In this document: positions 1 to 64,000 of the stretch, in pieces | How positions within the stretch are numbered: position 1 is the stretch's first letter | How the letters are laid out: every line of letters starts with the position of its first letter | NCBI GenBank assembly: GCA_050260515.1 | Contig: JBLNCI010000043.1 | Location: 79,880-143,879 of the forward strand | Direction: 5' to 3' | Source: Gemmatimonas sp. | GTDB taxonomy: Bacteria; Pseudomonadota; Alphaproteobacteria; SMXQ01 | Length of the DNA stretch: 64,000 nt | Translations under genes and position numbers: made by a program | Notes under the pieces: model-generated | Told to the model about the DNA's origin: nothing | The model's database searches: none | Seen by the model: the letters and a program-made list of their open reading frames with translations, nothing else

Positions 1-70
1 GCCCCATGAGGGCCTCGCCGGACAGCTTGAGGAGGATGCGGGAATAACGGGGGCGGCCGGCGTCCGTCAT
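1..70 (-). CDS. pyrH: UMP kinase PyrH, N-terminal fragment (gene continues beyond window start)
   Basis: Minus-strand ATG at 68-70 gives MTDAGRPRYSRILLKLSGEALMG, the typical PyrH N-terminus. Position downstream of tsf matches the conserved rpsB-tsf-pyrH order. Confidence 0.75.
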   Translation of the reverse strand, partial: MTDAGRPRYSRILLKLSGEALMG

Positions 71-156
71 GGCGTCGTCGTCATCCCCTCCCGCTGCGGG
101 TCGGTGTGTGGGATCTCAGCGGCGCGCCGCCCCGCGAACGGCGCGCCGCGAGTGTA

Positions 157-1083
157 TCAGTGTCCGACAGCCGCGGCCACTTCGGCGGCGAAGTCGCTCT
201 GCGCCTTCTGGATGCCCTCGCCAAGCGCGTAGCGGGCGAAACCCGCCACTTTGATCGGCGCGCCGATGGCCTTCTCGGCGTCCGCGACGACCTTGCTGAC
301 GCGGCTCTCGCCGTCGACGACGAAGATCTGCTCCAGGAGGACGGTGTCCTCGTAGAACTTCTTCAGCCGGCCCTCGACCATCTTCTCGATCACCGCCTCG
401 GGCTTGCCCGACGACTTCGCCTGCTCGACGAGGATGGACCTTTCGCGGGCGACCGATGCCGGGTCGAGGGTAGCGACGCTGACCGACTGCGGGTTCGCCG
501 CGGCGACATGCATCGCGAGCTGCTTGCCGAGCTCGGAGAGCTTCGCCGCATCGCCGGTCGACTCGAGCGCGACCAGCACGCCGATCTTGCCGCGACCCGG
601 CGCGATGGCGGAGTGGACGTAGCTGGCGACCACGCCGGTCGGAACCGACAGCGACTTGGCGCGGCGGATCTGGATGTTCTCGCCGATGGTGGCGACGAGC
701 TCGGTCAGATAGTCCCCGGCCGACTTCGACGAGCCCGGGAACGGCGCCGCCCGGAGGGCCTCGACGTCGTCGCCGGTCTTGAGCGCGATCTCGCTCGCCT
801 TGGCGACGAAGTCCTGGAACTTGTCGTTGCGGGCGACGAAGTCGGTCTCGGAGTTGACCTCGACCATCACGCCGCGGTTGCCCTGCACTGCGACGCCCAC
901 GAGCCCCTCGGCGGCGACGCGGCCCGCCTTCTTCGACGCCTGGGCAAGCCCCTGCTTGCGCAGCCAGTCGACGGCGCCCTCGAGATCGCCATTGGTGGCG
1001 GCGAGCGCCTTCTTGCAGTCCATCATTCCCGCGCCGGACTTCTCGCGGAGCTCCTTCACGAGCTGGGCGCTGATCTCCGCCAT
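157..1083 (-). CDS. tsf: Elongation factor Ts
   Basis: 308 aa [30 protein letters not shown] is the EF-Ts signature. SD GAAGGAAG precedes the ATG. Confidence 0.95.
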
Positions 1084-1122
1084 GGCTCTTCCTTCACTAG
1101 ATCGGGTTACGGGATGTACGGC

Positions 1123-2049
1123 TTAGGCGTCAGCCGATTCGGTTTCGGCCTTGCGGCGGCGGGTCTTCTTGACCTCCACCGACGGGGCCGGACGAGCGGC
1201 CTTGGCGCCCTTGCGGCCCTTGGTCTCCTTCGCGGGCTCGCCGGCGGCGGCCTCGGCCGGAGCGGCCTCGCCGGCTGCGGCAGCGCCCTCACCGGGCAGC
1301 GCCTCGGCCGGCGACTCCTCGGCCTCGCCGATGTCGACGCCCGCCTTGATCATCTCTTCCTGGATGCCCGACAGCACCGCGTCGGCCATCAGGTTGCAGT
1401 AGAGGTCGATGGCACGAACGGCGTCGTCGTTGCCCGGGACCGGATAGGTGATGCCGTCCGGATCCGAGTTCGAGTCGACGATGGCGACGACCGGCACGCC
1501 GAGCTTGCGAGCCTCGCTGACGGCGATCGACTCGCGGTTGGTGTCGATGATGAACAGGATGTCGGGGAGCCCGCCCATCTCCTTGATGCCGCCGAGCGCG
1601 CGCAGCAGGTTGTCGCGCTCGCGGGTGAGCTGGAGATTTTCCTTCTTGGTCAGGCCCGTCTGCTCCTGCGAGAGCTGCTCCTCGAGCTCCTTGAGGCGCT
1701 TGATCGAGACCGAGATCGTCTTCCAGTTGGTCAGCATGCCGCCGAGCCAACGGTGGTTGACGTAGTACTGGCCGCACTTGCTGGCCGCCTCGGCAACCTT
1801 CTCCTGCGCCTGGCGCTTGGTGCCGACGAACAGCACGCGGCCGCCCTGCGCGACGATGTCGCGGACCGCCTGCATCGCCTGATAGAGCATCGGCACGGTC
1901 TGCTGCAGGTCGATAATGTGCACGCCGTTGCGGTCGCCGAAGATGAACGGACGCATCTTCGGGTTCCACCGGCCGGTGCGATGGCCGAAATGGACGCCGC
2001 TCTCGAGGAGCTGGCGCATCGTGAACGTAGGAAGGGCGCTGGAGGACAT
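1123..2049 (-). CDS. rpsB: 30S ribosomal protein S2 (with Ala/Glu/Lys-rich C-terminal tail)
   Basis: [32 protein letters not shown] matches S2. Start set at the internal ATG 2047-2049 rather than the longer track ORF. Confidence 0.92.
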
Positions 2050-2123
2050 CGGGTTTCTCCGGTTGTCCGCCGCGGGGCAAAGAACCGAGGCGCCGGGGTG
2101 GACCCGGGTCTCGGCACCGGAAA

Positions 2124-2141
2124 CGGCTGGAATTCCAGCCG
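2124..2141 (-). promoter_or_regulatory. Perfect 18-bp palindrome CGGCTGGAATTCCAGCCG in the rpsB 5' leader
   Basis: Seen directly; lies 75-92 nt upstream of the rpsB start codon on the transcribed strand. Confidence 0.3.
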
Positions 2142-2261
2142 AATCCCCGCGTGAGGGGTTAAAGGTGGCGGATAGATAGCGGTCGCGGGCCGGAATTGCA
2201 AGGGTGTTCCGGGCGCGCAGAACACCACGCAAGCGACTGAAAAGCCGAGCCTTTTGCGCGC

Positions 2262-5741
<3,480 letters not shown>

Positions 5742-5834
5742 AGCTCAGCCGCGGTCACAAGGCCGCGCACGCGGTCTTGATCCGACCTGTGGAATTTATC
5801 CCCAGATTTGGTCGGCCGTGCGCCGACGAGCGAT

Positions 5835-6530
5835 TTAGGTCCGGACGCCGGTGTTGACCAGCAGACCGTCGACCAGCGTGACGGTGCGATCCATGCGCGC
5901 GGCGAGGTCGGGATTGTGGGTGGCGATCAGCGCGCCCTTGCCCGTCGCGCGCAACGCCTTCACCAAAACCTGGAACACGGTCTCGGCGGTCTGGTGATCG
6001 AGGTTTCCGGTCGGCTCGTCGGCGAGGAGCACGTTCGGACTGTTGGCGAGCGCACGGGCGATCGCGACGCGCTGCTGCTCGCCGCCCGAGAGCTCCGCCG
6101 GCCGGTGCTCGGCGCGGGGCTTGAGGCCGACCAGATCGAGGAGTTCGAGCGCCCGCGCGCTCGCCTGACGATTGGACTTCGTCGCGATCATCTGCGGCAG
6201 GACGATGTTCTCGAGCGCCGAGAATTCCGGCAGCAGATGATGGAACTGGTAGACGAAGCCCATCCGCTCGCGGCGGATGCGCGTGCGCTCGTCGTCCGGG
6301 AGCTTGGCGCACGACGTGCCGAGCACGATGACCTCGCCCGCCGTGGGCTGCTCCAGCAGCCCCGCGATGTGGAGCAGCGTCGACTTGCCGGTGCCCGAGG
6401 GCCCGACCAACGCCACGATCTCGCCGGAGCCGACCGTGAGATCGACGCCCTTGAGGATTTCGAGGCTCCCCTCGCCTTCGCGGTAGGCGTGGCGGATGCC
6501 GCGCAATTCGAGCGGAGCCGCCTCACTCAT
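5835..6530 (-). CDS. lolD: Lipoprotein-releasing system ATP-binding protein LolD
   Basis: ABC ATPase with Walker [10 protein letters not shown], signature [15 protein letters not shown]; adjacent to lolC. Start chosen at MSEAAP (6530), overlapping the lolC stop. Confidence 0.85.
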
Positions 6531-7767
6531 AGCGGAGAGCCTCAACCGGATCGAGGCGTGCCGCGCGCCACGACGGATACAGCGTTGCCAGCAGCGACAG
6601 CACCAGCGACATGAGGACGACGGTCGCGACCTCGCGCGCGTCGACCTTCGCCGGAAGCTGCGACAGGAAGTAGATCTCGGGTGAGAACAGGTTGGTGCCG
6701 GTGAGCTTCTGGATGAACTGGCGGATGTGCTCGATGTTGGCGCAGAACAGGATGCCGAGCCCGAACCCGAGCAACGTGCCGACCACGCCGACCGAGGCTC
6801 CCGCGAGCAGGAATATCCGCATGATCATGCCGCGCGTGGCGCCCATCGTGCGCAGGATCGCGATGTCGCGCCCCTTGTCCTTGACCAGCATGATCATGCC
6901 CGAGATCACGTTGAACGCGGCGACGACGATGATCAGCGTCAGGATCAGGAACATCACGTTGCGCTCGACCTGGATCGCGGTGAAGAAGCTCGAGTTCACC
7001 TGCTGCCAGTCCTGGACGCGCACCTGCGCCTGCGCCGCGTCGGCTATGGTCCGACGCATGTAGGGGGCCTTGTCGGCATCGTCGAGCCAGACCTCGATGG
7101 CGGAGGCCGCGTTGTCGATCTGGAAGAACGACTGGGCGGCTTCGAGCGGCATGTAGACGAACGAGCTGTCGTACTCGTACATGCCGACCTCGAAGATGCC
7201 GACCACCTTGAACGAGCGGGTGCGCGGCACGGTGCCGAAGGCGGTGACGTTGCCCCTGGGCGAGATCAGCGTCAGATTGTCGCCCACGAACACGCCGTAC
7301 CGCTGCGCCATGCGCAAGCCGATCAGCACCGTGTCGGTGCCCTTGAAGTCGGCGTAGTCGCCTTCCTTCACGTTCTTGGCGATCAGCCCTTCCTTGGCGA
7401 GGTCGTCGGGGCGCACGCCCCGGACCAGGGCGCCACCGGCATTGCCGCGGAACGTCGCCATCACCTGGCCGTCGACCAGCGGGTCGGCGGCTACGACGCC
7501 CGGCACCTGCCGGATGCGCTGGACGATCGCGTCGTAGTCCGGCATCGGGCCGCTGGCGCCGATCACCGTCATGTGGCCGCCGACGCCGAGGATGCGGCCG
7601 AGCAGCTCCTCGCGGAACCCGTTCATGACGCTCATGACGATGATGAGCGTGGCGACGCCGAGCATGATGCCGAGCAGCGAGAACCCGGCGATGACCGAGA
7701 TGAAGCCCTCGCGCCGCCGCGCCCTGAGGTAACGGAGCGCCACCATCCGCTCGAAGGGTGAGAACAT
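6523..7767 (-). CDS. lolC: Lipoprotein-releasing system permease LolC/LolE family
   Basis: 414 aa MacB/FtsX-like permease, [31 protein letters not shown]-terminus typical of LolC/E. Confidence 0.85.
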
Positions 7768-7783
7768 CAGCTACTCCGTTTTC

Positions 7784-7809
7784 GTCATTCCCGCGGAAGC
7801 GGGAATGAC
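7784..7809. repeat. REP-like palindrome GTCATTCCCGCGGAAGCGGGAATGAC
   Basis: Perfect inverted repeat between lolC and proS. A related copy (ATTCCCGCTTGCGCGGGAATGAC) recurs at 10395-10420. Confidence 0.6.
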
Positions 7810-7837
7810 GCATGTGGGGTCGGTGACGGCATCCCGC

Positions 7838-9133
7838 CTAGTTTCCGGTCAGGCGCGCGAGCGCCGATTCGAGCGACAGCTCGGCCTTCTCCCCGGTCTT
7901 GCGGCGCTTGAGCTCGACCACGCCCTTCTCGGCGCCCTTAGGGCCGATCACCATCTGCCACGGCAGGCCGATGAGGTCCATGCGCGCGAACTTCACGCCC
8001 GCGCGCTCGTCCTTGTCGTCGTAGAGCACCTCTTTGCCCGCCTGATCGAGGGCGGCGTAGGCGTCCTCGGCCATGCGGTCGCAGTTGGCGTCGCCGCTCT
8101 TGAGGTTGATGAGCCCGACGTCGAACGGCGCGACGGGATCGGGCCAGATCGCGCCGTTGTCGTCGTGGCTCGCCTCGATGATCGCGCCGACGAGGCGCGA
8201 AACGCCGATGCCGTAGGAGCCCATCTCGACGACGATCTCGTCACCGTTCGGGCCGGTGACGACGGCGCCCATCGGCTTCGAGTACTTGCTGCCGAAGTAA
8301 AAGATGTGGCCGACCTCGATGCCGCGCGCGGTCTTGAGCCGCTCCTGCGGCACCGGGCAATCGTCGGCCTTGTGCTTCTCGTCGGCGGCGGCGTAGAGCG
8401 ACTTGAGCCTGGTCAGCGTCTGCGGGTCGGCGTTGCCGACGTCGACGTCATCGAACGCCGAGTCGTAGTAGACCTGGCTCTCGCCGGTCTCGGCGAGGAT
8501 CTGGAACTCGTGGCTCATGTTGCCGCCGATCGCGCCCGGATCGGCCGCGACGGGAATGGCGCGCAGCCCCATGCGCGCGAACGTCTTGAGGTACGTCGCG
8601 TACATGATGTCGTAGGTCTTCTGCGCGCCGGCGAAGTCGAGATCGAACGAGTAGTTGTCCTTCATCAGGAACTCGCGGCCGCGCATCACGCCGAAGCGCG
8701 GACGGATCTCGTCGCGGAACTTCCAGCCGATCTGGTAGAGCTGCTTCGGGAGGTCCTTGTAGCTGCGGATGTAGGTCCGGAAAATGTCGGTGACGACCTC
8801 CTCCGCCGTCGGCCCGTACACGAGCTCGCGCTCGTGGCGGTCCTTCATGCGCAGCATCTCCTTGCCGTAGGCGTCGTAGCGGCCCGACTCCTTCCAGAGA
8901 TCGGCCGCCTGCAGCGTCGGCATCAGGATCTCGAGCGCGCCGGCGCGGTCCTGCTCCTCGCGCACGATCTGCTCGACCTTGCGCAGCACCTTGAGGCCGA
9001 GCGGCAGCCACGTGTAGATGCCCGCCGCGGACTGCTTGATGAGGCCCGCGCGCAGCATCGTGCGGTGGGAGACGATCTGCGCCTCGGCGGGAGTCTCCTT
9101 CAGGGTCGGCAGGAAAAAGCGGCTGAGACGCAT
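7838..9133 (-). CDS. proS: Proline--tRNA ligase (eukaryote-like short type)
   Basis: [34 protein letters not shown] is a ProRS N-terminus. SD GAGGA sits 9 nt upstream of the ATG at 9131-9133. Confidence 0.93.
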
Positions 9134-9247
9134 TCGGAATCCTCGGGAAGCGCGAGCGGCGCCGGACGGCGCGGGTGGAGAAAGCAACCGGACTTTGAAG
9201 TCAGGGGACTTTAGGGAAAGGCCGGTGGCGAAGCAACCGACAGTGGC

Positions 9248-9709
9248 TCAACGCCGCCGCGGAACGACCGTTGGCGCGATGCTGGACGGCCCCGGCGCGA
9301 TGCCCTGCTTCTGGCACAGGAGACCGAGCTCGTAGGCCGCGTCGTTCTGCAGCGGCTGGCCGTTGAAGTACGCCCGCCCGTCGGGCGTCACCCGCACGTC
9401 GCCGAGGAACGCCTCCGGCTTGTAGGAGTTGGCGTCGACCGGAATGCCGAGGCGCCTCTGCAACTCGACCGAGATCGTCACGTGGACGTCGCCCGAGATG
9501 TTCAGCGGCGGGACGCCGTCGACGTCGGCGGGCACCACCGGCTCGCCGTTCACGATGTCGGTCCCCGGCTTGTACTCCACCTCCGGCGACGGCACGTAGC
9601 GCTGCAACGCCGCGCAGCCCTCGCGCGTGACGACGACGGTCTGGGCGCGCGCCGATCCCGTCGCGAGCGCGACGAACGCGGCGATCAGACATGAACGGAT
9701 GCGGGCCAT
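9248..9709 (-). CDS. Hypothetical secreted protein (signal peptide MARIRSCLIAAFVALATGSARA)
   Basis: ORF with GC3 bias; N-terminal signal peptide with AXA cleavage motif. No recognisable domain. Confidence 0.6.
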   Translation of the reverse strand: MARIRSCLIAAFVALATGSARAQTVVVTREGCAALQRYVPSPEVEYKPGTDIVNGEPVVPADVDGVPPLNISGDVHVTISVELQRRLGIPVDANSYKPEAFLGDVRVTPDGRAYFNGQPLQNDAAYELGLLCQKQGIAPGPSSIAPTVVPRRR

Positions 9710-9810
9710 GGTGTCAGGGTGATCCTTCAGGATTAAGGAACGCTTAGCAGCAGGTCGGGCAGCGACGGCGGGCTGCAACGGTCGAGGCCGGCGCGTGAGG
9801 CCCCCGCGCC

Positions 9811-9852
9811 CCCCGCTCCTTTCTTAAGGGAGCGAGGGGCTGGTGAGGGGCC
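9811..9852. repeat. Degenerate REP-related element (CCCCGCTCCTTTCTTAAGGGAGCGAGGGG..GGTGAGGGG)
   Basis: Imperfect inverted repeat sharing GGGAG(A/C)G..GGTGAGGGG motifs with the 10293-10383 cluster. Confidence 0.35.
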
Positions 9853-10225
9853 GGTGGGTCCGCGCGTGATTGCCAGGCAGCGCGCGGACACACGTCGTCG
9901 TCAGCGGATTCAGCTAAATCCACTTTTTCCTTCCCGGGAGAGGTCAGCAGGTGCCGCGGTGCGTTGAAACCGAAGCCGCCCTACCGATTGCTTCTCTCCG
10001 TCGCGGATCGCGACGCGGTTATGTTCTCGGTACCTAAGAAGAAAGCGTCGCGACCCGAAGGGGAAGCGCCGTTGCCTCTCAACTTCATCCACCGCGGCCG
10101 TCCTCATTGTCGGAGGCGATCGCTCGCGGCTTCTTCGCGTCACTCGGGAAGAACTAAGCGCAATAGCTCCCCTCGCTTGTCGCGATCCGAGGACCATGCG
10201 CGGACGTGAAAAGAGGCGCAAGGGG

Positions 10226-10270
10226 GCTGTGGAAAGTCTGGGCCGGTTCGAGCGCGGGCTGTGGAAAGTC
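10226..10270. repeat. Direct repeat GGCTGTGGAAAGTC x2 (31 bp apart)
   Basis: Seen directly in the 740-bp non-coding region upstream of the 9248-9709 gene. Confidence 0.4.
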
Positions 10271-10292
10271 GCGAGAGGCGGTTTTTCTCCTG

Positions 10293-10420
10293 CCCTCTCC
10301 CCGTTGGGGAGAGGGTTGGGTGAGGGGATCGCAACGCGGAGTTTTCACCCTCACCCCGGCCCTCTCCCTCAAGGGAGAGGGAGAAGAAATCTCAATTCCC
10401 GCTTGCGCGGGAATGACGAA
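10293..10420. repeat. Composite REP cluster: three stacked stem-loops plus an ATTCCCGC..GCGGGAAT element
   Basis: Palindromes CCCTCTCCCCgttGGGGAGAGGG, GGGTGAGGG..CCCTCACCC and CCCTCTCCCTcaaGGGAGAGGG. The ORF-track 'proteins' here are artefacts of these repeats. Confidence 0.6.
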
Positions 10421-10521
10421 AGGCAAAATACATGGATGTCGAAGCGGCCACGCGCAACGCGCGGCTCTTCACCTAAGAGTCGGAAGGGGTGAGAACCGCC
10501 CGAGGTGGGCAGGCGAAAGAC

Positions 10522-11097
10522 TTACCACCCGCCGGGCGGGGCGGCCTTGAGCCAGGGCGGCTTGGGTCGCGAGCGGGCGAGCTTGCGGGCGACCGGGCAT
10601 TCGTCGGTATGCGCGCCGGGCAGGAAGCCGATGCTCTTCAGGAACTCGCCGACGATCTCGCCGCCGGTGAAGACGAACTCCTTCTTGAACAGCTTCACCC
10701 ACTCGCCCTTGGTCATCGGATGGCGCGCGGCGAGCCACGCCGCGAACGACCCGTCGCGCTCCTGGATCGCCTCGATGCGCCGCGCGTTCTCGATCGCCGC
10801 GTCGACCTTGAGGCGGTTGCGGATAATGCCCGCATCCTTGAGCAGCCGCGCCCGGTCGCGGGTACCAAAGCGGGCGACCGTCGCGATGTCGAAGCCCGCG
10901 AAGGCCGCCACCATCGCCGGACGTTTCCTGAGGATCAGTCCCCAGCTCAGGCCGGCCTGATTGATCTCCAGCACCAGCCGCTCGAACAGCGCGCGGTCAT
11001 CGGCGACCGGAAAGCCGTACTCGCGGTCGTGGTACGGAGCGTGGAGCGGATCGCCGGGCGCGTAGTCGCAGTACTTCTGCGCGGTGTCGAAGGCCAT
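10522..11097 (-). CDS. tag: DNA-3-methyladenine glycosylase I
   Basis: 191 aa; DPLHAPYHDREYGFPV and the zinc-binding C-terminal HTDECPV motif are typical of Tag. Confidence 0.85.
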   Translation of the reverse strand: MAFDTAQKYCDYAPGDPLHAPYHDREYGFPVADDRALFERLVLEINQAGLSWGLILRKRPAMVAAFAGFDIATVARFGTRDRARLLKDAGIIRNRLKVDAAIENARRIEAIQERDGSFAAWLAARHPMTKGEWVKLFKKEFVFTGGEIVGEFLKSIGFLPGAHTDECPVARKLARSRPKPPWLKAAPPGGW

Positions 11098-11112
11098 GTC
11101 AGAAGGCAGCGC

Positions 11113-11352
11113 TCACGCCATGTCGCGGAAGCTGAGATGGTTGCTCAGGATGATCCAGATGACGATGGCGCTGATCGCGGCCGCGACCACGGTCGTGCCC
11201 AGCAGCTTCCACCAGAGGTAGGACTGCGCGGGCGCGCCGGGCTCGTGGCCGGCCTCGGGATTCTCGGCCTGGCGCACGCCGATCGGCAGCGCGCAGAACC
11301 ACGTCAGCCACCAGATGACGATGAAGACGACCGCGCCGGTGAACCAGTTCAT
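11113..11352 (-). CDS. DUF1467-family small membrane protein
   Basis: 79 aa, two TM helices, MNWFTGAVVFIVIWWLTWFCALP; found immediately upstream of RNase J. Confidence 0.7.
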   Translation of the reverse strand: MNWFTGAVVFIVIWWLTWFCALPIGVRQAENPEAGHEPGAPAQSYLWWKLLGTTVVAAAISAIVIWIILSNHLSFRDMA

Positions 11353-11368
11353 CGCTCCCCTCGCCCTC

Positions 11369-13099
11369 TCAATCGAGGCGCACCAGGTGCAACTGCACCA
11401 TCGGCTTCTTTCCGGCCTCGGCGGTGGTCCGCGTCCGGATCGCGCGGCGGACGGCGTCGTGCACCTGGGAATCGTCCTCGCTCGCGCGCCGGCCGAGCGA
11501 GCGTAACGCGACGACCACGTCCTCGGCCAGCGTCGCCGCCGTCGAGCGATCGTGCTCCTCGTCGAGCACGCCTTCGAGGCTGACCTGCGGCGTCGCCGCC
11601 ATGCGCCCGCGCTTGTCGAGCACGACGGTGACGACCGCGAGCCCGTTGTAGGTGAGACGACGGCGTTCGCTCAGCACCGGGCTGGTGATCGGCAGAAGCC
11701 GTAATCCGTCGACGACGAAGCGGCCGAACGGCACATGGCCGACGATGCGGGCGGGCTCGGGCGCGAGCCGGAACGCGGCGCCGTCGGTGACGAGCACCGG
11801 CTCGGCGCCCTGGGTGCGCGCGAACTCCATGTGGGCACTCAGATGACGCATCTCGCCGTGCATGGGGATCGCGAGCTTCGGGCGCGCCAACGCGTACATG
11901 ATGCCGAGGTCCTCGCGCGCCGGATGTCCCGAGACGTGGACGAAGTGGTCGCGGTCGGTGAGGATCTCGATCCCTTGCGAGATCAGCAGGTTCTGGACCA
12001 GTGCGATCGGCTTTTCGTTGCCGGGAATCTCCTTGGACGAGAAGATCACGGTGTCGCCGGGCTCGAGCTGCACGGCATGGTCGCGCGAGGCGATCCGCGA
12101 CAGCGCCGAGCCGGGCTCGCCCTGGCTTCCGGTGCAGATCAGCAGCACGTCCTGCGGCGGCAGCCGCTCCACGTCGCGGTCGGTGAGGAACGGCGGGATG
12201 TCCTTCAGATACCCGCACTGGCGCGCGATCTCGGTGTAGCGCCACAACGAGCGGCCGACGAGCGCGACGCGGCGGCCGTTGGCGTGCGCGGCATGAACGA
12301 GCGACTGGATGCGCGCGATGTTCGACGCGAAGCAGGCGACCGCGACGCGCCGTCGGCAGCGGCCGATCACCGCCTTGAGGCTGTCGCGTACGTCGGCCTC
12401 CGAGCCGGTCTTGCCCTCGATCGTCGCGTTGGTCGAGTCGCAGACCATCGCGAGGATGCCCTCGTCGCCCGCGGCCTTGATCTTCGCCTCGTCGGTGGGC
12501 GATCCGACGAGCGGCGTCGGGTCGACCTTGAAATCGCCGGTGTGCAGGACGGTGCCGTATTTCGTGCGGATCAGCAGCGCATTCGGCTCGGGGATCGAAT
12601 GGGTGACGGCGACGTACTCGACGTCGAACGGGCCGATCTTGAACCGCGAGCCGAGCGGCTTGGTGATGAGATCGACCGCGTCCTCGAGCTCCGCCTCCTC
12701 GAGCTTGGCGGCGATCAGCCCGGCGGCGAACGGCGTCGCATAGACCGACGCGCGCGGGAAGCGGATGCCGAGGTACGGCACGGCCCCGAGGTGGTCCTCG
12801 TGGCCGTGGGTGATGACGATGGCGAGGAGATTCTCGCCGAGCGATTCGGCGAACGCCGGATCGGGGACGATGAGATCGACCCCGGGCAGCGTCTCGTCGG
12901 CGAAGGTCACTCCCATCTCGACCGCGATCCATTTGCCGTCGCAGCCGTAGAGATAGAAGTTCATGCCGATCTCGCCGACGCCGCCGAGCGGCAGGTAGAC
13001 GAAACCCTTGCGCGCGGCCTCAATGACCGCCGCCGGGGTCGGCTCGCGCCCTTCGATACCGCCGGCGCCGCCCCCGTTGCCTCTGCCCTTGCCGTTCAC
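11369..13099 (-). CDS. rnj: Ribonuclease J (metallo-beta-lactamase/beta-CASP RNase)
   Basis: HxHxDH motif [16 protein letters not shown] and beta-CASP region. The N-terminal Gly-rich 30 aa may be 5' to the true start. Confidence 0.9.
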
Positions 13100-13866
13100 C
13101 GCTGGTTCAGCCCGTAGATGCGCACCAGACCGCGGAGCGTGAGATCCGGGTCGAGGTGGTGGATGGACTTGGTCGCGCCCGCGAACAGCGCCGCGAGGCC
13201 GCCGGTCGCGATCACCGTCGGCCGGACTGCGAGCTCGTCGGCGAGGCGGCCGATCAGCCCCTCGATCAACCCGACGTAGCCCCAGTACACGCCCGACTGC
13301 ATCGCCGAGATCGTCGTCGTCCCGAGGACCCGCTCCGGCCGCTTGACGCTGATGCGCGGCAGCCGCGCCGCGGCGCGGAACAGTGCCTCGACCGAGAGAT
13401 TAACGCCCGGAGCGATGATTCCTCCCATGTAGTCGCCGTCGGCATTGACCGCGTCGAAGGTCGTCGCGGTGCCGAAGTCGATCAGGATGAGCTCGCCGGG
13501 GTAACGGGCGTGGGCGGCGACGGCGTTGACGAGGCGGTCGGCGCCGACCTCGTCGGGGCGCTCGGTCAGCACCTTGAGGCCGAGCTTGACCGACGGCTCG
13601 CCGACGACCAGCGGCTCGACGGCGAAATAGCGACGGCAGAGGGAATCCAGCGCGAACGTCGCGGTCGGGACGACGCTGGCGATGACGGCCCCTTTCACGT
13701 CGGCGGCGGCGAGGCCCTCCAGCGACAGGAGCTGGGTCAGCCAGACGCCATGCTCGTCGGCGGTGCGGCGGGGCTCGGTCTGGCACCGCCACTCGCCCTT
13801 CTTGTTATCGCCGTCGAACAGCGCGAAGACGGTGTTGGTGTTGCCGCAGTCGATGACGAGGAGCAT
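13096..13866 (-). CDS. coaX: Type III pantothenate kinase
   Basis: [19 protein letters not shown] is the CoaX N-terminus; ATGA overlap with rnj. Confidence 0.92.
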
Positions 13867-13892
13867 GGAGAATCCTGGGGTGGCGGGCGATC

Positions 13893-14660
13893 CTAACGTG
13901 CCGGAGCGTCACCGGGAACCGGGAAGAACACGTCGCCGGCGGTGACCCGGCGCGTGCGGCCGTCGGGCAGAGCCACGATCAGCGCCCCTTCCCCGTCGAT
14001 GCCGACGAAGGTGCCGGTGAACTCGGAGGATTCGAGGCGCACGCGCACCGGTCCGCCGATCCCGGCGGCGCGGGCGAGCCACGCCTCGCGCACCGGCTTG
14101 AAGCCGAGCCTCCGCCATTCGTCGTAGCGGCCGGCGAAGGCGGCGCCGAGCGCGGCCATTGCCTCATCCACCGGAATCGCGCGACCGGCGTGGGCGGCGA
14201 GATGCGTCGCCGGGTATTCGGCATCGTCGGGATGGGCCGCGAGATTGATGCCGATCCCGACCACGACCCACTCCAGCGCGGCCCCGGTGATCGACGACTC
14301 GATCAGCAGGCCCGCGGTCTTGCGGCCGTTCACCAGCACGTCGTTCGGCCACTTGCAGCGCACGTCGGCGCCGCGCGCGAGCCCCGCGCAGGCTTCCGCC
14401 GCGGCGAGCGCCGCGACGAAGGCGAGCTCGCCCGCCCGGCTCGGCGGCACGTCCGGCCTCAGAACGAGCGAGAGATGGAGATTGCCCGCGGGGCTCACCC
14501 AGGCCCGGCCGCGGCGGCCGCGGCCCTTGGTCTGGCGACGGGCCCAGATCAGCGTGCCCTCGGGCGCACCGGCGCGGGCCGCGGCGATCGCGTCGTCGTT
14601 GGTGGAGCCGGTCTCGTCGAGCGCGACGGCGCGGAAGAACTCCGGCAGCGCGCCGCTCAA
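13893..14660 (-). CDS. birA: Biotin--[acetyl-CoA-carboxylase] ligase
   Basis: 255 aa; [24 protein letters not shown] is the BPL catalytic motif. Confidence 0.88.
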
Positions 14661-14663
14661 GGG

Positions 14664-16112
14664 TCAGCCCGCGAACAGCGCGTGGGCCGCCTGGGCGGCG
14701 CCGGCGAGGATCGGCTGCGGCCAGACGAAGAAGAACGCGACGAAGGCCGCCGACACGAACGTGATCGTGCCGACCTCGGCGCCGGGCGACGGATCGAACG
14801 CGCCGACCGGCTCGTCGAAGTACATGACCTTGACGATGCGCAGGTAGTAGTAGGCCGCCACCACGCTCGCCAGCACGCCGATGACGGCGAGCGTGAACAT
14901 GCCCGCCTGAACCGCCGCGAGGAAGACGTAGAGCTTGCCGAAGAACCCCGCGAGCGGCGGGATGCCGGCCATCGCGAACATGAACACGGCCATCGCCAGC
15001 GCAAGGCCCGGACGGGTCCGGGCGAGGCCCTTCAGGTCGTCGATCCCCTCGACCGCGACGCCCTGGGCGCGCATGGCGAGGATGACCGCGAACGTGCCGA
15101 CGTTCATGAACAGGTAGATCGCGAGGTACACGGCAATCGCCTCGACGCCCTGCTCGGTCGCGGCGGCGAGCCCGATCAGCACGTAGCCGACGTGGCCGAT
15201 CGAGCTGTAGGCCATCAGCCGCTTGATGTTGGTCTGGTTGATCGCGGCGACGGCGCCGAGCGCCATCGAGGCGATCGAGATGAAGATGATGATCTGCTGC
15301 CACTCGCCGGCGAGCGGCGCGAACGGCCCCATCATGACGCGGACGAACAGGCCGACGGCCGCGGCCTTGGGCGCCACCGAGAAGAACGCGGTGACCGGGG
15401 TCGGCGCGCCCTCGTAGACGTCGGGCGTCCACATGTGGAACGGCACCGCCGCGCACTTGAAGGCGAGCCCGGCGGCGATGAACACGATCCCGAAGATCGC
15501 GCCGATCGAGACGCCGTTGGCGAAGGTCTCGGCCAGGATCGGGAACGAGATCGAGCCGGCGAAGCCGTACACCAGCGTGATGCCGTAGAGCAGCATGCCC
15601 GACGACAGCGCGCCGAGGACGAAGTACTTGAGCCCCGCCTCGGTCGACTTCAGCGAATCGCGGCGGAACGCGGCGATGATGTAGAGCGTCAGGCTCTGCA
15701 GCTCGAGGGCGATGTAGAGCGACAGGAGATCGTTCGCCGACACCATCATCATCATGCCGAGGGTGGCGAACACGAACAGCACCGGATACTCGAACCGGGC
15801 CATGTCCTCCTTCTCGGCGTAGGCGAGCGACAGCAGCAGCGTCAGCGCCGAGCCGCCCAGCACCAGCAGCTTCATGAAGCGGGCGAACGAGTCGGCGACG
15901 AACGCGCCGCCGAACGCCTCGACCGAGCCGGCCTCGGCGCCGAAGGTCACCAGCGCGCCGGCGACGACCAGCGACAGCACCGCGAGCCACGACACGGCGC
16001 GGAACGAGCGGTCGCCCCGGTAGACGCCGATCATCAGCAGCGCCATGCCGGCAAGCGCGAGGAAGACCTCGGGCCAGGCGGGAGACAGGGCGGCGAGCGA
16101 GAAGCGATCCAT
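14664..16112 (-). CDS. nuoN: NADH-quinone oxidoreductase subunit N
   Basis: 482 aa polytopic antiporter-like subunit, last gene of the nuo operon. Confidence 0.93.
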
Positions 16113-16119
16113 GATGACC

Positions 16120-17637
16120 TCAGCGGCCGAGCAGGAAGGCGAGCCCGGTGGGCTGCGCGTCCTTCGCGAGCTCCACCTGGTCGACCAGGTTCTGGACGGC
16201 GGCCGACATGCCGTCGAGGAACGGCGCCGGGTAGATGCCCATCCACAGGACGACGAGCACCAGCGGCATGAACACCGCGATCTCGCGCGGGCTGAGATCG
16301 AGGATCGACTTGAGATCCTCCTTCTCGAGCGGCCCGAAGATGACGCGGCGGTACAGCCACAGCATGTACGCCGCGCCGAGGATCAGGCCGGTGGCGGCGA
16401 GCGCGGTCGCGAGACGGTCGACCTGGTAGGTGCCGAGCAGCACCAGGAACTCGCCGACGAATCCGGACGTGCCGGGCAGGCCGACCGAGCCCAGCATGAA
16501 CACCATGAACACGGCCGCATAGGCCGGCATCCGGATCGCGAGGCCGCCGTAACGGGCGATGTCGCGGGAGTGGATGCGGTCGTAGACCACGCCGACGCAG
16601 AGGAACAGCGCCGCCGAGACGATGCCGTGGCTGAGCATCTGGAACAGCGCGCCCTGGATGCCCTGCTCGGTGAACGCGAAGATGCCGAGCGTGACGAAGC
16701 CCATGTGGGCCACCGAGGAGTACGCGATCAGCTTCTTCATGTCCTCCTGGGCGAGCGCCACCAGCGAGGTGTAGATCACGGCGATGATCGAGAGCCCGAA
16801 CACGAACGGCGCGAAGTAGTGGCTCGCGTCCGGCAGCATCGGCAGCGAGAACCGCAGGAAGCCGTAGCCGCCCATCTTCAGCAGGACGCCGGCGAGGATC
16901 ACCGAGCCCGCCGTCGGCGCCTCGACGTGGGCGTCCGGGAGCCAGGTGTGGAGCGGCCACATCGGCACCTTGACCGCGAACGAGGCGAAGAAGGCGAGCC
17001 ACAGCCACTTCTGCATGGCGATCGGGAAGTCGTGGCCCATCAGGGTCGGGATATCGGTCGAGCCCGCCTCGAAGTAGATCGCGAGCAGCGCGATCAGCAT
17101 CAGCACCGAGCCGGTGAGCGTGTAGAGGAAGAACTTGAACGCCGAGTAGACGCGCCGCGGGCCGCCCCAGACGCCGATGATCAGGAACATCGGGATCAGC
17201 ACGCCCTCGAAGAACAGGTAGAAGAGGATGAAGTCGAGGGCGCAGAACATGCCGACCATGAGCGTTTCCAGCACCAGGAACGCGATCATGTACTCGCGCA
17301 CGCGCCTGGTGATGGCGGCCCAGCTCGCCAGAACGCAGAGCGGCGTCAGGAACGTCGACAGCAGGACGAAGAAGATCGAGATGCCGTCGACGCCGACACG
17401 GTAGTTGATGCCGAGCGCCGGGATCCACGGCGCCTCCTCGACGAGCTGGAAGCCCGCGTTGCGCGGATCGAAACCGGCCCACACGAACAGCGAGACGACG
17501 AAGGTCGCGAGCGACGTCCACAGCGCGATGGCGCGGGCGTTGCGGGCGACGGTCTCGTCGTCGCCGCGCACCATCATGATGAACGCGGTGCCGACCAGCG
17601 GCAGGAAGATCGTGACCGAGAGAACAGGCCAGCTCAT
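16120..17637 (-). CDS. nuoM: NADH-quinone oxidoreductase subunit M
   Basis: 505 aa; antiporter-like membrane subunit, position between nuoL and nuoN. Confidence 0.95.
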
Positions 17638-17640
17638 GGT

Positions 17641-19572
<1,932 letters not shown>

Positions 19573-19576
19573 ACGC

Positions 19577-19888
19577 TCAGCCCTTCATCAGGTTGATGTC
19601 TTCGACCGCGATCGAGCCGCGGTTGCGGAAGTAGACGACGAGGATGGCGAGGCCGATCGCCGCTTCCGCGGCGGCGACGGTGAGGACGAACAGCGCGAAC
19701 ACCTGCCCGACGAGGTCGCCGAGCGCCGACGAGAACGCGACGAAGTTGATGTTCACCGCGAGCAGCATCAGCTCGACCGACATCAGGATGACGATGACGT
19801 TCTTGCGGTTGAGGAAGATGCCGAAGATGCCCAGCGTGAACAGCACCGCGGCGACGGCGAGGTAATGGGCGAGGCCGATCTCCAGCAT
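19577..19888 (-). CDS. nuoK: NADH-quinone oxidoreductase subunit K
   Basis: Internal ATG 19886-19888 gives the 103-aa [23 protein letters not shown]... protein; ATGA overlap with the nuoJ stop. Confidence 0.93.
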
Positions 19889-20523
19889 CACACGCCCTTT
19901 CCGACTTCGACGTGAACGATCTCGACCGAGGCCGAGCGCGGCCGGCTGACCTGCTCGGCGATGCGCTGGCGGCGCACGCCGCCGCGCTCGCGCAGCGTCA
20001 GCACGATGGCGCCGATCATGGCGACCAGCAGCACCGCGCCCGAGGCCTGGAAGGCGTAGACGTACTTGGTGTAGAGGATCAGCCCGAGCGCCTTGGCGTT
20101 GGTGATGTCGGACGCCGCGGCGGGAATCGGCGCGGCGAGCGCGCCCTCCGCCGGGCCGATCGCCCACGTCGCGAACGCGAACAGCAGCTCGGCCAGCAGC
20201 ACGATGCCGACCAGCGCGCCGATCGGCAGGTACCGGAGGAAGCCCTCGCGCAGCTCGGCGAAGTTGATGTCGAGCATCATCACGACGAACAGGAACAGCA
20301 CGGCGACCGCCCCGACGTAGACGATGACCAGGATCATCGCCACGAACTCGGCGCCCATCAGCACGAACAGCCCGGCGGCGTTGAAGAACGCCAGAATCAG
20401 GAACAGCACGGCGTGCACCGGGTTGCGCGCCGAGATCACCATGGCGCCCGAGGCGATGGTGACCAGCGCGAACAGGTAGAAGGCGGCCGCGTGAACGAGC
20501 GACGGCACCATCTCCAAGGTCAT
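19888..20523 (-). CDS. nuoJ: NADH-quinone oxidoreductase subunit J
   Basis: Start at the ATG 20521-20523 ([24 protein letters not shown]...), 211 aa. Confidence 0.92.
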
Positions 20524-20540
20524 AGTCCCCTCTCCCCGGC

Positions 20541-21029
20541 TCAGCGATACGGCGCGTCGGCCGCGAGGTTCGCGGCGATCTCGGCTTCCCAGCGGTCGCC
20601 GTTCGCGAGCAGCTTGTCCTTGTTGTACATCAGCTCCTCGCGCGTCTCGGTCGCGAACTCGAAGTTCGGGCCCTCGACGATCGCGTCGACCGGGCACGCC
20701 TCCTGGCAGTAGCCGCAGTAGATGCACTTCGTCATGTCGATGTCGTAGCGCGTCGTGCGGCGGCTGCCGTCCTCGCGCGGCTCGGCCTCGATGGTGATCG
20801 CCTGGGCCGGGCACACCGCCTCGCACAGCTTGCAGGCGATGCAGCGTTCTTCGCCGTTGGGATACCGGCGCAGTACGTGCTCGCCGCGGAAGCGCGGGCT
20901 CAGCATGCCCTTCTCGTACGGATAGTTGAGCGTGACCTTGGGCCGGAAGAAGTAGCGCAGCGTCATCGCCATGCCGGCGATGAGCTCGCTCAGGAACAGC
21001 GAGCGGGTCGAGCGATCGAGAAACGCCAT
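20541..21029 (-). CDS. nuoI: NADH-quinone oxidoreductase subunit I (2x[4Fe-4S] ferredoxin)
   Basis: Two CxxCxxCxxxCP motifs ([24 protein letters not shown]). Confidence 0.95.
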
Positions 21030-21080
21030 CTCACACCTCCGCGCCGGCGGACCGGCGGGTGAAACGATTTGCGGGGGACG

Positions 21081-22088
21081 TCACGGCGTCCACCCGAAGG
21101 CCCGGAGCGCCGCCGCCGTCGCCACCACCCAGAACAGCGAGATCGGCAGGAACACCTTCCAGCCGAGCCGCATGAGCTGGTCGTAGCGGTAGCGCGGGAA
21201 CGTCGCGCGCACCCACAGGAAGAAGAACAACACGAGCGCGATCTTGAGCGCGAACCAGATCGGGCCCGGGATCCAGTTGAACGGCGCGATGTCGAGCGGC
21301 GGCAGCCAGCCGCCGAGGAACAGCACGGACGTCATGCCGCTCATCAGGATCATGTTCGCGTACTCGCCGAGGAAGAACAGCGCGAACGTCATCGACGAGT
21401 ATTCGACGTTGTAGCCCGCGACCAGCTCGGCCTCCGCCTCGGGGAGGTCGAACGGCGCGCGGTTGGTCTCGGCCAGGGCCGAGATGAAGAAAATCACGAA
21501 CATCGGCAGCAGCGGCAGCGCGAACCAGACCTTTTCCTGGGCGCGGACGATGTCGGAGAGGTTGAGCGAGCCGACGCAGAGCAGGACCGAAATGATCACG
21601 AAGCCGATCGAGATCTCGTAGGACACCATCTGCGCGGCGGAGCGCAGCGCGCCGAGGAAGGCGTACTTCGAGTTCGACGCCCAGCCGGCCATGATGATGC
21701 CGTAGACGCCGAGCGAGGAGATCGCGAACAGGTAGAGGATGCCGACGTTGATGTTCGATACCACCCAGCCGTCCGCGAACGGGATCACGGCCCAGGCGAC
21801 CATCGACAGCACGAACGTGACCATCGGCGCGATCACGAACACGACCTTGTTGGCGCGGGTCGGGATCACGGTCTCCTTGAACAGGAGCTTGAGCGCGTCG
21901 GCGATCGGCTGGAGCAGCCCGAACGGGCCGACGACGTTCGGCCCCTTGCGGAGCTGCATCGCGGCGATGACCTTGCGCTCGGCCAGGGTGAGATAAGCGA
22001 CGCACAGGATCAGCGGGATGAGGATCGCGACGATCTGCGCAACCGTCCACGCGAGCGGCGCACCGTACAGGTTCCATGCGTCAGCCAT
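21081..22088 (-). CDS. nuoH: NADH-quinone oxidoreductase subunit H
   Basis: Start at the ATG 22086-22088 ([19 protein letters not shown]...), 2 nt after the nuoG stop. The 557-aa track ORF is an artefactual 5' extension. Confidence 0.93.
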
Positions 22089-24141
22089 GGGTGCCCGTCC
22101 TTTCGACGCCGTTCGCGTGGAGCGCCGTGCACTTCGCCATGGTCGCGCTCGCCCGCGAGATCGGGTCGGTCTGGTAGAAATTGGCGATCGGGGAGGCGAG
22201 CGGCGCGTCGCCGAGGGCGCCCGGCTTGCCGAAGGCACCCCACGGCGCGCGGACGATCCGGTCCATCGACGCGAACACCGGGTTCGCCTTTCTGAGGCCC
22301 TCGCGCACCGCGTCGATCGTGTCGTACGGCAGCTTCTTGCCCACGACCGCGGACAGCGCGCGGACGATCTTCCAGTCCTCGCGGGCGTCGCCCGGCGGGA
22401 ACACCGCGCGATGGGTGTGCTGCGGGCGGCCCTCGGTGTTGACGTAGATCGCATGCTTCTCGGTGTAGGCGGCGCCCGGCAGGATGACGTCGGCGCGATG
22501 CGCGCCGCGGTCGCCGTGGTGCCCCTGGTAGATGACGAAGGCCTTGCCGAGCTTCGCCGTATCGATCTCGTCGGCCTCGAGCAGATAGACGACCTCGATC
22601 GCGCCGGTCGCCGCACCTTCGAGGATACCGGCCACGTCGCGCCCTCCCTGACCCGGGACGAAGCCGACGTCGAGGCCGCCGACCCGCGCCGCCGCCGTGT
22701 GGAGCACGTTGAAGCCGTTCCAGTCGTCGCGGACCATGCCGAGCTTGTCGGCAATCGCGCGGGCCGCGGCGAGGATCGCCGCGCCGTCGGGGCGCGCGAG
22801 CGCCCCCTGCCCCACGATCAGCATCGGCTTCTTGGCGTTCTTCAGCGTCTCGGCGAAGGCGTGGCGGTCCTCGGCGATCTCGATCAGCACCTTCGGGCTG
22901 TCGCCCAGGTGCTCGCCGCGATAGGTGAGATCGGCGGCGGTGCCGACGATGGCGACCGGGAAGTTCCCGGCGAGCCAGCGCTTGCGGATGCGCGCGTTCA
23001 GCACCGGCGCCTCGAGGCGCGGGTTGGTGCCGATCAGCAGCAGCGCGTCCGCCTGCTCGATGCCGGCGATGGTCGAATTGAAGAGGTACGAAGCGCGCGA
23101 CGACGGATCGAGCTGGGCGCCGTCCTGACGGCAGTCGAGGTTCGGCGATCCGAACGACTGCATCAGCGACTTGAGCAGGAACATCGACTCGCAGTCGGCC
23201 TGGTCGCCGGCGATGGCGGCGATGCGATCGCCGGAGAGCCCCGAGAGCTTGCGGGCGATCGCGGCAAACGCCTCGCTCCAGTCGGCCTCGCGCAGCTTGC
23301 CGGCGACGCGCACGTACGGCCGGTCGAGACGCTGGCGCTTGAGCCCGTCCCACGAGAAGCGCGACTTGTCCGACAGCCACTCCTCGTTGACGTCCTCGTT
23401 GAGACGCGGCAGCACGCGCATCACCTCGGGCCCGCGCGCATCGATGCGGATCGCCGCACCCAGCGCGTCCATCGCGTCGACCGACTCGGTGTGCGACAGC
23501 TCCCACGGCCGCGCGTTGAACGCGTACGGCTTCGACAGCAGCGCGCCGACCGGGCACAGGTCGATGACGTTGCCCGACAGCTCCGAGCCGACGATGGCAT
23601 CGAGATACGTGCTGATCTCCATGTTCTCGCCGCGGCCGAGCGCGCCGAGATCGTCGGTGCCGGCCACCTCGGACGCAAAGCGGATGCAGCGCGTGCAGTG
23701 GATGCAGCGCGTCATGTGCGTCTCGATCAGCGGACCGAAATCCTTGTCCTTCACCGCGCGCTTCTGCTCGAGGAACCGCGAGCGGTCGAAGCCGTAGAAC
23801 AGCGCCTGGTCCTGGAGGTCGCACTCGCCGCCCTGGTCGCAGATCGGGCAGTCGAGCGGATGGTTGATGAGGAGCATCTCCATCACGCCCTTGCGCGCCT
23901 TGTGCACCATCGGCGTGTCGGTCTTGATCACCATGCCGTCGGCCGCCGGCATCGCGCACGACGCGATCGGCTTCGGCGACTTCTCCATCTCGACCAGGCA
24001 CATGCGGCAGTTGCCGGCGATCGACAGCCGCTCGTGGTAGCAGAAGCGCGGGATCTCGATGCCCGCGACCTCGCACGCCTGGATCACGGTGGACCCGGCG
24101 GGGACTTCGACTTCCTTGCCGTCGATGGTGAGCTTCGGCAT
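22081..24141 (-). CDS. nuoG: NADH-quinone oxidoreductase subunit G
   Basis: 686 aa; N-terminal 2Fe-2S/4Fe-4S cysteine clusters ([32 protein letters not shown]). Confidence 0.95.
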
Positions 24142-24151
24142 CGATACTTCC

Positions 24152-25434
<1,283 letters not shown>

Positions 25435-25435
<1 letters not shown>

Positions 25436-26052
25436 CAGCGCGTCTTCCCCTGGAATTCCTTGAGCGTCGTCGGTCCGCCCTGCGGCTCCGACGTGCGGCG
25501 GCCGGACTGCGGGCCCGGCTTCGGCGTCTCGCCGCGCGCGAACGCGTCGATGATGCGGGTCATCGACTGCGGATCGAGGTCCTCGTAGAAATCGTCGCCG
25601 ATCTGCACCATCGGCGCGTTGACGCAGGCGCCGAGGCACTCGACCTCGGTGAGCGTGAAGGTGCCGTCGGCGGTGGTCTCGTCGAGATCGATGCCGAGCC
25701 GCTTGCGGCAGGCGTCGACGATCTCCGCCGAGCCGCGCAGGGCGCACGGGGTCGTCGTGCACACGCCGATGACGTGCCTGCCCACCGGCGACAGATTGAA
25801 CATCGTGTAGAAGGTCACGACCTCGTAGACGCGGATCAGCGGCATGCCGAGGCGGTTGGCGACGTACTCGACCGCCTCCTTGGGGAGCCAGCCGCCGCAC
25901 TGGCGCTGGGCCAGATCGAGCAGCGGGATCACCGCGCTCGCCTGGCGGCCCTGCGGGTAGCGGGCGACGATCCTGGTCGCGAGCGCCTCGTTGTCGGCGT
26001 TGAACGCGAACGGCGCGCCCTGCGGCTTCAGCGGAACCGCGGTGCTGGTCAT
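25435..26052 (-). CDS. nuoE: NADH-quinone oxidoreductase subunit E
   Basis: 205 aa starting [11 protein letters not shown]; thioredoxin-like 2Fe-2S subunit with cysteines (CTTTPC, CLGAC). ATGA overlaps on both sides. Confidence 0.93.
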
Positions 26053-27227
26053 CGGTCGATCTCCCCGAACACGATGTCGAGCGAGCCGATGATCGCAACG
26101 ACGTCCGCCAGCATGTGTCCCTTCGACATGAAATCGAGCGCCTCGAGATGGGCGAAGCCCGGCGCGCGGATCTTGCACCGGTACGGACGGTTGGTGCCGT
26201 CGGAGACGAGATAGACGCCGAACTCGCCCTTGGGCGCCTCGGTCGCCACGTACACCTCGCCGGCGGGCACGTGATAGCCCTCGGTGTAGAGCTTGAAGTG
26301 GTGGATGAGCGCTTCCATCGAACGCTTCATCTCGCCGCGGCGCGGCGGCGAGATCTTGTTGTCGTCGATCAGCACCGGGCCCGACGGCATGCGCTCGAGG
26401 CACTGGCGCATGATGCGGAGGCTCTGGCGCATCTCCTCGAGGCGGACGAGGTAGCGATCGAAGCAGTCGCCGGTCTTGCCGACCGGGATGTCGAACTGCA
26501 TGTCGGCATAGGCGTCGTAGGGCTGCGCCTTGCGCAGGTCCCACGGCACGTTCGACGCGCGGAGCATCGGGCCGGTGAAGCCCCACGCCTGCGCGTCCTC
26601 GGTGCTGACGCGGCCGATGTCGACCGTGCGCTGCCGGAAGATGCGGTTCTCGGTGAGGAGATCGTCGGTGTCGTCGATGAACTTCGGGAACGTGTCGCAG
26701 AACTCCGCGATGTCCTCGAGCAGCGACGGCGGCAGGTCCTGGTGGACGCCGCCCGGACGGAAGTACGCGGCGTGGAGCCGCGCGCCCGAGGCGCGCTCGT
26801 AGAACTCCATCAGCCTCTCGCGCTCCTCGAAGCCCCACAGGAACGGCGTCATCGCGCCGACGTCGAGCGCCATCGCGGTGATGTTGAGGATGTGGTTGAG
26901 GATGCGGCTGATCTCCGCATACAGCACGCGGATGTACTGGGCGCGCGGCGGCACGGTGATGCCGAGCAGCTTCTCGACGGCGAGCGCGTAGCTGTGCTCC
27001 TGGTTCATCGGAGCGACGTAGTCGAGCCGGTCGAAGTACGGCAGCGCCTGCAAGTAGGTCTTGTACTCGATCAGCTTCTCGGTGCCGCGATGCAGGAGCC
27101 CGATGTGCGGATCGGCGCGCTCGACGATCTCGCCGTCCATCTCCAGCACGAGGCGCAGCACGCCGTGGGCCGCAGGGTGCTGCGGCCCGAAGTTCATCGT
27201 GTAGTTCTCGATCTTCTGCTCGGGCAC
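26049..27227 (-). CDS. nuoD: NADH-quinone oxidoreductase subunit D
   Basis: 392 aa, [33 protein letters not shown] is the 49-kDa subunit signature. Confidence 0.95.
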
Positions 27228-27230
27228 GGC

Positions 27231-27911
27231 TCAGCCCTTTGTCGGAGGGGTTGGACCGGCCGGCACCGTGGGCGACACGGGGGCGTTCGGCGGCACGTCG
27301 GCCTTCTCGTCGCCGGGCAGCAGGTTGCCGTGCGGCGGCTGGCCTTCCCACGGGCTCAGGAAGTCGAAGGTGCGGAACTCCTGCGTCAGCTTGACCGGCT
27401 CGTTGACGACGCGCTTCTGCTCCTCGTCGTAGCGGACCTGAACGAAGCCGGTGAGCGGGAAGTCCTTGCGCAGCGGGTGCCCCTCGAAACCGTAGTCGGT
27501 GAGGATGCGGCGGAGATCGGGGTGGCCGGAGAACAGGATGCCGTAGAGATCCCACGCCTCGCGCTCGAACCAGCCCGCGGTCGGGAACACGCCCGCCAGC
27601 GAGGGCACCGGAGTGACGGCATCGGTGACGACCTTGAGGCGGATGCGACGGTTATGGCGGATCGACAGCAGGTGATAGACGACCTCGAAGCGCTGCGGCC
27701 GGTCGAGATAATCGACGCCGCAAATGTCGAGCAGGATCGTGAACCGGAACGCGGGATCGTCGCGGAGCGCCGTGGCCACCGCGATCAGCGATTCGCGGCC
27801 GACGGGAACGGTGAGCTCGCCGCGGACGATCGTCCCCCGCTCCTCGCCGGGAAACTTCTGCGCGAGGGCATCGGCCAGCGCCTTCAGGCCTTCGGTGGTG
27901 GGCAGCGTCAC
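27231..27911 (-). CDS. nuoC: NADH-quinone oxidoreductase subunit C (30 kDa) with Pro-rich C-terminal tail
   Basis: 226 aa; conserved [23 protein letters not shown] motif. Confidence 0.93.
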
Positions 27912-27923
27912 GACGAGATCCGA

Positions 27924-28466
27924 TCAGCGGGCGATGGTGGAGGTGCGGCGGATCTTCTTCTGGAGCTGAAGAATTCCGTAGAGAAGCGCCTCGGCGGTCG
28001 GCGGGCAGCCGGGCACGTAGACGTCCACCGGAACGACGCGGTCGCAGCCGCGCACCACGGAGTACGAGTAATGGTAGTAGCCGCCGCCGTTGGCGCACGA
28101 CCCCATCGAGATGACCCACCGCGGCTCCGCCATCTGGTCGTACACGCGACGCAGCGCCGGAGCCATCTTGTTGGTCAGCGTGCCGGCGACGATCATCACG
28201 TCGGACTGGCGCGGGCTCGGACGGAACACCACGCCGAAGCGGTCGAGGTCGTAACGCGACGCCGCGGTCTGCATCATCTCGACGGCGCAGCACGCGAGAC
28301 CGAAGGTCATCGGCCACAGCGACCCGGTCCGCGCCCAGTTCACCAGGTTGTCGAGCTGGGTGACGAGGAAGCCCTTCGATTGGATCTCGGCGACCGCCGC
28401 GTCGAGCGCGGGATTGCCGCTCGCCGGAGGAACGTCGCCGGGACGGAGAAGTGCGGTGTCGGTCAT
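27924..28466 (-). CDS. nuoB: NADH-quinone oxidoreductase subunit B
   Basis: Start at the ATG 28464-28466 (MTDTALL...). Has N2-cluster motifs [20 protein letters not shown] and VPGCPP. Confidence 0.93.
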
Positions 28467-28828
28467 TCCCACTCCAGCGCGCCTTTGCGCCACTCGTAGA
28501 CGAAACCCACCGTCAGGACGGCGAGGAACACGACCATCGACCAGAAGCCGAAGTTGCCGATGTCGCCGAACGCGACCGCCCACGGAAACAGAAACGCGAC
28601 CTCGAGGTCGAAGATGATGAACAGGATCGACACGAGGTAGAAACGCACGTCGAAGCGCCGACGCGCGTCCTCGAAGGGCTCGAAACCGCACTCGTAGGCC
28701 GCCAGTTTGTCGGTGTCCGGGCGCTGCCGGGCGACGATGTAGGACGCGCCGACCAGGATCGCCGCCAACGCGACGGCGATGCCGAGGAAGATCAGAATCG
28801 GCAGGTAGGCGGTCAGGAGCGCCTGCAT
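28463..28828 (-). CDS. nuoA: NADH-quinone oxidoreductase subunit A
   Basis: Start at the ATG 28826-28828 ([19 protein letters not shown]...), 121 aa, three TM helices. Confidence 0.9.
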
Positions 28829-28870
28829 TGAAAACCTTCCGGCGGGCGGGAGAGCGGGCGAATTCGTGTG

Positions 28871-28891
28871 GTGGGAATATAGGAATCCCAC
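28871..28891. promoter_or_regulatory. Near-palindrome GTGGGAATATAGGAATCCCAC in the nuo operon upstream region
   Basis: Seen directly, 43-63 nt upstream of nuoA start; AT-rich centre in a GC-rich genome. Confidence 0.25.
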
Positions 28892-29029
28892 GGCTTATTG
28901 CAAAGCAAACTTTCCAGAAAAAGCCCCGCAGAACAGTCTTATCCGGGCTGCGCGCAGCGCCGATCCGAGACCGTCGCGAGCGACGCTTCAGCGCACCGTC
29001 GGCGTCGAAGGCTTGAGTGTGGAGAAGAG

Positions 29030-29106
<77 letters not shown>

Positions 29107-29278
29107 GCAGAGGGATTCGGCCTCCCGGCAAGCCCGGCGGCGCGAGGGCCGTGGTGTACTGCGCGCCCTCCGCCCTGTCAAGGAATGTCCGGTTGCGCGC
29201 CAACGAACTCAGGGACTTGCGCCGCACCGGATGAGGTAAACGCCGCCTTTCAGCGGCGACGTCGCGAGCCGCCGTGCG

Positions 29279-29354
29279 TGGTGGGCGGTGACGGGATCGA
29301 ACCGCCGACATCTTGCGTGTAAAGCAAGCGCTCTACCGGCTGAGCTAACCGCCC
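29279..29354 (-). tRNA. tRNA-Val (anticodon TAC), CCA encoded
   Basis: Manual fold: acceptor GGGCGGT/ACCGCCC, anticodon stem-loop CTTGC-TTTACAC-GCAAG, T-loop GGTTCGATCC. Confidence 0.93.
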
Positions 29355-29410
29355 CCCGCACAGGCTCGCGGCGTAGTGATAGCGCGCGACGGCGGCGCCG
29401 ACGAGCGCAA

Positions 29411-29439
29411 AGAAAAACCGGCTGCCGCAGCAGCCGGTT
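29411..29439 (-). terminator. Rho-independent terminator downstream of hup (AACCGGCTGC-CGCA-GCAGCCGGTT + U-tract on minus strand)
   Basis: 10-bp GC-rich stem followed by TTTTTCTTTG on the transcribed strand. Confidence 0.55.
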
Positions 29440-29468
29440 CGGAACGGGTACGAAACCTACGGCGACGC

Positions 29469-29741
29469 TTAGTTGACGGCGTCCTTGAGACCCTTGCCGG
29501 CGCGGAACTTCGGCAGCTTGGACGCGGGAATCTGAATCGCCTCTCCGGTACGCGGGTTGCGGCCCTGCGTAGCGGCACGCTTCGACACGACAAACGTTCC
29601 GAAGCCGACCAGCCGGACTTCGTCGCCCTTCTTCAGGGACTTGGTGATGACATCGAATACTTCGTCCACGGCACGCGTGGAGTCCGCCTTGGACAGTCCG
29701 GTGTTGGACGCCACCGCGGCCACGAGATCGTTCTTATTCAC
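29469..29741 (-). CDS. hup: DNA-binding protein HU
   Basis: 90 aa, GTG start (cac 29739-29741) with SD AGAGGGGG 7 nt upstream. VNKNDLVAAVASNTGLSKADSTRAVD...GFGTFVVSKRAARTGRNPRTGEAI matches HU. The track ORF is over-extended 5'. Confidence 0.88.
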   Translation of the reverse strand: MNKNDLVAAVASNTGLSKADSTRAVDEVFDVITKSLKKGDEVRLVGFGTFVVSKRAATQGRNPRTGEAIQIPASKLPKFRAGKGLKDAVN

Positions 29742-29917
29742 CTTGATACCCCCTCTTTGCAGTAGATCGCTTTCGACCAGGGCACGGTGACCAGCCGAAA
29801 TCAACAGAGGGACTAGAACGCGAAAAACCGCGGGCGTCAATCGCCCGCGGCCGAGTTTTCCCCGTATTTTGCGCGTATCTGCGGTGTTTCCGCGGAGGCG
29901 GAAGCGGGTGTCGTCAC

Positions 29918-32347
<2,430 letters not shown>

Positions 32348-32440
32348 ACTGGGGTATCTCCTGGGCCCCGGACGGAGGGGCGGAACGTGACTGAATTCCG
32401 TCGACTATGTTTGCGTCACTTACGCTTCAGTCAAACAAGC

Positions 32441-32469
32441 AAATGGCGTGCCACCGGATTTCATTCAAG
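32441..32469 (-). promoter_or_regulatory. Putative sigma-32 (RpoH)-type heat-shock promoter CTTGAA-N15-CGCCATTT upstream of lon
   Basis: Seen on minus strand; resembles the alphaproteobacterial RpoH consensus CTTG-N16-18-CYTATNT/CCCCAT. About 85 nt upstream of the lon ATG. Confidence 0.4.
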
Positions 32470-32515
32470 GGGCACGCCACCGCAGGTCCAAGTCCGGCTC
32501 CGGCCGGCTGCTCGA

Positions 32516-33784
<1,269 letters not shown>

Positions 33785-34107
33785 AGAAACTCCATCCTCT
33801 GACCCCCGGGAGTGACGGCCACCCGCCTCACAGCCACCCACCCGAGCTTCATGTTAGACACAGTGAAATGGGGTCGACAACGTTAATCCGCGAGTCCAGA
33901 CCCAACCTATTGTGTTCCGTCAACGGCAACCGCGCGCAGGAAGGTCATTCCAGCAGAGCGCGCTCAACATTCCGTTAAATGACGAAACGGCCCAATGCTT
34001 CAATAGCTTGAGCCTTAAACGGTTGCGGGCGTCGCGAAGTTCCCGCCGGCATCGCGTGCGCGAGCGCGCATGCCACGCCTGCGGGGATCAGTTCGCCGTG
34101 CGGCGCG

Positions 34108-34752
34108 TCAGGCGGGCGTCGCCTCGGCGGCGGCGACCGGGCGGCTCGTGACCACCTGGTCGATGAGGCCGAAATCCCTGGCCTCCTCCGGCGTCATGAA
34201 CTTGTCGCGATCCATCGCCCGTTCAATGGCCTCGATTTCACGGCCGGTATGCTTGGCGTAGATGCCGTTGAGGCGGGCGCGCAGCAAGAGGATCTCGCGC
34301 GCCTGGATCTCGATGTCGGCGGCCTGCCCCTGAACGCCGCCCGACGGCTGGTGGATCATGATGCGGGCGTTGGGCAGGGCGAAGCGCTTGTTGGCGGCGC
34401 CGCCGGCGAGCAGCAGCGAGCCCATCGACGCAGCCTGACCGATGCACAGCGTCGTCACGTCGGGGCGGATGTACTGCATGGTGTCGTAGATGGCGAGGCC
34501 CGACGTGACCACGCCGCCCGGGGAGTTGATGTAGAGCGCGATGTCCTTGTTCGGGTTCTCTGCCTCGAGGAACAGAAGCTGGGCCGAGATCAGGCTCGCC
34601 ATGCCGTCGTGGACCGGGCCCACCAGGAAGATGATCCGCTCCTTCAACAGGCGCGAATAGATGTCGTAGGCCCTCTCGCCGCGGTTGGTCTGCTCGACCA
34701 CCATCGGCACCAGGGTGTTCATCGTGAAGTCAGCCCAATCGCGCTCAGCCAT
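34108..34752 (-). CDS. clpP: ATP-dependent Clp protease proteolytic subunit ClpP
   Basis: 214 aa; catalytic region [18 protein letters not shown], ...IMIHQPSGG. Confidence 0.96.
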
Positions 34753-34808
34753 CTGATCCTGTCCTCTACGGAGATAAACGGCGCCCGGCGTCTGCCGGGC
34801 CGTCCGCC

Positions 34809-36209
34809 CTACTCGTCCTTGTCCTTCTCCAGCTCGGCGGTGAGATCGGCGACCGCGATCTTGCGGTCCTTCACCTTGGCGAGTTCGAGAATGAAGTCGA
34901 CGACCTTGTCCTCGAAGATCGGCGCGCGCAGCCGCGCCTGCGCCTGCTGGTTGGTCTTGTAGAACTCGACGACCTGGCGCTCCTGGCCGGGGAAGCGGCG
35001 CGCCTCGTTGGCGATCGCGCGCGACAGGTCCTCGTTGGTGACCTCGATGTTGTTGCTGCGGCCGATCTCGGACAGGAACAGGCCGAGGCGCACGCGGCGC
35101 TCCGCGATGGTGCGGTACTCCTCCTGCTCCTTCGCCTCCTCCGGCGTCGCCGGCGGCTTCACCTCCTGCTCGGCATGACCGTGATCGTGGTCATGGTCGC
35201 AGTGCTCGTCGTGGACGTGACCTTCCTCGCCATGGCCGGGATTCTGCTGCTGCTTCATCGCCTGCCAGATGGTCTTGAACTCGTCGTTGACCATCCCGGA
35301 CGGCACTTCGAACTTCACCTTGTCCGACAGCGCATCGAGCAGATTCCGCTTCACGCGCTGGCGCGCGACCTGGGCGTATTCCTGGCCCAGCCGCTCGCGG
35401 ATCGCGGTCTTCACCGCGTCGAGCGTCTCGAACCCGAGCCGCTGCGCGAGCTTGTCGTCGACCGCCATCGTCGAGCGGGCGCGGATCTCCTTCACGTCGA
35501 CCTCGAACTCGGCGTCCTTGCCGGCGAGGTCCTTGGCGCCGTAGCTCTCGGGGAACTTCACCTTCACGGTGCGCTTCTCGCCCTTGCGGACCCCGATCAG
35601 TCCCTCGATGAACCCCGGGATGAATCCGGTCGATGACAGGTCGAGCTGGAAGTCCTTGGCCGAGCCGCCGTCGAAGGCGTTGCCGTCGACGCGGCCGACG
35701 AAGTCGACGAGGATCGCGTCGGTGTTCTCGGCCGGACGGTCTTCGGCGATCGCGGTGTAGGTCTTTTGCTCGTTGGCGACGCGCTGCAGCGCCTCATCGA
35801 CGTCCTTTTCGGTGACGTCGACGACCAGGCGCTCGACCTCGACCGTCGAGAAGTCGAACGGCCCGACCTCCGGCATCAGGTCGACGCGGACGGAATACTG
35901 CAGGTCGGCGCCCTCGGCGAACGACTTGATCTCGACCTTGGGCTGGGCGGCCGGCTTCAGGTTGCGGTCGGCCAGCGCCTTCTCGGTGTTCGTCGACACG
36001 GTGCGCTCGAGCACCTCGCCCATCAGCGACGGCGCGTATTCCTTGCGCAGGATAGCCATCGGCACCTTGCCCGGCCGGAACCCCGGACGCGCCACGCGCG
36101 TGCCGATCTCCTTGAGGCGGGTCTCGATCTCGGCCTCGATCTCGGCGGCGGGGACGGTAATGAGGAGCTCGCGGCTCAAGCCCTCGGTGGTGGTTTCAAC
36201 GACCTGCAT
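34809..36209 (-). CDS. tig: Trigger factor (with His/Asp/Cys-rich insertion in the C-terminal domain)
   Basis: Start at [25 protein letters not shown] (ATG 36207-36209); 466 aa; central FKBP-like PPIase region. Confidence 0.95.
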
Positions 36210-36260
36210 GGAACTCCTCGTTACGGTCTCGGCGCGCGCCTGGGACGGCGCGTCGTGCGC

Positions 36261-36345
36261 TGGTGCGGGCGGAGGGACTTGAACCCCCACGACTTGCGTC
36301 GCTGGAACCTAAATCCAGTGCGTCTACCAGTTCCGCCACGCCCGC
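36261..36345 (-). tRNA. tRNA-Leu (anticodon TAG), CCA encoded
   Basis: 85-nt class II tRNA: GCGGGCG acceptor, long variable arm, anticodon stem-loop CTGGA-TTTAGGT-TCCAG, T-loop GGTTCAAGTCC. Confidence 0.9.
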
Positions 36346-36527
36346 AAAAGCAGCAGTTCGCGGCGGCGCTCACAAGGATTTAAGGAACGCGTACGGCGAA
36401 GGTGCCCGCCCCCGCGTAGGGGCATGGGTCTTAGCATTGAAAAAGCGTCCTCGCTACCCTCTTGGCGGAGGCAAGTGGGGCCCGCCGGCCGGCCGAACCC
36501 GGCGCCGGAGAGCCGCCCCGACGCCCA

Positions 36528-36601
36528 GATACGGCAAACCCGCCGCGGGGGCACGGCGGGTCCGGAAACACAAAACCCGCCGCGCGGAGCGCGACGGGCG
36601 G
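36528..36601 (-). terminator. Two tandem GC-rich hairpins (CCCGCCG..CGGCGGG and CCCGCC..GGCGGG + UUUUGUGUUU) downstream of the 36606-36899 ORF
   Basis: Seen on minus strand; the second hairpin is followed by a U-rich tract, typical of an intrinsic terminator. Confidence 0.5.
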
Positions 36602-36605
36602 GGGA

Positions 36606-36899
36606 TCAGGCGGCGTAGGTTTCGGCGAACCGCTGGAGGGCGAGGATGCGCGGCCCCTGGGCGAGCGGCGCGCGGTCGGGGCGGCTGAAGACCACCTCGT
36701 AGCGGACGTGGGGGATGCCGAACGGGTCGTTGTCGATGGCGATGACCTTGGCGGTTTCCACGGTGCGGTCGGCGCGAACGCGGCGGTAGACCGCCCCGGT
36801 GCGGATCGCATCGAGGTCTGGCGCCTTCCGGGCGAAGCGAAGCCGGGCGAACATCGCGGTCTCCACCAACTTCAACTGCTGTTTCAACATCGACTGCAT
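36606..36899 (-). CDS. Hypothetical small protein (82-97 aa)
   Basis: Open frame with high GC3. No SD at the first ATG; GGTGGAG lies before the third Met (MFARLRF...). No recognisable domain. Confidence 0.4.
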   Translation of the reverse strand: MQSMLKQQLKLVETAMFARLRFARKAPDLDAIRTGAVYRRVRADRTVETAKVIAIDNDPFGIPHVRYEVVFSRPDRAPLAQGPRILALQRFAETYAA

Positions 36900-37129
36900 G
36901 GGAATTCGCCAAAACGTTTGTGCGTGTTATCGCGCTATCACCAGTACTTCACTTTTACAGGAGCAGCCTTTAACCACGGGTTAAAGCAGCGCCGATGTTT
37001 GACGAAAATTTTCAAGGCTTTTGCTAGTAAATCGAACCTTGCGGACGGACCTGTTCGCCCGCCTTTTTTCAGGGTGCCTGTTGCCGCCGGAACAACGCCA
37101 CGCCGAGCCGGGTTTCGGGTGCGGTTTGC

Positions 37130-38905
37130 TTAAGCGTTGGTAACTTGCTTAAGCGCTCGTAAAACCCCGGGCACGAGGTCGGGTACATCCTCGGCGATCA
37201 GCCCGGGCCCGAACGAATCCGCGGCCGCCCCGTGAATCCAGGCGCCGGCGCACGCCGCGTCGAACGGATCCATTCCCTGGGCGATCAGACCGACAATGAT
37301 CCCCGCCAGCACGTCCCCGGCCCCCGCCGTGGCCAGCGTCGGCGGCGCATTGCCATTGATGCGGGCGCGACCATCGGGATGGGCAATCACGGTATCCGCC
37401 CCCTTGAGCAGCATCACGGCACCGGTGACCGAAGCCGCCGTCCGGGCGCGTTCGAGCTTTCCGGCGGTAAGGTCGATCGTGGCGGCGCGCCGGAACAGTC
37501 GGGCGAACTCGCCGTCATGGGGCGTCAGCACCGCGGCGGGCCCGCCGCGGCGATCGGCGGCGGCCTTGAGCGCCTCCACCAGGTCCTGCGGCCGATCGGC
37601 GAACACGGTCAGGGCGTCGGCGTCGAGCACACACACCCGCCCAGCCTCGAGCGCCAGCAGGACATGGGCCCGGGTCGCCGGGGTAGCGCCGTTCCCCGGA
37701 CCGAGCAGAACGGCATTCTTGCGCGGGTCGTCGAGAAGCGCCGCAAAGTCCGCAGGATGGGCGATCGGCATCGTGAGCACACCTGCCATCGCCGCGGCGT
37801 AGATCGGGAGCGCCTCGGGCGGAGAGGCAACCGTGACGAGGCCGGCGCCGACGCGCTGGCAGGCGCGGGCCGCAAGACGCCCGGCGCCGGTCATCGCGGC
37901 GCCGCCGACGACGACCGCATGCCCTCGGCTGTACTTATGTCCGCTGAGCCTCGGCCACGGGAAGGCACCGGCCCAGAGCTCCGGCGCGTTCTCGGCTGTC
38001 CGCGGGCGGATGGTGTCGAGCATGGACTCGGGAATCCCGATATCTGCGACACGGACGTCTCCGCACAATTCCCGTGCGGGAACAAGCAGGTGGGCGGCTT
38101 TCTTGCGAAAGAACGTCACTGTTGCCACGGCACTCGGTGCGCCCTCGCCCGTGCCGAGGACGCGGCCGGTATCTCCGTGGACTCCGGACGGAAGGTCGAC
38201 GGCGATCACCGGCAGCCGCCGCCGATTCAGCTCGCCGACGACAGCCAGGGCGACGCCTTCCAGTGGACGCGTGAGCCCGGCTCCGAACAGCGCATCGACG
38301 ACGACCGCGCCCTCGGCCCAATCCAGCACGCTCTCGGAGAGCGGCACGGCATCGGCGTCGTACATGGCCGCCGCGATCGCCGCATCGCCCTTCAACGTTG
38401 CGCGGTCGCCGAGGAGCGCGACGCGGACCCGGTGCCCCGCCTCGGAGAGATGACGCGCCGCGACGAAGCCGTCGCCGCCGTTGTTGCCGGGTCCGCACAG
38501 CACGACCACCGGTCGGCCCGGATACCGTCCGCGCACGTCATCCGCCACCGCGCGCCCCGCCGCTTCCATCAGCGCGATGCCGGGCGTGCCCGCCTCGATC
38601 GTCTGGCGATCGGCTGCGGCCATGTCCGCGACCGACAGGACCTCGAGCCCGCGGACAGGCGCGGCCGGCGTTTCCACCGGCGCGGCGAAGAAGTCCTCGG
38701 GCAGCAGCGGAACCGAGGACCGCTCCGCGGCGCGCAGCACGTCCTGCTGACGGCGCGCGGGGATGGTCCCGCGCTCGTGCCAGCCCTGCACGGTCGTCGC
38801 CGGAACGCCGAGCAGCCGCGCCAGTGCCCGAATACCGCCGAGGCGGGTGATCACGGCACGCGCGGGATTGTCGTCGCGCGATCGAATGCGAGGAGGCCGA
38901 CCCAT
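37130..38905 (-). CDS. nnr: Bifunctional NAD(P)H-hydrate repair enzyme Nnr (epimerase/ADP-dependent dehydratase) with ~90-aa N-terminal Cro/YdaS-like HTH extension
   Basis: Residues ~95-591 carry YjeF-N (VLCGPGNNGGDGFVAARHL) and YjeF-C carbohydrate-kinase (KYSRGHAVVVGGAAMTGAGRLAA, AGAGDVLAGII) motifs. The N-terminal stretch reads RLGGIRALARLLGVPATTVQGWHERGTIP. ATG 38903-38905 has a strong SD AAGGGGAG. Confidence 0.85.
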   Translation of the reverse strand: MGRPPRIRSRDDNPARAVITRLGGIRALARLLGVPATTVQGWHERGTIPARRQQDVLRAAERSSVPLLPEDFFAAPVETPAAPVRGLEVLSVADMAAADRQTIEAGTPGIALMEAAGRAVADDVRGRYPGRPVVVLCGPGNNGGDGFVAARHLSEAGHRVRVALLGDRATLKGDAAIAAAMYDADAVPLSESVLDWAEGAVVVDALFGAGLTRPLEGVALAVVGELNRRRLPVIAVDLPSGVHGDTGRVLGTGEGAPSAVATVTFFRKKAAHLLVPARELCGDVRVADIGIPESMLDTIRPRTAENAPELWAGAFPWPRLSGHKYSRGHAVVVGGAAMTGAGRLAARACQRVGAGLVTVASPPEALPIYAAAMAGVLTMPIAHPADFAALLDDPRKNAVLLGPGNGATPATRAHVLLALEAGRVCVLDADALTVFADRPQDLVEALKAAADRRGGPAAVLTPHDGEFARLFRRAATIDLTAGKLERARTAASVTGAVMLLKGADTVIAHPDGRARINGNAPPTLATAGAGDVLAGIIVGLIAQGMDPFDAACAGAWIHGAAADSFGPGLIAEDVPDLVPGVLRALKQVTNA

Positions 38906-38921
38906 GCTCCCCTTATACGAT

Positions 38922-38964
38922 AAACGCGTGCGCCCGCGCGAAACGCGTGCGCCTGGCGTCCAGG
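38922..38964. promoter_or_regulatory. Operator-like repeats in the nnr/dadA divergent promoter: AAACGCGTGCGCC x2 (19-bp period) plus palindrome CCTGGCGTCCAGG
   Basis: Seen directly between the ATG of the HTH-nnr gene (38905) and the dadA start (39044). A TATATA box follows at 38990. Confidence 0.35.
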
Positions 38965-39043
38965 TTCTGGCCCAATTTCGCCGCGCCCCCTATATAAGGA
39001 GCACCTCGCGGCCGCATTCCCGGCCGACCCAAGGGACAGTCCC

Positions 39044-40297
39044 GTGAAGGTTCTCGTGCTCGGTGCCGGCGTGGTCGGCACCACGACCAGTTACGCCCTC
39101 GCTCGTGACGGCCATTCCGTCACGGTCGTCGACCGCCGCTCCGCTCCCGGCGAGGAGACGAGCTTCGCCAACGGCGGCCAGCTTTCGGCCTCCGGCGCTC
39201 GTCCGTGGGCAAATCCCCACGTGCCGCGGCTTGTCCTCAAGTGGCTCGGCAAGGCCGAGGCGCCGCTCGTGTTCCGTCCGCGTCTCGACCCGACGCTATG
39301 GCGCTGGACGATCGAGTTCCTCGCCAATTGCCTGCCGGCGCGCGCCGACCGCAACATGGCCAACATCCTGCGTCTTGCGCTGCTGAGCCGCGACGCGTTG
39401 GCGTCGATCGTCGCCGAGACGCAGGTCGGGTTCGAGCACCGCTCGCGCGGCATCCTCCACGTTTTCCGCGACAGGGCGACGTTCGACGACGCGGCCAAGG
39501 ACGCCGCGCAGTTCGCCAAGCTCGGACTGCCGTTCGAGGTGATCGAGCGCGAGCGCATCCGGCAGCTTGAGCCCGCGCTCGCCCCCGCCCTGCCCCGCCT
39601 CGCGGGGGCCACGTACTGCCCCGACGATCAATTCGGCGATGCCCATCTGTTCACGGTCGAGCTCGCCCGACGCGCGGCCGACATGGGCGTCGACTTCAGA
39701 TTCGACTGCAACGTGACCGCGATCACGGCCGATGGCGATCGCATCGGCGGCGTGCTGACCGACCACGGCAGACTCGACGCCGATCTCTACGTGCTCGCGT
39801 TCGGCAGCTATTCGCCGCTGCTGACGAGGCCCCTCGGTCTTCGCCTGCCGATCGTGCCGGCGAAGGGCTACTCGGCCACGGTGCCGATCGTGAACCGCGC
39901 CGCGGCGCCGTCGCTCTCCGTCACCGACGAGGACGCCAAGGTCGTCATCACACCGCTCGGCGACCGGCTGCGCATCGCCGGCACGGCGGAGTTCGGCGGC
40001 TACGACACGACGCTCAACGAGCGCCGCGCGCGCAGCGTGCTGATGGACGGACTCGATCTCTTCCCGGGCGCCAGCGTCGCCGAGCAGGCGACGCTGTGGA
40101 CGGGGCTGCGCCCGCTCACGCCGGACGGCGCGCCGATCATCGGCCCCTCGCCGTACCGCAACCTGCTTCTCAACACCGGGCACGGCACGCTGGGCTGGAC
40201 GCTGTCGGCGGGATCCGCGCACGTCATCGCCCGGCTCGCCGCGGGGAAGGAACCCGGCGTCGATCTCACCGGGCTGACGCTCGCCCGTTTCCGCTGA
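39044..40297 (+). CDS. dadA: D-amino acid dehydrogenase small subunit / FAD-dependent oxidoreductase
   Basis: GTG start with SD AAGGGA. N-terminal FAD fold [31 protein letters not shown]; 417 aa typical of DadA. Confidence 0.8.
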   Translation: MKVLVLGAGVVGTTTSYALARDGHSVTVVDRRSAPGEETSFANGGQLSASGARPWANPHVPRLVLKWLGKAEAPLVFRPRLDPTLWRWTIEFLANCLPARADRNMANILRLALLSRDALASIVAETQVGFEHRSRGILHVFRDRATFDDAAKDAAQFAKLGLPFEVIERERIRQLEPALAPALPRLAGATYCPDDQFGDAHLFTVELARRAADMGVDFRFDCNVTAITADGDRIGGVLTDHGRLDADLYVLAFGSYSPLLTRPLGLRLPIVPAKGYSATVPIVNRAAAPSLSVTDEDAKVVITPLGDRLRIAGTAEFGGYDTTLNERRARSVLMDGLDLFPGASVAEQATLWTGLRPLTPDGAPIIGPSPYRNLLLNTGHGTLGWTLSAGSAHVIARLAAGKEPGVDLTGLTLARFR

Positions 40298-40306
40298 CCG
40301 CTTCGG

Positions 40307-40709
40307 TCAGCGCGACGAGAGGTCGCGCTTCTTCTCCAGGTATTCGTCTCGGTTGATCTCGCCGCGCGCGTAGCGCTCCTCGACCACCGACAGGCCGCCG
40401 TGCCCGCCGTGGCGATGGAACGGACATCCGCCGTGGGTGAGCAGCCTCGTCACCGCGATCACGATGGCGATCAGGCCGATGAGAGCGAAGAGGCAGACCA
40501 CGGCGAACAGCCAGCCATGTCCGCCGTACGATCCGTCGCCCCAGCCCATCATCATGCGCGGACCGTAGCCGTACCAGCGGCCGGGGCCGTCGCCTCCGCC
40601 GGGCCCCGGACCAGGCCCCGGCCCGGGTTGCGCCAGCGCCGGACCGGCCAGCAAGGCCATGCTCAGAATCGCGCCGCCGCCCGCTTTCATCCCACTACGT
40701 AATGTCATC
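40307..40709 (-). CDS. SHOCT-domain membrane protein (signal peptide, Gly/Pro-rich segment, TM helix, CPFHRHGGHGG motif)
   Basis: Start at MTLRSGMKAGGG (ATG 40707-40709, SD GGGGAG). C-terminal EERYARGEINRDEYLEKKRDL matches the SHOCT short C-terminal domain. Confidence 0.65.
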
Positions 40710-40872
40710 ACACGTCTCCCCGGCGGAGAATCCGCCACGCGTCATCCATAGCGCGGAGCGCACAGGATCACGTTGATCCACCTCAAGCGGACCGAACCGG
40801 CCGACCGAACGCCGCCGACAAAAAAAGCGGCTCCATGGGGGAGCCGCTTTTGCGCCGCGAGGTGGTGGGCAG

Positions 40873-41022
40873 TTACTCGCCCGACCCTTCGTCCTTGAAG
40901 CGTTCGTTGATGTCACTGCTGCCGGCAACCGGCGCCAGGTCCGTGGACGGAGATCGTACGGTGCAGGCGGTGATCGACAACACTGAGCACGCGAGCAACA
41001 TGAGCAGGAGCACCTTCGTCAT
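40873..41022 (-). CDS. Small lipoprotein, 49 aa (MTKVLLLMLLACSVLSITAC-TVRSPSTDLAPVAGSSDINERFKDEGSGE); not in ORF track
   Basis: ATG 41020-41022 with SD AAGGAGG 6 nt upstream; lipobox SITAC; stop TAA 40873-40875; paralog of 41224-41364. Confidence 0.55.
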   Translation of the reverse strand: MTKVLLLMLLACSVLSITACTVRSPSTDLAPVAGSSDINERFKDEGSGE

Positions 41023-41223
41023 CGTAACCTCCTTGCGTTATTTGTTCTTTTTATTCTTTGTTGCGGCCGAGCCGCGTTCGGCGAGTCGCCGTTGTCCGGC
41101 GGTCGCGCCGCCGTTTCCCTCGTCTACTCCGAGGCGCCGATACGCGCTTTGACTCATCTCAACCGCGCGATGGCGAAACGCACCGCGCCTTCAATCGACT
41201 GCGCGCCGCGTGTCAGTCGGAGC

Positions 41224-41364
41224 TGTCGTCTTTGAACTGCTCGGTGCCTTCGCGGGTGCCGGCGATCGGATGCAGATTGGTCGGCGCGACGGTGCAAGCG
41301 GCCGCCGGCAAAAGAACAGACGCCACGAGAACAACCAGGAGTGCCTTGCGCATTCCAGTCTCCT
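41224..41364 (-). CDS. Small lipoprotein, 46 aa (MRKALLVVLVASVLLPAAAC-TVAPTNLHPIAGTREGTEQFKDDSSD); not in ORF track
   Basis: ATG 41362-41364 with SD GAAGGAG; lipobox-like PAAAC. Shares the CTV...L.P.AG....E.FKD..S pattern with the upstream paralog. Confidence 0.55.
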
Positions 41365-41401
41365 TCGGCTTCCTGAAGCGACAACACCGAAGGAGGCGGA
41401 T

Positions 41402-41860
41402 TTATTTCCCGGGCGTCCGGTCCTGATCCGTCTTCACGAGCCGGTACGTGCGCCGATCCACCTCGAGCACACCGTCGGCGAATCGCAGGTTGATGCGCAC
41501 CGAGCCTTCATTGCGCTGCCACGGGATGAACTCCATCAACCGCTGCCCCGCCGCGGTGTACGGCTCGGCCAGCCCGATCGACTCGGCCTCGCTTCGGTTC
41601 GCCGCCCGGATGATGATCATGCCGGCGCCGACCCGGTTGCCGGTCTCGTCGACGAACGGCCCGGCGCCGAACAGCACGCCGCGCCGCTCGAGGTCCAACA
41701 GGTACTCGTGGTGGACGATCCGCATCTCCTCGGCCGGCCGAGGCATCGGCGGCGCGTCGGGATTGGGCCGCATCATCAGCACGTAGCACTGCTCGCGCGA
41801 GAGCGACGCCTGGATCGCGGCGGCGCGGGCTTTCGCGTCGTTGGCGGGATCGTCGGGCAT
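41402..41860 (-). CDS. YciI-like/Dabb-type alpha+beta barrel family protein (putative)
   Basis: Start at MPDDPANDAK (ATG 41858-41860, SD GGAGG). Roughly 100-aa core with RGVLFGAGPF...EAESIGLAEPY resembling the YciI fold. Upstream part of the track ORF is judged non-coding. Confidence 0.55.
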   Translation of the reverse strand: MPDDPANDAKARAAAIQASLSREQCYVLMMRPNPDAPPMPRPAEEMRIVHHEYLLDLERRGVLFGAGPFVDETGNRVGAGMIIIRAANRSEAESIGLAEPYTAAGQRLMEFIPWQRNEGSVRINLRFADGVLEVDRRTYRLVKTDQDRTPGK

Positions 41861-41910
41861 GTCGCCTCCGCGCTCTGAAATCGCCGCGAATTCGGCGGTT
41901 TCCACCCGAA

Positions 41911-41940
41911 TTGTGGGTTGTAGGTGAAACTGACTATAAT
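41911..41940 (+). promoter_or_regulatory. Sigma-70-like promoter TTGTGG-N18-TATAAT upstream of the VOC/FAH/TctC gene set
   Basis: Perfect TATAAT hexamer (rare in this GC-rich DNA) 49 nt upstream of the VOC start. Confidence 0.45.
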
Positions 41941-41988
41941 CCGCCGCCCTGCCCGCTACGAGCGGGCACGGCAATCCAGGGGAGAGCA

Positions 41989-42825
41989 ATGACAGTACCC
42001 TCGGCGCTTCGGCCGGCGACGCTCCACCACGTGCAGATCACCTCCGAGCAGCCCAAGGTGCTGGCCGAGTTCTATGGGCACGTGCTCGACGGCGAGGTCA
42101 ACGAGATCGGCGGCGCGTTCCACGTCGCCGGCGCCGAGCGCCACCTCCTGATCGCTCCCGGACCCAAGAACAAGCTCGCGTTCGCCGGATTCGCGCTGCC
42201 CGACGAGGCGCGCCTCGCCAAATACCGCGCCGAGATCGCCGCCAGGGGAATCAACAGCCGCCCGTCACCGACGCCGCTGTTCGCCGACGGCGCGTTCGCC
42301 GTCGATCTGCCGGATGGGGAGCAGTTTGCGTTCGGCGTGCCCCGCAGCAAGTCGGCGAAGCCCGACGCGCGCCCGGGGCGGCTACAGCATGTCGTCGTCG
42401 CCTCGGACCAGCTTCCGGCGATGGCCGATTTCGTGACCAAGCTCGGCTTCCTCGTTTCCGACCGCGTGCTCGACGGCGATCGCGATACCACCGCGATCTT
42501 CATGCGCTCGGACCATGAGCACCACAGCTTCGCGACCTTCCGCGCGCGCGGCCGGCAGTTCGACCACTATGCGTTCGAGGTGAACTCCTGGAACGACATC
42601 CGCGACTGGGCGGATCACCTCGCCAGCCTGCGCATTCCCGTGGGCTGGGGACCCGGGCGACACGGGCCCGGCAACAACCTGTTCTTCATGCTCAACGATC
42701 CCGACGGCAATGCGCTCGAGTTCTCGGCCGAGATCGAGCACTTCACCGAGGATCAACCGACCCGCGAATGGCCCCACGAGCAGCGCACGCTCAACCTGTG
42801 GGGCAGCGCGTGGATGCGGTCGTAG
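41989..42825 (+). CDS. Two-domain VOC-family protein, extradiol (catechol 2,3-) dioxygenase-like
   Basis: Start MTVPSAL (ATG 41989, SD GGGGAG). Tandem glyoxalase/VOC modules. C-terminal module has candidate His/His/Glu metal ligands (RLQHVVVAS, SDHEHHSFATF, GNALEFSAEI). Confidence 0.75.
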   Translation: MTVPSALRPATLHHVQITSEQPKVLAEFYGHVLDGEVNEIGGAFHVAGAERHLLIAPGPKNKLAFAGFALPDEARLAKYRAEIAARGINSRPSPTPLFADGAFAVDLPDGEQFAFGVPRSKSAKPDARPGRLQHVVVASDQLPAMADFVTKLGFLVSDRVLDGDRDTTAIFMRSDHEHHSFATFRARGRQFDHYAFEVNSWNDIRDWADHLASLRIPVGWGPGRHGPGNNLFFMLNDPDGNALEFSAEIEHFTEDQPTREWPHEQRTLNLWGSAWMRS

Positions 42826-42865
42826 ACATCCGTTTCTTTCGTCCAACCAAGCAAGAAGAGATCCG

Positions 42866-43711
42866 ATGAAGCTTCTCAGTTTCCGTCACAACGGCAAGGA
42901 CACCTACGGCGTCGTCTCCGGCAACGGCGTGATCGACCTCGGCAAACGGCTCGGCGCGAACTATCCCGACCTCAAGTCGCTGATCGCCATGGGCGGTCTC
43001 GACGAGGCGAAGAAGGCCGCCACCGGCACCGCCGATGCGTCGCTCGACGCGATCGAGTTCCTGCCGGTGATCCCGAACCCGGGCAAGATCGTCTGCGTGG
43101 GACTCAACTACAAGGCGCACCGCGAGGAGACCGGCCGCGCGCCGACGGACAACCCGGCGCTGTTCATCCGCTGGGCCGACAGCCAGACCGGCCACAAGCA
43201 GCCGCTGGTGAAGCCGAAGGCGTCGAACATGCTCGACTACGAGGGCGAGCTCGCCGTCATCATCGGCAAAAAGGCGCGCCACGTGAAGGAGGCCGACGCC
43301 TTCGGCATTATCGCCGGCTACTCCTGCTACAACGACGGCAGCGTGCGCGACTGGCAGAACCACACGCCGCAGTGGAGTCCGGGCAAGAACTTCCCGCGCA
43401 CCGGCGGCTTCGGGCCGTGGATGGTCACCGCCGACGAGATCCCCGACGTCAACCAGATGACGCTGACCACGCGGCTCAACGGTCAGGTCGTCCAGCAGAC
43501 CGGCATCGACCTGATGCTGTTCCCGATTCCGGTGGTGATCGCCTACGTGAGCACGTTCACCGAGCTCCATCCGGGCGACGTGATCTCGACCGGAACGCCG
43601 GGCGGCGTCGGCTTCAAGCGCAACCCGCCGCTGTTCATGAAGGCGGGCGACAAGGTCGAGGTCGACATCTCGAAGATCGGCGTCCTCGAGAACACCATCG
43701 TCGCGGAATGA
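42866..43711 (+). CDS. Fumarylacetoacetate hydrolase (FAH) family protein
   Basis: 281 aa; LDYEGELAVIIGKKARHV...GDVISTGTPGGVG is the FAH/HpcE-type fold signature. Confidence 0.85.
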   Translation: MKLLSFRHNGKDTYGVVSGNGVIDLGKRLGANYPDLKSLIAMGGLDEAKKAATGTADASLDAIEFLPVIPNPGKIVCVGLNYKAHREETGRAPTDNPALFIRWADSQTGHKQPLVKPKASNMLDYEGELAVIIGKKARHVKEADAFGIIAGYSCYNDGSVRDWQNHTPQWSPGKNFPRTGGFGPWMVTADEIPDVNQMTLTTRLNGQVVQQTGIDLMLFPIPVVIAYVSTFTELHPGDVISTGTPGGVGFKRNPPLFMKAGDKVEVDISKIGVLENTIVAE

Positions 43712-43765
43712 CGACCGCGCAGTGACGACCGGAACACCGGCGTCATCAGAGACAGGGAGAGCAAG

Positions 43766-44842
43766 ATGAAAGTGACGTACGTTCTTCGTGCCGGCGGAGT
43801 CGCCGCGCTCGTCGCCCTCGCCGCCTCCACCGCGGCGGCGCAGGGCGACCCGGCGGCGGCGTTCAAGGGCAAGACCGTGACCGTCTATGTCGGGCTGTCG
43901 CCGGGCGGCGGCTACGACACCAATGCCCGCGTGCTCGCGAAGCACATCGGGCGCTACATCCCCGGTGAGCCGAACGTCATCGTCAAGAACATGCCGGGCG
44001 GCGGCGGACTCGTGATGACCAGCTACGTCGCCAACGTCGCGCCGAAGGACGGGCTGCACATCGGCGCGCCGCAGCGCGGCATTCCGTTCGAGCCGCTCAC
44101 CGGGGGCGACGAGTCCCACGCCAAGTACGACCCGCAGAAGCTCAACTGGCTCGGCAGCATGAACGCCGACACGAGCGTCGCGGTGGCGACGAAGGCGTCC
44201 GGCATCAAGTCGTGGCGCGACCTCAAGAGCAAGGAGCTGATCGTCGCCGGCACCGGCGTCGGCACCGAGAGCGTCGTGGTCCCGTACGTGCTGCGCAACG
44301 TCCTCGGCCTCAAGTTCAAGGTCATCGCGGGCTATCCCGGCGGCAGCGAGATGAACCTCGCGATGCAGCGCGGCGAGACCGGCGGCCGCGGCACGTTCTC
44401 GTGGACGAGTCTGAAGCCTCAGAAAGCCGCGTGGATCGATTCGGGCGAGCTCGTCGTGCTGTTCCAGATGGGCCTCAAGAAGCACCCGGACCTTCCCGAC
44501 GTGCCGCTCGTCACCGAGCTCGCCGAGAACGACGAGCAGACGAAGCTGCTGGAGCTCGAGTTCACCGGGTTCCAGCTTGGCCGCCCCTACTTCCTCCCCG
44601 AAGGCGTGCCGGCCGACCGCGTGACGCTGCTCCGGCGGTCGTTCGACAAGGCGATGGAGGACAAGGACTTGATCGCCGAGGCGACGAAGCTCGACCTCGA
44701 GGTCAACCCGACCAGCGGCGAGGAGATGCAGGCGATCATCAAGCGGGTGTACGCCACGCCGAAGAACCTCGTCGCCAAGCTCGCGGAAGCGAGCAAGCTT
44801 CAGCCGGACCTCCAGGTCCTGAAGGGCGCGAAGTCGGACTAG
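43766..44842 (+). CDS. Tripartite tricarboxylate transporter substrate-binding protein (TctC/Bug family), orphan
   Basis: Signal peptide; SPGGGYDTNARVLAK..NMPGGGG pattern typical of TctC/Bug periplasmic binding proteins. No tctA/tctB nearby. Confidence 0.65.
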   Translation: MKVTYVLRAGGVAALVALAASTAAAQGDPAAAFKGKTVTVYVGLSPGGGYDTNARVLAKHIGRYIPGEPNVIVKNMPGGGGLVMTSYVANVAPKDGLHIGAPQRGIPFEPLTGGDESHAKYDPQKLNWLGSMNADTSVAVATKASGIKSWRDLKSKELIVAGTGVGTESVVVPYVLRNVLGLKFKVIAGYPGGSEMNLAMQRGETGGRGTFSWTSLKPQKAAWIDSGELVVLFQMGLKKHPDLPDVPLVTELAENDEQTKLLELEFTGFQLGRPYFLPEGVPADRVTLLRRSFDKAMEDKDLIAEATKLDLEVNPTSGEEMQAIIKRVYATPKNLVAKLAEASKLQPDLQVLKGAKSD

Positions 44843-44935
44843 GACATACAGGGGCGATCCGCCGCATAAGGCGGACGCCGCGCGAGAGACGCCGGCCGCG
44901 AACACACGCGGCCAGCGGAGCCACGGGAGGCTCGG

Positions 44936-45997
44936 ATGGACGGATGGTTGCAGCGCGCGGTGCGCCCTCGTGTCGGTGTTGTCGCCTGCGCGGCTGTCAT
45001 CGCTGCAGCGGCCGCGACGGTGTGGGACGCCCCGGCGCAGGCCGACGACTACTTCAAGGGCAAGACGATCGTCATCAATTCCGGCGGCGAGACCGGCGGC
45101 TACGACGTCTACGCCCGCCTGCTGATGAACCACTACCCGCGCCACATCCCCGGGAATCCGGGCATGATGGTGAAGCTGATGCCGGGCGCCGGCACGCTGC
45201 GCGCCGCCAACTACATGTACGAGGTCGCGCCCAAGGACGGCAGCCAGATCGGCACCGTCGGCGGCGGCACCGCGACCGCCGAGCTGTTCAAATCGAAGGG
45301 CGTACGCTTCGATCCGCGGCGGTACGTATGGATCGGCAGCATGAACAGCGAGGTCGGGCTCGTGCTGGCGTGGAAGTCGGTGCCGATCAAGTCGATCGAC
45401 GACGTGTTCCATCGCGACTTCCTCGTTGGCGGCGGCGGCCCGACCTCGGGCAATGTCGTGTTCCCGAACGTGATGAACCGCGTGCTCGGCACCCGGTTCA
45501 AGATCATCTCCGGCTACAAGAGCACCGGCGACATCGCGCTCGCGATCGAGCGCGGCGAGATCGAGGGCACGGCGAGCTACCACTACTCCAGCATCATCAC
45601 CCGCAACCCCGACTGGCTGATCAACGACCGCGTCACCGTGCTGCTGCAGGATTCGCTGCGGCCGCACAGCAAGTATCCCGATGTCCCCGTGGTGGTCGAT
45701 CTCGCCAGGAACGACGAGCAGCGCGCCATCCTCGAGCTGGTGTTCTCGCGCCAGGAGATGGGGCGGCCGTTCATGCTGCCGCCGGGTACGCCGGCCGAGA
45801 TCGGCAACGTCCTGCGCCGCGCGTTCGACGAGACGATGAGAGACCCCGCGCTGCTGGCCGAGGCGGCCAAGACCCAGCTCGACCTCAACAACCCGATGAC
45901 CGGCGAGGAAATCCACGCCCTCATCGACCGGCTGTACACCGTCTCGCCGGAAATCGTCGCCAAGGCGGCCGAAGCGACCGGCGAGAACGCGGAATAG
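44936..45997 (+). CDS. Tripartite tricarboxylate transporter substrate-binding protein (TctC/Bug family), paralog
   Basis: Signal peptide; SGGETGGYDVYARLL..LMPGAGT; aligns along its full length with the upstream paralog. Confidence 0.65.
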   Translation: MDGWLQRAVRPRVGVVACAAVIAAAAATVWDAPAQADDYFKGKTIVINSGGETGGYDVYARLLMNHYPRHIPGNPGMMVKLMPGAGTLRAANYMYEVAPKDGSQIGTVGGGTATAELFKSKGVRFDPRRYVWIGSMNSEVGLVLAWKSVPIKSIDDVFHRDFLVGGGGPTSGNVVFPNVMNRVLGTRFKIISGYKSTGDIALAIERGEIEGTASYHYSSIITRNPDWLINDRVTVLLQDSLRPHSKYPDVPVVVDLARNDEQRAILELVFSRQEMGRPFMLPPGTPAEIGNVLRRAFDETMRDPALLAEAAKTQLDLNNPMTGEEIHALIDRLYTVSPEIVAKAAEATGENAE

Positions 45998-46006
45998 CTG
46001 TCGCCG

Positions 46007-46834
46007 CTACGCGCGCTTGGTGACGACGACCTCGAGGTACTCGCTCGGCAGCACGAGCGTGCCATCGCCGGCGATGTTGAACGCGTCGATCAGCGCGTGG
46101 ATGTCCCGCTCCAGCGCCGCCCGCGCATCCTCGTCGAGCGCGGCGAACGCCTTCACCATCGGGCCGTAGTACTGGCGGAAGACCGCGACCCAATGATTGG
46201 CCGAGCGATAGCGGAAGACGAAGTTCCGCCGCGCGGCGGTGATGACCGCCGAAGGGCCGAACAGCGCGTCGAGGTGCTCCCGCCTGCCCCACAGCGCCGG
46301 CGACTTCACGCCCGGAGCGGGCGGGATGTACTTGGCGATCGTCGCGAACAACCGGCCGATGAAGCTTTCCGGCGTCCAGTTGGCGAGGCCGATCTTGCCG
46401 CCCGGCCGGCACACGCGCAGCAATTCGCGCGCGGCCTGCTCCTGGTTCGGGGTGAACATCACCCCGAACGTCGACAGCACGACGTCGAAGCTCGCATCGC
46501 CGAACGGGAGCGCCTCGGCGTCGGCCTGCTGGAAGACGACCGGCAGCGCCTCGGCTTGCGCTCGGACACGCCCCCGATCCAGAAGCGACTCGACGTAGTC
46601 TGTCGAGACGACGTCGGCGAAGCGCCGCGCCGCCGCCAGCGTCGCGTTGCCGTTGCCGGCGGCGACGTCGAGGACGCGCTGGGTGCTGCGGAGATCGACC
46701 GCCTCGCACAACGTCTCGCCGACGATCTGGAGAGTCGTGCCGATGACGGCGTAGTCGCCGGAGGCCCATGCGGCCTGCTGGCGGCTCTTGATGGTGGAGA
46801 GATCGATGGTCGCGGTGGCTTGGGCCTGAGTCAT
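46007..46834 (-). CDS. Class I SAM-dependent methyltransferase
   Basis: Start MTQAQATAT (ATG 46832-46834). Motif I VLDVAAGNGNATL and post-I acidic residue; 275 aa. The 405-aa track ORF is over-extended. Confidence 0.8.
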   Translation of the reverse strand: MTQAQATATIDLSTIKSRQQAAWASGDYAVIGTTLQIVGETLCEAVDLRSTQRVLDVAAGNGNATLAAARRFADVVSTDYVESLLDRGRVRAQAEALPVVFQQADAEALPFGDASFDVVLSTFGVMFTPNQEQAARELLRVCRPGGKIGLANWTPESFIGRLFATIAKYIPPAPGVKSPALWGRREHLDALFGPSAVITAARRNFVFRYRSANHWVAVFRQYYGPMVKAFAALDEDARAALERDIHALIDAFNIAGDGTLVLPSEYLEVVVTKRA

Positions 46835-46875
46835 GGCGCTATTCCTTCTGAAGAACGGATCAGTGCGGGGCCGCG

Positions 46876-47049
46876 CTATTGCGGCCGGTCCTTGAACCAC
46901 CCCTCGTAGGGGATGCTTTGTGTGTTCTCGCTCGCCGGGTCCGGGAGGCCGGCCTCGGCCGGGCCGTCCGGCGCGCATCGCGCGACGGCGAGCGTGCCGA
47001 GCAGCGCGACGGCGATCGCGATGGCGGAATTGGTCCACTGCATCTTCAT
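46876..47049 (-). CDS. Small secreted peptide, 57 aa (MKMQWTNSAIAIAVALLGTLAVARC-APDGPAEAGLPDPASENTQSIPYEGWFKDRPQ); not in ORF track
   Basis: ATG 47047-47049 with SD AGGAG 6 nt upstream; signal peptide. C-terminal W-F-K-D resembles the FKD motif of the 40873/41224 lipoproteins. Confidence 0.45.
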   Translation of the reverse strand: MKMQWTNSAIAIAVALLGTLAVARCAPDGPAEAGLPDPASENTQSIPYEGWFKDRPQ

Positions 47050-47072
47050 GTACATCTCCTATTCCACGTGCA

Positions 47073-47495
47073 TCATTCGGCCACCGTTTCGCCGGAGCCG
47101 CCGAACGCGGCGGGGAAATCCCTGAGCTTCGGCAGCCCGTCGCGCATCGGCAGCACCGTCTCGGCGTAGTTGATGTGCAGCCCCGGCACGAACGCGAGCG
47201 TCGGCAGCGTCGCCGCGTAGACATCGACCACTCCCACGGTCGGGTGGTTGGTCATCAGGTGACCTCCGCAGCGGCGGCAGTACTGACGCTCGCTGAACGC
47301 AGTCTTGTGGTACGTCGCGACATGCTCGGCGCCCGCCGTGACCTTCACCGCCTCCGGCTTCCACAGCGTGAAGGCGTTGACCGGACTGGCCGACCACGAC
47401 CGGCACGAGGCGCAATGGCAGTACCCCATCGCCTCCGGCGATCCGCTGACCTCGATGCGGACCGCGCCGCAAAAGCATGTTCCGTGATGAGTCAC
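47073..47495 (-). CDS. GFA (glutathione-dependent formaldehyde-activating / CENP-V-like) family protein
   Basis: GTG start with SD GAGGAGG; Zn-cysteine pattern CFCGAV...CHCASC...CRRCG typical of GFA domain. Confidence 0.8.
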   Translation of the reverse strand: MTHHGTCFCGAVRIEVSGSPEAMGYCHCASCRSWSASPVNAFTLWKPEAVKVTAGAEHVATYHKTAFSERQYCRRCGGHLMTNHPTVGVVDVYAATLPTLAFVPGLHINYAETVLPMRDGLPKLRDFPAAFGGSGETVAE

Positions 47496-47566
47496 GTCGA
47501 CCTCCTCGAGTTCGCCACACGCGGACCGCGTACGCGGCTGATGAGGACAATCCTAGAGGCGAGCGC

Positions 47567-47675
47567 CGGACGGCCGCTTGATGCGGCGTCCGTGTTGCTT
47601 GATATCGCGTCGCTATTTCGCGTCTGTGTTGATGCAGCGTCCGCAAACCATGTTCGCGCGTCCGCGACGCTTGAC
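47567..47675. promoter_or_regulatory. Four iterated operator-like repeats GCTTGAY-N3-5-GCGTC in the GFA/AraC divergent intergenic region
   Basis: Copies at 47567, 47588, 47617 and 47660; the first two are 21 bp apart; a fit for AraC/XylS-type direct-repeat sites. Confidence 0.35.
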
Positions 47676-47734
47676 TCACGCTCGGCCGGCAGCCCTGATA
47701 TCCCGCTCCACGCGGGCAAAGGGGGGAACGCCAG

Positions 47735-48703
47735 ATGGATGCTCTGTCCGACGTTCTCAGAGCGATACGGCTGACCGGCGCGACCTTCTTCGAGGTCGCG
47801 GGCTCAGCGCCGTGGGTCGCGGAGCAGCCTGCGCCCGAGAGACTGCTGCCGAAAATCTTCCCCGGCTCCGGACATCTGATCTCGTACCACGTGGTCACCG
47901 AGGGCCGCTGCTATGCCAGCATCGTCGGCGGCGAGCCGATTCCCCTCGAGACCGGCGACGTGGTCGTGTTTACGCGCGGCGATGCCCACGTGATGGCCAG
48001 CACCGCCGGGATGCGGACCAAGCCCTATTCGCCCAGCAGGATCGACGCGCGCACGCGCATGCAGCTCCCCTTCGCGGTGAGCTACGGGCAGGGGCCAGTC
48101 GCCACCCGGCTGGTGTGCGGCTTCCTCGCGTGTGACGCGCAACCGTTCAATCCGTTGCTCGAACATCTGCCACCCGTCATCACCGCCGGCGATCGCGGCA
48201 GCAACCGCGGCTGGCTGCGCCAGTTCATCCAGCTCGCGACCGAGGAGTCCACCGACAAGCGCGCCGGAGGCGAAAGCGTGCTCGCGCGCCTGAGCGAGCT
48301 GATGTTCATCGAGGTGATCCGACGCTACCTCGATGCCCTGCCGCCGGAGCAGGCGGGCTGGCTCGCCGGCGTGCGCGACCCGTTCGTGGGAAAGGCGTTG
48401 TCGCTGCTCCACGGCGATCCGTCGCGCGAGTGGACGATCGAGGCGCTCGCCAAGGGCGTTGGCTTGTCGCGTTCGGTGTTGGCCGAGCGCTTCACCGATT
48501 TGCTCGGCATGCCGCCGATGCACTATCTCGCGAAGTGGCGGATGCAGATCGCGTCCGGACTGCTGTCGCGGGGCGACGCGAACGTCGCCGCCGTTGCCGC
48601 GGAAATCGGCTATGGCTCCGAGGCCGCGTTCAGCCGCGCCTTCAAGAAGATGGTCGGCGTCGCGCCGTCGGAGTGGCGTCGCAGCCGCGTCGGAGTCGAC
48701 TAG
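47735..48703 (+). CDS. AraC-family transcriptional regulator with N-terminal cupin sensor domain
   Basis: C-terminal double HTH (GVGLSRSVLAERF...AEIGYGSEAAFSRAFKKMVGVAPSEWR); N-terminal AraC_binding_2/cupin region; SD GGGGGGAA. Confidence 0.88.
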   Translation: MDALSDVLRAIRLTGATFFEVAGSAPWVAEQPAPERLLPKIFPGSGHLISYHVVTEGRCYASIVGGEPIPLETGDVVVFTRGDAHVMASTAGMRTKPYSPSRIDARTRMQLPFAVSYGQGPVATRLVCGFLACDAQPFNPLLEHLPPVITAGDRGSNRGWLRQFIQLATEESTDKRAGGESVLARLSELMFIEVIRRYLDALPPEQAGWLAGVRDPFVGKALSLLHGDPSREWTIEALAKGVGLSRSVLAERFTDLLGMPPMHYLAKWRMQIASGLLSRGDANVAAVAAEIGYGSEAAFSRAFKKMVGVAPSEWRRSRVGVD

Positions 48704-49671
48704 AGCCCGAGCAGCCGCGCCGCATTGCCGCCGAGGATCGCCGCCTGGGTCGCGGCATCGAGTCCCGGCGTCCGTCGGATCAGGCCCACCGGATCGTTGT
48801 CGCCCATGTCGAACGGGCTGTCGCTCCCCATCAGGATCCTGTCGCTGCCGACGAGGCCGACGAGATAGGCCACCTGCTCCGGCCGGAACAGCACGGTGTC
48901 GAGCCAGATCTGCTTCAGCACCTCGCCCGGCGAGCGCGCCAGATTCACCCGGCACTCCGGCCGGGTGCGCCACGCCTGCTCGAAGCGTCCGACGTAGAAC
49001 GGGAAGTAGCCGCCGCCGTGCGCGGCCACGAGCTTGAGGGCGGGATAGCGTTCGAACACCCCGCCGAAGATCATCTGCGCGAGGGCAAGAGTCGTCTCCA
49101 GCGGATTGCCGACGGCGTTCTCCATGTAATAGGCCTCCAGCCGCTGCGGCTGGGTGAAGCCCTGCGGATGCAGGAACACCACGGCACCGAGCGACTCGGC
49201 CTTGGCCCAGAACGGATCGAAGCGGCGGTCGCCGAGCTCGAGCCCACCGACGTTGGTGCCGATGCGCACCCCCCTGTGACCGAGCGCCATCAGACGCTCG
49301 AGCTCCGCGACCGAGGCGGCGACGTGCTGGAGCGGCACGTTTCCCGTCGCGACGATGCGGTCGCGATGGTCGCGGGCGATCCGCGCCACCTCGTCGTTGG
49401 TGATGCGGGCGACGGCGAGCCCGGTCTCCTCGTCGGCCTTGAAGAATCCGCGCGGGGGCGACGGCGTCAGCACGGCGAGGTCGACTCCCATCGCGTCCAT
49501 GCTGGCGAGCCGCGCGTCGATCTCGACGAGGATCGGCGCCTTCGACGGATCGCTGAGCCCGCTCGACCCCGGCTTCGGCGGCTTCGCGGGCGCGCTCCGC
49601 CCCTCGGCCATGCGCTTGCGCGCCGGACCGACGTTGATGTGGGCGTGGAAGTCGATGACCCGCGTCGCCAT
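48700..49671 (-). CDS. Amidohydrolase-2 family protein (ACMSD/LigW-type metal-dependent hydrolase/decarboxylase)
   Basis: N-terminal VIDFHAHI His-x-His metal motif and 323-aa TIM-barrel length; immediately downstream of an FAH gene. Confidence 0.8.
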   Translation of the reverse strand: MATRVIDFHAHINVGPARKRMAEGRSAPAKPPKPGSSGLSDPSKAPILVEIDARLASMDAMGVDLAVLTPSPPRGFFKADEETGLAVARITNDEVARIARDHRDRIVATGNVPLQHVAASVAELERLMALGHRGVRIGTNVGGLELGDRRFDPFWAKAESLGAVVFLHPQGFTQPQRLEAYYMENAVGNPLETTLALAQMIFGGVFERYPALKLVAAHGGGYFPFYVGRFEQAWRTRPECRVNLARSPGEVLKQIWLDTVLFRPEQVAYLVGLVGSDRILMGSDSPFDMGDNDPVGLIRRTPGLDAATQAAILGGNAARLLGL

Positions 49672-49674
49672 GCC

Positions 49675-50601
49675 CTACTCGCCCTGGACGACCGGGTTCT
49701 TGATCGTGCCGATGCCCTCGACTTCGATCGTCACCGTGTCGCCGGGCTTCAGGAAGATGCCACGGGGGCGGCCGACGCCCGACGGCGTGCCGGTCGAGAT
49801 GACGTCGCCCGGCCGCAGCGTCAGCCGCTCGCTCAGGTACGAAATCTGCTCGGGGATGTCGAAGTGCATGAACTTTGTCGATGAGTCCTGCATGAGCTGG
49901 TCGTTGACCCAGAGCTTGATGGCGAGATTGTACGGGTCCTTGACCTGGCTTTTGGGCGTGATCCACGGACCCATCGGCGCCGAGGTGTCGAAGCACTTGT
50001 GGGCGAACCAGTCGACGCGGAAGTTCCAGTCCGTGCGCGAGCCGAGGTCGCGCAGGCTGAGATCGTTCATGATGGTGTAGCCGGCGACGTAGTCCATCGC
50101 CTCCGACTGCTTCACGTTGCGCGCCGGCTTGCCGATGACGACGCCGATCTCGGCCTCCCAGTCGACCTGCTTCGAGATCTTCGGCAGCTTGATCGCGTCG
50201 CCGGTGGCGATGATCGAGTGCGCGGTGGTCTTCGGGAAGAAGTACGGGCGAGTCACCTTCTTGTCCGGCGGCTCGCGGCCCGACATCTCCTTCATGTGGT
50301 CGGTGTAGTTCGCGGCGGCGCAGAAGATCCCGGCGGGATAGAGGATCGGCGCCAGCAGCCGCGTCGACGACAGCGCGCGCACGGCAGCCTGGAGGTGCGT
50401 CGCCACGCCCGACGGCGTGCCGAGCTCGTCGGCCAGCGCCTTCAGCTTCGGCTCGAGGCTCTCCCACTGCTGCAGCACCGCAAGCGTGCTGTCGACCTTG
50501 AGGCCGGCCTTGGCGAGGTCGAGCACCTGATCGCCGACGCGGATGCCCGGGCACGGGCGGTTGTTCTCGTCGGCGAAGGTCAGCAGGTAGAAATCGGTCA
50601 C
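49675..50601 (-). CDS. Fumarylacetoacetate hydrolase (FAH) family protein, second copy
   Basis: GTG start (cac 50599-50601) with SD GGGGGAA. C-terminal GDVISTGTPSGVG...GDTVTIEVEGIGTIKNPV. The 578-aa track ORF is over-extended. Confidence 0.8.
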   Translation of the reverse strand: MTDFYLLTFADENNRPCPGIRVGDQVLDLAKAGLKVDSTLAVLQQWESLEPKLKALADELGTPSGVATHLQAAVRALSSTRLLAPILYPAGIFCAAANYTDHMKEMSGREPPDKKVTRPYFFPKTTAHSIIATGDAIKLPKISKQVDWEAEIGVVIGKPARNVKQSEAMDYVAGYTIMNDLSLRDLGSRTDWNFRVDWFAHKCFDTSAPMGPWITPKSQVKDPYNLAIKLWVNDQLMQDSSTKFMHFDIPEQISYLSERLTLRPGDVISTGTPSGVGRPRGIFLKPGDTVTIEVEGIGTIKNPVVQGE

Positions 50602-50804
50602 GAACGTTCCCCCGGGAATTTTTCGATACGTTAAGGCTTGGAGCCGGCTCTCAGGCCCCGCCGTCGGGCGGGATAATAGACGGAAGACCCCCGCGGTTTC
50701 GACCGCCAACTGCGGGTGCCGCCGGCGAAACACAAGCCTGTGGAGCGCGGCGCTGCGGCCCCCGTAAAATGTGGGACAACAGGCGTTCTTCCGCGTGTGA
50801 ACGC

Positions 50805-51308
50805 CTACCTCTTCGCCTGCTCGCGGACGTAGTAGATCAGGTCCAGCGGCGGCGGCGCGACCGCCGTCTGGCTGAGCTGGTCGTGCACCTGCCCGCGGTG
50901 GTGGGTCTGGTGATTGAACATGTGGGCGAGCACGAGCTGCATCGGCGTTTCCGCGCGGTCGCCGGCGATGGTCGTGTAGTAGAGCGTGCAAGCGAGCTCG
51001 TCCGGCCCGAGGTCCTCCATCAGCCGGATGATGCGCACGTCTTCGGCGGCCCGCGCCTGCGAGAGCGCCGGCAGGTCGTCGTAGAGGATCTCGTCGTAGC
51101 CCTTGGCCTCGACCGTCAGCCCCTCGATACGGGCGAGCCAAGCGCGGTCTCCGACCATGATGTGGTTGAGCGTGCCCTTGATCGAGCCGAAGAACGCCGC
51201 GCGGGGCTTCCCGTACTCGCCGGGCGGCAGCTTGGCGCACGCGGCGTAGAGCCGTTCGTTGGCCCAGCGGTTGTAACGGGCGAGCATCTGGAAATAGGCG
51301 GCGTCCAT
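50805..51308 (-). CDS. DinB-family (DinB_2/DUF664) protein
   Basis: Start at MDAAYFQMLARYNRWANERLYAA; C-terminal HMFNHQTHHRGQVHDQL matches the DinB four-helix-bundle metal motif. Confidence 0.75.
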   Translation of the reverse strand: MDAAYFQMLARYNRWANERLYAACAKLPPGEYGKPRAAFFGSIKGTLNHIMVGDRAWLARIEGLTVEAKGYDEILYDDLPALSQARAAEDVRIIRLMEDLGPDELACTLYYTTIAGDRAETPMQLVLAHMFNHQTHHRGQVHDQLSQTAVAPPPLDLIYYVREQAKR

Positions 51309-51398
51309 CTCGGCCTCTGCGCTTAGAGGCGCGAAGGGTACACGCGCGGCATCGCGAGGCAACGGTCAACGCCGCGACCGAGCGTTGCCTCCGACGCA

Positions 51399-51434
51399 GA
51401 ACGGGCGGCACCGGTATCCCGATGCCGCCCGTTC
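51399..51434 (-). terminator. Perfect 12-bp-stem hairpin GAACGGGCGGCA-N12-TGCCGCCCGTTC downstream of the MCP gene
   Basis: Seen directly, 48-83 nt 3' of the MCP stop. No strong U-tract, so terminator function is tentative. Confidence 0.4.
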
Positions 51435-51481
51435 CGTCCCCGGAAAGGATACCGCGTTACGCGGCCTTGATCCGCCCGCCG

Positions 51482-53578
51482 CTAAGCGGCCTTGATTTCC
51501 GTGAGGAAGCTGGTCACGGCGCGGCGCAGCGCCGCAGCCTCCAGACCGAGACCTTCCACCGTGGCGAGCACCTTGCTCGCCGCGTTGCCGGTCTCGTCGG
51601 CCACCGTGCGGACCCCGCCGATGCTCTCGTTCACGCCGGTCGCACCCTCGCGGGCGCCGCCGACGTTGCGCGAGATCTCGGTCGTCGCGGCACTCTGCTC
51701 CTCGACCGCGGCGGCGATCGAGCCGGCAATCGCGCTGATCTCCTCGACCGCGCCGACAATGGCGGCGATCGCGGAGACCGTCTCGGCGGTCGACTTTTGG
51801 ATGCCGCCCAGCCGCTGCGAGATGTCGTCGGTCGCCTTGGCGGTCTCGTTCGCAAGCGCCTTGACCTCCGACGCGACCACGGCGAAGCCCTTGCCGGCAG
51901 CACCGGCGCGGGCGGCCTCGATGGTGGCGTTGAGCGCCAGCATGTTGGTCTGCCCGGCGATCGCGCCGATGGTCTCGATGATCTCGCCGATCTTGTCGGC
52001 CGACTGCTTGAGGACCTCGACCGACTTGCGAGTGCCGCGGGCGTCCTCAACGGCGCGCGACGACTTCGCCGCGGTGTCGGACACCTGCTTCGAGATCTCC
52101 TGGATCGACGACGCGAGCTGATCGGTCGCGGCCGCGACCATCTGCACGCTGCCCAGCGCGGTGTCGGACGCCTTGGCGGCGGTCGAGACCTGCGACCGCG
52201 TCTGGTCGGCGATCGCGGCCATGCTCTCGGCGGCGCCGCGGAGGTCGTCGGACGACGACGCGAGGCGGCCGAGCATTCCGGCGACCTGGTCCTCGAACTC
52301 CTTCGCGCGCTTCTCGATCTGGCGCGCCCGCTCGGCGCGCTGCTCGGCGCGTTCGGCGGCTTCCTTGGTCAAACGCTCCTGTGCGGTCCGCTGCTCTTCG
52401 GCTTCCTTTGCGAGCTGCGCGTTGCGGATCAGGTTGTCCTTGAACACCTGGACGGCCTCGGCCATCGCCCCGAGCTCGGCGCCGTGGTTGCGGGCCGGGA
52501 TGTCGGTGTTGGTGTTGCCGTCGGCGAGCTTGCGCATGGCGATGGTCATCGCCTTCACCGGGCGGGCGATGCCGGTGCCCATGGTGATCGCAAGCAGACA
52601 GGCGATGACGGTGGCGATGGCGGCGATCCCGAGCGTCAGCTTGAGCGCGGTACCGGCGGCGCCGGTCGCCTGATCGGCGAGTTCCTGCTGGTTCTCGCGG
52701 AGCACGTCCACCACTTTGTCGATGCGCTGGAGCACGTCGGTGTCGAAGCGCTCGACCGTGCCCGACATGATCCGATCGCGCGAGGCGACGAGATCACCGA
52801 CCGAGGAGATCGCGGCGTTGTACGCGACGATATCGTTGGCCACGTCCTCGAGCTTGGACTTCAGGTCCGGGACCTTCTCGGCAAAATCGCGCAGCAGCTT
52901 CTCGGCGCGCTTGCCTTCGTTGCGCGAGCGCAGCGAGGTCGCTTCCGAGGCTTCGAGAATCGTCTTCTGGATGCCCCACGCGGAGACGAGGAAGGCGTTG
53001 AGCGCCTGGCCGGTGACGCTGGCGACCTCGGCCTGGTTCTTCTCCTCGGCGGCGCGCTGGAGCGTCGAGAGATCGCGCTCGATCTTGGAGCCCAGGCGGT
53101 TGAGCGCCTCTTCCATCAGTTCGTTACGCTTGAGCTGCAGCTCGATGAGCTTCTCGAAGCCCTCGCTGTACTTGGTGATGGCGGTGTTAAGCGCCGTGAA
53201 CGACTCGGTCAGTTCCTCGTCGCCGGCGAAATCATCGGCCAGCACCTTCATCGCCTCGTTGGCCTTCAGGACCTGCGCCCGGCCCTCGATGACGTTGGTG
53301 ATGTCGCCGGTGATCATGAACTGGCGCACGTTGCTCTGGACGCGCAGCGCGGCGCTCTGGAGATCGGCCGAGGTCGAGATGTCGCGCGAGAGCCGCAGGT
53401 AGCGACCGAAGTCGGAGGCGACCCCCGAGAGCGACACCGCGCCAAGGCCGCTGATGACGACAATCAGCAGCACGACCGCGCCGAAGCCGCCGTAGGCCTT
53501 CCACGCGATGCTGATGCGGTTCAGCGACAGCCACTTCGGCATACGCGGGCGGAAGCGAAGCTTGGACAGGGCCACCAT
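51482..53578 (-). CDS. Methyl-accepting chemotaxis protein
   Basis: Start MVALSKLRF (ATG 53576-53578, SD GGGGAA). N-terminal TM, HAMP, and highly conserved MA signalling domain ([30 protein letters not shown]). Confidence 0.9.
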
Positions 53579-53757
53579 CGTTTTTCCCCAGAACAGAAGT
53601 TGCGCAATGAGTCGCACGCACGAGCCGAACGGTCGGTCCGCGACGGCGCCGTTTCGCAGTAATCTGCGGGAGGCCGATTAAACGAGGGTTAACAGCCCGT
53701 GATTTCTTGTCGCACGGGTCTGTGCGGCACTTCGGCGTCGGGGCTCTGGAGAGGGGA

Positions 53758-53834
53758 TGGGGCGAGTGACCGGGATCGAACCGGCGACATCCAGAACCAC
53801 AATCTGGCGCTCTACCAACTGAGCTACACCCGCC
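53758..53834 (-). tRNA. tRNA-His (anticodon GTG) with encoded G-1 and CCA
   Basis: Manual fold: G-1 + GCGGGTG acceptor, anticodon stem-loop CCAGA-TTGTGGT-TCTGG, T-loop GGTTCGATCC, discriminator C. Confidence 0.93.
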
Positions 53835-54193
53835 GCAACGCCGAGGCTTGCGGCGCTATCTTGCGCGCGCGCCTCTTTAGCGGCAACGGCGCGCGTGCGT
53901 CAATGACGAAACCCGGACCGAGCCGCGTGATCTGACGCTCCGGTCCGCCGCCTGACCGCGCCGAACGCGACAGCCGGAGCTGTCCGCCGGCGAGCGGTCC
54001 TGACGTTCCTGGCCCGGTCACGGCCGAGGCGCCATTCGCTCATACGGGCGCCGCAAAGCGCCTGCCCTCAACATGGGCAGGGCAGATGATTAAAAAATAA
54101 GCACTTGCCTAAAATATGCCTCAAGCGATGGTCCGCTATACGGCCGAGCCTCTGTTTTCGCGGGGTTTTCCGGCCAAATCAGCAGTCCCGATT

Positions 54194-54209
54194 TGGCACG
54201 CGCCATGCT
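54194..54209 (+). promoter_or_regulatory. Sigma-54 (RpoN) -24/-12 promoter TGGCAC-N5-ATGCT upstream of glnB
   Basis: GG and GC dinucleotides spaced exactly as in the TGGCACG-N4-TTGCW consensus, ~85 nt upstream of the glnB ATG. Confidence 0.5.
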
Positions 54210-54282
54210 ATCAGCATCGGCCGAAAGCACGTGCCGGCCACGGTCGCGGCGGGGACGCCCCATGCCCCGCAACCGGCATTAA

Positions 54283-54630
<348 letters not shown>

Positions 54631-54680
54631 GTCGCTCCCCGCGACCTCCACCTCTCGGTCACACGAAGACCAACCGATAA

Positions 54681-54700
54681 CACCTACACACACCTACACA
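54681..54700 (+). repeat. Tandem direct repeat CACCTACACA x2 immediately upstream of the glnA RBS
   Basis: Seen directly, 17-36 nt upstream of the glnA ATG. Confidence 0.5.
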
Positions 54701-54716
54701 GAAGGGAACATCATCG

Positions 54717-56132
54717 ATGTCCGACGCTGACGTGAAAAAAGTCCTGCAGATGATCAAGGACAACGACGTCAAATACGTCGATTTCCGTTTCACCGATCCG
54801 CGCGGCAAGTGGCACCACACGGCGCAGCACGTCCGCACCATCGACGAGGGCACGCTGTCCGAGGGCATCATGTTCGACGGCTCCTCGATCGGCGGCTGGA
54901 AGGGCATTCAGGAATCCGACATGAGCCTGATCCCGGACTGCGCGACCGCGGTGATGGATCCGTTCGCCGCCCAGCCGCAACTGATCCTGTTCTGCGACGT
55001 CTTCGAGCCGCTCACCGGCCAGCCGTACGCCCGCGACCCGCGCTCGATCATCAAGAAGGCGGACGCCTATCTGAAGCAGACCGGCATCGGCGACACGGTG
55101 TTCTTCGGCCCCGAGGCCGAGTTCTTCGTGTTCGACGACGTCCGCTACCAGGTGACGATGAACGCCGTGTCCTACGAGGTCGACGGCGAGGAAGGCCCGT
55201 GGAACAGCGCCAAGGCGCTGCCCGAGGGCAACTCCGGCCATCGCCCGGGCGTGAAGGGCGGCTACTTCCCGGTCGCGCCGGTCGACTCCGCGGTGGACCT
55301 CCGCGCCGAGATGCTCACCGTCATGGGCGACATGGGCCTCGACATCGAGAAGCATCACCACGAGGTCGCGACGAACCAGCACGAGCTCGGCATGAAGTTC
55401 GGCACGATGCTGACCATGGCCGACCAGATGCAGATCTATAAGTACGTCGTGCAGATGGTCGCGCACTCCTACGGCAAGACGGCGACGTTCATGCCGAAGC
55501 CGATCAAGGGCGACAACGGCTCGGGCATGCATTGCCATCAGTCGATCTGGAAGGGCGGCAAGCCGCTGTTCGCGGGCTCGGGGTATGCCGACCTCTCCGA
55601 GACGGCGCTCTACTACATCGGCGGCATCATCAAGCACGCCAAGGCGATCAACGCCTTCACCAACCCGACCACCAACAGCTACAAGCGCCTGATCCCGGGC
55701 TTCGAGGCTCCGGTGCTCCTCGCCTACTCGGCGCGCAACCGCTCGGCCTCGTGCCGCATCCCGGTCGCGTCGAACCCCAAGGCGAAGCGCGTCGAGGTCC
55801 GCTTCCCGGATCCGCTGGCGAACCCGTACCTCGCGTTCGCGTCGATGCTCATGGCCGGAATTGACGGCATCCAGAACAAGATCCATCCGGGCGACCCGAT
55901 GGACAAGAACCTCTACGACCTGCCGCCGGAGGAGCTGAAGAACATCCCGACGGTGTGCGGGAGCCTGCGCGAGGCGCTCCAGGCGCTCGACGCGGACCGC
56001 GCGTTCCTGAAGAAGGGCGACGTGTTCACCGACGACCAGATCGACGCCTACCTCGAGCTGAAGTGGGAAGAGGTCTACAACTTCGAGCACACGCCGCACC
56101 CGATCGAGTACGCGATGTACTACTCGTCGTAA
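54717..56132 (+). CDS. glnA: Glutamine synthetase type I
   Basis: 471 aa; [33 protein letters not shown]-terminus; ATP-binding [16 protein letters not shown]; adenylylation-region NLYDLPPEE. Confidence 0.97.
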
Positions 56133-56157
56133 GCGACGGCGTCCTCGGGACGATCGA

Positions 56158-56190
56158 GGGGCCACCCGCAAGGGTGGCCCCTTTTTTCTT
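56158..56190 (+). terminator. Rho-independent terminator of glnA (GGGGCCACCC-GCAA-GGGTGGCCCC + TTTTTTCTTTTCTT)
   Basis: Perfect 10-bp GC stem, tetraloop, long T-tract, 26 nt after the glnA stop. Confidence 0.85.
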
Positions 56191-56281
56191 TTCTTGTCGG
56201 TCGTTTGCCGGCGCGGAAAGTTGCCTCGGACCTTTCGGTGTTTCGCCGATTATCATCGGGCCCGATCACCGGAGGAACGCC

Positions 56282-56944
56282 ATGCCCGGCCACCGTCTCA
56301 AGCTGACCAATGCGCTCTACGACTACATCGCCGAGATGTCGGCGCAGGAGACCGACGTCCAGCGCTGCCTCCGCGCCGAAACCCGGAAGATGCGCGGCGC
56401 GCAGATGCAGATCAGCCCCGAGCAGGGCCAGTTCATGGCGCTCCTCGTCGAGTTGATCGGAGCCCGACGGACGATCGAGATCGGGACCTACACCGGCTAC
56501 AGCACGCTCGCCGTCGCCATGGCCCTGCCCGACGACGGCCGTGTCATCGCCTGCGACGTGAGCGAGGAATGGACGGCGGTTGCGCGCCGCCACTGGCGCG
56601 ATGCGGGAGTCGACCGCAAGATCGATCTCCGTCTGCAGCCCGCGCTGACCACGCTCGACCGGCTCCTCGCCGACGGCGAGGCCGGGCGATTCGACTTCGC
56701 CTTCATCGACGCCGACAAGGAGAACTACGACGCCTACTACGAGCGCGCGCTCAGGCTCCTGCGCACCGGCGGGCTGATCGCGATCGACAACGTGCTGTGG
56801 GGCGGAGCGGTGATCGACTCGAGCGACCGCACCAAGGACACGCGCGCGATCCGCGCGCTCAACAAGAAGCTCCGCGACGACGAACGTGTGACCGTCAGCC
56901 TGACGCCGATCGGCGACGGCCTGACGCTCGCGCGGAAGCGGTAG
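56282..56944 (+). CDS. Class I SAM-dependent O-methyltransferase (caffeoyl-CoA OMT-like, family 3)
   Basis: Start MPGHRLKL (SD GGAGG). TIEIGTYTGYSTLAVA SAM motif and DFAFIDADKENY catalytic-region signature. Confidence 0.85.
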   Translation: MPGHRLKLTNALYDYIAEMSAQETDVQRCLRAETRKMRGAQMQISPEQGQFMALLVELIGARRTIEIGTYTGYSTLAVAMALPDDGRVIACDVSEEWTAVARRHWRDAGVDRKIDLRLQPALTTLDRLLADGEAGRFDFAFIDADKENYDAYYERALRLLRTGGLIAIDNVLWGGAVIDSSDRTKDTRAIRALNKKLRDDERVTVSLTPIGDGLTLARKR

Positions 56945-56956
56945 TCACCCGCAAAG

Positions 56957-57415
56957 CTAACAGGCGTTCGCCGGCAGCACCGCCTTCAGGTAGCGGCCGA
57001 CCAGGAGCGCCGCCGGGTACATCACCTGCTCCTCCGTCTGCGCATGCAGGATCAGCTTCTCGGCAAAGCGGGCGACCTCGGGCTTGCCCTCCGCACCCGC
57101 CGCGTCCACCAGCGCGACCAGCGCGCCGACGATCGCCCGATGCTCCTCCAGCATGGTCGGCAGCTCGGCCTCGAGCTTGTCGGTGAGCGCCAGGACGGCG
57201 GCCATACCGGGCGTTGCCGCCCCGCTCGCCAGCAATCCGAGCAAGCCGAGCGGCGGCAATGCGTACGCCTCCTCCTTGAGGAAGTGCGCGTGCAGAAGCC
57301 GCGCGACTTCCTTTGCCGCCTCTTCGGTGCGACCTCCGGCGCGAGTTGCGCGGGCGAGCAGTTCCTGCAACTCGTGATGCTCGGCCCTGACCGACTCCGG
57401 AATGTGGATGTCCAT
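56957..57415 (-). CDS. Hemerythrin-like (HHE cation-binding) domain protein, putative
   Basis: Start MDIHIPES (ATG 57413-57415, SD AAGGGGAG). H/E-rich helical pattern (EHHELQELL, HAHFLKEEAYALPPLG, EEHRAI). Family assignment is tentative. Confidence 0.45.
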   Translation of the reverse strand: MDIHIPESVRAEHHELQELLARATRAGGRTEEAAKEVARLLHAHFLKEEAYALPPLGLLGLLASGAATPGMAAVLALTDKLEAELPTMLEEHRAIVGALVALVDAAGAEGKPEVARFAEKLILHAQTEEQVMYPAALLVGRYLKAVLPANAC

Positions 57416-57428
57416 CTCTGCGCTCCCC

Positions 57429-58025
57429 TTAGTCCTCGTGATGCGGCGGCGCCTTGCCCAGCAGCAACTGGTGCACTGCCTCCGCGTAGGTGATGAATCC
57501 GAGTTCCGCGCTGATGCGCTCGCGCGCCGCGTCGACATCGGCCTCGCTCGACGGTTCACGCGATGCCTTCTGCAGCTCGCGGACGTGCGCGAGCCGCTCG
57601 CCGAGCGCATGCTCGACCTCTTCGGCGACCACCGCCCGGACGGGCTGGAGATCGCCGGTCTCTACCGCGCGCTCGGCCGCGGGGATCATCGGGCCGAAAT
57701 CGATCCCGCCTGGCTTGAGCCCCGTGTACGCCACGCCCTCGCCTGCCCGGTGCAACCTGATCGCCGTTTCGAGGAACGAGCGGTCGGCCAATGCGCGTGC
57801 GTCGGGTCCGAGCGCGCGGACCTTGCGGGCCTCGGCGAACGACGCCTTCAGCTCCGGCTCGGCATCCGCGGGCGCGTACGGCAGCACGAGGTAGACGTTT
57901 CCGGTATCGAGCGCCTTGGCGACGGCGTGCGCCACCGGCCCGTCGACGGTGTCGCAATGTGCAAATGCCGCGCGGGGACCGGCCAGCAGGGCCGCGGCGG
58001 TGATCAGGATCGCAAGTCGACGCAT
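57429..58025 (-). CDS. Hypothetical secreted protein (signal peptide MRRLAILITAAALLAGPRAAFA)
   Basis: Start at the second Met (ATG 58023-58025) preceded by GGAGG; 13 nt upstream of the hemerythrin-like gene, a likely operon. Confidence 0.55.
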   Translation of the reverse strand: MRRLAILITAAALLAGPRAAFAHCDTVDGPVAHAVAKALDTGNVYLVLPYAPADAEPELKASFAEARKVRALGPDARALADRSFLETAIRLHRAGEGVAYTGLKPGGIDFGPMIPAAERAVETGDLQPVRAVVAEEVEHALGERLAHVRELQKASREPSSEADVDAARERISAELGFITYAEAVHQLLLGKAPPHHED

Positions 58026-58275
58026 CGGTGCCTCCATCGCTGATTGTCGTTCAACTTTGCCGCAGAGGCGATGGCCGGCATTGATCTGCCGCAGGGCGAC
58101 GCGGCTGAGCCGGACGGTGCCACGGCCCAGCCTTGCTCGCACGGCCGCCGATCACAGCCATATGAAGCCTTCCGGCGGGCGCCCCGGCCGGACTTTCCCT
58201 ATATGTAGTGGCGCGCCCCCGGCGCCCTCCCCTAATATGCCGCCGCGTTAACGACTCAGAGTATCGCATCGCCCA

Positions 58276-60261
58276 ATGGCCGACCTGTTCAGCAAAGCCG
58301 CCAAAGCCGCCCCCGCCCGCAAACCCGCCGCCGACGATGGCTACTCGGCGAAGCACATCGAGGTCCTCGAGGGGCTCGAGCCCGTGCGGCGCCGCCCGGG
58401 CATGTACATCGGCGGCACCGACACGGCGGCGATGCACCACCTCGTGGCCGAAATCCTCGACAACGCGATGGACGAGGTCGTCGCGGGCTACGCCAAGCGC
58501 ATCGAGATCGCGGTCGAGAAGGACAACTGGATCACCATCTCGGATGACGGCCGCGGCATCCCGGTCGATCCCCATCCGAAGTTCAAGAACAAGTCGGCGC
58601 TCGAGGTGATCCTCACGACGCTGCACTCCGGCGGCAAGTTCGACGGCAAGGTCTATCAGACCTCGGGCGGCCTGCACGGCGTCGGCTCGTCCGTCGTCAA
58701 CGCGCTGTCGGACAAGCTCGAGGTCGAGGTCGGGCGCGACAAGAAGCTGTGGCGGCAGGAGTACAGCCGCGGCAAGCCCAAGGGCCCGCTCAAGGCCGCC
58801 GGCGCGGCGAGCGGACGCGGCACGAAGATCCGCTTCCATCCCGACCCCGAGATCTTCGGCGAGGCCGAGTTCAGCGCCCAGCGCCTGTTCCGGATGGCGC
58901 GCGCGAAGGCCTACCTGTTCGCCGGCGCCGAGGTGCGCTGGTCGTGCGATCCGGCGCTGATCGACAAGGACTCCGACGTTCCCGCGCAAGCGGTGCTGAA
59001 GTTCCCGGGGGGCCTCGGCGATTATCTGTCGGGCCTCGTCAACGGACGCGGCACGCTGACCGAGAAGCCGTTCGTCGAGCAGGCCGACCTGCCCGACGAG
59101 GCGGGCCGCGTCGAGTGGGCGATCGCGTGGCCCGAGGACGGCGACGGCCAGGTCTCGTCCTACTGCAACACCGTTCCGACTCCCGAAGGCGGCAGCCACG
59201 TCGCCGGCCTGCGCTCCGGCCTGACCCGCGCGCTCAAGGCCTACGGCGATCTGACCGGCAAGCGCGGCGCCTCGGCGATCACCGCCGACGACGTGATGGA
59301 CGGCGCCGTCGTCGTGCTGTCGCTGTTCTTCCGCAACCCGCAGTTCCAGGGCCAGACCAAGGAGAAGCTCGCGAGCCCCGAGGCCGGACGCCTCGTCGAG
59401 GCGGTGGTGAAGGATCACCTCGATCACTGGCTCACCGGCGATCCCAAGAGCGCGGACGAGCTGCTCGCCCGCATCATCGAGCGCGCCGAAGAGCGCGCCC
59501 GCGCCAAGAAGGCGATCGAGTTCTCGCGCAAGACGGCGACCCGCAAGCTCCGCCTGCCCGGCAAGCTCGCCGACTGCTCGCGCGAGAACGCCGAGGGCAC
59601 CGAGCTGTTCCTGGTCGAGGGCGACTCGGCCGGCGGATCGGCGAAATCCGCGCGCGATCGCGAGACCCAGGCGGTGCTCCCGCTCCGCGGCAAGATCCTC
59701 AACGTCGCGACGGCGTCGATCGACAAGTTCCAGGGCAACCAGGAGCTCGCCGACCTCGTCCAGGCGATGGGCTGCGGCATCCGCGACCAGTTCGTGGTCG
59801 AGAAGCTCCGCTACGAGCGCATCATCATCATGACGGACGCCGACGTCGACGGCGCGCACATCGCCTCGCTCCTCATCACCTTCTTCTATCGCGAGATGCG
59901 CGGCCTCATCGAGGCGGGCCGCCTCTACCTCGCCCAGCCGCCGCTCTACCGCATCACCCAGGGCGGCACGACCGTCTATGCGCGCGACGACGCCCACAAG
60001 GACGAGCTGCTGCGCACCTCGTTCAAGGGACGCGGCAAGATCGAGATCAGCCGCTTCAAGGGCCTCGGCGAGATGCCGCCGGCGTCGCTCAAGGAAACGA
60101 CGATGGACCCCACCAAGCGCACGCTGCTGCGGGTCGTCATTCCGCAGGGCGAGACCGGGTTCACCGCCCAACGCGTCGAGAGCCTGATGGGACGCAAGCC
60201 GGAGCTCCGGCTCGCGTTCATCCAGGAGCACGCGCGCGAGGCGCAGAACCTCGACGTCTGA
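58276..60261 (+). CDS. parE: DNA topoisomerase IV subunit B
   Basis: 661 aa GHKL ATPase + TOPRIM (LFLVEGDSAGGSA, PLRGKILN); alphaproteobacterial ParE-type N-terminus MADLFSKAAK. Confidence 0.93.
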   Translation: MADLFSKAAKAAPARKPAADDGYSAKHIEVLEGLEPVRRRPGMYIGGTDTAAMHHLVAEILDNAMDEVVAGYAKRIEIAVEKDNWITISDDGRGIPVDPHPKFKNKSALEVILTTLHSGGKFDGKVYQTSGGLHGVGSSVVNALSDKLEVEVGRDKKLWRQEYSRGKPKGPLKAAGAASGRGTKIRFHPDPEIFGEAEFSAQRLFRMARAKAYLFAGAEVRWSCDPALIDKDSDVPAQAVLKFPGGLGDYLSGLVNGRGTLTEKPFVEQADLPDEAGRVEWAIAWPEDGDGQVSSYCNTVPTPEGGSHVAGLRSGLTRALKAYGDLTGKRGASAITADDVMDGAVVVLSLFFRNPQFQGQTKEKLASPEAGRLVEAVVKDHLDHWLTGDPKSADELLARIIERAEERARAKKAIEFSRKTATRKLRLPGKLADCSRENAEGTELFLVEGDSAGGSAKSARDRETQAVLPLRGKILNVATASIDKFQGNQELADLVQAMGCGIRDQFVVEKLRYERIIIMTDADVDGAHIASLLITFFYREMRGLIEAGRLYLAQPPLYRITQGGTTVYARDDAHKDELLRTSFKGRGKIEISRFKGLGEMPPASLKETTMDPTKRTLLRVVIPQGETGFTAQRVESLMGRKPELRLAFIQEHAREAQNLDV

Positions 60262-60427
60262 GCAAGCGCCGTCTGAGCAAGCGCCGCGCGCCGCCGAGAC
60301 TGTGCCGTTCAGCGAGACGGGGCAGTATTAGGCTCACAACTTTGCAATGCGTTTCCGCCGCGCCTTCGGCGCAGACGCGCTTACTTTTATCGGCTCCCGA
60401 ATCGAAACGATTTCAAGGAGGAAGCCG

Positions 60428-61258
60428 ATGCGACCTTCACGCGTACTCCTTTCCTCGGCCGCGGCGCTCGCGCTCGCGGCCTGCTCGCAGACGTCGATGT
60501 CCGACACCAGCGGCTCCGCCGCGAGCTCCCGCTCCAGCACGGCGACCAGCACCCAGGGCCCGACGGGTCTTCGCGCATACCTGCCGCACTCGGGCATCAC
60601 GTCGAAGCATGTCGCGGACCAGTTCAGCTTCAACGACGTGGCGCTCGAATCGCGCGGCAAGCCGATTCCGCTCGTCGTCGTCGGCGATCCCCTCGGCGCC
60701 GATCGGCAGGCGCTCGGGCAGGCCATTGCCCAGGACCTGCACGCCTCGAACTGGGCGGGTCCCGGTGTGAACTTCGCGCCGACGACGGGCGCCGCGCTGG
60801 CTCAGAGCCACCTCATTGACGACCGCAGCATCAGCCCCTACTCGCTGATCATGATGATCAACGGGCCGAACAACATCACCGCCCAGAACCTGTGCAGCAA
60901 CCCGGCTATGAACGTCGGCGTCGCCGCGGCGACGCCGCCGGCCGGCTCGTCCAGCCTGAACCGGTCAGGCACCACCGGAGCGAGCGGGACCGCCGCGCGG
61001 TCGGGCGCGGCCGCCGGCGCGAGCTCGTCGGGAGCGGCCGCCGGTGCCGCGCGTCCGAGCGCCACGACTGGCGGCAACATGGCGACCGTGGTGAGCGCGC
61101 TCTGCCGCAACGACAGGGAAGTCTCCAGCGTGGTCGGCCGGACCAACGTCACCGGCGTGCAGGACCCCGCGTTCCGCGGTCTGGTGAACGCCACCCTGGC
61201 GGAGATGGGCGGTCCGCAGTCGACCAACGCAAACGACACGATGCAGTACGACAAGTAG
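60428..61258 (+). CDS. Lipoprotein of unknown function with Ser/Ala/Gly-rich low-complexity insertion
   Basis: Start MRPSRVLLSSAAALALAAC (SD AAGGAGG; lipobox LALAAC). Paralogous to 61416-62006 (shared LVVVGD..GADRQALGQAI..W/AGP and MMINGPNNITAQNLC blocks). Confidence 0.65.
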   Translation: MRPSRVLLSSAAALALAACSQTSMSDTSGSAASSRSSTATSTQGPTGLRAYLPHSGITSKHVADQFSFNDVALESRGKPIPLVVVGDPLGADRQALGQAIAQDLHASNWAGPGVNFAPTTGAALAQSHLIDDRSISPYSLIMMINGPNNITAQNLCSNPAMNVGVAAATPPAGSSSLNRSGTTGASGTAARSGAAAGASSSGAAAGAARPSATTGGNMATVVSALCRNDREVSSVVGRTNVTGVQDPAFRGLVNATLAEMGGPQSTNANDTMQYDK

Positions 61259-61415
61259 CCGTCGGTCCCCGCCCACGGCATCGCCTCGCCCCCCTTCCTC
61301 GCGGAAGGGGGGTTTTATTCCCGGCCGGGACGAAAATTTCGCGCCGCGCCGTTCTTGTTCCGCGTGCGATTAGCGCCTAGCCTCGCTGGATTCCCAGCGA
61401 TTCCGGGAGCTTCGC

Positions 61416-62006
61416 ATGCGCCTCTATCGTCTTGCAGCAACCATGTTGGTGACCGTGACGGTCGCGGGATGCACCCGCGCCGACGGCATCGCCACGGTGT
61501 CATCGATCAACAACGACATCTACGACAGCGCCGACATGTCGCGCGAGATCGCGGCGAAGGACACGCTCGTCGTGGTTCGCGGCAGCGCGTTCGGGCTCGA
61601 CCAGCGCGCGCTCGAACAGGCGATCGTCAGCGACATGCAGGGCGCCGCATGGGGCCCGCAGCCTCGCCTGACCACCACACCCGGCAGCAACGTCGGCCAG
61701 ATGTGGTCGTTCGTGATGATGGTGAACGGTCCGCGCAACGTCACCGCCGCGGCGCTGTGCCGCGACCCGGCCCAGGCGCCGGCGCTGACCGAAGCTCTGC
61801 CTGCGGGCGAATTCCGCCTCGTCGGCGGCCTGTGCCGCTTCGACAAGAACATGACCGAGGTCACCGGCCGGCTGGAGGGCGTCACCGGCGCCGACGACCC
61901 CCGCGTCCGTCGCCTCATCATGGCGGCGACCCAGGAGCTGACCACGCCCACGACGGCCGATCGGTTCCTGCACCAGAACGACAGCAGCGGCAGCAACGAG
62001 CGCTAG
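61416..62006 (+). CDS. Lipoprotein of unknown function, paralog of the upstream gene
   Basis: MRLYRLAATMLVTVTVAGC lipobox; SD GGGAG; conserved blocks LVVVRGSAFGLDQRALEQAI, MMVNGPRNVTAAALC. Confidence 0.65.
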   Translation: MRLYRLAATMLVTVTVAGCTRADGIATVSSINNDIYDSADMSREIAAKDTLVVVRGSAFGLDQRALEQAIVSDMQGAAWGPQPRLTTTPGSNVGQMWSFVMMVNGPRNVTAAALCRDPAQAPALTEALPAGEFRLVGGLCRFDKNMTEVTGRLEGVTGADDPRVRRLIMAATQELTTPTTADRFLHQNDSSGSNER

Positions 62007-62123
62007 ATCGGGTGCCCGGGGACAACGTGCCCCGCCCCGGGGTCTTAACCTTGCCCAAGGCGCCGTCGCGGCCGTTCCGGCCGCGAATCGGCCCGCTTTT
62101 CCGCGCAATCTCGGAACGATGAT

Positions 62124-62155
62124 TTGACTTTTTGGGGGCGACGCCCACTTATAAA
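62124..62155 (+). promoter_or_regulatory. Candidate sigma-70 promoter TTGACT-N17/19-CTTATAAA upstream of the DEAD-box helicase gene
   Basis: Seen directly; the -35 hexamer is near-consensus; ~40-65 nt upstream of the candidate start codons. Confidence 0.35.
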
Positions 62156-62220
62156 GCGCCCTCGATGGGCCGTTCTGCCGTTGGGGCGGGACGATGCGAA
62201 GCAAGGTGATCGCACCCCGA

Positions 62221-63753
<1,533 letters not shown>

Positions 63754-63792
63754 GCGCTTCGGGCGATCGCTGACCTTTCGAGGATCAGGAAA

Positions 63793-63815
63793 GGCGGCGG
63801 CGACGCCGCCTTTTT
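63793..63815 (+). terminator. Rho-independent terminator (GGCGGCG-GCGA-CGCCGCC + TTTTT) after the helicase gene
   Basis: 7-bp GC stem + T-run, 40 nt after the stop codon. Confidence 0.7.
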
Positions 63816-63819
63816 CGCG

Positions 63820-64000
63820 TCAGGAAGGCTGCCGCCGCGTCGTCGGCCGCACCGGATGCGGCGGGACGAGCTGCGCCTGCGCCGTCCGCAGGCAGCGCCA
63901 CAGCTCCTCGATGTAGGGCGCGATCTCGATCGCCACCGCGGCGCCGAGCGTCGTCACGACGTAGGCGACCGGCAAAGGCGGCGTCTTCCACTGCAACGCC
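63820..64000 (-). CDS. C-terminal fragment of an unidentified protein (gene continues beyond window end)
   Basis: Minus-strand open frame ...LQWKTPPLPVAYVVTTLGAAVAIEIAPYIEELWRCLRTAQAQL... ending at TGA 63820-63822, coding-like GC3. No family assignment possible. Confidence 0.3.
   Translation of the reverse strand, partial: ALQWKTPPLPVAYVVTTLGAAVAIEIAPYIEELWRCLRTAQAQLVPPHPVRPTTRRQPS

Follow-up and report, generated by a model that had tools for sequence, protein, structure and literature searches.

Why should an NAD(P)HX repair enzyme carry at its N-terminus what looks like a phage DNA-binding domain? The question was raised by an nnr gene located at positions 37130..38905 (minus strand) of a stretch of 64,000 nucleotides, referred to here as the window. 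The open reading frame begins with ATG and encodes 591 residues, comprising a Cro-type helix-turn-helix (HTH) domain and a bifunctional NAD(P)HX epimerase/dehydratase (HTH-Nnr); an identical 591-residue protein is annotated at NCBI (P0003). Metabolite-repair enzymes such as Nnr are usually regarded as constitutive housekeeping proteins. In the literature searched (YjeF/NADHX together with HTH), we found no report of a metabolite-repair enzyme with a DNA-binding domain of its own.

We examined the enzyme portion of the protein. The NAD(P)HX epimerase domain (YjeF_N, residues 89-293, 38027..38641, minus strand) was recognized by TIGR00197 (138.6 bits, cut-off 88.6) and by Pfam YjeF_N (PF03853; residues 111-269, 129.3 bits, threshold 24.9). 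The ADP/ATP-dependent NAD(P)HX dehydratase domain (Carb_kinase, residues 320-565, 37211..37948, minus strand) was recognized by TIGR00196 (168.3 bits, cut-off 129.85) and by Pfam Carb_kinase (PF01256; residues 331-565, 160.9 bits, threshold 27). The motifs GPGNNGGDG (G138-G146) of the former and HKYxRG (H323-G328) and GxGD (G528-D531) of the latter are invariant in the Nnr homologue alignment, and an AlphaFold model of the full-length protein gave a pLDDT of 89.4. Judging from these features, the gene encodes an intact bifunctional NAD(P)HX repair enzyme of predicted activity. Both catalytic domains and their motifs are as in the canonical Nnr/YjeF proteins (E. coli YjeF, T. maritima Tm0922). 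The equivalog model of the E. coli type has a cut-off of 703, against which HTH-Nnr scored 203.7, and unfused alphaproteobacterial relatives likewise scored well below the cut-off. Unlike the canonical proteins, HTH-Nnr has additional N-terminal residues. A previous sequence-only reading had estimated about 90 of these and regarded the architecture as non-canonical; both points were borne out, as Pfam placement of YjeF_N together with the homologue alignment left 88 residues ahead of the canonical Nnr start.

Taking into account that most Nnr proteins in the homologue set are 485-525 residues long, and that there is an in-frame GTG at residue 77 (VETPAAP...), Nnr might start internally, with the upstream frame being a separate small gene or untranslated. 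We consider such a gene-calling artefact extremely improbable. The HTH extension is present in 23 of the 120 best Nnr homologues as a single unbroken frame, in 23 protein clusters from independent assemblies, and is strongly conserved with the consensus NPARAIIxRFGGxRALARLLxxPxTTVQGWxERGxIPARRQ...DFF. The alignment revealed no conserved internal start or Shine-Dalgarno sequence within it. GC contents at codon positions 1/2/3 are of coding type (0.81/0.59/0.83 in the extension and 0.78/0.55/0.81 in the remainder), comparisons with four orthologues show 25-31 of the first 74 codons with synonymous changes only, and the NCBI product also has the full length. These results show that the HTH segment is a folded, translated and selected domain, as had been presumed, although additional internal initiation may occur alongside the start at 38905. 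The earlier argument for this start had been its Shine-Dalgarno-like sequence, AAGGGGAG (38907..38914, minus strand), immediately before the ATG (38903-38905). The sequence is indeed present, but the argument is weak because the element is missing from most orthologous loci; it may be unused if the transcript leader is very short or absent.

Searches for further fusions were carried out in several ways. A word-index protein search with the first 95 residues was too insensitive, returning only two fragments of fused Nnr, and was replaced by an exhaustive profile search for members of the HTH family. A scan of genome contigs gave one true fusion (L001) among the matches listed. N-terminal matches at L006, L050, L060 and L065 turned out to be tblastn over-extensions in which the domain is absent. 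When metagenomes were scanned with the HTH and the start of Nnr, the matches listed included no new Nnr fusions and consisted only of Mic60-type and free-standing members. Bradyrhizobiaceae had previously been supposed as relatives; the homologue matches point instead to uncultured Alphaproteobacteria, and the NCBI record is labelled 'Gemmatimonas sp.'.

From the N-terminus, the extension consists of a basic arm, an HTH domain of five helices and a linker that is disordered. The arm (MGRPPRIRSRDDN, residues 1-13, 38867..38905, minus strand) has a GRP-type, AT-hook-like motif, kept as MGRPPR(R/I)R in the close clade, and is disordered in AlphaFold models (pLDDT 41-54); it might contact the minor groove. 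The HTH domain (residues 14-72, 38690..38866, minus strand) contains the previously quoted core RLGGIRALARLLGVPATTVQGWHERGTIP and has helices at residues 14-21, 25-32, 36-45, 50-62 and 69-72, of which ATTVQGWHER is presumed to be the recognition helix. The linker (residues 73-88, 38642..38689, minus strand) is flexible as judged from model pLDDT and orthologue variation. Residues 75-84 have pLDDT values below 50 in the full-length model, and both length and sequence differ among orthologues, never bringing the domains out of frame.

The HTH had been described as being of the Cro/CI/YdaS type, and we compared it with known families. The first 95 residues matched NCBIfam NF046037 ('carph-isopro') with 65.9 bits (62.7 bits with the full protein, cut-off 38), spanning model positions 2-53 of 54, and matched PHROG families of DNA-binding and regulator proteins with values down to 1e-8. 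Scores against Pfam P22_Cro (PF14549; 21.4-24.8 bits) and YdaS_toxin (PF15943; 21.5-25.3 bits) were below the gathering thresholds of 30.2 and 30, respectively. By sequence, the domain is related to these two families but is not a member by the Pfam rule. The Cro type was supported by the HTH profile, which matched the PDB sequences of Xfaso1 Cro (3bd1, E=2.6e-8), P22 Cro (1rzs, 6.9e-4) and N15 Cro (2hin/6on0, 5.2e-3). In addition, the AlphaFold model of the N-domain (pLDDT 86.5, five helices) had its best Foldseek matches in the PDB with 3bd1, 5w8y, 6on0 and 2hin (probability 0.97-1.00, TM 0.5-0.7). The top matches also included 1rzs, the N15 Cro-operator complex was among the best, and phage YdaS/Cro models in BFVD matched with TM up to 0.82. 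From sequence and modelled fold, we conclude that the domain is an all-alpha Cro of the Xfaso1, N15 and P22 type. It shares with these proteins the five-helix fold, the signature G..ALA..LGV....V..W...G.IP..R and a terminal DFF/RPD-type motif. Phage Cro, however, is a protein of 60-80 residues, while here the domain forms the N-terminus of a 591-residue housekeeping enzyme in a core-gene neighbourhood. The NF046037 model itself only names a domain and is also passed by the phage-type protein P0127, a Mic60 (P0124), a HemD-Mic60 (P0147) and other Nnr fusions; operator and Nnr architecture are apparently outside its description, and the literature searched contained nothing relevant on the function or use of the name 'carph-isopro'.

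The domain belongs to a large family, in which thousands of proteins share an almost invariant recognition helix. Like phage Cro, its free-standing members are encoded in prophages at the cro position, beside a CI/S24 repressor gene. At one such locus (L085), and in Azospirillum phage Cd, the free-standing member is divergent from an S24/CI-like repressor gene; in phage Cd the member is an unannotated ORF, which also passes NF046037 and was the sole match in the cultured-phage database. Both P0127 and the phage Cd ORF are small free-standing proteins of phage immunity regions, as expected of Cro, unlike the HTH of HTH-Nnr, which is fused to a 500-residue enzyme among core genes. At least 80 IMG/VR contigs contained a free-standing member. 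Among 76 distinct viral loci, retrieved by a pattern with a fixed recognition helix, 59 had the dyad TACG-N7-CGTA upstream, within a promoter that is conserved (0.044 dyads expected per 150 nt), and all 53 distinct sites had T...A ends. The site in phage Cd is TACGTGAAAAGCGTA, and the promoter called there, TTGACG-17-TATGGT, ends 6 nt before the ATG. From these sequences, the ancestral role of the family appears to be in phage switches, and the predicted code is that TTVQGW reads TACG-N7-CGTA. As the operators of phage switches are usually common to Cro and the CI-type repressor, co-occurrence alone is no proof that the Cro-type domain is the binder.

We then compared these sites with the region between nnr and its divergent neighbour. 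The presence of two 13-bp direct repeats facing dadA had been reported, and this was correct: the repeats (AAACGCGTGCGCC, 38922-38934 and 38941-38953) are 100% identical with a period of 19 bp, and the divergent gene (39044..40297, plus strand) is a D-amino acid dehydrogenase (dadA-like; NF001933, 509.6 bits, cut-off 383). Each repeat corresponds to the left half and centre of a 15-bp dyad, ACG-N7-CG(T/C). The dyad proximal to nnr, O1 (38916..38930; CACGCGTTTATCGTA on the gene strand, TACGATAAACGCGTG on the plus strand), is located at -25 from the ATG and fits YACG-N7-CGTR, with two departures from the phage consensus (C for the outer T and T for the inner purine). The centre of the weaker dyad O2 (38935..38949; CACGCGTTTCGCGCG on the gene strand) is 19 bp further upstream, and its right half is CGC in place of CGT; a CACG(T/C)..GCGC element is retained at this position in the close clade. 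The suggestion that the repeats are operator-like thus gains support, since they are halves of dyads of which the promoter-proximal one matches the element upstream of the phage family members. An Rfam search of 36200-39200 identified only a tRNA-Leu, and the repeats therefore represent no known RNA element.

A -10-like hexamer, TATAAG (38912..38917, minus strand), can be read from the sequence with the ATG 6 nt downstream, and it shares its first two bases with the end of O1. A sigma-70 consensus scan of 38500-39300 gave no promoter, no -35 is recognisable for the window's own nnr promoter, and the same rule was also unsatisfied upstream of the L001 fusion. Reading TGCACG..TTGC by eye as a sigma-54 element was rejected on account of wrong spacing. 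The palindrome CCTGGCGTCCAGG (38952..38964), previously proposed as a further operator site, is present in the window but not conserved in L081, L082, L084, L167 and L168. We dropped it as an operator candidate, as it is specific to the window and probably lies outside the system. Another block, CTATATAAGG (TTATATAGG on the gene strand; 38980..38989), is kept in 6/6 close-clade loci and may be the -10 region of the promoter driving the divergent dadA.

To what extent does the dyad accompany the fusion? A looser first test (pairs of NACGNNN 7-mers 9-20 bp apart) was superseded by the dyad pattern. With the latter, a dyad was found at -21 to -28 from the ATG in 8/10 Nnr-fusion loci and upstream of none of 78 unfused nnr genes (Fisher 7e-10, relatedness of the loci ignored), and it was also absent from unfused loci with the same dadA-nnr arrangement. 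The other two fusion loci, L081 and L082, have a degraded right half-site, and in a further, eleventh locus with the fusion (L253), TTGACG is followed by aACG-N7-CGTA. The fusion loci are phylogenetically few, representing about two or three lineages, and those with a dyad form two clades whose intergenic regions are otherwise unalignable. In the distal fusion clade and in phage Cd alike, the spacer separating TTGAC(A/C/G) from a -10, whose end is 6 nt short of the ATG, is taken up by the dyad, as in the promoter called at L169 (TTGACC-16-TACAAT). The fixed distance between dyad and ATG in two diverged clades with diverged flanks argues for ongoing selection.

Based on these results, we favour, with some reservation, the possibility that nnr captured a whole phage-type Cro autoregulatory cassette, making its product a candidate enzyme-repressor of its own gene. 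The cassette would have consisted of a promoter, an operator dyad between -35 and -10, a start codon shortly after the -10, and a Cro-fold frame that became joined in-frame to nnr via the flexible linker. The recognition helix T-T-V-Q-G-W, nearly invariant throughout the family, would read TACG-N7-CGTA, as their co-occurrence suggests. In an Nnr oligomer, two of the tethered HTH domains would bind O1, which overlaps the -10-like TATAAG, and probably also O2, positioned on almost the same helical face. The geometry suggests that binding would block RNA polymerase, resulting in self-repression of nnr. Like an all-alpha phage Cro, HTH-Nnr would have its dyad operator, here a putative site, within its own promoter. 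As the domain seems to have been gained together with its promoter and binding site, the enzyme probably controls its own gene.

The HTH could instead be a module for protein-protein interaction, localisation or structure that does not bind DNA, the dyad being a relic or a site bound by a free-standing family member or CI-type repressor encoded elsewhere. The commonest partner of the domain is alphaproteobacterial Mic60 (53 of 71 long family members examined). Mic60 is a bacterial homologue of the mitochondrial crista organiser. In the Mic60 members the domain is followed by one transmembrane segment, and 13 of the 53 also carry HemD. They share with HTH-Nnr the NF046037 domain and the T-V-Q-G-W..RG.IP..R motif, but in Mic60 a transmembrane segment, a coiled coil and the mitofilin domain follow the HTH, and none of 11 N-terminal Mic60 fusions has TACG-N7-CGTA upstream. 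As Mic60 is a membrane protein and its genes lack the dyad, the domain may serve purposes other than operator binding. A near-invariant recognition helix would equally fit a conserved protein partner, and HppE and MPnS were also among the fold matches of the N-domain. The HTH of RodZ is such a non-binding module for MreB, as are the HTH-like N-domains of HppE and MPnS within those enzymes. In these proteins, as in HTH-Nnr, an XRE/Cro-like helical domain is N-terminal in a larger non-regulatory protein; they differ in having no cognate operator at their own promoter, where HTH-Nnr has a conserved putative one. The constant spacing of dyad and ATG described above speaks against a non-binding role. 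Moreover, no CI-like gene is adjacent to the fusion loci, the third helix opens with T, T and Q and is accompanied by basic residues, as is typical of DNA-reading HTHs, and the site is absent from a fusion with a different helix (P0084, QSSISGW). We therefore regard a role without DNA binding as unlikely.

We also considered whether the fused HTH mainly regulates other genes, either the divergent dadA or a D-amino-acid/B6/NAD regulon. HTH-Nnr is found in a core-gene neighbourhood (dadA, tig, clpP, clpX), and wherever a fusion locus extends far enough upstream, it shows a divergent DAO-family gene there, either whole or truncated by the contig end. The intergenic region is just ~120-140 bp long with further conserved blocks (TTATATAGG, GGCCAGAAC), and known gene clusters combine Nnr with alanine racemase and B6 genes (PMC5938422). 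However, O1 and O2 abut the nnr start at ~95-130 bp from that of dadA, and the dadA-nnr pairing also occurs in four unfused loci, without the motif. Furthermore, the whole window contained 6 dyads against 4.6 expected, which is no enrichment; at least two of the other five (25745, 25762) are inside long ORFs, and the repeat GCGCACGCGTTT had no further copies in the 64 kb at 0 or 1 mismatch. There is thus no sign of a regulon within the 64 kb, and we find it very unlikely that other genes are the main target.

Autoregulation by HTH-Nnr would resemble that of known trigger enzymes. PutA combines an RHH domain with proline dehydrogenase, BirA a wHTH with biotin ligase, and NadR, which functions in pyridine-nucleotide metabolism, an HTH with NMN adenylyltransferase/ribosylnicotinamide kinase. 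The architecture of HTH-Nnr is of this kind, with a predicted DNA-binding domain and a predicted enzyme, motifs intact, on one polypeptide. As in these proteins and in archaeal RbkR, an enzyme-repressor fusion (PMC5397151), the DNA-binding domain is N-terminal on a metabolic enzyme and a site, here putative, is present at the gene's own promoter. HTH-Nnr differs in that its fold is that of phage Cro, its enzyme repairs metabolite damage, and its cassette looks recently captured from a mobile element. Ligand-controlled binding, a property of trigger enzymes, is for HTH-Nnr only a possibility. NAD(P)HX, ADP or NAD(P)H in the active sites would alter the placement of the tethered Cro domains on O1/O2, making HTH-Nnr a damage-sensing trigger enzyme; in a wider version, Mic60 would be tethered to TACG-N7-CGTA DNA by its Cro domain. 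We consider these readings decidedly speculative. If true, the level of damaged cofactor would set the transcription of nnr, and perhaps of dadA, through a transcription factor that reads a damaged metabolite.

Few enzyme-repressors are known, and HTH-Nnr is a candidate for another. It also suggests a single-step route to their origin, in which a gene acquires promoter, operator and reading frame at once as a phage Cro cassette. The dadA neighbourhood links to the open question of a second, B6/D-alanine-linked role of Nnr (PMC5938422). The predicted code would hold for alphaproteobacterial phage regulators that form a large, uncharacterised family, and the 15-bp site at 38916-38930 is directly testable. 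A cytoplasmic Cro-like domain on alphaproteobacterial Mic60 has previously gone undiscussed, and no mention of an HTH domain on Mic60 was found in the literature searched; the domain may be of interest with respect to intracytoplasmic membranes and the origin of cristae.

The HTH-Nnr gene (37130..38905, minus strand) encodes, from its ATG, a protein of 591 aa, to which one NCBI entry, a MAG protein from a 243-kb contig, is identical. An NAD(P)HX epimerase domain (YjeF_N; Pfam and TIGR00197, 138.6 bits, cut-off 88.6) spans approximately residues 89-293, and a dehydratase domain (Carb_kinase; Pfam and TIGR00196, 168.3, cut-off 129.85) residues 320-565. By the Pfam and NCBIfam domain limits, about 88 residues precede the catalytic part. 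The HTH-like core quoted in the sequence-only reading is present in this ORF. The domain was found in 23 of the 120 best Nnr homologues, the remainder being 484-525 aa in length. An alignment of the fusions revealed a strongly kept motif, NPARAIIxRFGGxRALARLLxxPxTTVQGWxERGxIPARRQ..L.AA....L.P.DFF, followed by a linker whose length varies among orthologues, always in frame. The GC contents at the three codon positions of the first 88 codons (0.81/0.59/0.83) resemble those of the remainder of the gene, and 25-31 of the first 74 codons display synonymous-only differences when compared with four orthologues. AlphaFold confidently predicted five helices for the N-domain (pLDDT 86.5), and in the full-length model disordered residues 75-84 link it to a confident Nnr body. 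Taken together, these features make an ORF-calling artefact very unlikely, and agree with the earlier claim that the extension is probably translated. The architecture is real but rare; among the matches listed, the fusion was present in 1 (L001) of 80 species-representative genomes.

The domain, found in a single copy within the 64-kb window, scored 62.7-65.9 bits against NF046037 (carph-isopro domain; cut-off 38). It also matched phage DNA-binding and regulator PHROGs. Scores against Pfam YdaS_toxin and P22_Cro were 21-25 bits, under the threshold of 30, and by these thresholds the domain is not a member of either family. A sequence profile of 14 fusion N-termini matched Cro proteins of solved structure (Xfaso1 Cro, 2.6e-8; P22 Cro, 7e-4; N15 Cro, 5e-3). 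The best PDB fold matches of the model were the all-alpha Cro proteins of Xfaso1, P22 and N15, the last also in complex with its operator, and the best viral matches were phage proteins of YdaS/Cro type. The label ‘Cro/YdaS-like’ given previously thus holds by homology and fold, but not by the Pfam membership rule. Judging from its sequence and predicted fold, the domain belongs to both NF046037 and the Cro superfamily; its genomic context is not that of a phage Cro.

In an exhaustive profile search, 3,952 cluster representatives matched the domain, 1,134 of them at E<=1e-10. The following breakdown covers the 149 matches listed, besides the Nnr-fusion fragment P0001. Seventy-eight were under 190 aa in length, and most of these were free-standing proteins of ~70-130 aa. 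Among the 71 longer members, 53 harboured a Mitofilin (Mic60) domain, with HemD in front in 13 of these, and only 2 were Nnr. All forms (Nnr, Mic60, HemD-Mic60 and free-standing) pass NF046037. The free-standing members sit in phage switches at the cro position. The gene for one of them, P0127, diverges from a Peptidase_S24 repressor gene and itself precedes phage genes, and in Azospirillum phage Cd an unannotated family ORF (L251 1417-1680, corresponding to NC_010355 ~3686-3949; NF046037 56.3 bits) diverges from the gp04 HTH regulator. A free-standing member was present on at least 80 IMG/VR contigs (L171-L250). These constitute a large (pro)phage cro-position gene family with a near-invariant recognition helix, TTVQGW, and a common promoter. 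In the Mic60 members, a linker and then a single hydrophobic segment come after the domain, which should therefore face the cytoplasm. The cytoplasmic N-terminus of many alphaproteobacterial Mic60 proteins is an NF046037 Cro-like domain; in HemD-Mic60 fusions it follows HemD and precedes the membrane anchor. Proteins of these two kinds include P0124, P0138, P0139, P0147, P0160, P0175 and P0205. The Mic60 paper covered here gives only three parts, the TM segment, coiled coil and mitofilin domain.

We then turn to the promoter. Two operator-like dyads, O1 (38916-38930) and O2 (38935-38949, with a degenerate right half), lie at the nnr start. The perfect 13-bp repeats reported earlier (38922-38934 and 38941-38953, 19-bp period) are both present, and correspond to the left half and centre common to O1 and O2. 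A -10-like TATAAG (38912-38917) shares two bases with O1, and 6 nt separate its end from the ATG, so the transcript is probably leaderless or nearly so. The SD-like AAGGGGAG (38907-38914) and the palindrome CCTGGCGTCCAGG (38952-38964) are present as quoted but are not conserved; for the former, a leaderless transcript would make this matter little. A sigma-70 consensus scan found no promoter here, no -35 is recognisable in the window's clade, where O2 occupies that position, and the repeats and promoter DNA upstream of nnr gave no Rfam match.

The upstream regions of ten Nnr-fusion genes fell into two groups, between which the intergenic DNA is otherwise unalignable. In the distal group (L001, L083, L169, L170), a clear TTGAC(A/C) is followed 3-5 nt on by the dyad, as in TACGTATTATACGTA, whose right end merges into a -10-like TACAAC or TACAAT, with the ATG 6-9 nt later; in L169 the scan called TTGACC-16-TACAAT. 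The window's group carries CACGCGTTTATCGTA or close variants at the equivalent place, merging into TATAAG, and a second left-half copy 19-21 bp upstream of the dyad. Free-standing genes have a like layout: CCACGTTGAC, 4-5 nt, TACGy-N5-rCGTA, a -10, and the ATG ~6 nt after it. The phage Cd promoter, TTGACG-17-TATGGT, ends 6 nt before the ATG. Counted as YACG-N7-CGTR, the dyad was present in 8/10 fusion loci, always between -21 and -28 relative to the ATG, and in 0/78 unfused nnr loci (Fisher 7e-10, kinship of loci ignored), including those in which dadA and nnr are arranged alike. In L253, an eleventh fusion locus, TTGACG is followed by aACGTGTTACACGTA. The dyad was found in 9/14 free-standing metagenomic loci and in 59/76 distinct viral loci (0.044 expected per 150 nt), a set collected by a pattern fixing the recognition helix. 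Such a set is biased where claims on the whole family are concerned but is still the right comparison for the window domain with its TTVQGW. Each of the 53 distinct viral sites has the form TACG...CGTA. Mic60-type or internal loci gave 1/20, the sole match being a viral contig, and the Mic60-type genes listed (L088-L090, L094-L096, L101, L107, L108) had no TACG-N7-CGTA upstream. Within the 64-kb window the dyad is not enriched (6 found, 4.6 expected).

When the catalytic part was used for a neighbour-joining tree, one region took in most fusions, and a small second group fell elsewhere. This separate Nnr pair, P0028 (575 aa) and P0084 (locus L252), has N-terminal HTHs with other helices: that of P0028 is of classic YdaS/Cro type, under the NF046037 cut-off, and that of P0084 is above it, with the helix QSSISGW. 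Upstream of P0084 there is no TACG dyad; its promoter, TTGCAT-N17-TATAAT, has CCATATTATAATGG instead. The different helices and promoter suggest that nnr has captured or exchanged Cro modules more than once.

Nnr enzymes generally form oligomers. We consider it fairly probable that nnr captured a complete Cro cassette and represses itself. An Nnr oligomer would present two HTH domains on flexible linkers, these would bind the predicted site O1, perhaps also O2, and binding at O1 would repress nnr from a short-leadered transcript. We infer binding and repression from the conserved dyad at the promoter, which supports the autoregulation proposed previously. In the main alternative, the domain would play some role apart from binding operators, and the dyad would be a relic or be read by another protein. 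The dominance of Mic60 among the partners of the domain suggests such a role, and as CI and Cro share operators in phage switches, co-occurrence with the dyad does not identify the binder. Against a relic speaks the retention of the dyad at an unchanged position in the two diverged fusion clades, where no repressor gene lies close by. We regard the main alternative as unlikely.

Divergent from nnr lies a D-amino acid dehydrogenase gene (dadA-like; 39044-40297, plus strand; NF001933 509.6 bits). This head-to-head arrangement is shared by all fusion loci for which sufficient upstream sequence was available and by four unfused loci (examples of the pairing: L013, L040, L041, L070, L168). In L168, a PNPOx-family gene adjoins nnr. 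Both are reminiscent of the published finding (PMC5938422) that Nnr genes cluster with genes for alanine racemase and with vitamin B6 genes. The intergenic blocks TTATATAGG and CTCGGCCAGAAC (gene strand; 38966-38989), conserved in loci L081, L082, L084, L167 and L168, may be the dadA promoter or regulator sites. A minus-strand ORF of 82-97 aa (36606-36899, probably from 36854) between nnr and tRNA-Leu/tig had no match among NCBIfam families. It is 78% (L082) and 52% (L083) identical to the gene at the equivalent place, nearly all fusion loci have a similar-sized gene there, and it seems to be a genuine, conserved gene. The tRNA-Leu (anticodon TAG; 36261-36345, minus strand) lies directly upstream of tig, the gene for trigger factor (34809-36290, minus strand). 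As it overlaps the tig ORF when this is taken at its greatest length, the true start of tig probably lies further inside. Downstream of dadA, a small glycine-rich membrane-type ORF (40307-40738, minus strand) without an NCBIfam match ends in a SHOCT-like motif, YARGEINRDEYLEKKRDL; a ‘SHOCT (weak)’ gene adjoins dadA in L081 and L168. All taxon-labelled close relatives of the HTH-Nnr gene (identical NCBI protein P0003) and the tig-clpP-clpX order point to Alphaproteobacteria, and the NCBI MAG label ‘Gemmatimonas sp.’ may be wrong.

PutA, BirA and NadR are enzymes bearing a DNA-binding domain with a site at their own promoters. HTH-Nnr would resemble these and archaeal RbkR, with a candidate site here, and differs in its fold and in that its enzyme is a damage-repair enzyme. 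We found no literature on the NF046037 domain, the HTH-Nnr fusion or an HTH in Mic60. The observation of the fusion is confirmed, and its regulatory interpretation is supported. The link of the domain to Mic60 was unexpected. For HTH-Nnr, O1 provides a concrete testable site, and the results support the view of it as an enzyme-repressor that arose by domestication of a Cro cassette.

Follow-up and report, generated by a model that had tools for sequence, protein, structure and literature searches.

A putative family of micro-lipoproteins with a conserved C-terminal FKD module in an uncultured, apparently alphaproteobacterial clade

Two adjacent minus-strand genes in the 64-kb stretch of DNA analyzed here (hereinafter, the window; GC content 67.7 %), denoted pep1 and pep2, belong to what, as judged from sequence comparison, is a real and previously undescribed family of small bacterial lipoproteins, a well-known type of protein. 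The family is restricted to a narrow clade of uncultured bacteria, having been found only in a few genomes from soil. We are confident, if not certain, that this is a genuine lipoprotein family. A broader statement, namely that pep1 and pep2 are old paralogs within this lineage-restricted family of micro-lipoproteins and that their conserved C-terminal module would be presented on a tether as a ligand, appears moderately probable to us; taken on its own, the proposal of a tethered ligand deserves considerably less confidence than the existence of the family.

A pair of small genes with a shared motif

The original prediction described pep1 and pep2 (Table 1) as two adjacent minus-strand open reading frames (ORFs) for peptides of 46-49 aa, and both are found exactly where they had been placed. 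The strong Shine-Dalgarno (SD) sites that it pointed out, AAGGAGG and GAAGGAG, are likewise present 5-7 nt before the ATG, with a GGAG-N7-8-ATG spacing that is seen again in most of the homologs, and the SD is kept in nearly all copies. The GC content by codon position (0.52/0.48/0.82 for pep1 and 0.66/0.49/0.74 for pep2) is coding-like. The mature parts of the two peptides, for which a common motif had been claimed, are 48 % identical (BLASTP E 2e-7), with pep1 being the more divergent paralog of the pair, and a degenerate DNA pattern of the shared motif matches the 64-kb window at two sites only, those in pep1 and pep2 (0.00 matches expected from shuffled sequences). The genes are not unannotated, as had been thought: pep1 (ACM30I_16025) and pep2 (ACM30I_16030) are already present in GenBank, each as a "hypothetical protein" encoded on a 243.7-kb contig of a metagenome-assembled genome (MAG) labeled 'Gemmatimonas sp.', and so is a third small peptide discussed below.

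In agreement with the initial observation, the locus shows a modest AT enrichment over its surroundings: the GC content is 0.59-0.66 at positions 40700-41500 compared to 0.68-0.74 in the flanks. The 190-nt spacer between pep2 and pep1 is AT-richer as well; a 39-aa ORF within it (41038-41157) was dismissed, with a GC content at third codon positions (GC3) of 0.60, no conservation and no HMM match. An intrinsic terminator located 3' of pep1, between the peptide genes and the gene for a SHOCT-domain membrane protein, has a folding energy of -25.7 kcal/mol (z -3.8); it was overlooked by a consensus terminator scanner and revealed by RNA folding. An Rfam search of positions 40700-42050 (E<=1) produced only a sub-threshold CcsR1 match on this terminator, which is not significant, and an irrelevant match to a frameshift site. 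No sigma-70 consensus was found in a promoter search around pep1 and pep2, and no EcfG-type sequence (GGAAC-N16-17-CGTT) is conserved 5' of the family copies; one EcfG-like match with N15 (homologous locus L002) and one relaxed match (L001) were taken as chance occurrences. No terminator was seen in the gap between pep2 and the upstream YCII-family gene on the same strand, and the two genes are probably co-transcribed.

Table 1 Position of the peptide genes, their predicted signals and neighboring features in the window
Feature	Position	Strand	Evidence and remarks
pep2, predicted 46-aa micro-lipoprotein precursor MRKALLVVLVASVLLPAAACTVAPTNLHPIAGTREGTEQFKDDSSD	41213-41353	-	ORF; family HMM E 1e-26; signal peptide residues 1-19, mature part 27 aa
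pep2 Cys20 codon	41294-41296	-	Predicted lipid acceptor
pep2 C-terminal module, L27-D42 LHPIAGTREGTEQFKD	41228-41275	-	Family alignment; DNA pattern match 41228-41284
pep2 Shine-Dalgarno GAAGGAG	41360-41366	-	6 nt 5' of ATG
pep1, predicted 49-aa micro-lipoprotein precursor MTKVLLLMLLACSVLSITACTVRSPSTDLAPVAGSSDINERFKDEGSGE	40873-41022	-	ORF; family HMM E 1e-21; signal peptide residues 1-19, mature part 30 aa
pep1 Cys20 codon	40963-40965	-
pep1 C-terminal module, L29-D44 LAPVAGSSDINERFKD	40891-40938	-	Family alignment; DNA pattern match 40891-40947
pep1 Shine-Dalgarno AAGGAGG	41028-41034	-	5 nt 5' of ATG
Intrinsic terminator 3' of pep1	40820-40851	-	12-bp stem AAAAGCGGCUCC/GGAGCCGCUUUU, then U-run
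SHOCT membrane protein gene	40307-40738		Pfam SHOCT 27.8 bits; directly downstream of pep1
YCII-family gene (context)	41402-41860	-	Pfam YCII 39 bits; 48 nt upstream of pep2
Third small peptide, 57 aa, ACM30I_16065	46876-47049 (or to 47055)	-	GC3 0.92, coding-like

Family membership, conserved module and selection

An exhaustive HMMER search with a two-sequence profile against 1.84 billion representative proteins retrieved 6 clusters, all of 44-53 aa and with an identical layout, and a word-index search with a seven-sequence profile against 5.8 billion clusters retrieved 17 proteins, all of them either metagenome-derived or from the source MAG. A six-frame scan of the encoding contigs with a local HMM yielded extra copies, some of which had been missed by gene callers, and the family totals ~26 distinct sequences, each of metagenomic or MAG origin. 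In the alignment of 26 sequences, Cys, Pro and Phe are invariant whereas L, G, E, K and D are found in 24-25 of the 26. The family motif, C-[TAS]-x-x-P-[TS]-x-L-x-P-[IV]-x-G-[TS]-x3-x-E-x-F-K-D, is part of the full consensus M-K-x-[hydrophobic x15]-[AG]-C-[TAS]-[VSY]-x-P-[TS]-x-L-[HR]-P-[IV]-[AS]-G-[TS]-x-x-G-x-E-[QM]-F-K-D-x2-9, and its C-terminal portion constitutes the conserved module, L-x-P-[IV]-x-G-[TS]-x4-E-x-F-K-D, which both pep1 and pep2 contain; as a criterion of family membership, [IVL] was allowed in place of [IV]. A 24-sequence family HMM scores pep1 at 73 bits and pep2 at 89 bits. An HMM restricted to the mature part still scores pep1 at 44 bits, pep2 at 65 bits and the members at 40-67 bits, and therefore the similarity is not merely a matter of generic signal-peptide composition, the trivial explanation that accompanied the original prediction.

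Homologs sought in related genomes retain the reading frame. Indels in the family span whole codons; in L007_1, for example, 20 codons are inserted between the Cys and the module, resulting in a 66-aa precursor. In the mature part, the dN/dS values of orthologous pairs (NG86/Nei-Gojobori) range from 0.12 to 0.5, being based on very few sites and consistent in direction, and those for the orthologs of pep2 (L001_2, L003_1 and L005_1) from 0.31 to 0.48. At the level of sequence evolution, pep1 and pep2 are thereby shown to be conserved protein-coding genes under purifying selection.

Scans of pep1, pep2 and the 17 database members against Pfam, NCBIfam, PHROG, PADLOC and PDB gave no match above threshold, and the suspicion that the family is undescribed is borne out by the lack of a Pfam or NCBIfam model for it. 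Sub-threshold NCBIfam matches (LptM, YgdI/YgdR, EexN, entericidin A and PG1828) cover residues 1-15 to 1-27 only; being confined to the signal region, they back the signal-peptide reading but not membership in any of these families. The phyletic range of the family is very narrow: the DNA pattern of the motif had no matches in 185,579 GTDB species (one genome each) or in IMG/VR viral contigs and identified 4 loci in 241 million metagenome records, an absence that is not absolute because this hand-built pattern overlooks divergent copies such as L003_3 and L001_3. A profile search of genome contigs with the two-sequence alignment did not confirm relatives.

In a neighbor-joining tree, the copies group by type across loci (the window copy win_2 with L001_2, L003_1 and L005_1; L003_3 with L005_2; L003_2 with P0011 and P0013), which places the duplications before the divergence of the genomes. 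The retention of old paralog types suggests that the function of the copies has diversified, rather than that the gene was merely amplified.

The third small peptide had been linked to the pair through an FKD motif close to its C-terminus, a connection that did not survive closer comparison. Its scores with the family HMMs are 1.2 and 1.7 bits, and the alignment spans FKD(RP) only; Smith-Waterman alignment with shuffles recovers the same FKD(RP), in common with one member, at z 3.3, and tblastn against the fetched loci did not find a homolog. Although this peptide has a plausible type-I signal peptide (AVA/RC), the context of its Cys, AVARC, places Arg at -1 and hence there is no lipobox. The other coding ORFs of the window, 17.6 kaa in total, contain a single FKD, so the presence of this tripeptide in the third peptide is a mildly unusual coincidence but not evidence of homology.

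Predicted lipoprotein signal

The signal region was evaluated with a lipobox rule in the style of PROSITE PS51257, which calls for positive charge in the n-region, hydrophobicity of the h-region and the lipobox [LVI][ASTVI][GAS]-C, with the Cys at about position 15-35. The lipoprotein signal originally proposed for both peptides stands with respect to the N-terminal K/R, the hydrophobic stretch and Cys20, which are found in both; the lipobox as such stands for pep1 (SITAC), whereas pep2 (PAAAC) departs from the strict rule by Pro at -4 alone. Across the family, 18 of the 26 members conform to the strict lipobox, and the remaining 8 have Pro at -3 or -4, Thr at -1 or, in L001_1, Asp at -1. The Cys itself is invariant (26/26, at position 19-30) and preceded by K/R within the first 7 residues; in all 26 sequences, residue +2 is T, A, S or G, never Asp. 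By this rule-based prediction, the sequences of the family carry a lipoprotein signal.

A variable genomic slot

Nearly all members of the family are encoded in the same slot, with the YCII gene or the promoter region of a VOC/glyoxalase gene on one side and dadA on the other. The syntenic gene order is tig, a small ORF, yjeF (NAD(P)HX repair), dadA (forward), the slot and YCII (reverse); beyond YCII, there is a conserved 50-nt non-coding element followed by genes for a VOC/glyoxalase dioxygenase, an FAA hydrolase and TctC (all forward). A subgroup (P0004, P0012 and P0016) is single-copy and located outside this main slot. The interval between dadA and YCII/VOC is a small example of a gene-gain hotspot. 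The VOC protein has its closest named relatives (56-61 % identity, shared gene order) in MAGs labeled 'Alphaproteobacteria bacterium', and for ClpX, ClpP and Lon of the window, the clusters at 90 % comprise metagenome sequences only; the carriers of the family look like an uncultured alphaproteobacterial clade, and the 'Gemmatimonas' label of the source MAG is doubtful.

The arrays include 1-4 copies. In the window, the slot holds pep2, pep1 and the SHOCT gene; in L001, four peptides, including the divergent L001_3, which has FND; in L004, one peptide; in L007/8, one peptide in the long-tether form; in L009-12, one peptide and a truncated YCII; in L017, a SHOCT gene and then a peptide; and in L013, a SHOCT gene without a peptide. 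Thus, L004, L007, L009 and L017 are single-copy loci. There is no YCII gene in L003, L005 and L018, where three, two and at least one peptide, respectively, directly follow the conserved element; with YCII lost or degraded in several of the homologous loci, this gene cannot be an obligate partner. In the more distant 'Alphaproteobacteria bacterium' MAG GCA_046297835.1 (L015/16), the slot holds no gene, and 3 nt separate dadA from YCII.

This highly variable slot content, with a truncated YCII in L009, along with the very narrow range of the family, Asp at -1 in L001_1 and the divergent FND copy, could be taken to imply that the peptides are neutral or decaying lineage-specific ORFs, recently gained in a recombination hotspot and endowed with little or no function, or else exported peptides that are not lipidated. 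We consider this explanation unlikely: the module is conserved across paralog types that predate the genome splits, dN/dS is below 1, the SD is kept nearly everywhere, the Cys is invariant, and the indels respect codons.

The SHOCT membrane protein was correctly described as a neighbor of the pair, but its co-occurrence with the peptides, the examination of which had been recommended, proved irregular. The two are found together, in either gene order, in 2 of the ~10 peptide-bearing loci (the window and L017), SHOCT is absent from the peptide loci L001, L002, L004, L007/8 and L009-12, and in L013 it occurs alone. The SHOCT protein is a slot-mate of the peptides and not their obligate partner, and a functional link between the two is a minority possibility. 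Such a link could consist in binding of the lipopeptides to the periplasmic region of the SHOCT protein, which is rich in Gly, Pro, Met and His, to form an envelope-stress or metal-related module. In favor of this possibility, three loci (the window, L013 and L017) have a SHOCT homolog of identical layout in this slot, in two cases adjoining a family member, in either order, and SHOCT-type domains have been tied to membrane-associated complexes and to PSP envelope-stress contexts (PMC11237479). Nevertheless, at least 5 distinct peptide loci lack SHOCT, L013 encodes SHOCT without a peptide, the terminator divides pep1 from the SHOCT gene in the window, and the sharing of a variable slot may reflect nothing but the gene-gain hotspot, so we regard a partnership of this kind as quite doubtful.

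Anatomy of the mature peptides and comparison with known small lipoproteins

The mature peptides of the family (25-47 residues; GRAVY -0.3 to -1.1; net charge mostly negative) consist of a short Pro/Thr-rich tether followed by the hydrophilic, mostly acidic module of 16-17 residues. They contain 4-5 Pro+Gly, their hydrophobic runs do not exceed 2 residues, the mean hydrophobicity is below 0, and there is no hydrophobic face. AlphaFold2 models built from a 17-sequence alignment concur for pep1 and pep2 on the signal-peptide helix only: in the mature part of pep2, two 3-residue strands (LHP and FKD) are modeled with pLDDT ~70-75, and in that of pep1, a short helix with pLDDT ~55. With such discordant predictions, of low to moderate confidence, a fold cannot be assigned to the mature peptide, which is probably extended or disordered until a partner is bound.

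The pair had been likened to entericidin-like toxin modules, with the reservation that the sequences do not match those of entericidins. The reservation was justified: none of the 17 members matches Pfam Entericidin (PF08085) at E<=1, and a single NCBIfam match to EcnA (PRK09810) reaches 14.4 bits compared to a cut-off of 86 and covers residues 1-15, that is, the signal peptide only. What the family shares with EcnA/EcnB is a precursor of ~41-53 aa, a lipoprotein signal peptide, a mature part of ~25-32 aa and, in E. coli, an arrangement as tandem paralogs. The similarity ends at the signal peptide, beyond which the peptides analyzed here are hydrophilic and acidic and have a module of their own, L-x-P...E-x-F-K-D, and the arrays of 1-4 copies differ from the entericidin pair. 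Entericidins are reported to be membrane-active peptides that form amphipathic helices (Bishop et al. 1998, as cited in PMC7296081); the amphipathic alpha-helix is not recognizable in the present family, with its 4-5 Pro+Gly and inconsistent AlphaFold helix. The entericidin family does occur in Alphaproteobacteria (PMC7296081, PMC10117765), and its Agrobacterium tumefaciens member Atu8019, a surface-exposed lipoprotein of 53 aa implicated in OMV docking, has no lytic activity (PMC7296081), so even true entericidins need not be toxins.

We therefore weighed, and find very improbable, the possibility that pep1 and pep2 form an entericidin-like toxin/antidote pair under stress control, one copy being membrane-lytic and its tandem paralog neutralizing it. 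The ecnAB-like layout of two tandem lipoprotein paralogs of ~45-50 codons would be compatible with such a pair, the 190-nt AT-richer spacer could hold a separate promoter for the downstream copy, and Atu8019 exemplifies entericidin-family lipoproteins in Alphaproteobacteria (PMC7296081). However, the mature peptides are hydrophilic, Pro/Gly-containing and devoid of a hydrophobic face or run and of a consistent helix, the Pfam and EcnA results give it no footing beyond the signal residues, loci with 1, 2, 3 or 4 copies, single-copy ones included, show that a 1:1 pair is not conserved, and the homolog Atu8019 is itself non-lytic.

Among other small lipoproteins, LptM/YifL (NCBIfam NF047847) is weakly matched by 5 members (<=13.7 bits compared to a cut-off of 27.7; residues 1-21). 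LptM resembles the peptides of this family in being a tiny lipoprotein of which a short segment docks onto an envelope machine rather than folding as a domain; the difference is that the conserved part of LptM directly follows the Cys, whereas that of the FKD family is C-terminal and tolerates a 20-residue spacer. YgdI/YgdR (DUF903), the entry-exclusion lipoproteins EexN and the o-spanins of the phage Rz1 type are likewise made as small precursors with a lipobox and have a mature N-terminus rich in Pro and Thr, but the matches to them are sub-threshold and limited to the signal region, and no phage, plasmid or conjugation context was detected in the loci of the FKD family. Finally, short precursors with a conserved C-terminal core and tandem diversified copies might bring to mind leader-bearing precursors of released signaling or antimicrobial peptides (RiPP- or pheromone-like), a notion that is hardly tenable with no modification enzyme, peptidase or exporter genes in any of the loci, neighbors that are YCII, dadA, VOC dioxygenase, FAA hydrolase and TctC, no PADLOC or PHROG matches of substance, and a 'leader' that is a typical Sec/Lsp signal ending in the invariant Cys.

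A possible role as envelope-anchored ligands

Bacterial lipoproteins are typically processed by the Sec, Lgt, LspA and Lnt pathway. Along this route, the precursors of pep2 and pep1 would be exported by Sec, lipidated on Cys20 and cleaved, giving rise to triacylated peptides of 27 and 30 residues, respectively. In E. coli, lipoproteins with a residue other than Asp at +2 are transferred by Lol to the outer membrane (inner leaflet), and since +2 is never Asp in this family, the lipopeptides would be delivered to the same place; sorting rules differ outside Enterobacteria, however, so the outer-membrane placement is a guess by analogy. There, the flexible Pro/Thr tether would present the hydrophilic, acidic module of 16-17 residues, and this module could serve as a tethered ligand, or a docking epitope, that is recognized by a partner in the periplasm or envelope. 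The 20-residue insertion in the tether of L007_1, which leaves the module intact, implies that the distance from the membrane is seemingly not critical. Given these sequence features, a ligand or docking epitope most likely fits better than a membrane-active peptide. Of the candidate partners encoded in the loci, none co-occurs with the peptides consistently enough to be nominated.

There is a slight chance that the lipid-tethered module represents a new type of envelope-anchored ligand, the diversified copies of which would modulate or gate a protein of the membrane or periplasm, perhaps the SHOCT protein, rich in Met, His and Gly, that is encoded in the same slot. On present evidence, there is no sign of an unusual mechanism, and the system is not a surprising one.

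Implications

The reach of this family is narrow, a single uncultured clade; it does not challenge the current understanding of lipoprotein biology, and its main value lies in annotation. Small lipoproteins are under-annotated, and the compact motif together with the 26-sequence alignment could yield a Pfam or NCBIfam model. A few small lipoproteins, such as LptM, entericidins and Lpp, are important envelope factors. The family analyzed here also varies naturally in tether length and copy number, which could be exploited in tests with synthetic peptides, for instance, the 17-mer module NLHPIAGTREGTEQFKDD. If the diversified copies indeed modulate or gate an envelope partner, these peptides would constitute an unrecognized regulatory layer of small proteins in the alphaproteobacterial envelope.

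A putative divergent promoter beside the peptide genes

Alignment of the window with the loci compared around the peptide-gene slot (metagenome and MAG contigs, designated L) revealed a non-coding element of about 50 nt that is near-invariant in five of them, namely the window, L001, L003, L004 and L005 (see table for coordinates). The element lies between the VOC/glyoxalase operon on one side and the divergent YCII and peptide genes on the other, and carries a TATAAT hexamer on the plus strand and its mirror, TATAGT, on the minus strand. An Rfam search (E ≤ 1) of positions 40700-42050 gave no match on this element, which is probably a divergent promoter/operator common to both sides. In the more distant locus L015, the place of the element is occupied by a gene for an IclR regulator.

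Coordinates of the features discussed in the text
Feature	Locus	Position	Strand	Remark
Conserved ~50-nt element	Window	41899-41950	+ (sequence as given)	GGTTTCCACCCGAATTGTGGGTTGTAGGTGAAACTGACTATAATCCGCCGCC; inside intergenic 41861-41988
Conserved ~50-nt element	L001	~1900-1960
Conserved ~50-nt element	L003	~320-380
Conserved ~50-nt element	L005	~1590-1650
Conserved ~50-nt element	L004	~4380-4440
Perfect TATAAT in the element	Window	41935-41940	+	48 nt upstream of glyoxalase ATG at 41989
SHOCT protein	Window	40307-40738	-
SHOCT homologue	L013	4753-5136	-
SHOCT homologue	L017	479-871	+
yjeF (NAD(P)HX epimerase/dehydratase) ORF	Window	37130-38905	-
Shortened YCII next to peptide array	L009	5563-5862	-	99 aa
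57-aa ORF (NCBI ACM30I_16065)	Window	46876-47049	-	flanked by SAM methyltransferase and GFA-family genes

The peptide genes and their neighbors

Between the pep2-type orthologues of the micro-lipoprotein family, synonymous divergence is clearly lower in the half of the gene encoding the mature peptide (dS 0.18-0.49) than in the signal-peptide half, where dS is about 1 or saturated. The low values may reflect strong codon bias, gene conversion among the copies or constraint at the nucleotide level.

The SHOCT protein combines a signal-like N-terminus, a segment rich in Gly, Met and Trp ((GP)n / G-W-Y-G / M-M-G-W), a single transmembrane helix and the motif H-G-C-P-[FY]-x-R-H, with the SHOCT domain at the C-terminus; this layout is kept in three loci (window, L013 and L017). 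Its Met, His and Cys content hints at metal binding.

The yjeF ORF of the window is extended at its N-terminus by about 95 aa, and residues 17-59 of this stretch produced weak matches to HTH domains of the Cro/YdaS type. The extension is also found in L004, L007 and L009 (whole ORFs of 608, 598 and 602 aa, respectively), whereas L015 encodes a 496-aa YjeF without it and, instead, has a separate 86-aa gene upstream. The extension may have arisen by gene fusion, or the start codon may have been mis-called.

ACM30I_16065 (GC3 = 0.92) is not related to the lipoprotein family. Clustering at 90% leaves it as a singleton, and no homologue was found in the fetched loci. Its product, possibly a small secreted protein, has a hydrophobic N-terminus with a predicted type I-like cleavage site (AVA|RC); the tail beyond this site is acidic, rich in Pro and terminates in WFKDRPQ.

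Host assignment and turnover of the locus

The MAG containing the window (proteins MGE5540116-MGE5540132) is named 'Gemmatimonas sp.' at NCBI. This label, or the binning of the MAG, looks doubtful because the nearest named homologues of the VOC protein, with synteny over eight genes, come from 'Alphaproteobacteria bacterium' MAGs. A member of the lipoprotein family, in L002, also lies near a gene for an HWE-type histidine kinase.

In L009-12, YCII is cut by a frame change, such that about 60 aa of good homology are followed by junk sequence, and in L003, L005 and L018 the gene is entirely absent. Genes have therefore been gained and lost repeatedly in the dadA-VOC interval.

Follow-up and report, generated by a model that had tools for sequence, protein, structure and literature searches.

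The interval 41911-50601 of the window (the whole stretch of DNA analysed, 64,000 nucleotides) is a real though fairly ordinary aromatic-degradation gene island of an uncultured soil alphaproteobacterium. Its core would be a lower pathway for a 1,2,4-trihydroxylated aromatic ring of the BbdF/BbdG type, a reading we hold with slightly better than even confidence, with substrate and products predicted from sequence. The probable substrate is a trihydroxybenzoate, for instance 2,3,5-trihydroxybenzoate, or a decarboxylated hydroxyquinol/trihydroxytoluene analogue. All nine genes named in a preliminary description of this DNA were recovered with the Pfam domains claimed for them, and comparative genomics divides them into three units, the VOC operon, the FAH2-AH2 pair and an insertion:

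41989-45997, + strand: unit 1, conserved, predicted operon for a two-domain extradiol dioxygenase, a hydrolase of the FAH family and a pair of divergent TctC-family binding proteins
41935-41940, +: TATAAT -10 element, candidate VOC-operon promoter, read from sequence and conserved in relatives
41946-41972, +: 12-nt inverted repeat (GCCCTGCCCGCT/AGCGGGCACGGC) immediately following the -10
41989-42825, +: VOC, two-domain type I extradiol dioxygenase, BbdF-like, 278 aa; Pfam Glyoxalase 80.5 bits; longest ORF 41911-42825
42866-43711, +: FAH1, FAH-family hydrolase, BbdG/DntG-like, 281 aa; Pfam FAA_hydrolase 219.8 bits
43766-44842, +: PBP1, periplasmic solute-binding protein of a divergent TctC family, 358 aa; Pfam TctC 37.7 bits, gathering score 27
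44936-45997, +: PBP2, second divergent TctC-family binding protein, 353 aa; Pfam TctC 18.1 bits, below gathering
46007-48703, both strands: unit 3, 2.7-kb insertion with methyltransferase, small ORF, GFA and Cupin_6-AraC
46007-46834, -: SAM methyltransferase; Methyltransf_11 77.9 bits
47073-47495, -: GFA; 72.2 bits
47735-48703, +: Cupin_6 + AraC HTH regulator; 163 and 81 bits
50601-48700, -: unit 2, convergent, translationally coupled pair of a second FAH and an ACMSD-like amidohydrolase-2
48700-49671, -: AH2, ACMSD-like amidohydrolase-2, 323 aa; Pfam Amidohydro_2 129 bits
49675-50601, -: FAH2, second FAH-family enzyme, HpaG-C-domain-like, 308 aa; Pfam 249.8 bits
50673-50702, -: candidate promoter only, about 70 nt 5′ of FAH2; weak match of sigma-70 type, TCGAAA-18-TATTAT

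Every enzyme scores below the NCBIfam equivalog cut-offs, and no hydroxylase was found in the 64-kb window. The remaining window genes are housekeeping genes (tsf, rpsB, dnaE, nuo, lon, clpXP, tig, yjeF, glnBA, gyrB-like, DEAD helicase).

The predicted dioxygenase operon and its candidate promoter

The longest ORF for the VOC gene does begin at 41911, as originally described, but TATAAT lies inside that ORF and the start should therefore move to 41989. The ATG at 41989 is almost certainly the real start, because a Shine-Dalgarno sequence (GGGGAGAG) precedes it and the resulting 278 aa is the length of all close homologues. The perfect TATAAT said to head this gene run is indeed there, 48 nt upstream of the ATG. 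It is not statistically notable: the exact hexamer occurs once in 64 kb with 0.85 expected by chance, and at least one copy appears in 55 of 100 shuffles of the window. A promoter scan made no call at this position because the -35 is weak (TTGTGG at 41911-41916, with an 18-nt spacer). A GAyTATAATCCG block is invariant 5′ of the orthologous VOC gene in four relatives, with diverging flanks, so the promoter claim rests on conservation, not on statistics. The four + strand genes would form one operon transcribed from this element. The inverted repeat that follows could be an operator or a 5′-terminal mRNA hairpin. Its significance is doubtful, as the RNA fold of -21.8 kcal/mol has a z of only -1.6 and the repeat is conserved only in part among relatives.

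The VOC protein has a type I extradiol fold (AF2 model, pLDDT 87), in which the His134/His193/Glu244 triad and H179, the His200 equivalent, are invariant. It would use Fe(II) or Mn(II) to cleave the ring beside its vicinal hydroxyls, giving a 2,4,6-trioxo acid. Homoprotocatechuate 2,3-dioxygenases (HPCDs) are its top structural neighbours (Foldseek TM 0.78), which fits a classical catechol-type meta-cleavage route such as that for homoprotocatechuate or 2,3-dihydroxyphenylpropionate, in which the VOC protein would be HpaD- or MhpB-like and the FAH proteins would be HpaG-type decarboxylase/isomerases or hydratases. We consider this quite unlikely. The HpaD and catechol-2,3-dioxygenase equivalog cut-offs are missed widely (about 80 versus 320 bits), and the catechol-binding Tyr257 of HPCD is replaced by Met in the window protein, as it is by Ile in BbdF.

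FAH1, whose real start is ATG 42866, would then hydrolyse a beta-diketone C-C bond to release pyruvate and a second small acid, which would be oxaloacetate if the ring-fission product is a dicarboxylate. The best PDB match of FAH1 is 6j57 (187 bits). Both FAH1 and FAH2 also match HpaG domains and PDB 1gtt, as a catechol-type route would have it, but at 170-184 bits they fall well short of the HpaG equivalog cut-off of 276. The closest characterised FAH relatives found, BbdG and DntG, act on fission products of trihydroxy rings.

Neighbourhoods and transport in relatives

Conservation was counted across 80 species-representative loci of VOC homologues. In 23 of them, spread over Alpha- and Gammaproteobacteria and Acidobacteriota, the VOC gene is followed within 400 bp by a FAH1-type gene. 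The proposal of an aromatic ring-cleavage catabolic locus is supported, and the tests named beforehand did not refute it: the metal triad is present and the VOC-FAH pair is co-conserved. The methyltransferase, GFA and AraC genes fall outside the conserved cluster. Other partners include an MhpA-like flavin hydroxylase within 5 kb (24/80 loci; NCBIfam NF004831 at 671 bits, cut-off 546), an IclR regulator (16/80), a pyrogallol-transhydroxylase-like Mo enzyme (5/80; PDB 4v4c pyrogallol hydroxytransferase, E=3e-300) and a lignostilbene-dioxygenase-like gene with an aldehyde dehydrogenase (5/80). None of the partner genes occurs in 45 of the 80 loci. Within the window's clade the VOC-FAH1 pair is kept, while hydroxylase type, binding-protein number and inserted genes vary.

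In sister lineages, either the MhpA-like flavoprotein or the Mo enzyme, both absent from the window, may convert a precursor of the resorcinol type, such as 3,5-dihydroxybenzoate, to the trihydroxy ring. That the neighbouring hydroxylase passes a model named for MhpA is also what catechol-type cleavage would lead one to see. In two loci (L062 and L069) the dioxygenase is paired not with FAH but with an alpha/beta hydrolase similar to those acting on meta-cleavage products; substrates therefore differ across the dioxygenase family. Against a catechol-type route, semialdehyde dehydrogenase, hydratase, aldolase and acetaldehyde dehydrogenase genes are absent from the window and from most related loci. 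The amino-aromatic substrate considered in the preliminary description has no pointer in its favour: the locus lacks an HAO/AmnAB-type dioxygenase, a deaminase and a dehydrogenase.

Uptake of an aromatic carboxylate remains plausible. PBP1 begins with a signal-like segment, and its best PDB matches are TctC/Bug proteins at no more than 26 bits. PBP2 is 41% identical to PBP1, and both fall in one subfamily alignment, which matches canonical TctC in a profile-profile comparison (hhalign, 99.3% probability, E=1.8e-20, 281 columns). There is no TctAB anywhere in the 64-kb window, and the two proteins would deliver their ligand to a tripartite tricarboxylate transporter (TTT) encoded elsewhere. TTT or TRAP systems adjoin the VOC-FAH pair in other genomes; in L069 and L062, TctA (527 bits) and canonical TctC (223 bits) stand directly 5′ of the dioxygenase gene, and pBAM2 carries a TRAP system.

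The FAH2-AH2 module and the insertion

We regard FAH2-AH2 as a possible lineage-specific accessory module, most likely composed of a metal-dependent decarboxylase and a second beta-diketone hydrolase or decarboxylase. A gap of 3 nt indicates translational coupling. The sigma-70-like match upstream is not significant: chance alone would give 0.8 sites, and the scan gave one. FAH2, whose homologues are also 308 aa long, has HpaG 1gtt as its best PDB match (201 bits) and is 32% identical to FAH1, 32% to BbdG and 35% to DntG. AH2 is a probable metal-dependent decarboxylase, to judge from its best PDB match, human ACMSD (165 bits), with equivalents of H174/H224/R235/D291 kept and D7, H9, H11, H168, H218, R229 and D284 invariant in its family.

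Both modules could together form a complete orcinol/resorcylate-type pathway, the biochemistry of which was reportedly described by Chapman and Ribbons in 1976. AH2 would decarboxylate an imported resorcylic acid (orsellinate, beta- or gamma-resorcylate) or 2,3,5-trihydroxybenzoate, a hydroxylase encoded elsewhere would yield a 1,2,4-triol for the VOC protein to open, and FAH1 and FAH2 would carry out two successive beta-diketone hydrolyses (trioxoheptanoate, then acetylpyruvate). The intact catalytic set of AH2, within the ACMSD/LigW/resorcylate-decarboxylase superfamily, fits such a scheme, as do the coupling of AH2 to FAH2, their constant company with VOC-FAH1 in the window lineage and the resorcinol-type hydroxylases (Mo enzyme) adjoining sister loci. 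So do two plasmids: pBAM2, with a substrate that retains the carboxyl group, carries a single FAH and lacks AH2, and a Novosphingobium humi plasmid has an AH2 homologue (46%) with a two-domain VOC and a FAH. We nevertheless judge this pathway unlikely. ACMSD, an enzyme with a ring-opened substrate, is the nearest match of AH2, and aromatic-acid decarboxylases are more distant (46-92 bits); the more distant homologues of AH2 and FAH2 are solitary; and the window has no hydroxylase. Conservation of the FAH2-AH2 pair and its adjacency to the core are confined to the window's lineage, where the whole region is syntenic, so its membership in a shared pathway is unproven.

That synteny also raises the idea that the modules are functionally unrelated neighbours, with FAH2-AH2 serving another route, such as a sugar-acid route (lactonase-type amidohydrolase plus 2,4-diketo-3-deoxy-acid hydrolase) or one that decarboxylates an ACMS-like intermediate. 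In three loci (L004, L009 and L093) the pair has its own upstream binding-protein gene and its own strand, yjeF-DAO and glnBA flanks are common to all loci with both modules, and NCBIfam and source annotations name 2,4-didehydro-3-deoxy-L-rhamnonate or -fuconate hydrolases (169-188 bits). Those scores are far under the 500-bit cut-off, however, sugar dehydrogenase and dehydratase genes are absent, AH2 aligns with ACMSD-type decarboxylases and not lactonases, and the modules remain adjacent despite repeated gene turnover between and around them. We find this very unlikely.

The methyltransferase, GFA and AraC genes had been counted as cluster members, which does not hold. The insertion is seen only in the window, L001 and L009; in L004-L007, L010 and L089 the enzyme modules abut directly. 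Its absence from most syntenic relatives places it outside the pathway, and the block would be an unrelated insertion.

Comparison with known systems

The trihydroxy-aromatic reading draws on plasmid pBAM2 of the herbicide-residue degrader Aminobacter sp. MSH1, where BbdF and BbdG are homologues of the window VOC and FAH1. According to Raes et al. 2019, BbdF is said to convert a trihydroxylated benzoate to 2,4,6-trioxoheptanedioate, which BbdG reportedly likely turns into Krebs-cycle intermediates. The window VOC is 40% identical to BbdF (DCS14_RS00090) and FAH1 47% to BbdG, both over full length; in an NJ tree the window VOC clade is a branch apart from the BbdF-containing group. The modest identity to BbdF and this separate branch weigh against the trihydroxy-aromatic reading, as do the lack of a hydroxylase and of TctAB in the window, the replaced Tyr257, the two loci with an alpha/beta hydrolase and the 45 loci that have no partner gene. 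The identities of bbdF and bbdG were confirmed in PMC8235418 Table S5 and in the annotation of pBAM2. DntG of the dinitrotoluene pathway, an isomerase/hydrolase acting after the 2,4,5-trihydroxytoluene oxygenase (PMC10602510), shares 40% full-length identity with FAH1. A further point against the reading is that DntD is no close relative of the window VOC (28% identity across one domain). The statement that the locus matches no known layout is therefore half true: its VOC-FAH core corresponds to bbdF-bbdG of pBAM2, and FAH1 resembles DntG.

Gene content of the island and the block between its modules

The window has a GC content of about 68%, so reading frames were picked by third-position GC and then checked with Pfam and NCBIfam. 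All nine genes named in the preliminary description were found, with the expected Pfam domains.

Genes of the island
41989-42825, plus strand: two-domain VOC protein, here called the dioxygenase (Glyoxalase, 80.5 bits)
42866-43711, plus strand: FAH1, FAH family (PF01557, 219.8 bits)
43766-44842, plus strand: PBP1, TctC-like binding protein (Pfam TctC 37.7 bits, cut-off 27)
44936-45997, plus strand: PBP2, TctC-like binding protein (Pfam TctC 18.1 bits, under the gathering score)
46007-46834, minus strand: class I SAM methyltransferase
inside 46007-48703: GFA protein
inside 46007-48703, divergently transcribed: Cupin_6 + AraC-HTH regulator
49671-48700, minus strand: AH2, amidohydrolase-2 (129 bits)
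50601-49675, minus strand: FAH2, FAH family (249.8 bits)

The start of the dioxygenase gene was corrected to ATG 41989, a codon that GGGGAGAG precedes; the product is then 278 aa long, matching every close homologue in length. The FAH1 start was corrected to 42866, and the gap between the two genes is 40 nt. FAH2 lies 3 nt from the amidohydrolase gene, which converges on the AraC gene with a 4-nt overlap. None of the enzymes reached an NCBIfam equivalog cut-off, and neither TctAB nor an aromatic hydroxylase was found anywhere in the 64-kb window. The other genes of the window are housekeeping genes (tsf, rpsB, dnaE, nuo, lon, clpXP, tig, yjeF), together with a DAO-type oxidoreductase, glnB/glnA, a GyrB-like protein and a DEAD helicase. 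Rfam matched four tRNA genes, all on the minus strand (29033-29106, 29282-29354, 36264-36345 and 53761-53833), and nothing else; the tRNA at 53761 sits between an MCP gene and glnB, immediately outside the island.

Divergent from the dioxygenase operon is a YCII-family gene (41402-41860, minus strand), which holds the same position in the relatives' loci L007, L010, L011, L013 and L089. TftG, the dechlorinase of the hydroxyquinol pathway, belongs to this family. Immediately upstream of FAH2 is a DinB-family gene (50805-51362, minus strand), with a homologue (67% identity) at the same place in locus L004; another DinB-family homologue (45%) lies directly upstream of the dioxygenase gene in the unrelated locus L060. 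The YjeF ORF (37130-38905, minus strand; NAD(P)HX epimerase/dehydratase) has about 100 additional N-terminal residues with weak Cro/YdaS-like HTH matches under Pfam cut-offs, and is called at 598-606 aa in relatives, compared with 496 aa in L007. Only one database protein is 100% identical to FAH2 (P0241), and it carries the name 'MAG: Gemmatimonas sp.'. The syntenic relatives are all listed as Alphaproteobacteria or Rhodospirillaceae; mis-binning or a wrong taxonomic assignment may explain the Gemmatimonas name.

Close relatives share the same chromosomal setting (lon-clpX-clpP-tig ... yjeF-DAO ... glnBA), within which the island itself is variable.

Arrangements of the island in relatives (percentages are identity)
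L002/L003 (88%): dioxygenase, FAH1, three binding proteins
L004-L006 (78%): dioxygenase-FAH1-PBP-PBP, directly convergent with amidohydrolase-FAH2-PBP; methyltransferase, GFA and AraC absent
L007, L010, L089 (~60%): IclR-dioxygenase-FAH1-flavin monooxygenase-PBP(s), convergent with amidohydrolase-FAH2
L012, L013, L093: dioxygenase-FAH1, two-subunit molybdenum enzyme, PBPs, amidohydrolase
L009 (89%) and the short contig L001: the only loci sharing the methyltransferase-GFA-AraC block with the window

A 2.7-kb block (46007-48703), placed precisely where the two convergent catabolic modules meet, contains the methyltransferase, a 57-aa ORF, the GFA gene and the Cupin_6-AraC regulator, which is transcribed divergently. 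Because only L009 and L001 share it with the window, comparison of the loci identifies it as a 2.7-kb insertion between two conserved modules. The preliminary description had placed the methyltransferase, GFA and AraC proteins in the catabolic cluster, which this narrow distribution contradicts. The AraC protein was also rejected as regulator of the cluster, as it is not co-conserved and the sister loci carry IclR or no regulator. It scored 109 bits against the RclR equivalog (cut-off 400).

A perfect TATAAT promoter had been proposed to head the dioxygenase operon. The hexamer at 41935-41940 is the sole exact copy in 64 kb, which is not significant by itself with 0.85 copies expected by chance, and a consensus promoter scan did not call the site because its -35 is weak. 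In its favor, four relatives (78-89% protein identity) keep a GAyTATAATCCG block unchanged 5′ of the orthologous gene, amid intergenic sequence that has diverged. For this reason we regard TATAAT as probably the -10 element. Immediately 3′ of it, a 12-nt inverted repeat that could form a 5′-UTR hairpin has a fold energy that is ordinary for its composition (z = -1.6).

The dioxygenase, its FAH partner and the binding proteins

Searching the PDB with the dioxygenase sequence returned the structural-genomics VOC protein 3b59 first, followed by homoprotocatechuate 2,3-dioxygenases (HPCD). Residues H134, H193 and E244 align with the HPCD ligands H155, H214 and E267, and H179 with the catalytic H200. 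HPCD Tyr257, which binds a catecholic hydroxyl, is replaced by Met at position 234. The triad, H179 and Met234 are invariant across 16 homologues (50-78% identity). An AlphaFold2 model (pLDDT 87, pTM 0.87) contains two tandem beta-alpha-beta-beta-beta module domains, and its best Foldseek matches are type I extradiol dioxygenases: HPCD (1f1u/1q0o, TM 0.78), AphC and BphC. The preliminary description had allowed that the VOC protein might lack a metal triad. Given the aligned and invariant ligands and the structural matches of the model, the His/His/Glu triad is present within a modelled two-domain extradiol fold. A glyoxalase or bleomycin-resistance protein is excluded by the triad, the fold and the catabolic neighborhood. 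The models for catechol 2,3-dioxygenase and HpaD (TIGR03211 and TIGR02295) scored 79.7 and 78.6 bits, over the C-terminal half only and against cut-offs of 320 and 321.

Relatives of the dioxygenase number more than 3,400 in the protein collection and come mainly from alphaproteobacterial MAGs. A tblastn search of plasmids gave a match on pBAM2 of Aminobacter sp. MSH1 (NZ_CP028966.1). The annotation there lists IclR, TRAP DctPQM, alpha/beta hydrolase, Rieske oxygenase and GST, and then a regulator, VOC, FAH, PDR/VanB reductase, GST and glutathione reductase. This region is bbdR1B1B2B3CDE plus bbdR2FGHIJ (PMC8235418), in which bbdF is DCS14_RS00090 (VOC) and bbdG is DCS14_RS00095 (FAH) (PMC8235418 Table S5). 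In an NJ tree, the clade of the window dioxygenase forms its own branch beside the group with BbdF and is not nested in it, although FAH and hydroxylase neighbors are common to both. The BbdF group also takes in nearly all FAH- or hydroxylase-carrying loci, and a third group consists of 45 'orphan' homologues. Besides BbdG, DntG is the second known enzyme of this type: an isomerase/hydrolase acting after 2,4,5-trihydroxytoluene oxygenase in dinitrotoluene degradation (PMC10602510). It was also compared, using the sequence in the supplement of that paper.

Pairwise comparisons with characterized ring-cleavage proteins
dioxygenase and BbdF: 40% identity, full length, E=1e-76
FAH1 and BbdG: 47% identity, full length, E=2e-96
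FAH2 and BbdG: 32% identity, 284 aligned positions
FAH1 and DntG: 40% identity, full length
FAH2 and DntG: 35% identity, 233 residues
dioxygenase and DntD: 28% identity, C-terminal domain only

With 28% identity over a single domain, DntD was rejected as a near relative of the window dioxygenase. The FAH proteins carry the motifs YEGELAV...YNDGSVRD (FAH1) and WEAEIGV...MNDLSLRD (FAH2), as read from sequence, which we take to be the metal-binding E-x-E...D after FAHD1/HpaG structures. The two FAH proteins scored 170 and 184 bits against the HpaG-C equivalog, for which the cut-off is 276. A sugar-acid route was also considered, and here the FAH proteins scored 188 and 169 bits against the DhyDRhmHlse (2,4-didehydro-3-deoxy-L-rhamnonate hydrolase) equivalog. 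These scores are far under the cut-off of 500 and the dehydratase and dehydrogenase of such a route are absent, so it is disfavored.

PBP1 and PBP2 are 41% identical to each other, and both have signal-like N-termini. Their subfamily scores poorly against Pfam TctC and the Bug/TctC proteins of the PDB. A profile of the subfamily nevertheless aligned with canonical TctC over 281 columns (hhalign probability 99.3%, E=1.8e-20), so that at the profile level it is homologous to canonical TctC over the full length. Like the orphan Bug/TctC (TTT) proteins, the pair has signal-like N-termini and no adjacent TctAB, an absence that is typical of Bug proteins. They are divergent from that family, at 37.7 and 18.1 bits compared with 223 for a canonical TctC, and longer (about 355 aa compared with about 320 aa). 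The same subfamily occurs near the dioxygenase in the unrelated Hyphomicrobiales loci L062 and L069.

Neighborhoods in relatives and the second module

A wider scan took one genome per species and gave 80 loci, with counts from neighbor clustering and tblastn. A FAH1-type gene lies at most 400 bp downstream of the dioxygenase gene in 23 of the 80, and an MhpA-like hydroxylase within 5 kb in 24. An IclR regulator is nearby in 16, a molybdenum enzyme in 5 and a stilbene-oxygenase-like gene in 5; the remaining 45 loci have none of these neighbors. Among the FAH1-type loci are those of Sphingobium, Sphingomonas, Novosphingobium resinovorum, Nitrospirillum, Mesorhizobium and Rhodoplanes, as well as of gammaproteobacterial MAGs and one acidobacterial MAG.

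Two kinds of hydroxylase accompany the dioxygenase. One scores 671 bits against NCBIfam NF004831 (cut-off 546), the model named for 3-(3-hydroxyphenyl)propionate hydroxylase. The other is the molybdenum enzyme, whose alpha subunit matches the large subunit of pyrogallol hydroxytransferase (PDB 4v4c) with E=3e-300. It has an alpha subunit of about 1000 aa and an FeS beta subunit of about 280 aa, and adjoins the VOC dioxygenase in soil and marine Alphaproteobacteria (L012:3051-6930, L013:5385-9273, L093:13828-16754; also L050, L053, L073 and L052). A TPP-dependent enzyme is additionally present in L012 and L013. Placed beside an O2-dependent dioxygenase, the molybdenum enzyme looks like part of a hybrid of anaerobic-type hydroxylation and aerobic ring cleavage.

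In sphingomonads and Nitrospirillum, a lignostilbene-dioxygenase-like oxygenase (566 bits) and aldehyde dehydrogenases lie next to the dioxygenase-FAH-MhpA-like triad. They flank it in L042:7146-13342, L058:6831-13391, L080:6821-13423, L066:86-8430 and L055:4283-11718. With this arrangement, stilbenes such as resveratrol could be degraded by way of 3,5-dihydroxybenzoate. Cultured organisms with the triad include Novosphingobium resinovorum, Sphingomonas sp. BE138, Nitrospirillum viridazoti and Mesorhizobium sp. ASY16-5R. Together, both hydroxylase kinds and the stilbene link point to resorcinol-type ring substrates that would be made into 1,2,4-triols ahead of cleavage.

Directly upstream of the dioxygenase, L069 and L062 carry TctA (527 bits) and a canonical TctC (223 bits). 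The order is TctA, canonical TctC, dioxygenase, IclR, MhpA-like hydroxylase and alpha/beta hydrolase (L062:1001-6339, L069:7309-14091). This arrangement, in which a FAH gene is lacking, suggests that some members of the dioxygenase family act in a catechol-type meta-cleavage setting.

As for the second module, every locus of the window's lineage that is long enough carries the FAH2-amidohydrolase pair, and in many cases a separate PBP gene lies upstream of the pair. FAH2 is nearest to the HpaG C-terminal domain (201 bits) and is 32% identical to FAH1. AH2 matched no NCBIfam model. It is nearest to ACMSD (2-amino-3-carboxymuconate-6-semialdehyde decarboxylase; 165 bits), followed by LigW and IDCase (about 92) and the resorcylate and dihydroxybenzoate decarboxylases (46-62). 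Aligned to 4ign/4igm, it keeps equivalents of ACMSD H174, H224, R235 and D291 plus the N-terminal HxH, and H9, H11, H168, H218, R229 and D284 are invariant in its family. AH2 thus has the metal ligands, catalytic His and substrate-binding Arg235 equivalent in common with ACMSD, but in the insertion segment that bears Arg47 (human R47) its residues 12-50 are unalignable. Neither a 3-hydroxyanthranilate nor an aminophenol dioxygenase was found in the window or its relatives, and no downstream dehydrogenase is nearby. With its partner genes absent, an amino-aromatic ACMSD route is disfavored, and the preliminary description's suggestion of such a substrate goes with it.

An amidohydrolase homologue (46%) on a Novosphingobium humi plasmid lies between a Rieske oxygenase and a different two-domain VOC plus FAH. 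This context weakly supports a role for the amidohydrolase in aromatic ring-cleavage routes. The order there (L095, NZ_CP103869.1, 6214-13021) is LysR, VanA-like Rieske oxygenase, amidohydrolase homologue, second LysR, VOC and FAH, a segment with no annotated features in the PLSDB gene table. The FAH2/amidohydrolase pair may also be unrelated to the dioxygenase pathway; distant homologues of AH2 or FAH2 are solitary, without conserved partners. If it does belong to the pathway, we infer that the pair may supply decarboxylation and a second beta-diketone hydrolysis. These would be the steps of the classical orcinol route.

Pathway interpretation and comparison with known systems

The best-supported reading of the locus is a lower pathway of the BbdF/BbdG type. 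BbdF reportedly converts a trihydroxylated benzoate to 2,4,6-trioxoheptanedioate (Raes et al. 2019), with BbdG likely turning this product into Krebs-cycle intermediates. In the window, the TctC-like receptors would take up an aromatic carboxylate, the dioxygenase would open a 1,2,4-trihydroxylated ring by extradiol cleavage, and the FAH protein would hydrolyze the resulting beta-triketo acid to pyruvate and a second small acid. Compared with its sister lineages, the window variant is missing the hydroxylase and an IclR regulator; it would either import an already trihydroxylated acid or use genes elsewhere in the genome. A catechol-type meta-cleavage like Hpa or Mhp would fit the dioxygenase fold, but it is disfavored by the absence of dehydrogenase, hydratase and aldolase genes, by equivalog scores under the cut-offs and by the replacement of Tyr257. 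The genes described in the preliminary account are thus confirmed, and its ring-cleavage interpretation is supported in part: the metal triad and extradiol fold agree with it, and the insertion genes and the amino-aromatic substrate drop out.

A wider proposal, to which we give a low probability, is that the island and its sister loci together encode a widely distributed, as yet unassigned aerobic route for resorcinol-type phenolics. An ACMSD-like decarboxylase would act first, followed by an exchangeable hydroxylase (flavin-dependent or of the O2-independent molybdenum transhydroxylase type), the Tyr-less extradiol dioxygenase and two FAH-type beta-diketone hydrolases in succession. The candidate source is plant and algal phenolics, with 3,5-dihydroxybenzoate from stilbenes, resorcylates or orsellinate as substrates. 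If true, this would supply genes for a classical orcinol-type route and make the pathway a hybrid of anaerobic-style hydroxylation and aerobic ring cleavage.

If the BbdF/BbdG-type assignment holds, BbdF and BbdG would be members of a large natural enzyme family rather than a curiosity of one herbicide-residue degrader. The family, with its >3,400 homologues, is spread over soil, freshwater and marine Proteobacteria and Acidobacteriota. It would handle trihydroxylated rings that originate from plant phenolics of the resorcinol type, stilbene fragments among them. The assignment would also point to the source from which the bbd lower pathway was recruited, and would offer candidate ligands for a divergent orphan TctC binding-protein subfamily. 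For the window itself the gain is modest: about 6 kb of an uncultured alphaproteobacterium are better annotated, and the methyltransferase, GFA and AraC genes are dropped from the supposed pathway. The more interesting leads are in the relatives, namely the coupling of an O2-dependent dioxygenase with an O2-independent hydroxylase of the transhydroxylase type, and a candidate stilbene/3,5-dihydroxybenzoate pathway in sphingomonads.

Several characterized systems resemble parts of this locus. With HpaD (HPCD) and HpaG, the window proteins share the folds, the His/His/Glu triad and the catalytic His200 equivalent, as well as the FAH metal motif and a strong similarity to the HpaG C-terminal domain. 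They differ in that the window FAHs are single-domain, Tyr257 is replaced, the equivalog thresholds are missed and there are no HpaE, HpaH or HpaI genes. Alpha and beta subunits of the molybdenum-enzyme family of the Pelobacter pyrogallol-phloroglucinol transhydroxylase lie beside the dioxygenase in L012, L013, L093, L050, L053 and L073. Such genes are absent from the window, and in relatives they are tied to O2-dependent ring cleavage, not to the anaerobic hydroxyhydroquinone route. The anaerobes Azoarcus and Thauera have hydroxylases for resorcinol and 3,5-dihydroxybenzoate.

DntB-DntD-DntG of the Burkholderia 2,4-dinitrotoluene pathway follows the same logic, with a flavin monooxygenase, extradiol cleavage of a 1,2,4-trihydroxy ring and a FAH-family isomerase/hydrolase leading to pyruvate (PMC10602510). 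DntD belongs to another VOC subfamily and keeps the Tyr, unlike the window dioxygenase, and the window has neither the monooxygenase nor the methylmalonate-semialdehyde dehydrogenase.

In the 2,6-dichlorobenzoate pathway of pBAM2, the trihydroxy ring is made by a Rieske monooxygenase, glutathione-dependent dehalogenases and an alpha/beta-hydrolase dehalogenase, none of which is in the window; the window has the ACMSD-like/FAH2 pair instead. The transporter is TRAP on pBAM2 and two orphan TctC-like proteins in the window, and the window dioxygenase falls in a clade separate from BbdF in the NJ tree. Both BbdF and the window dioxygenase are without the Tyr257 equivalent (Ile in BbdF). The pBAM2 cluster also carries a binding-protein-dependent carboxylate transporter and an IclR regulator, as the window's sister loci do, and in bbdF-bbdG, as in the window, a two-domain VOC dioxygenase is followed at once by a FAH-family protein.
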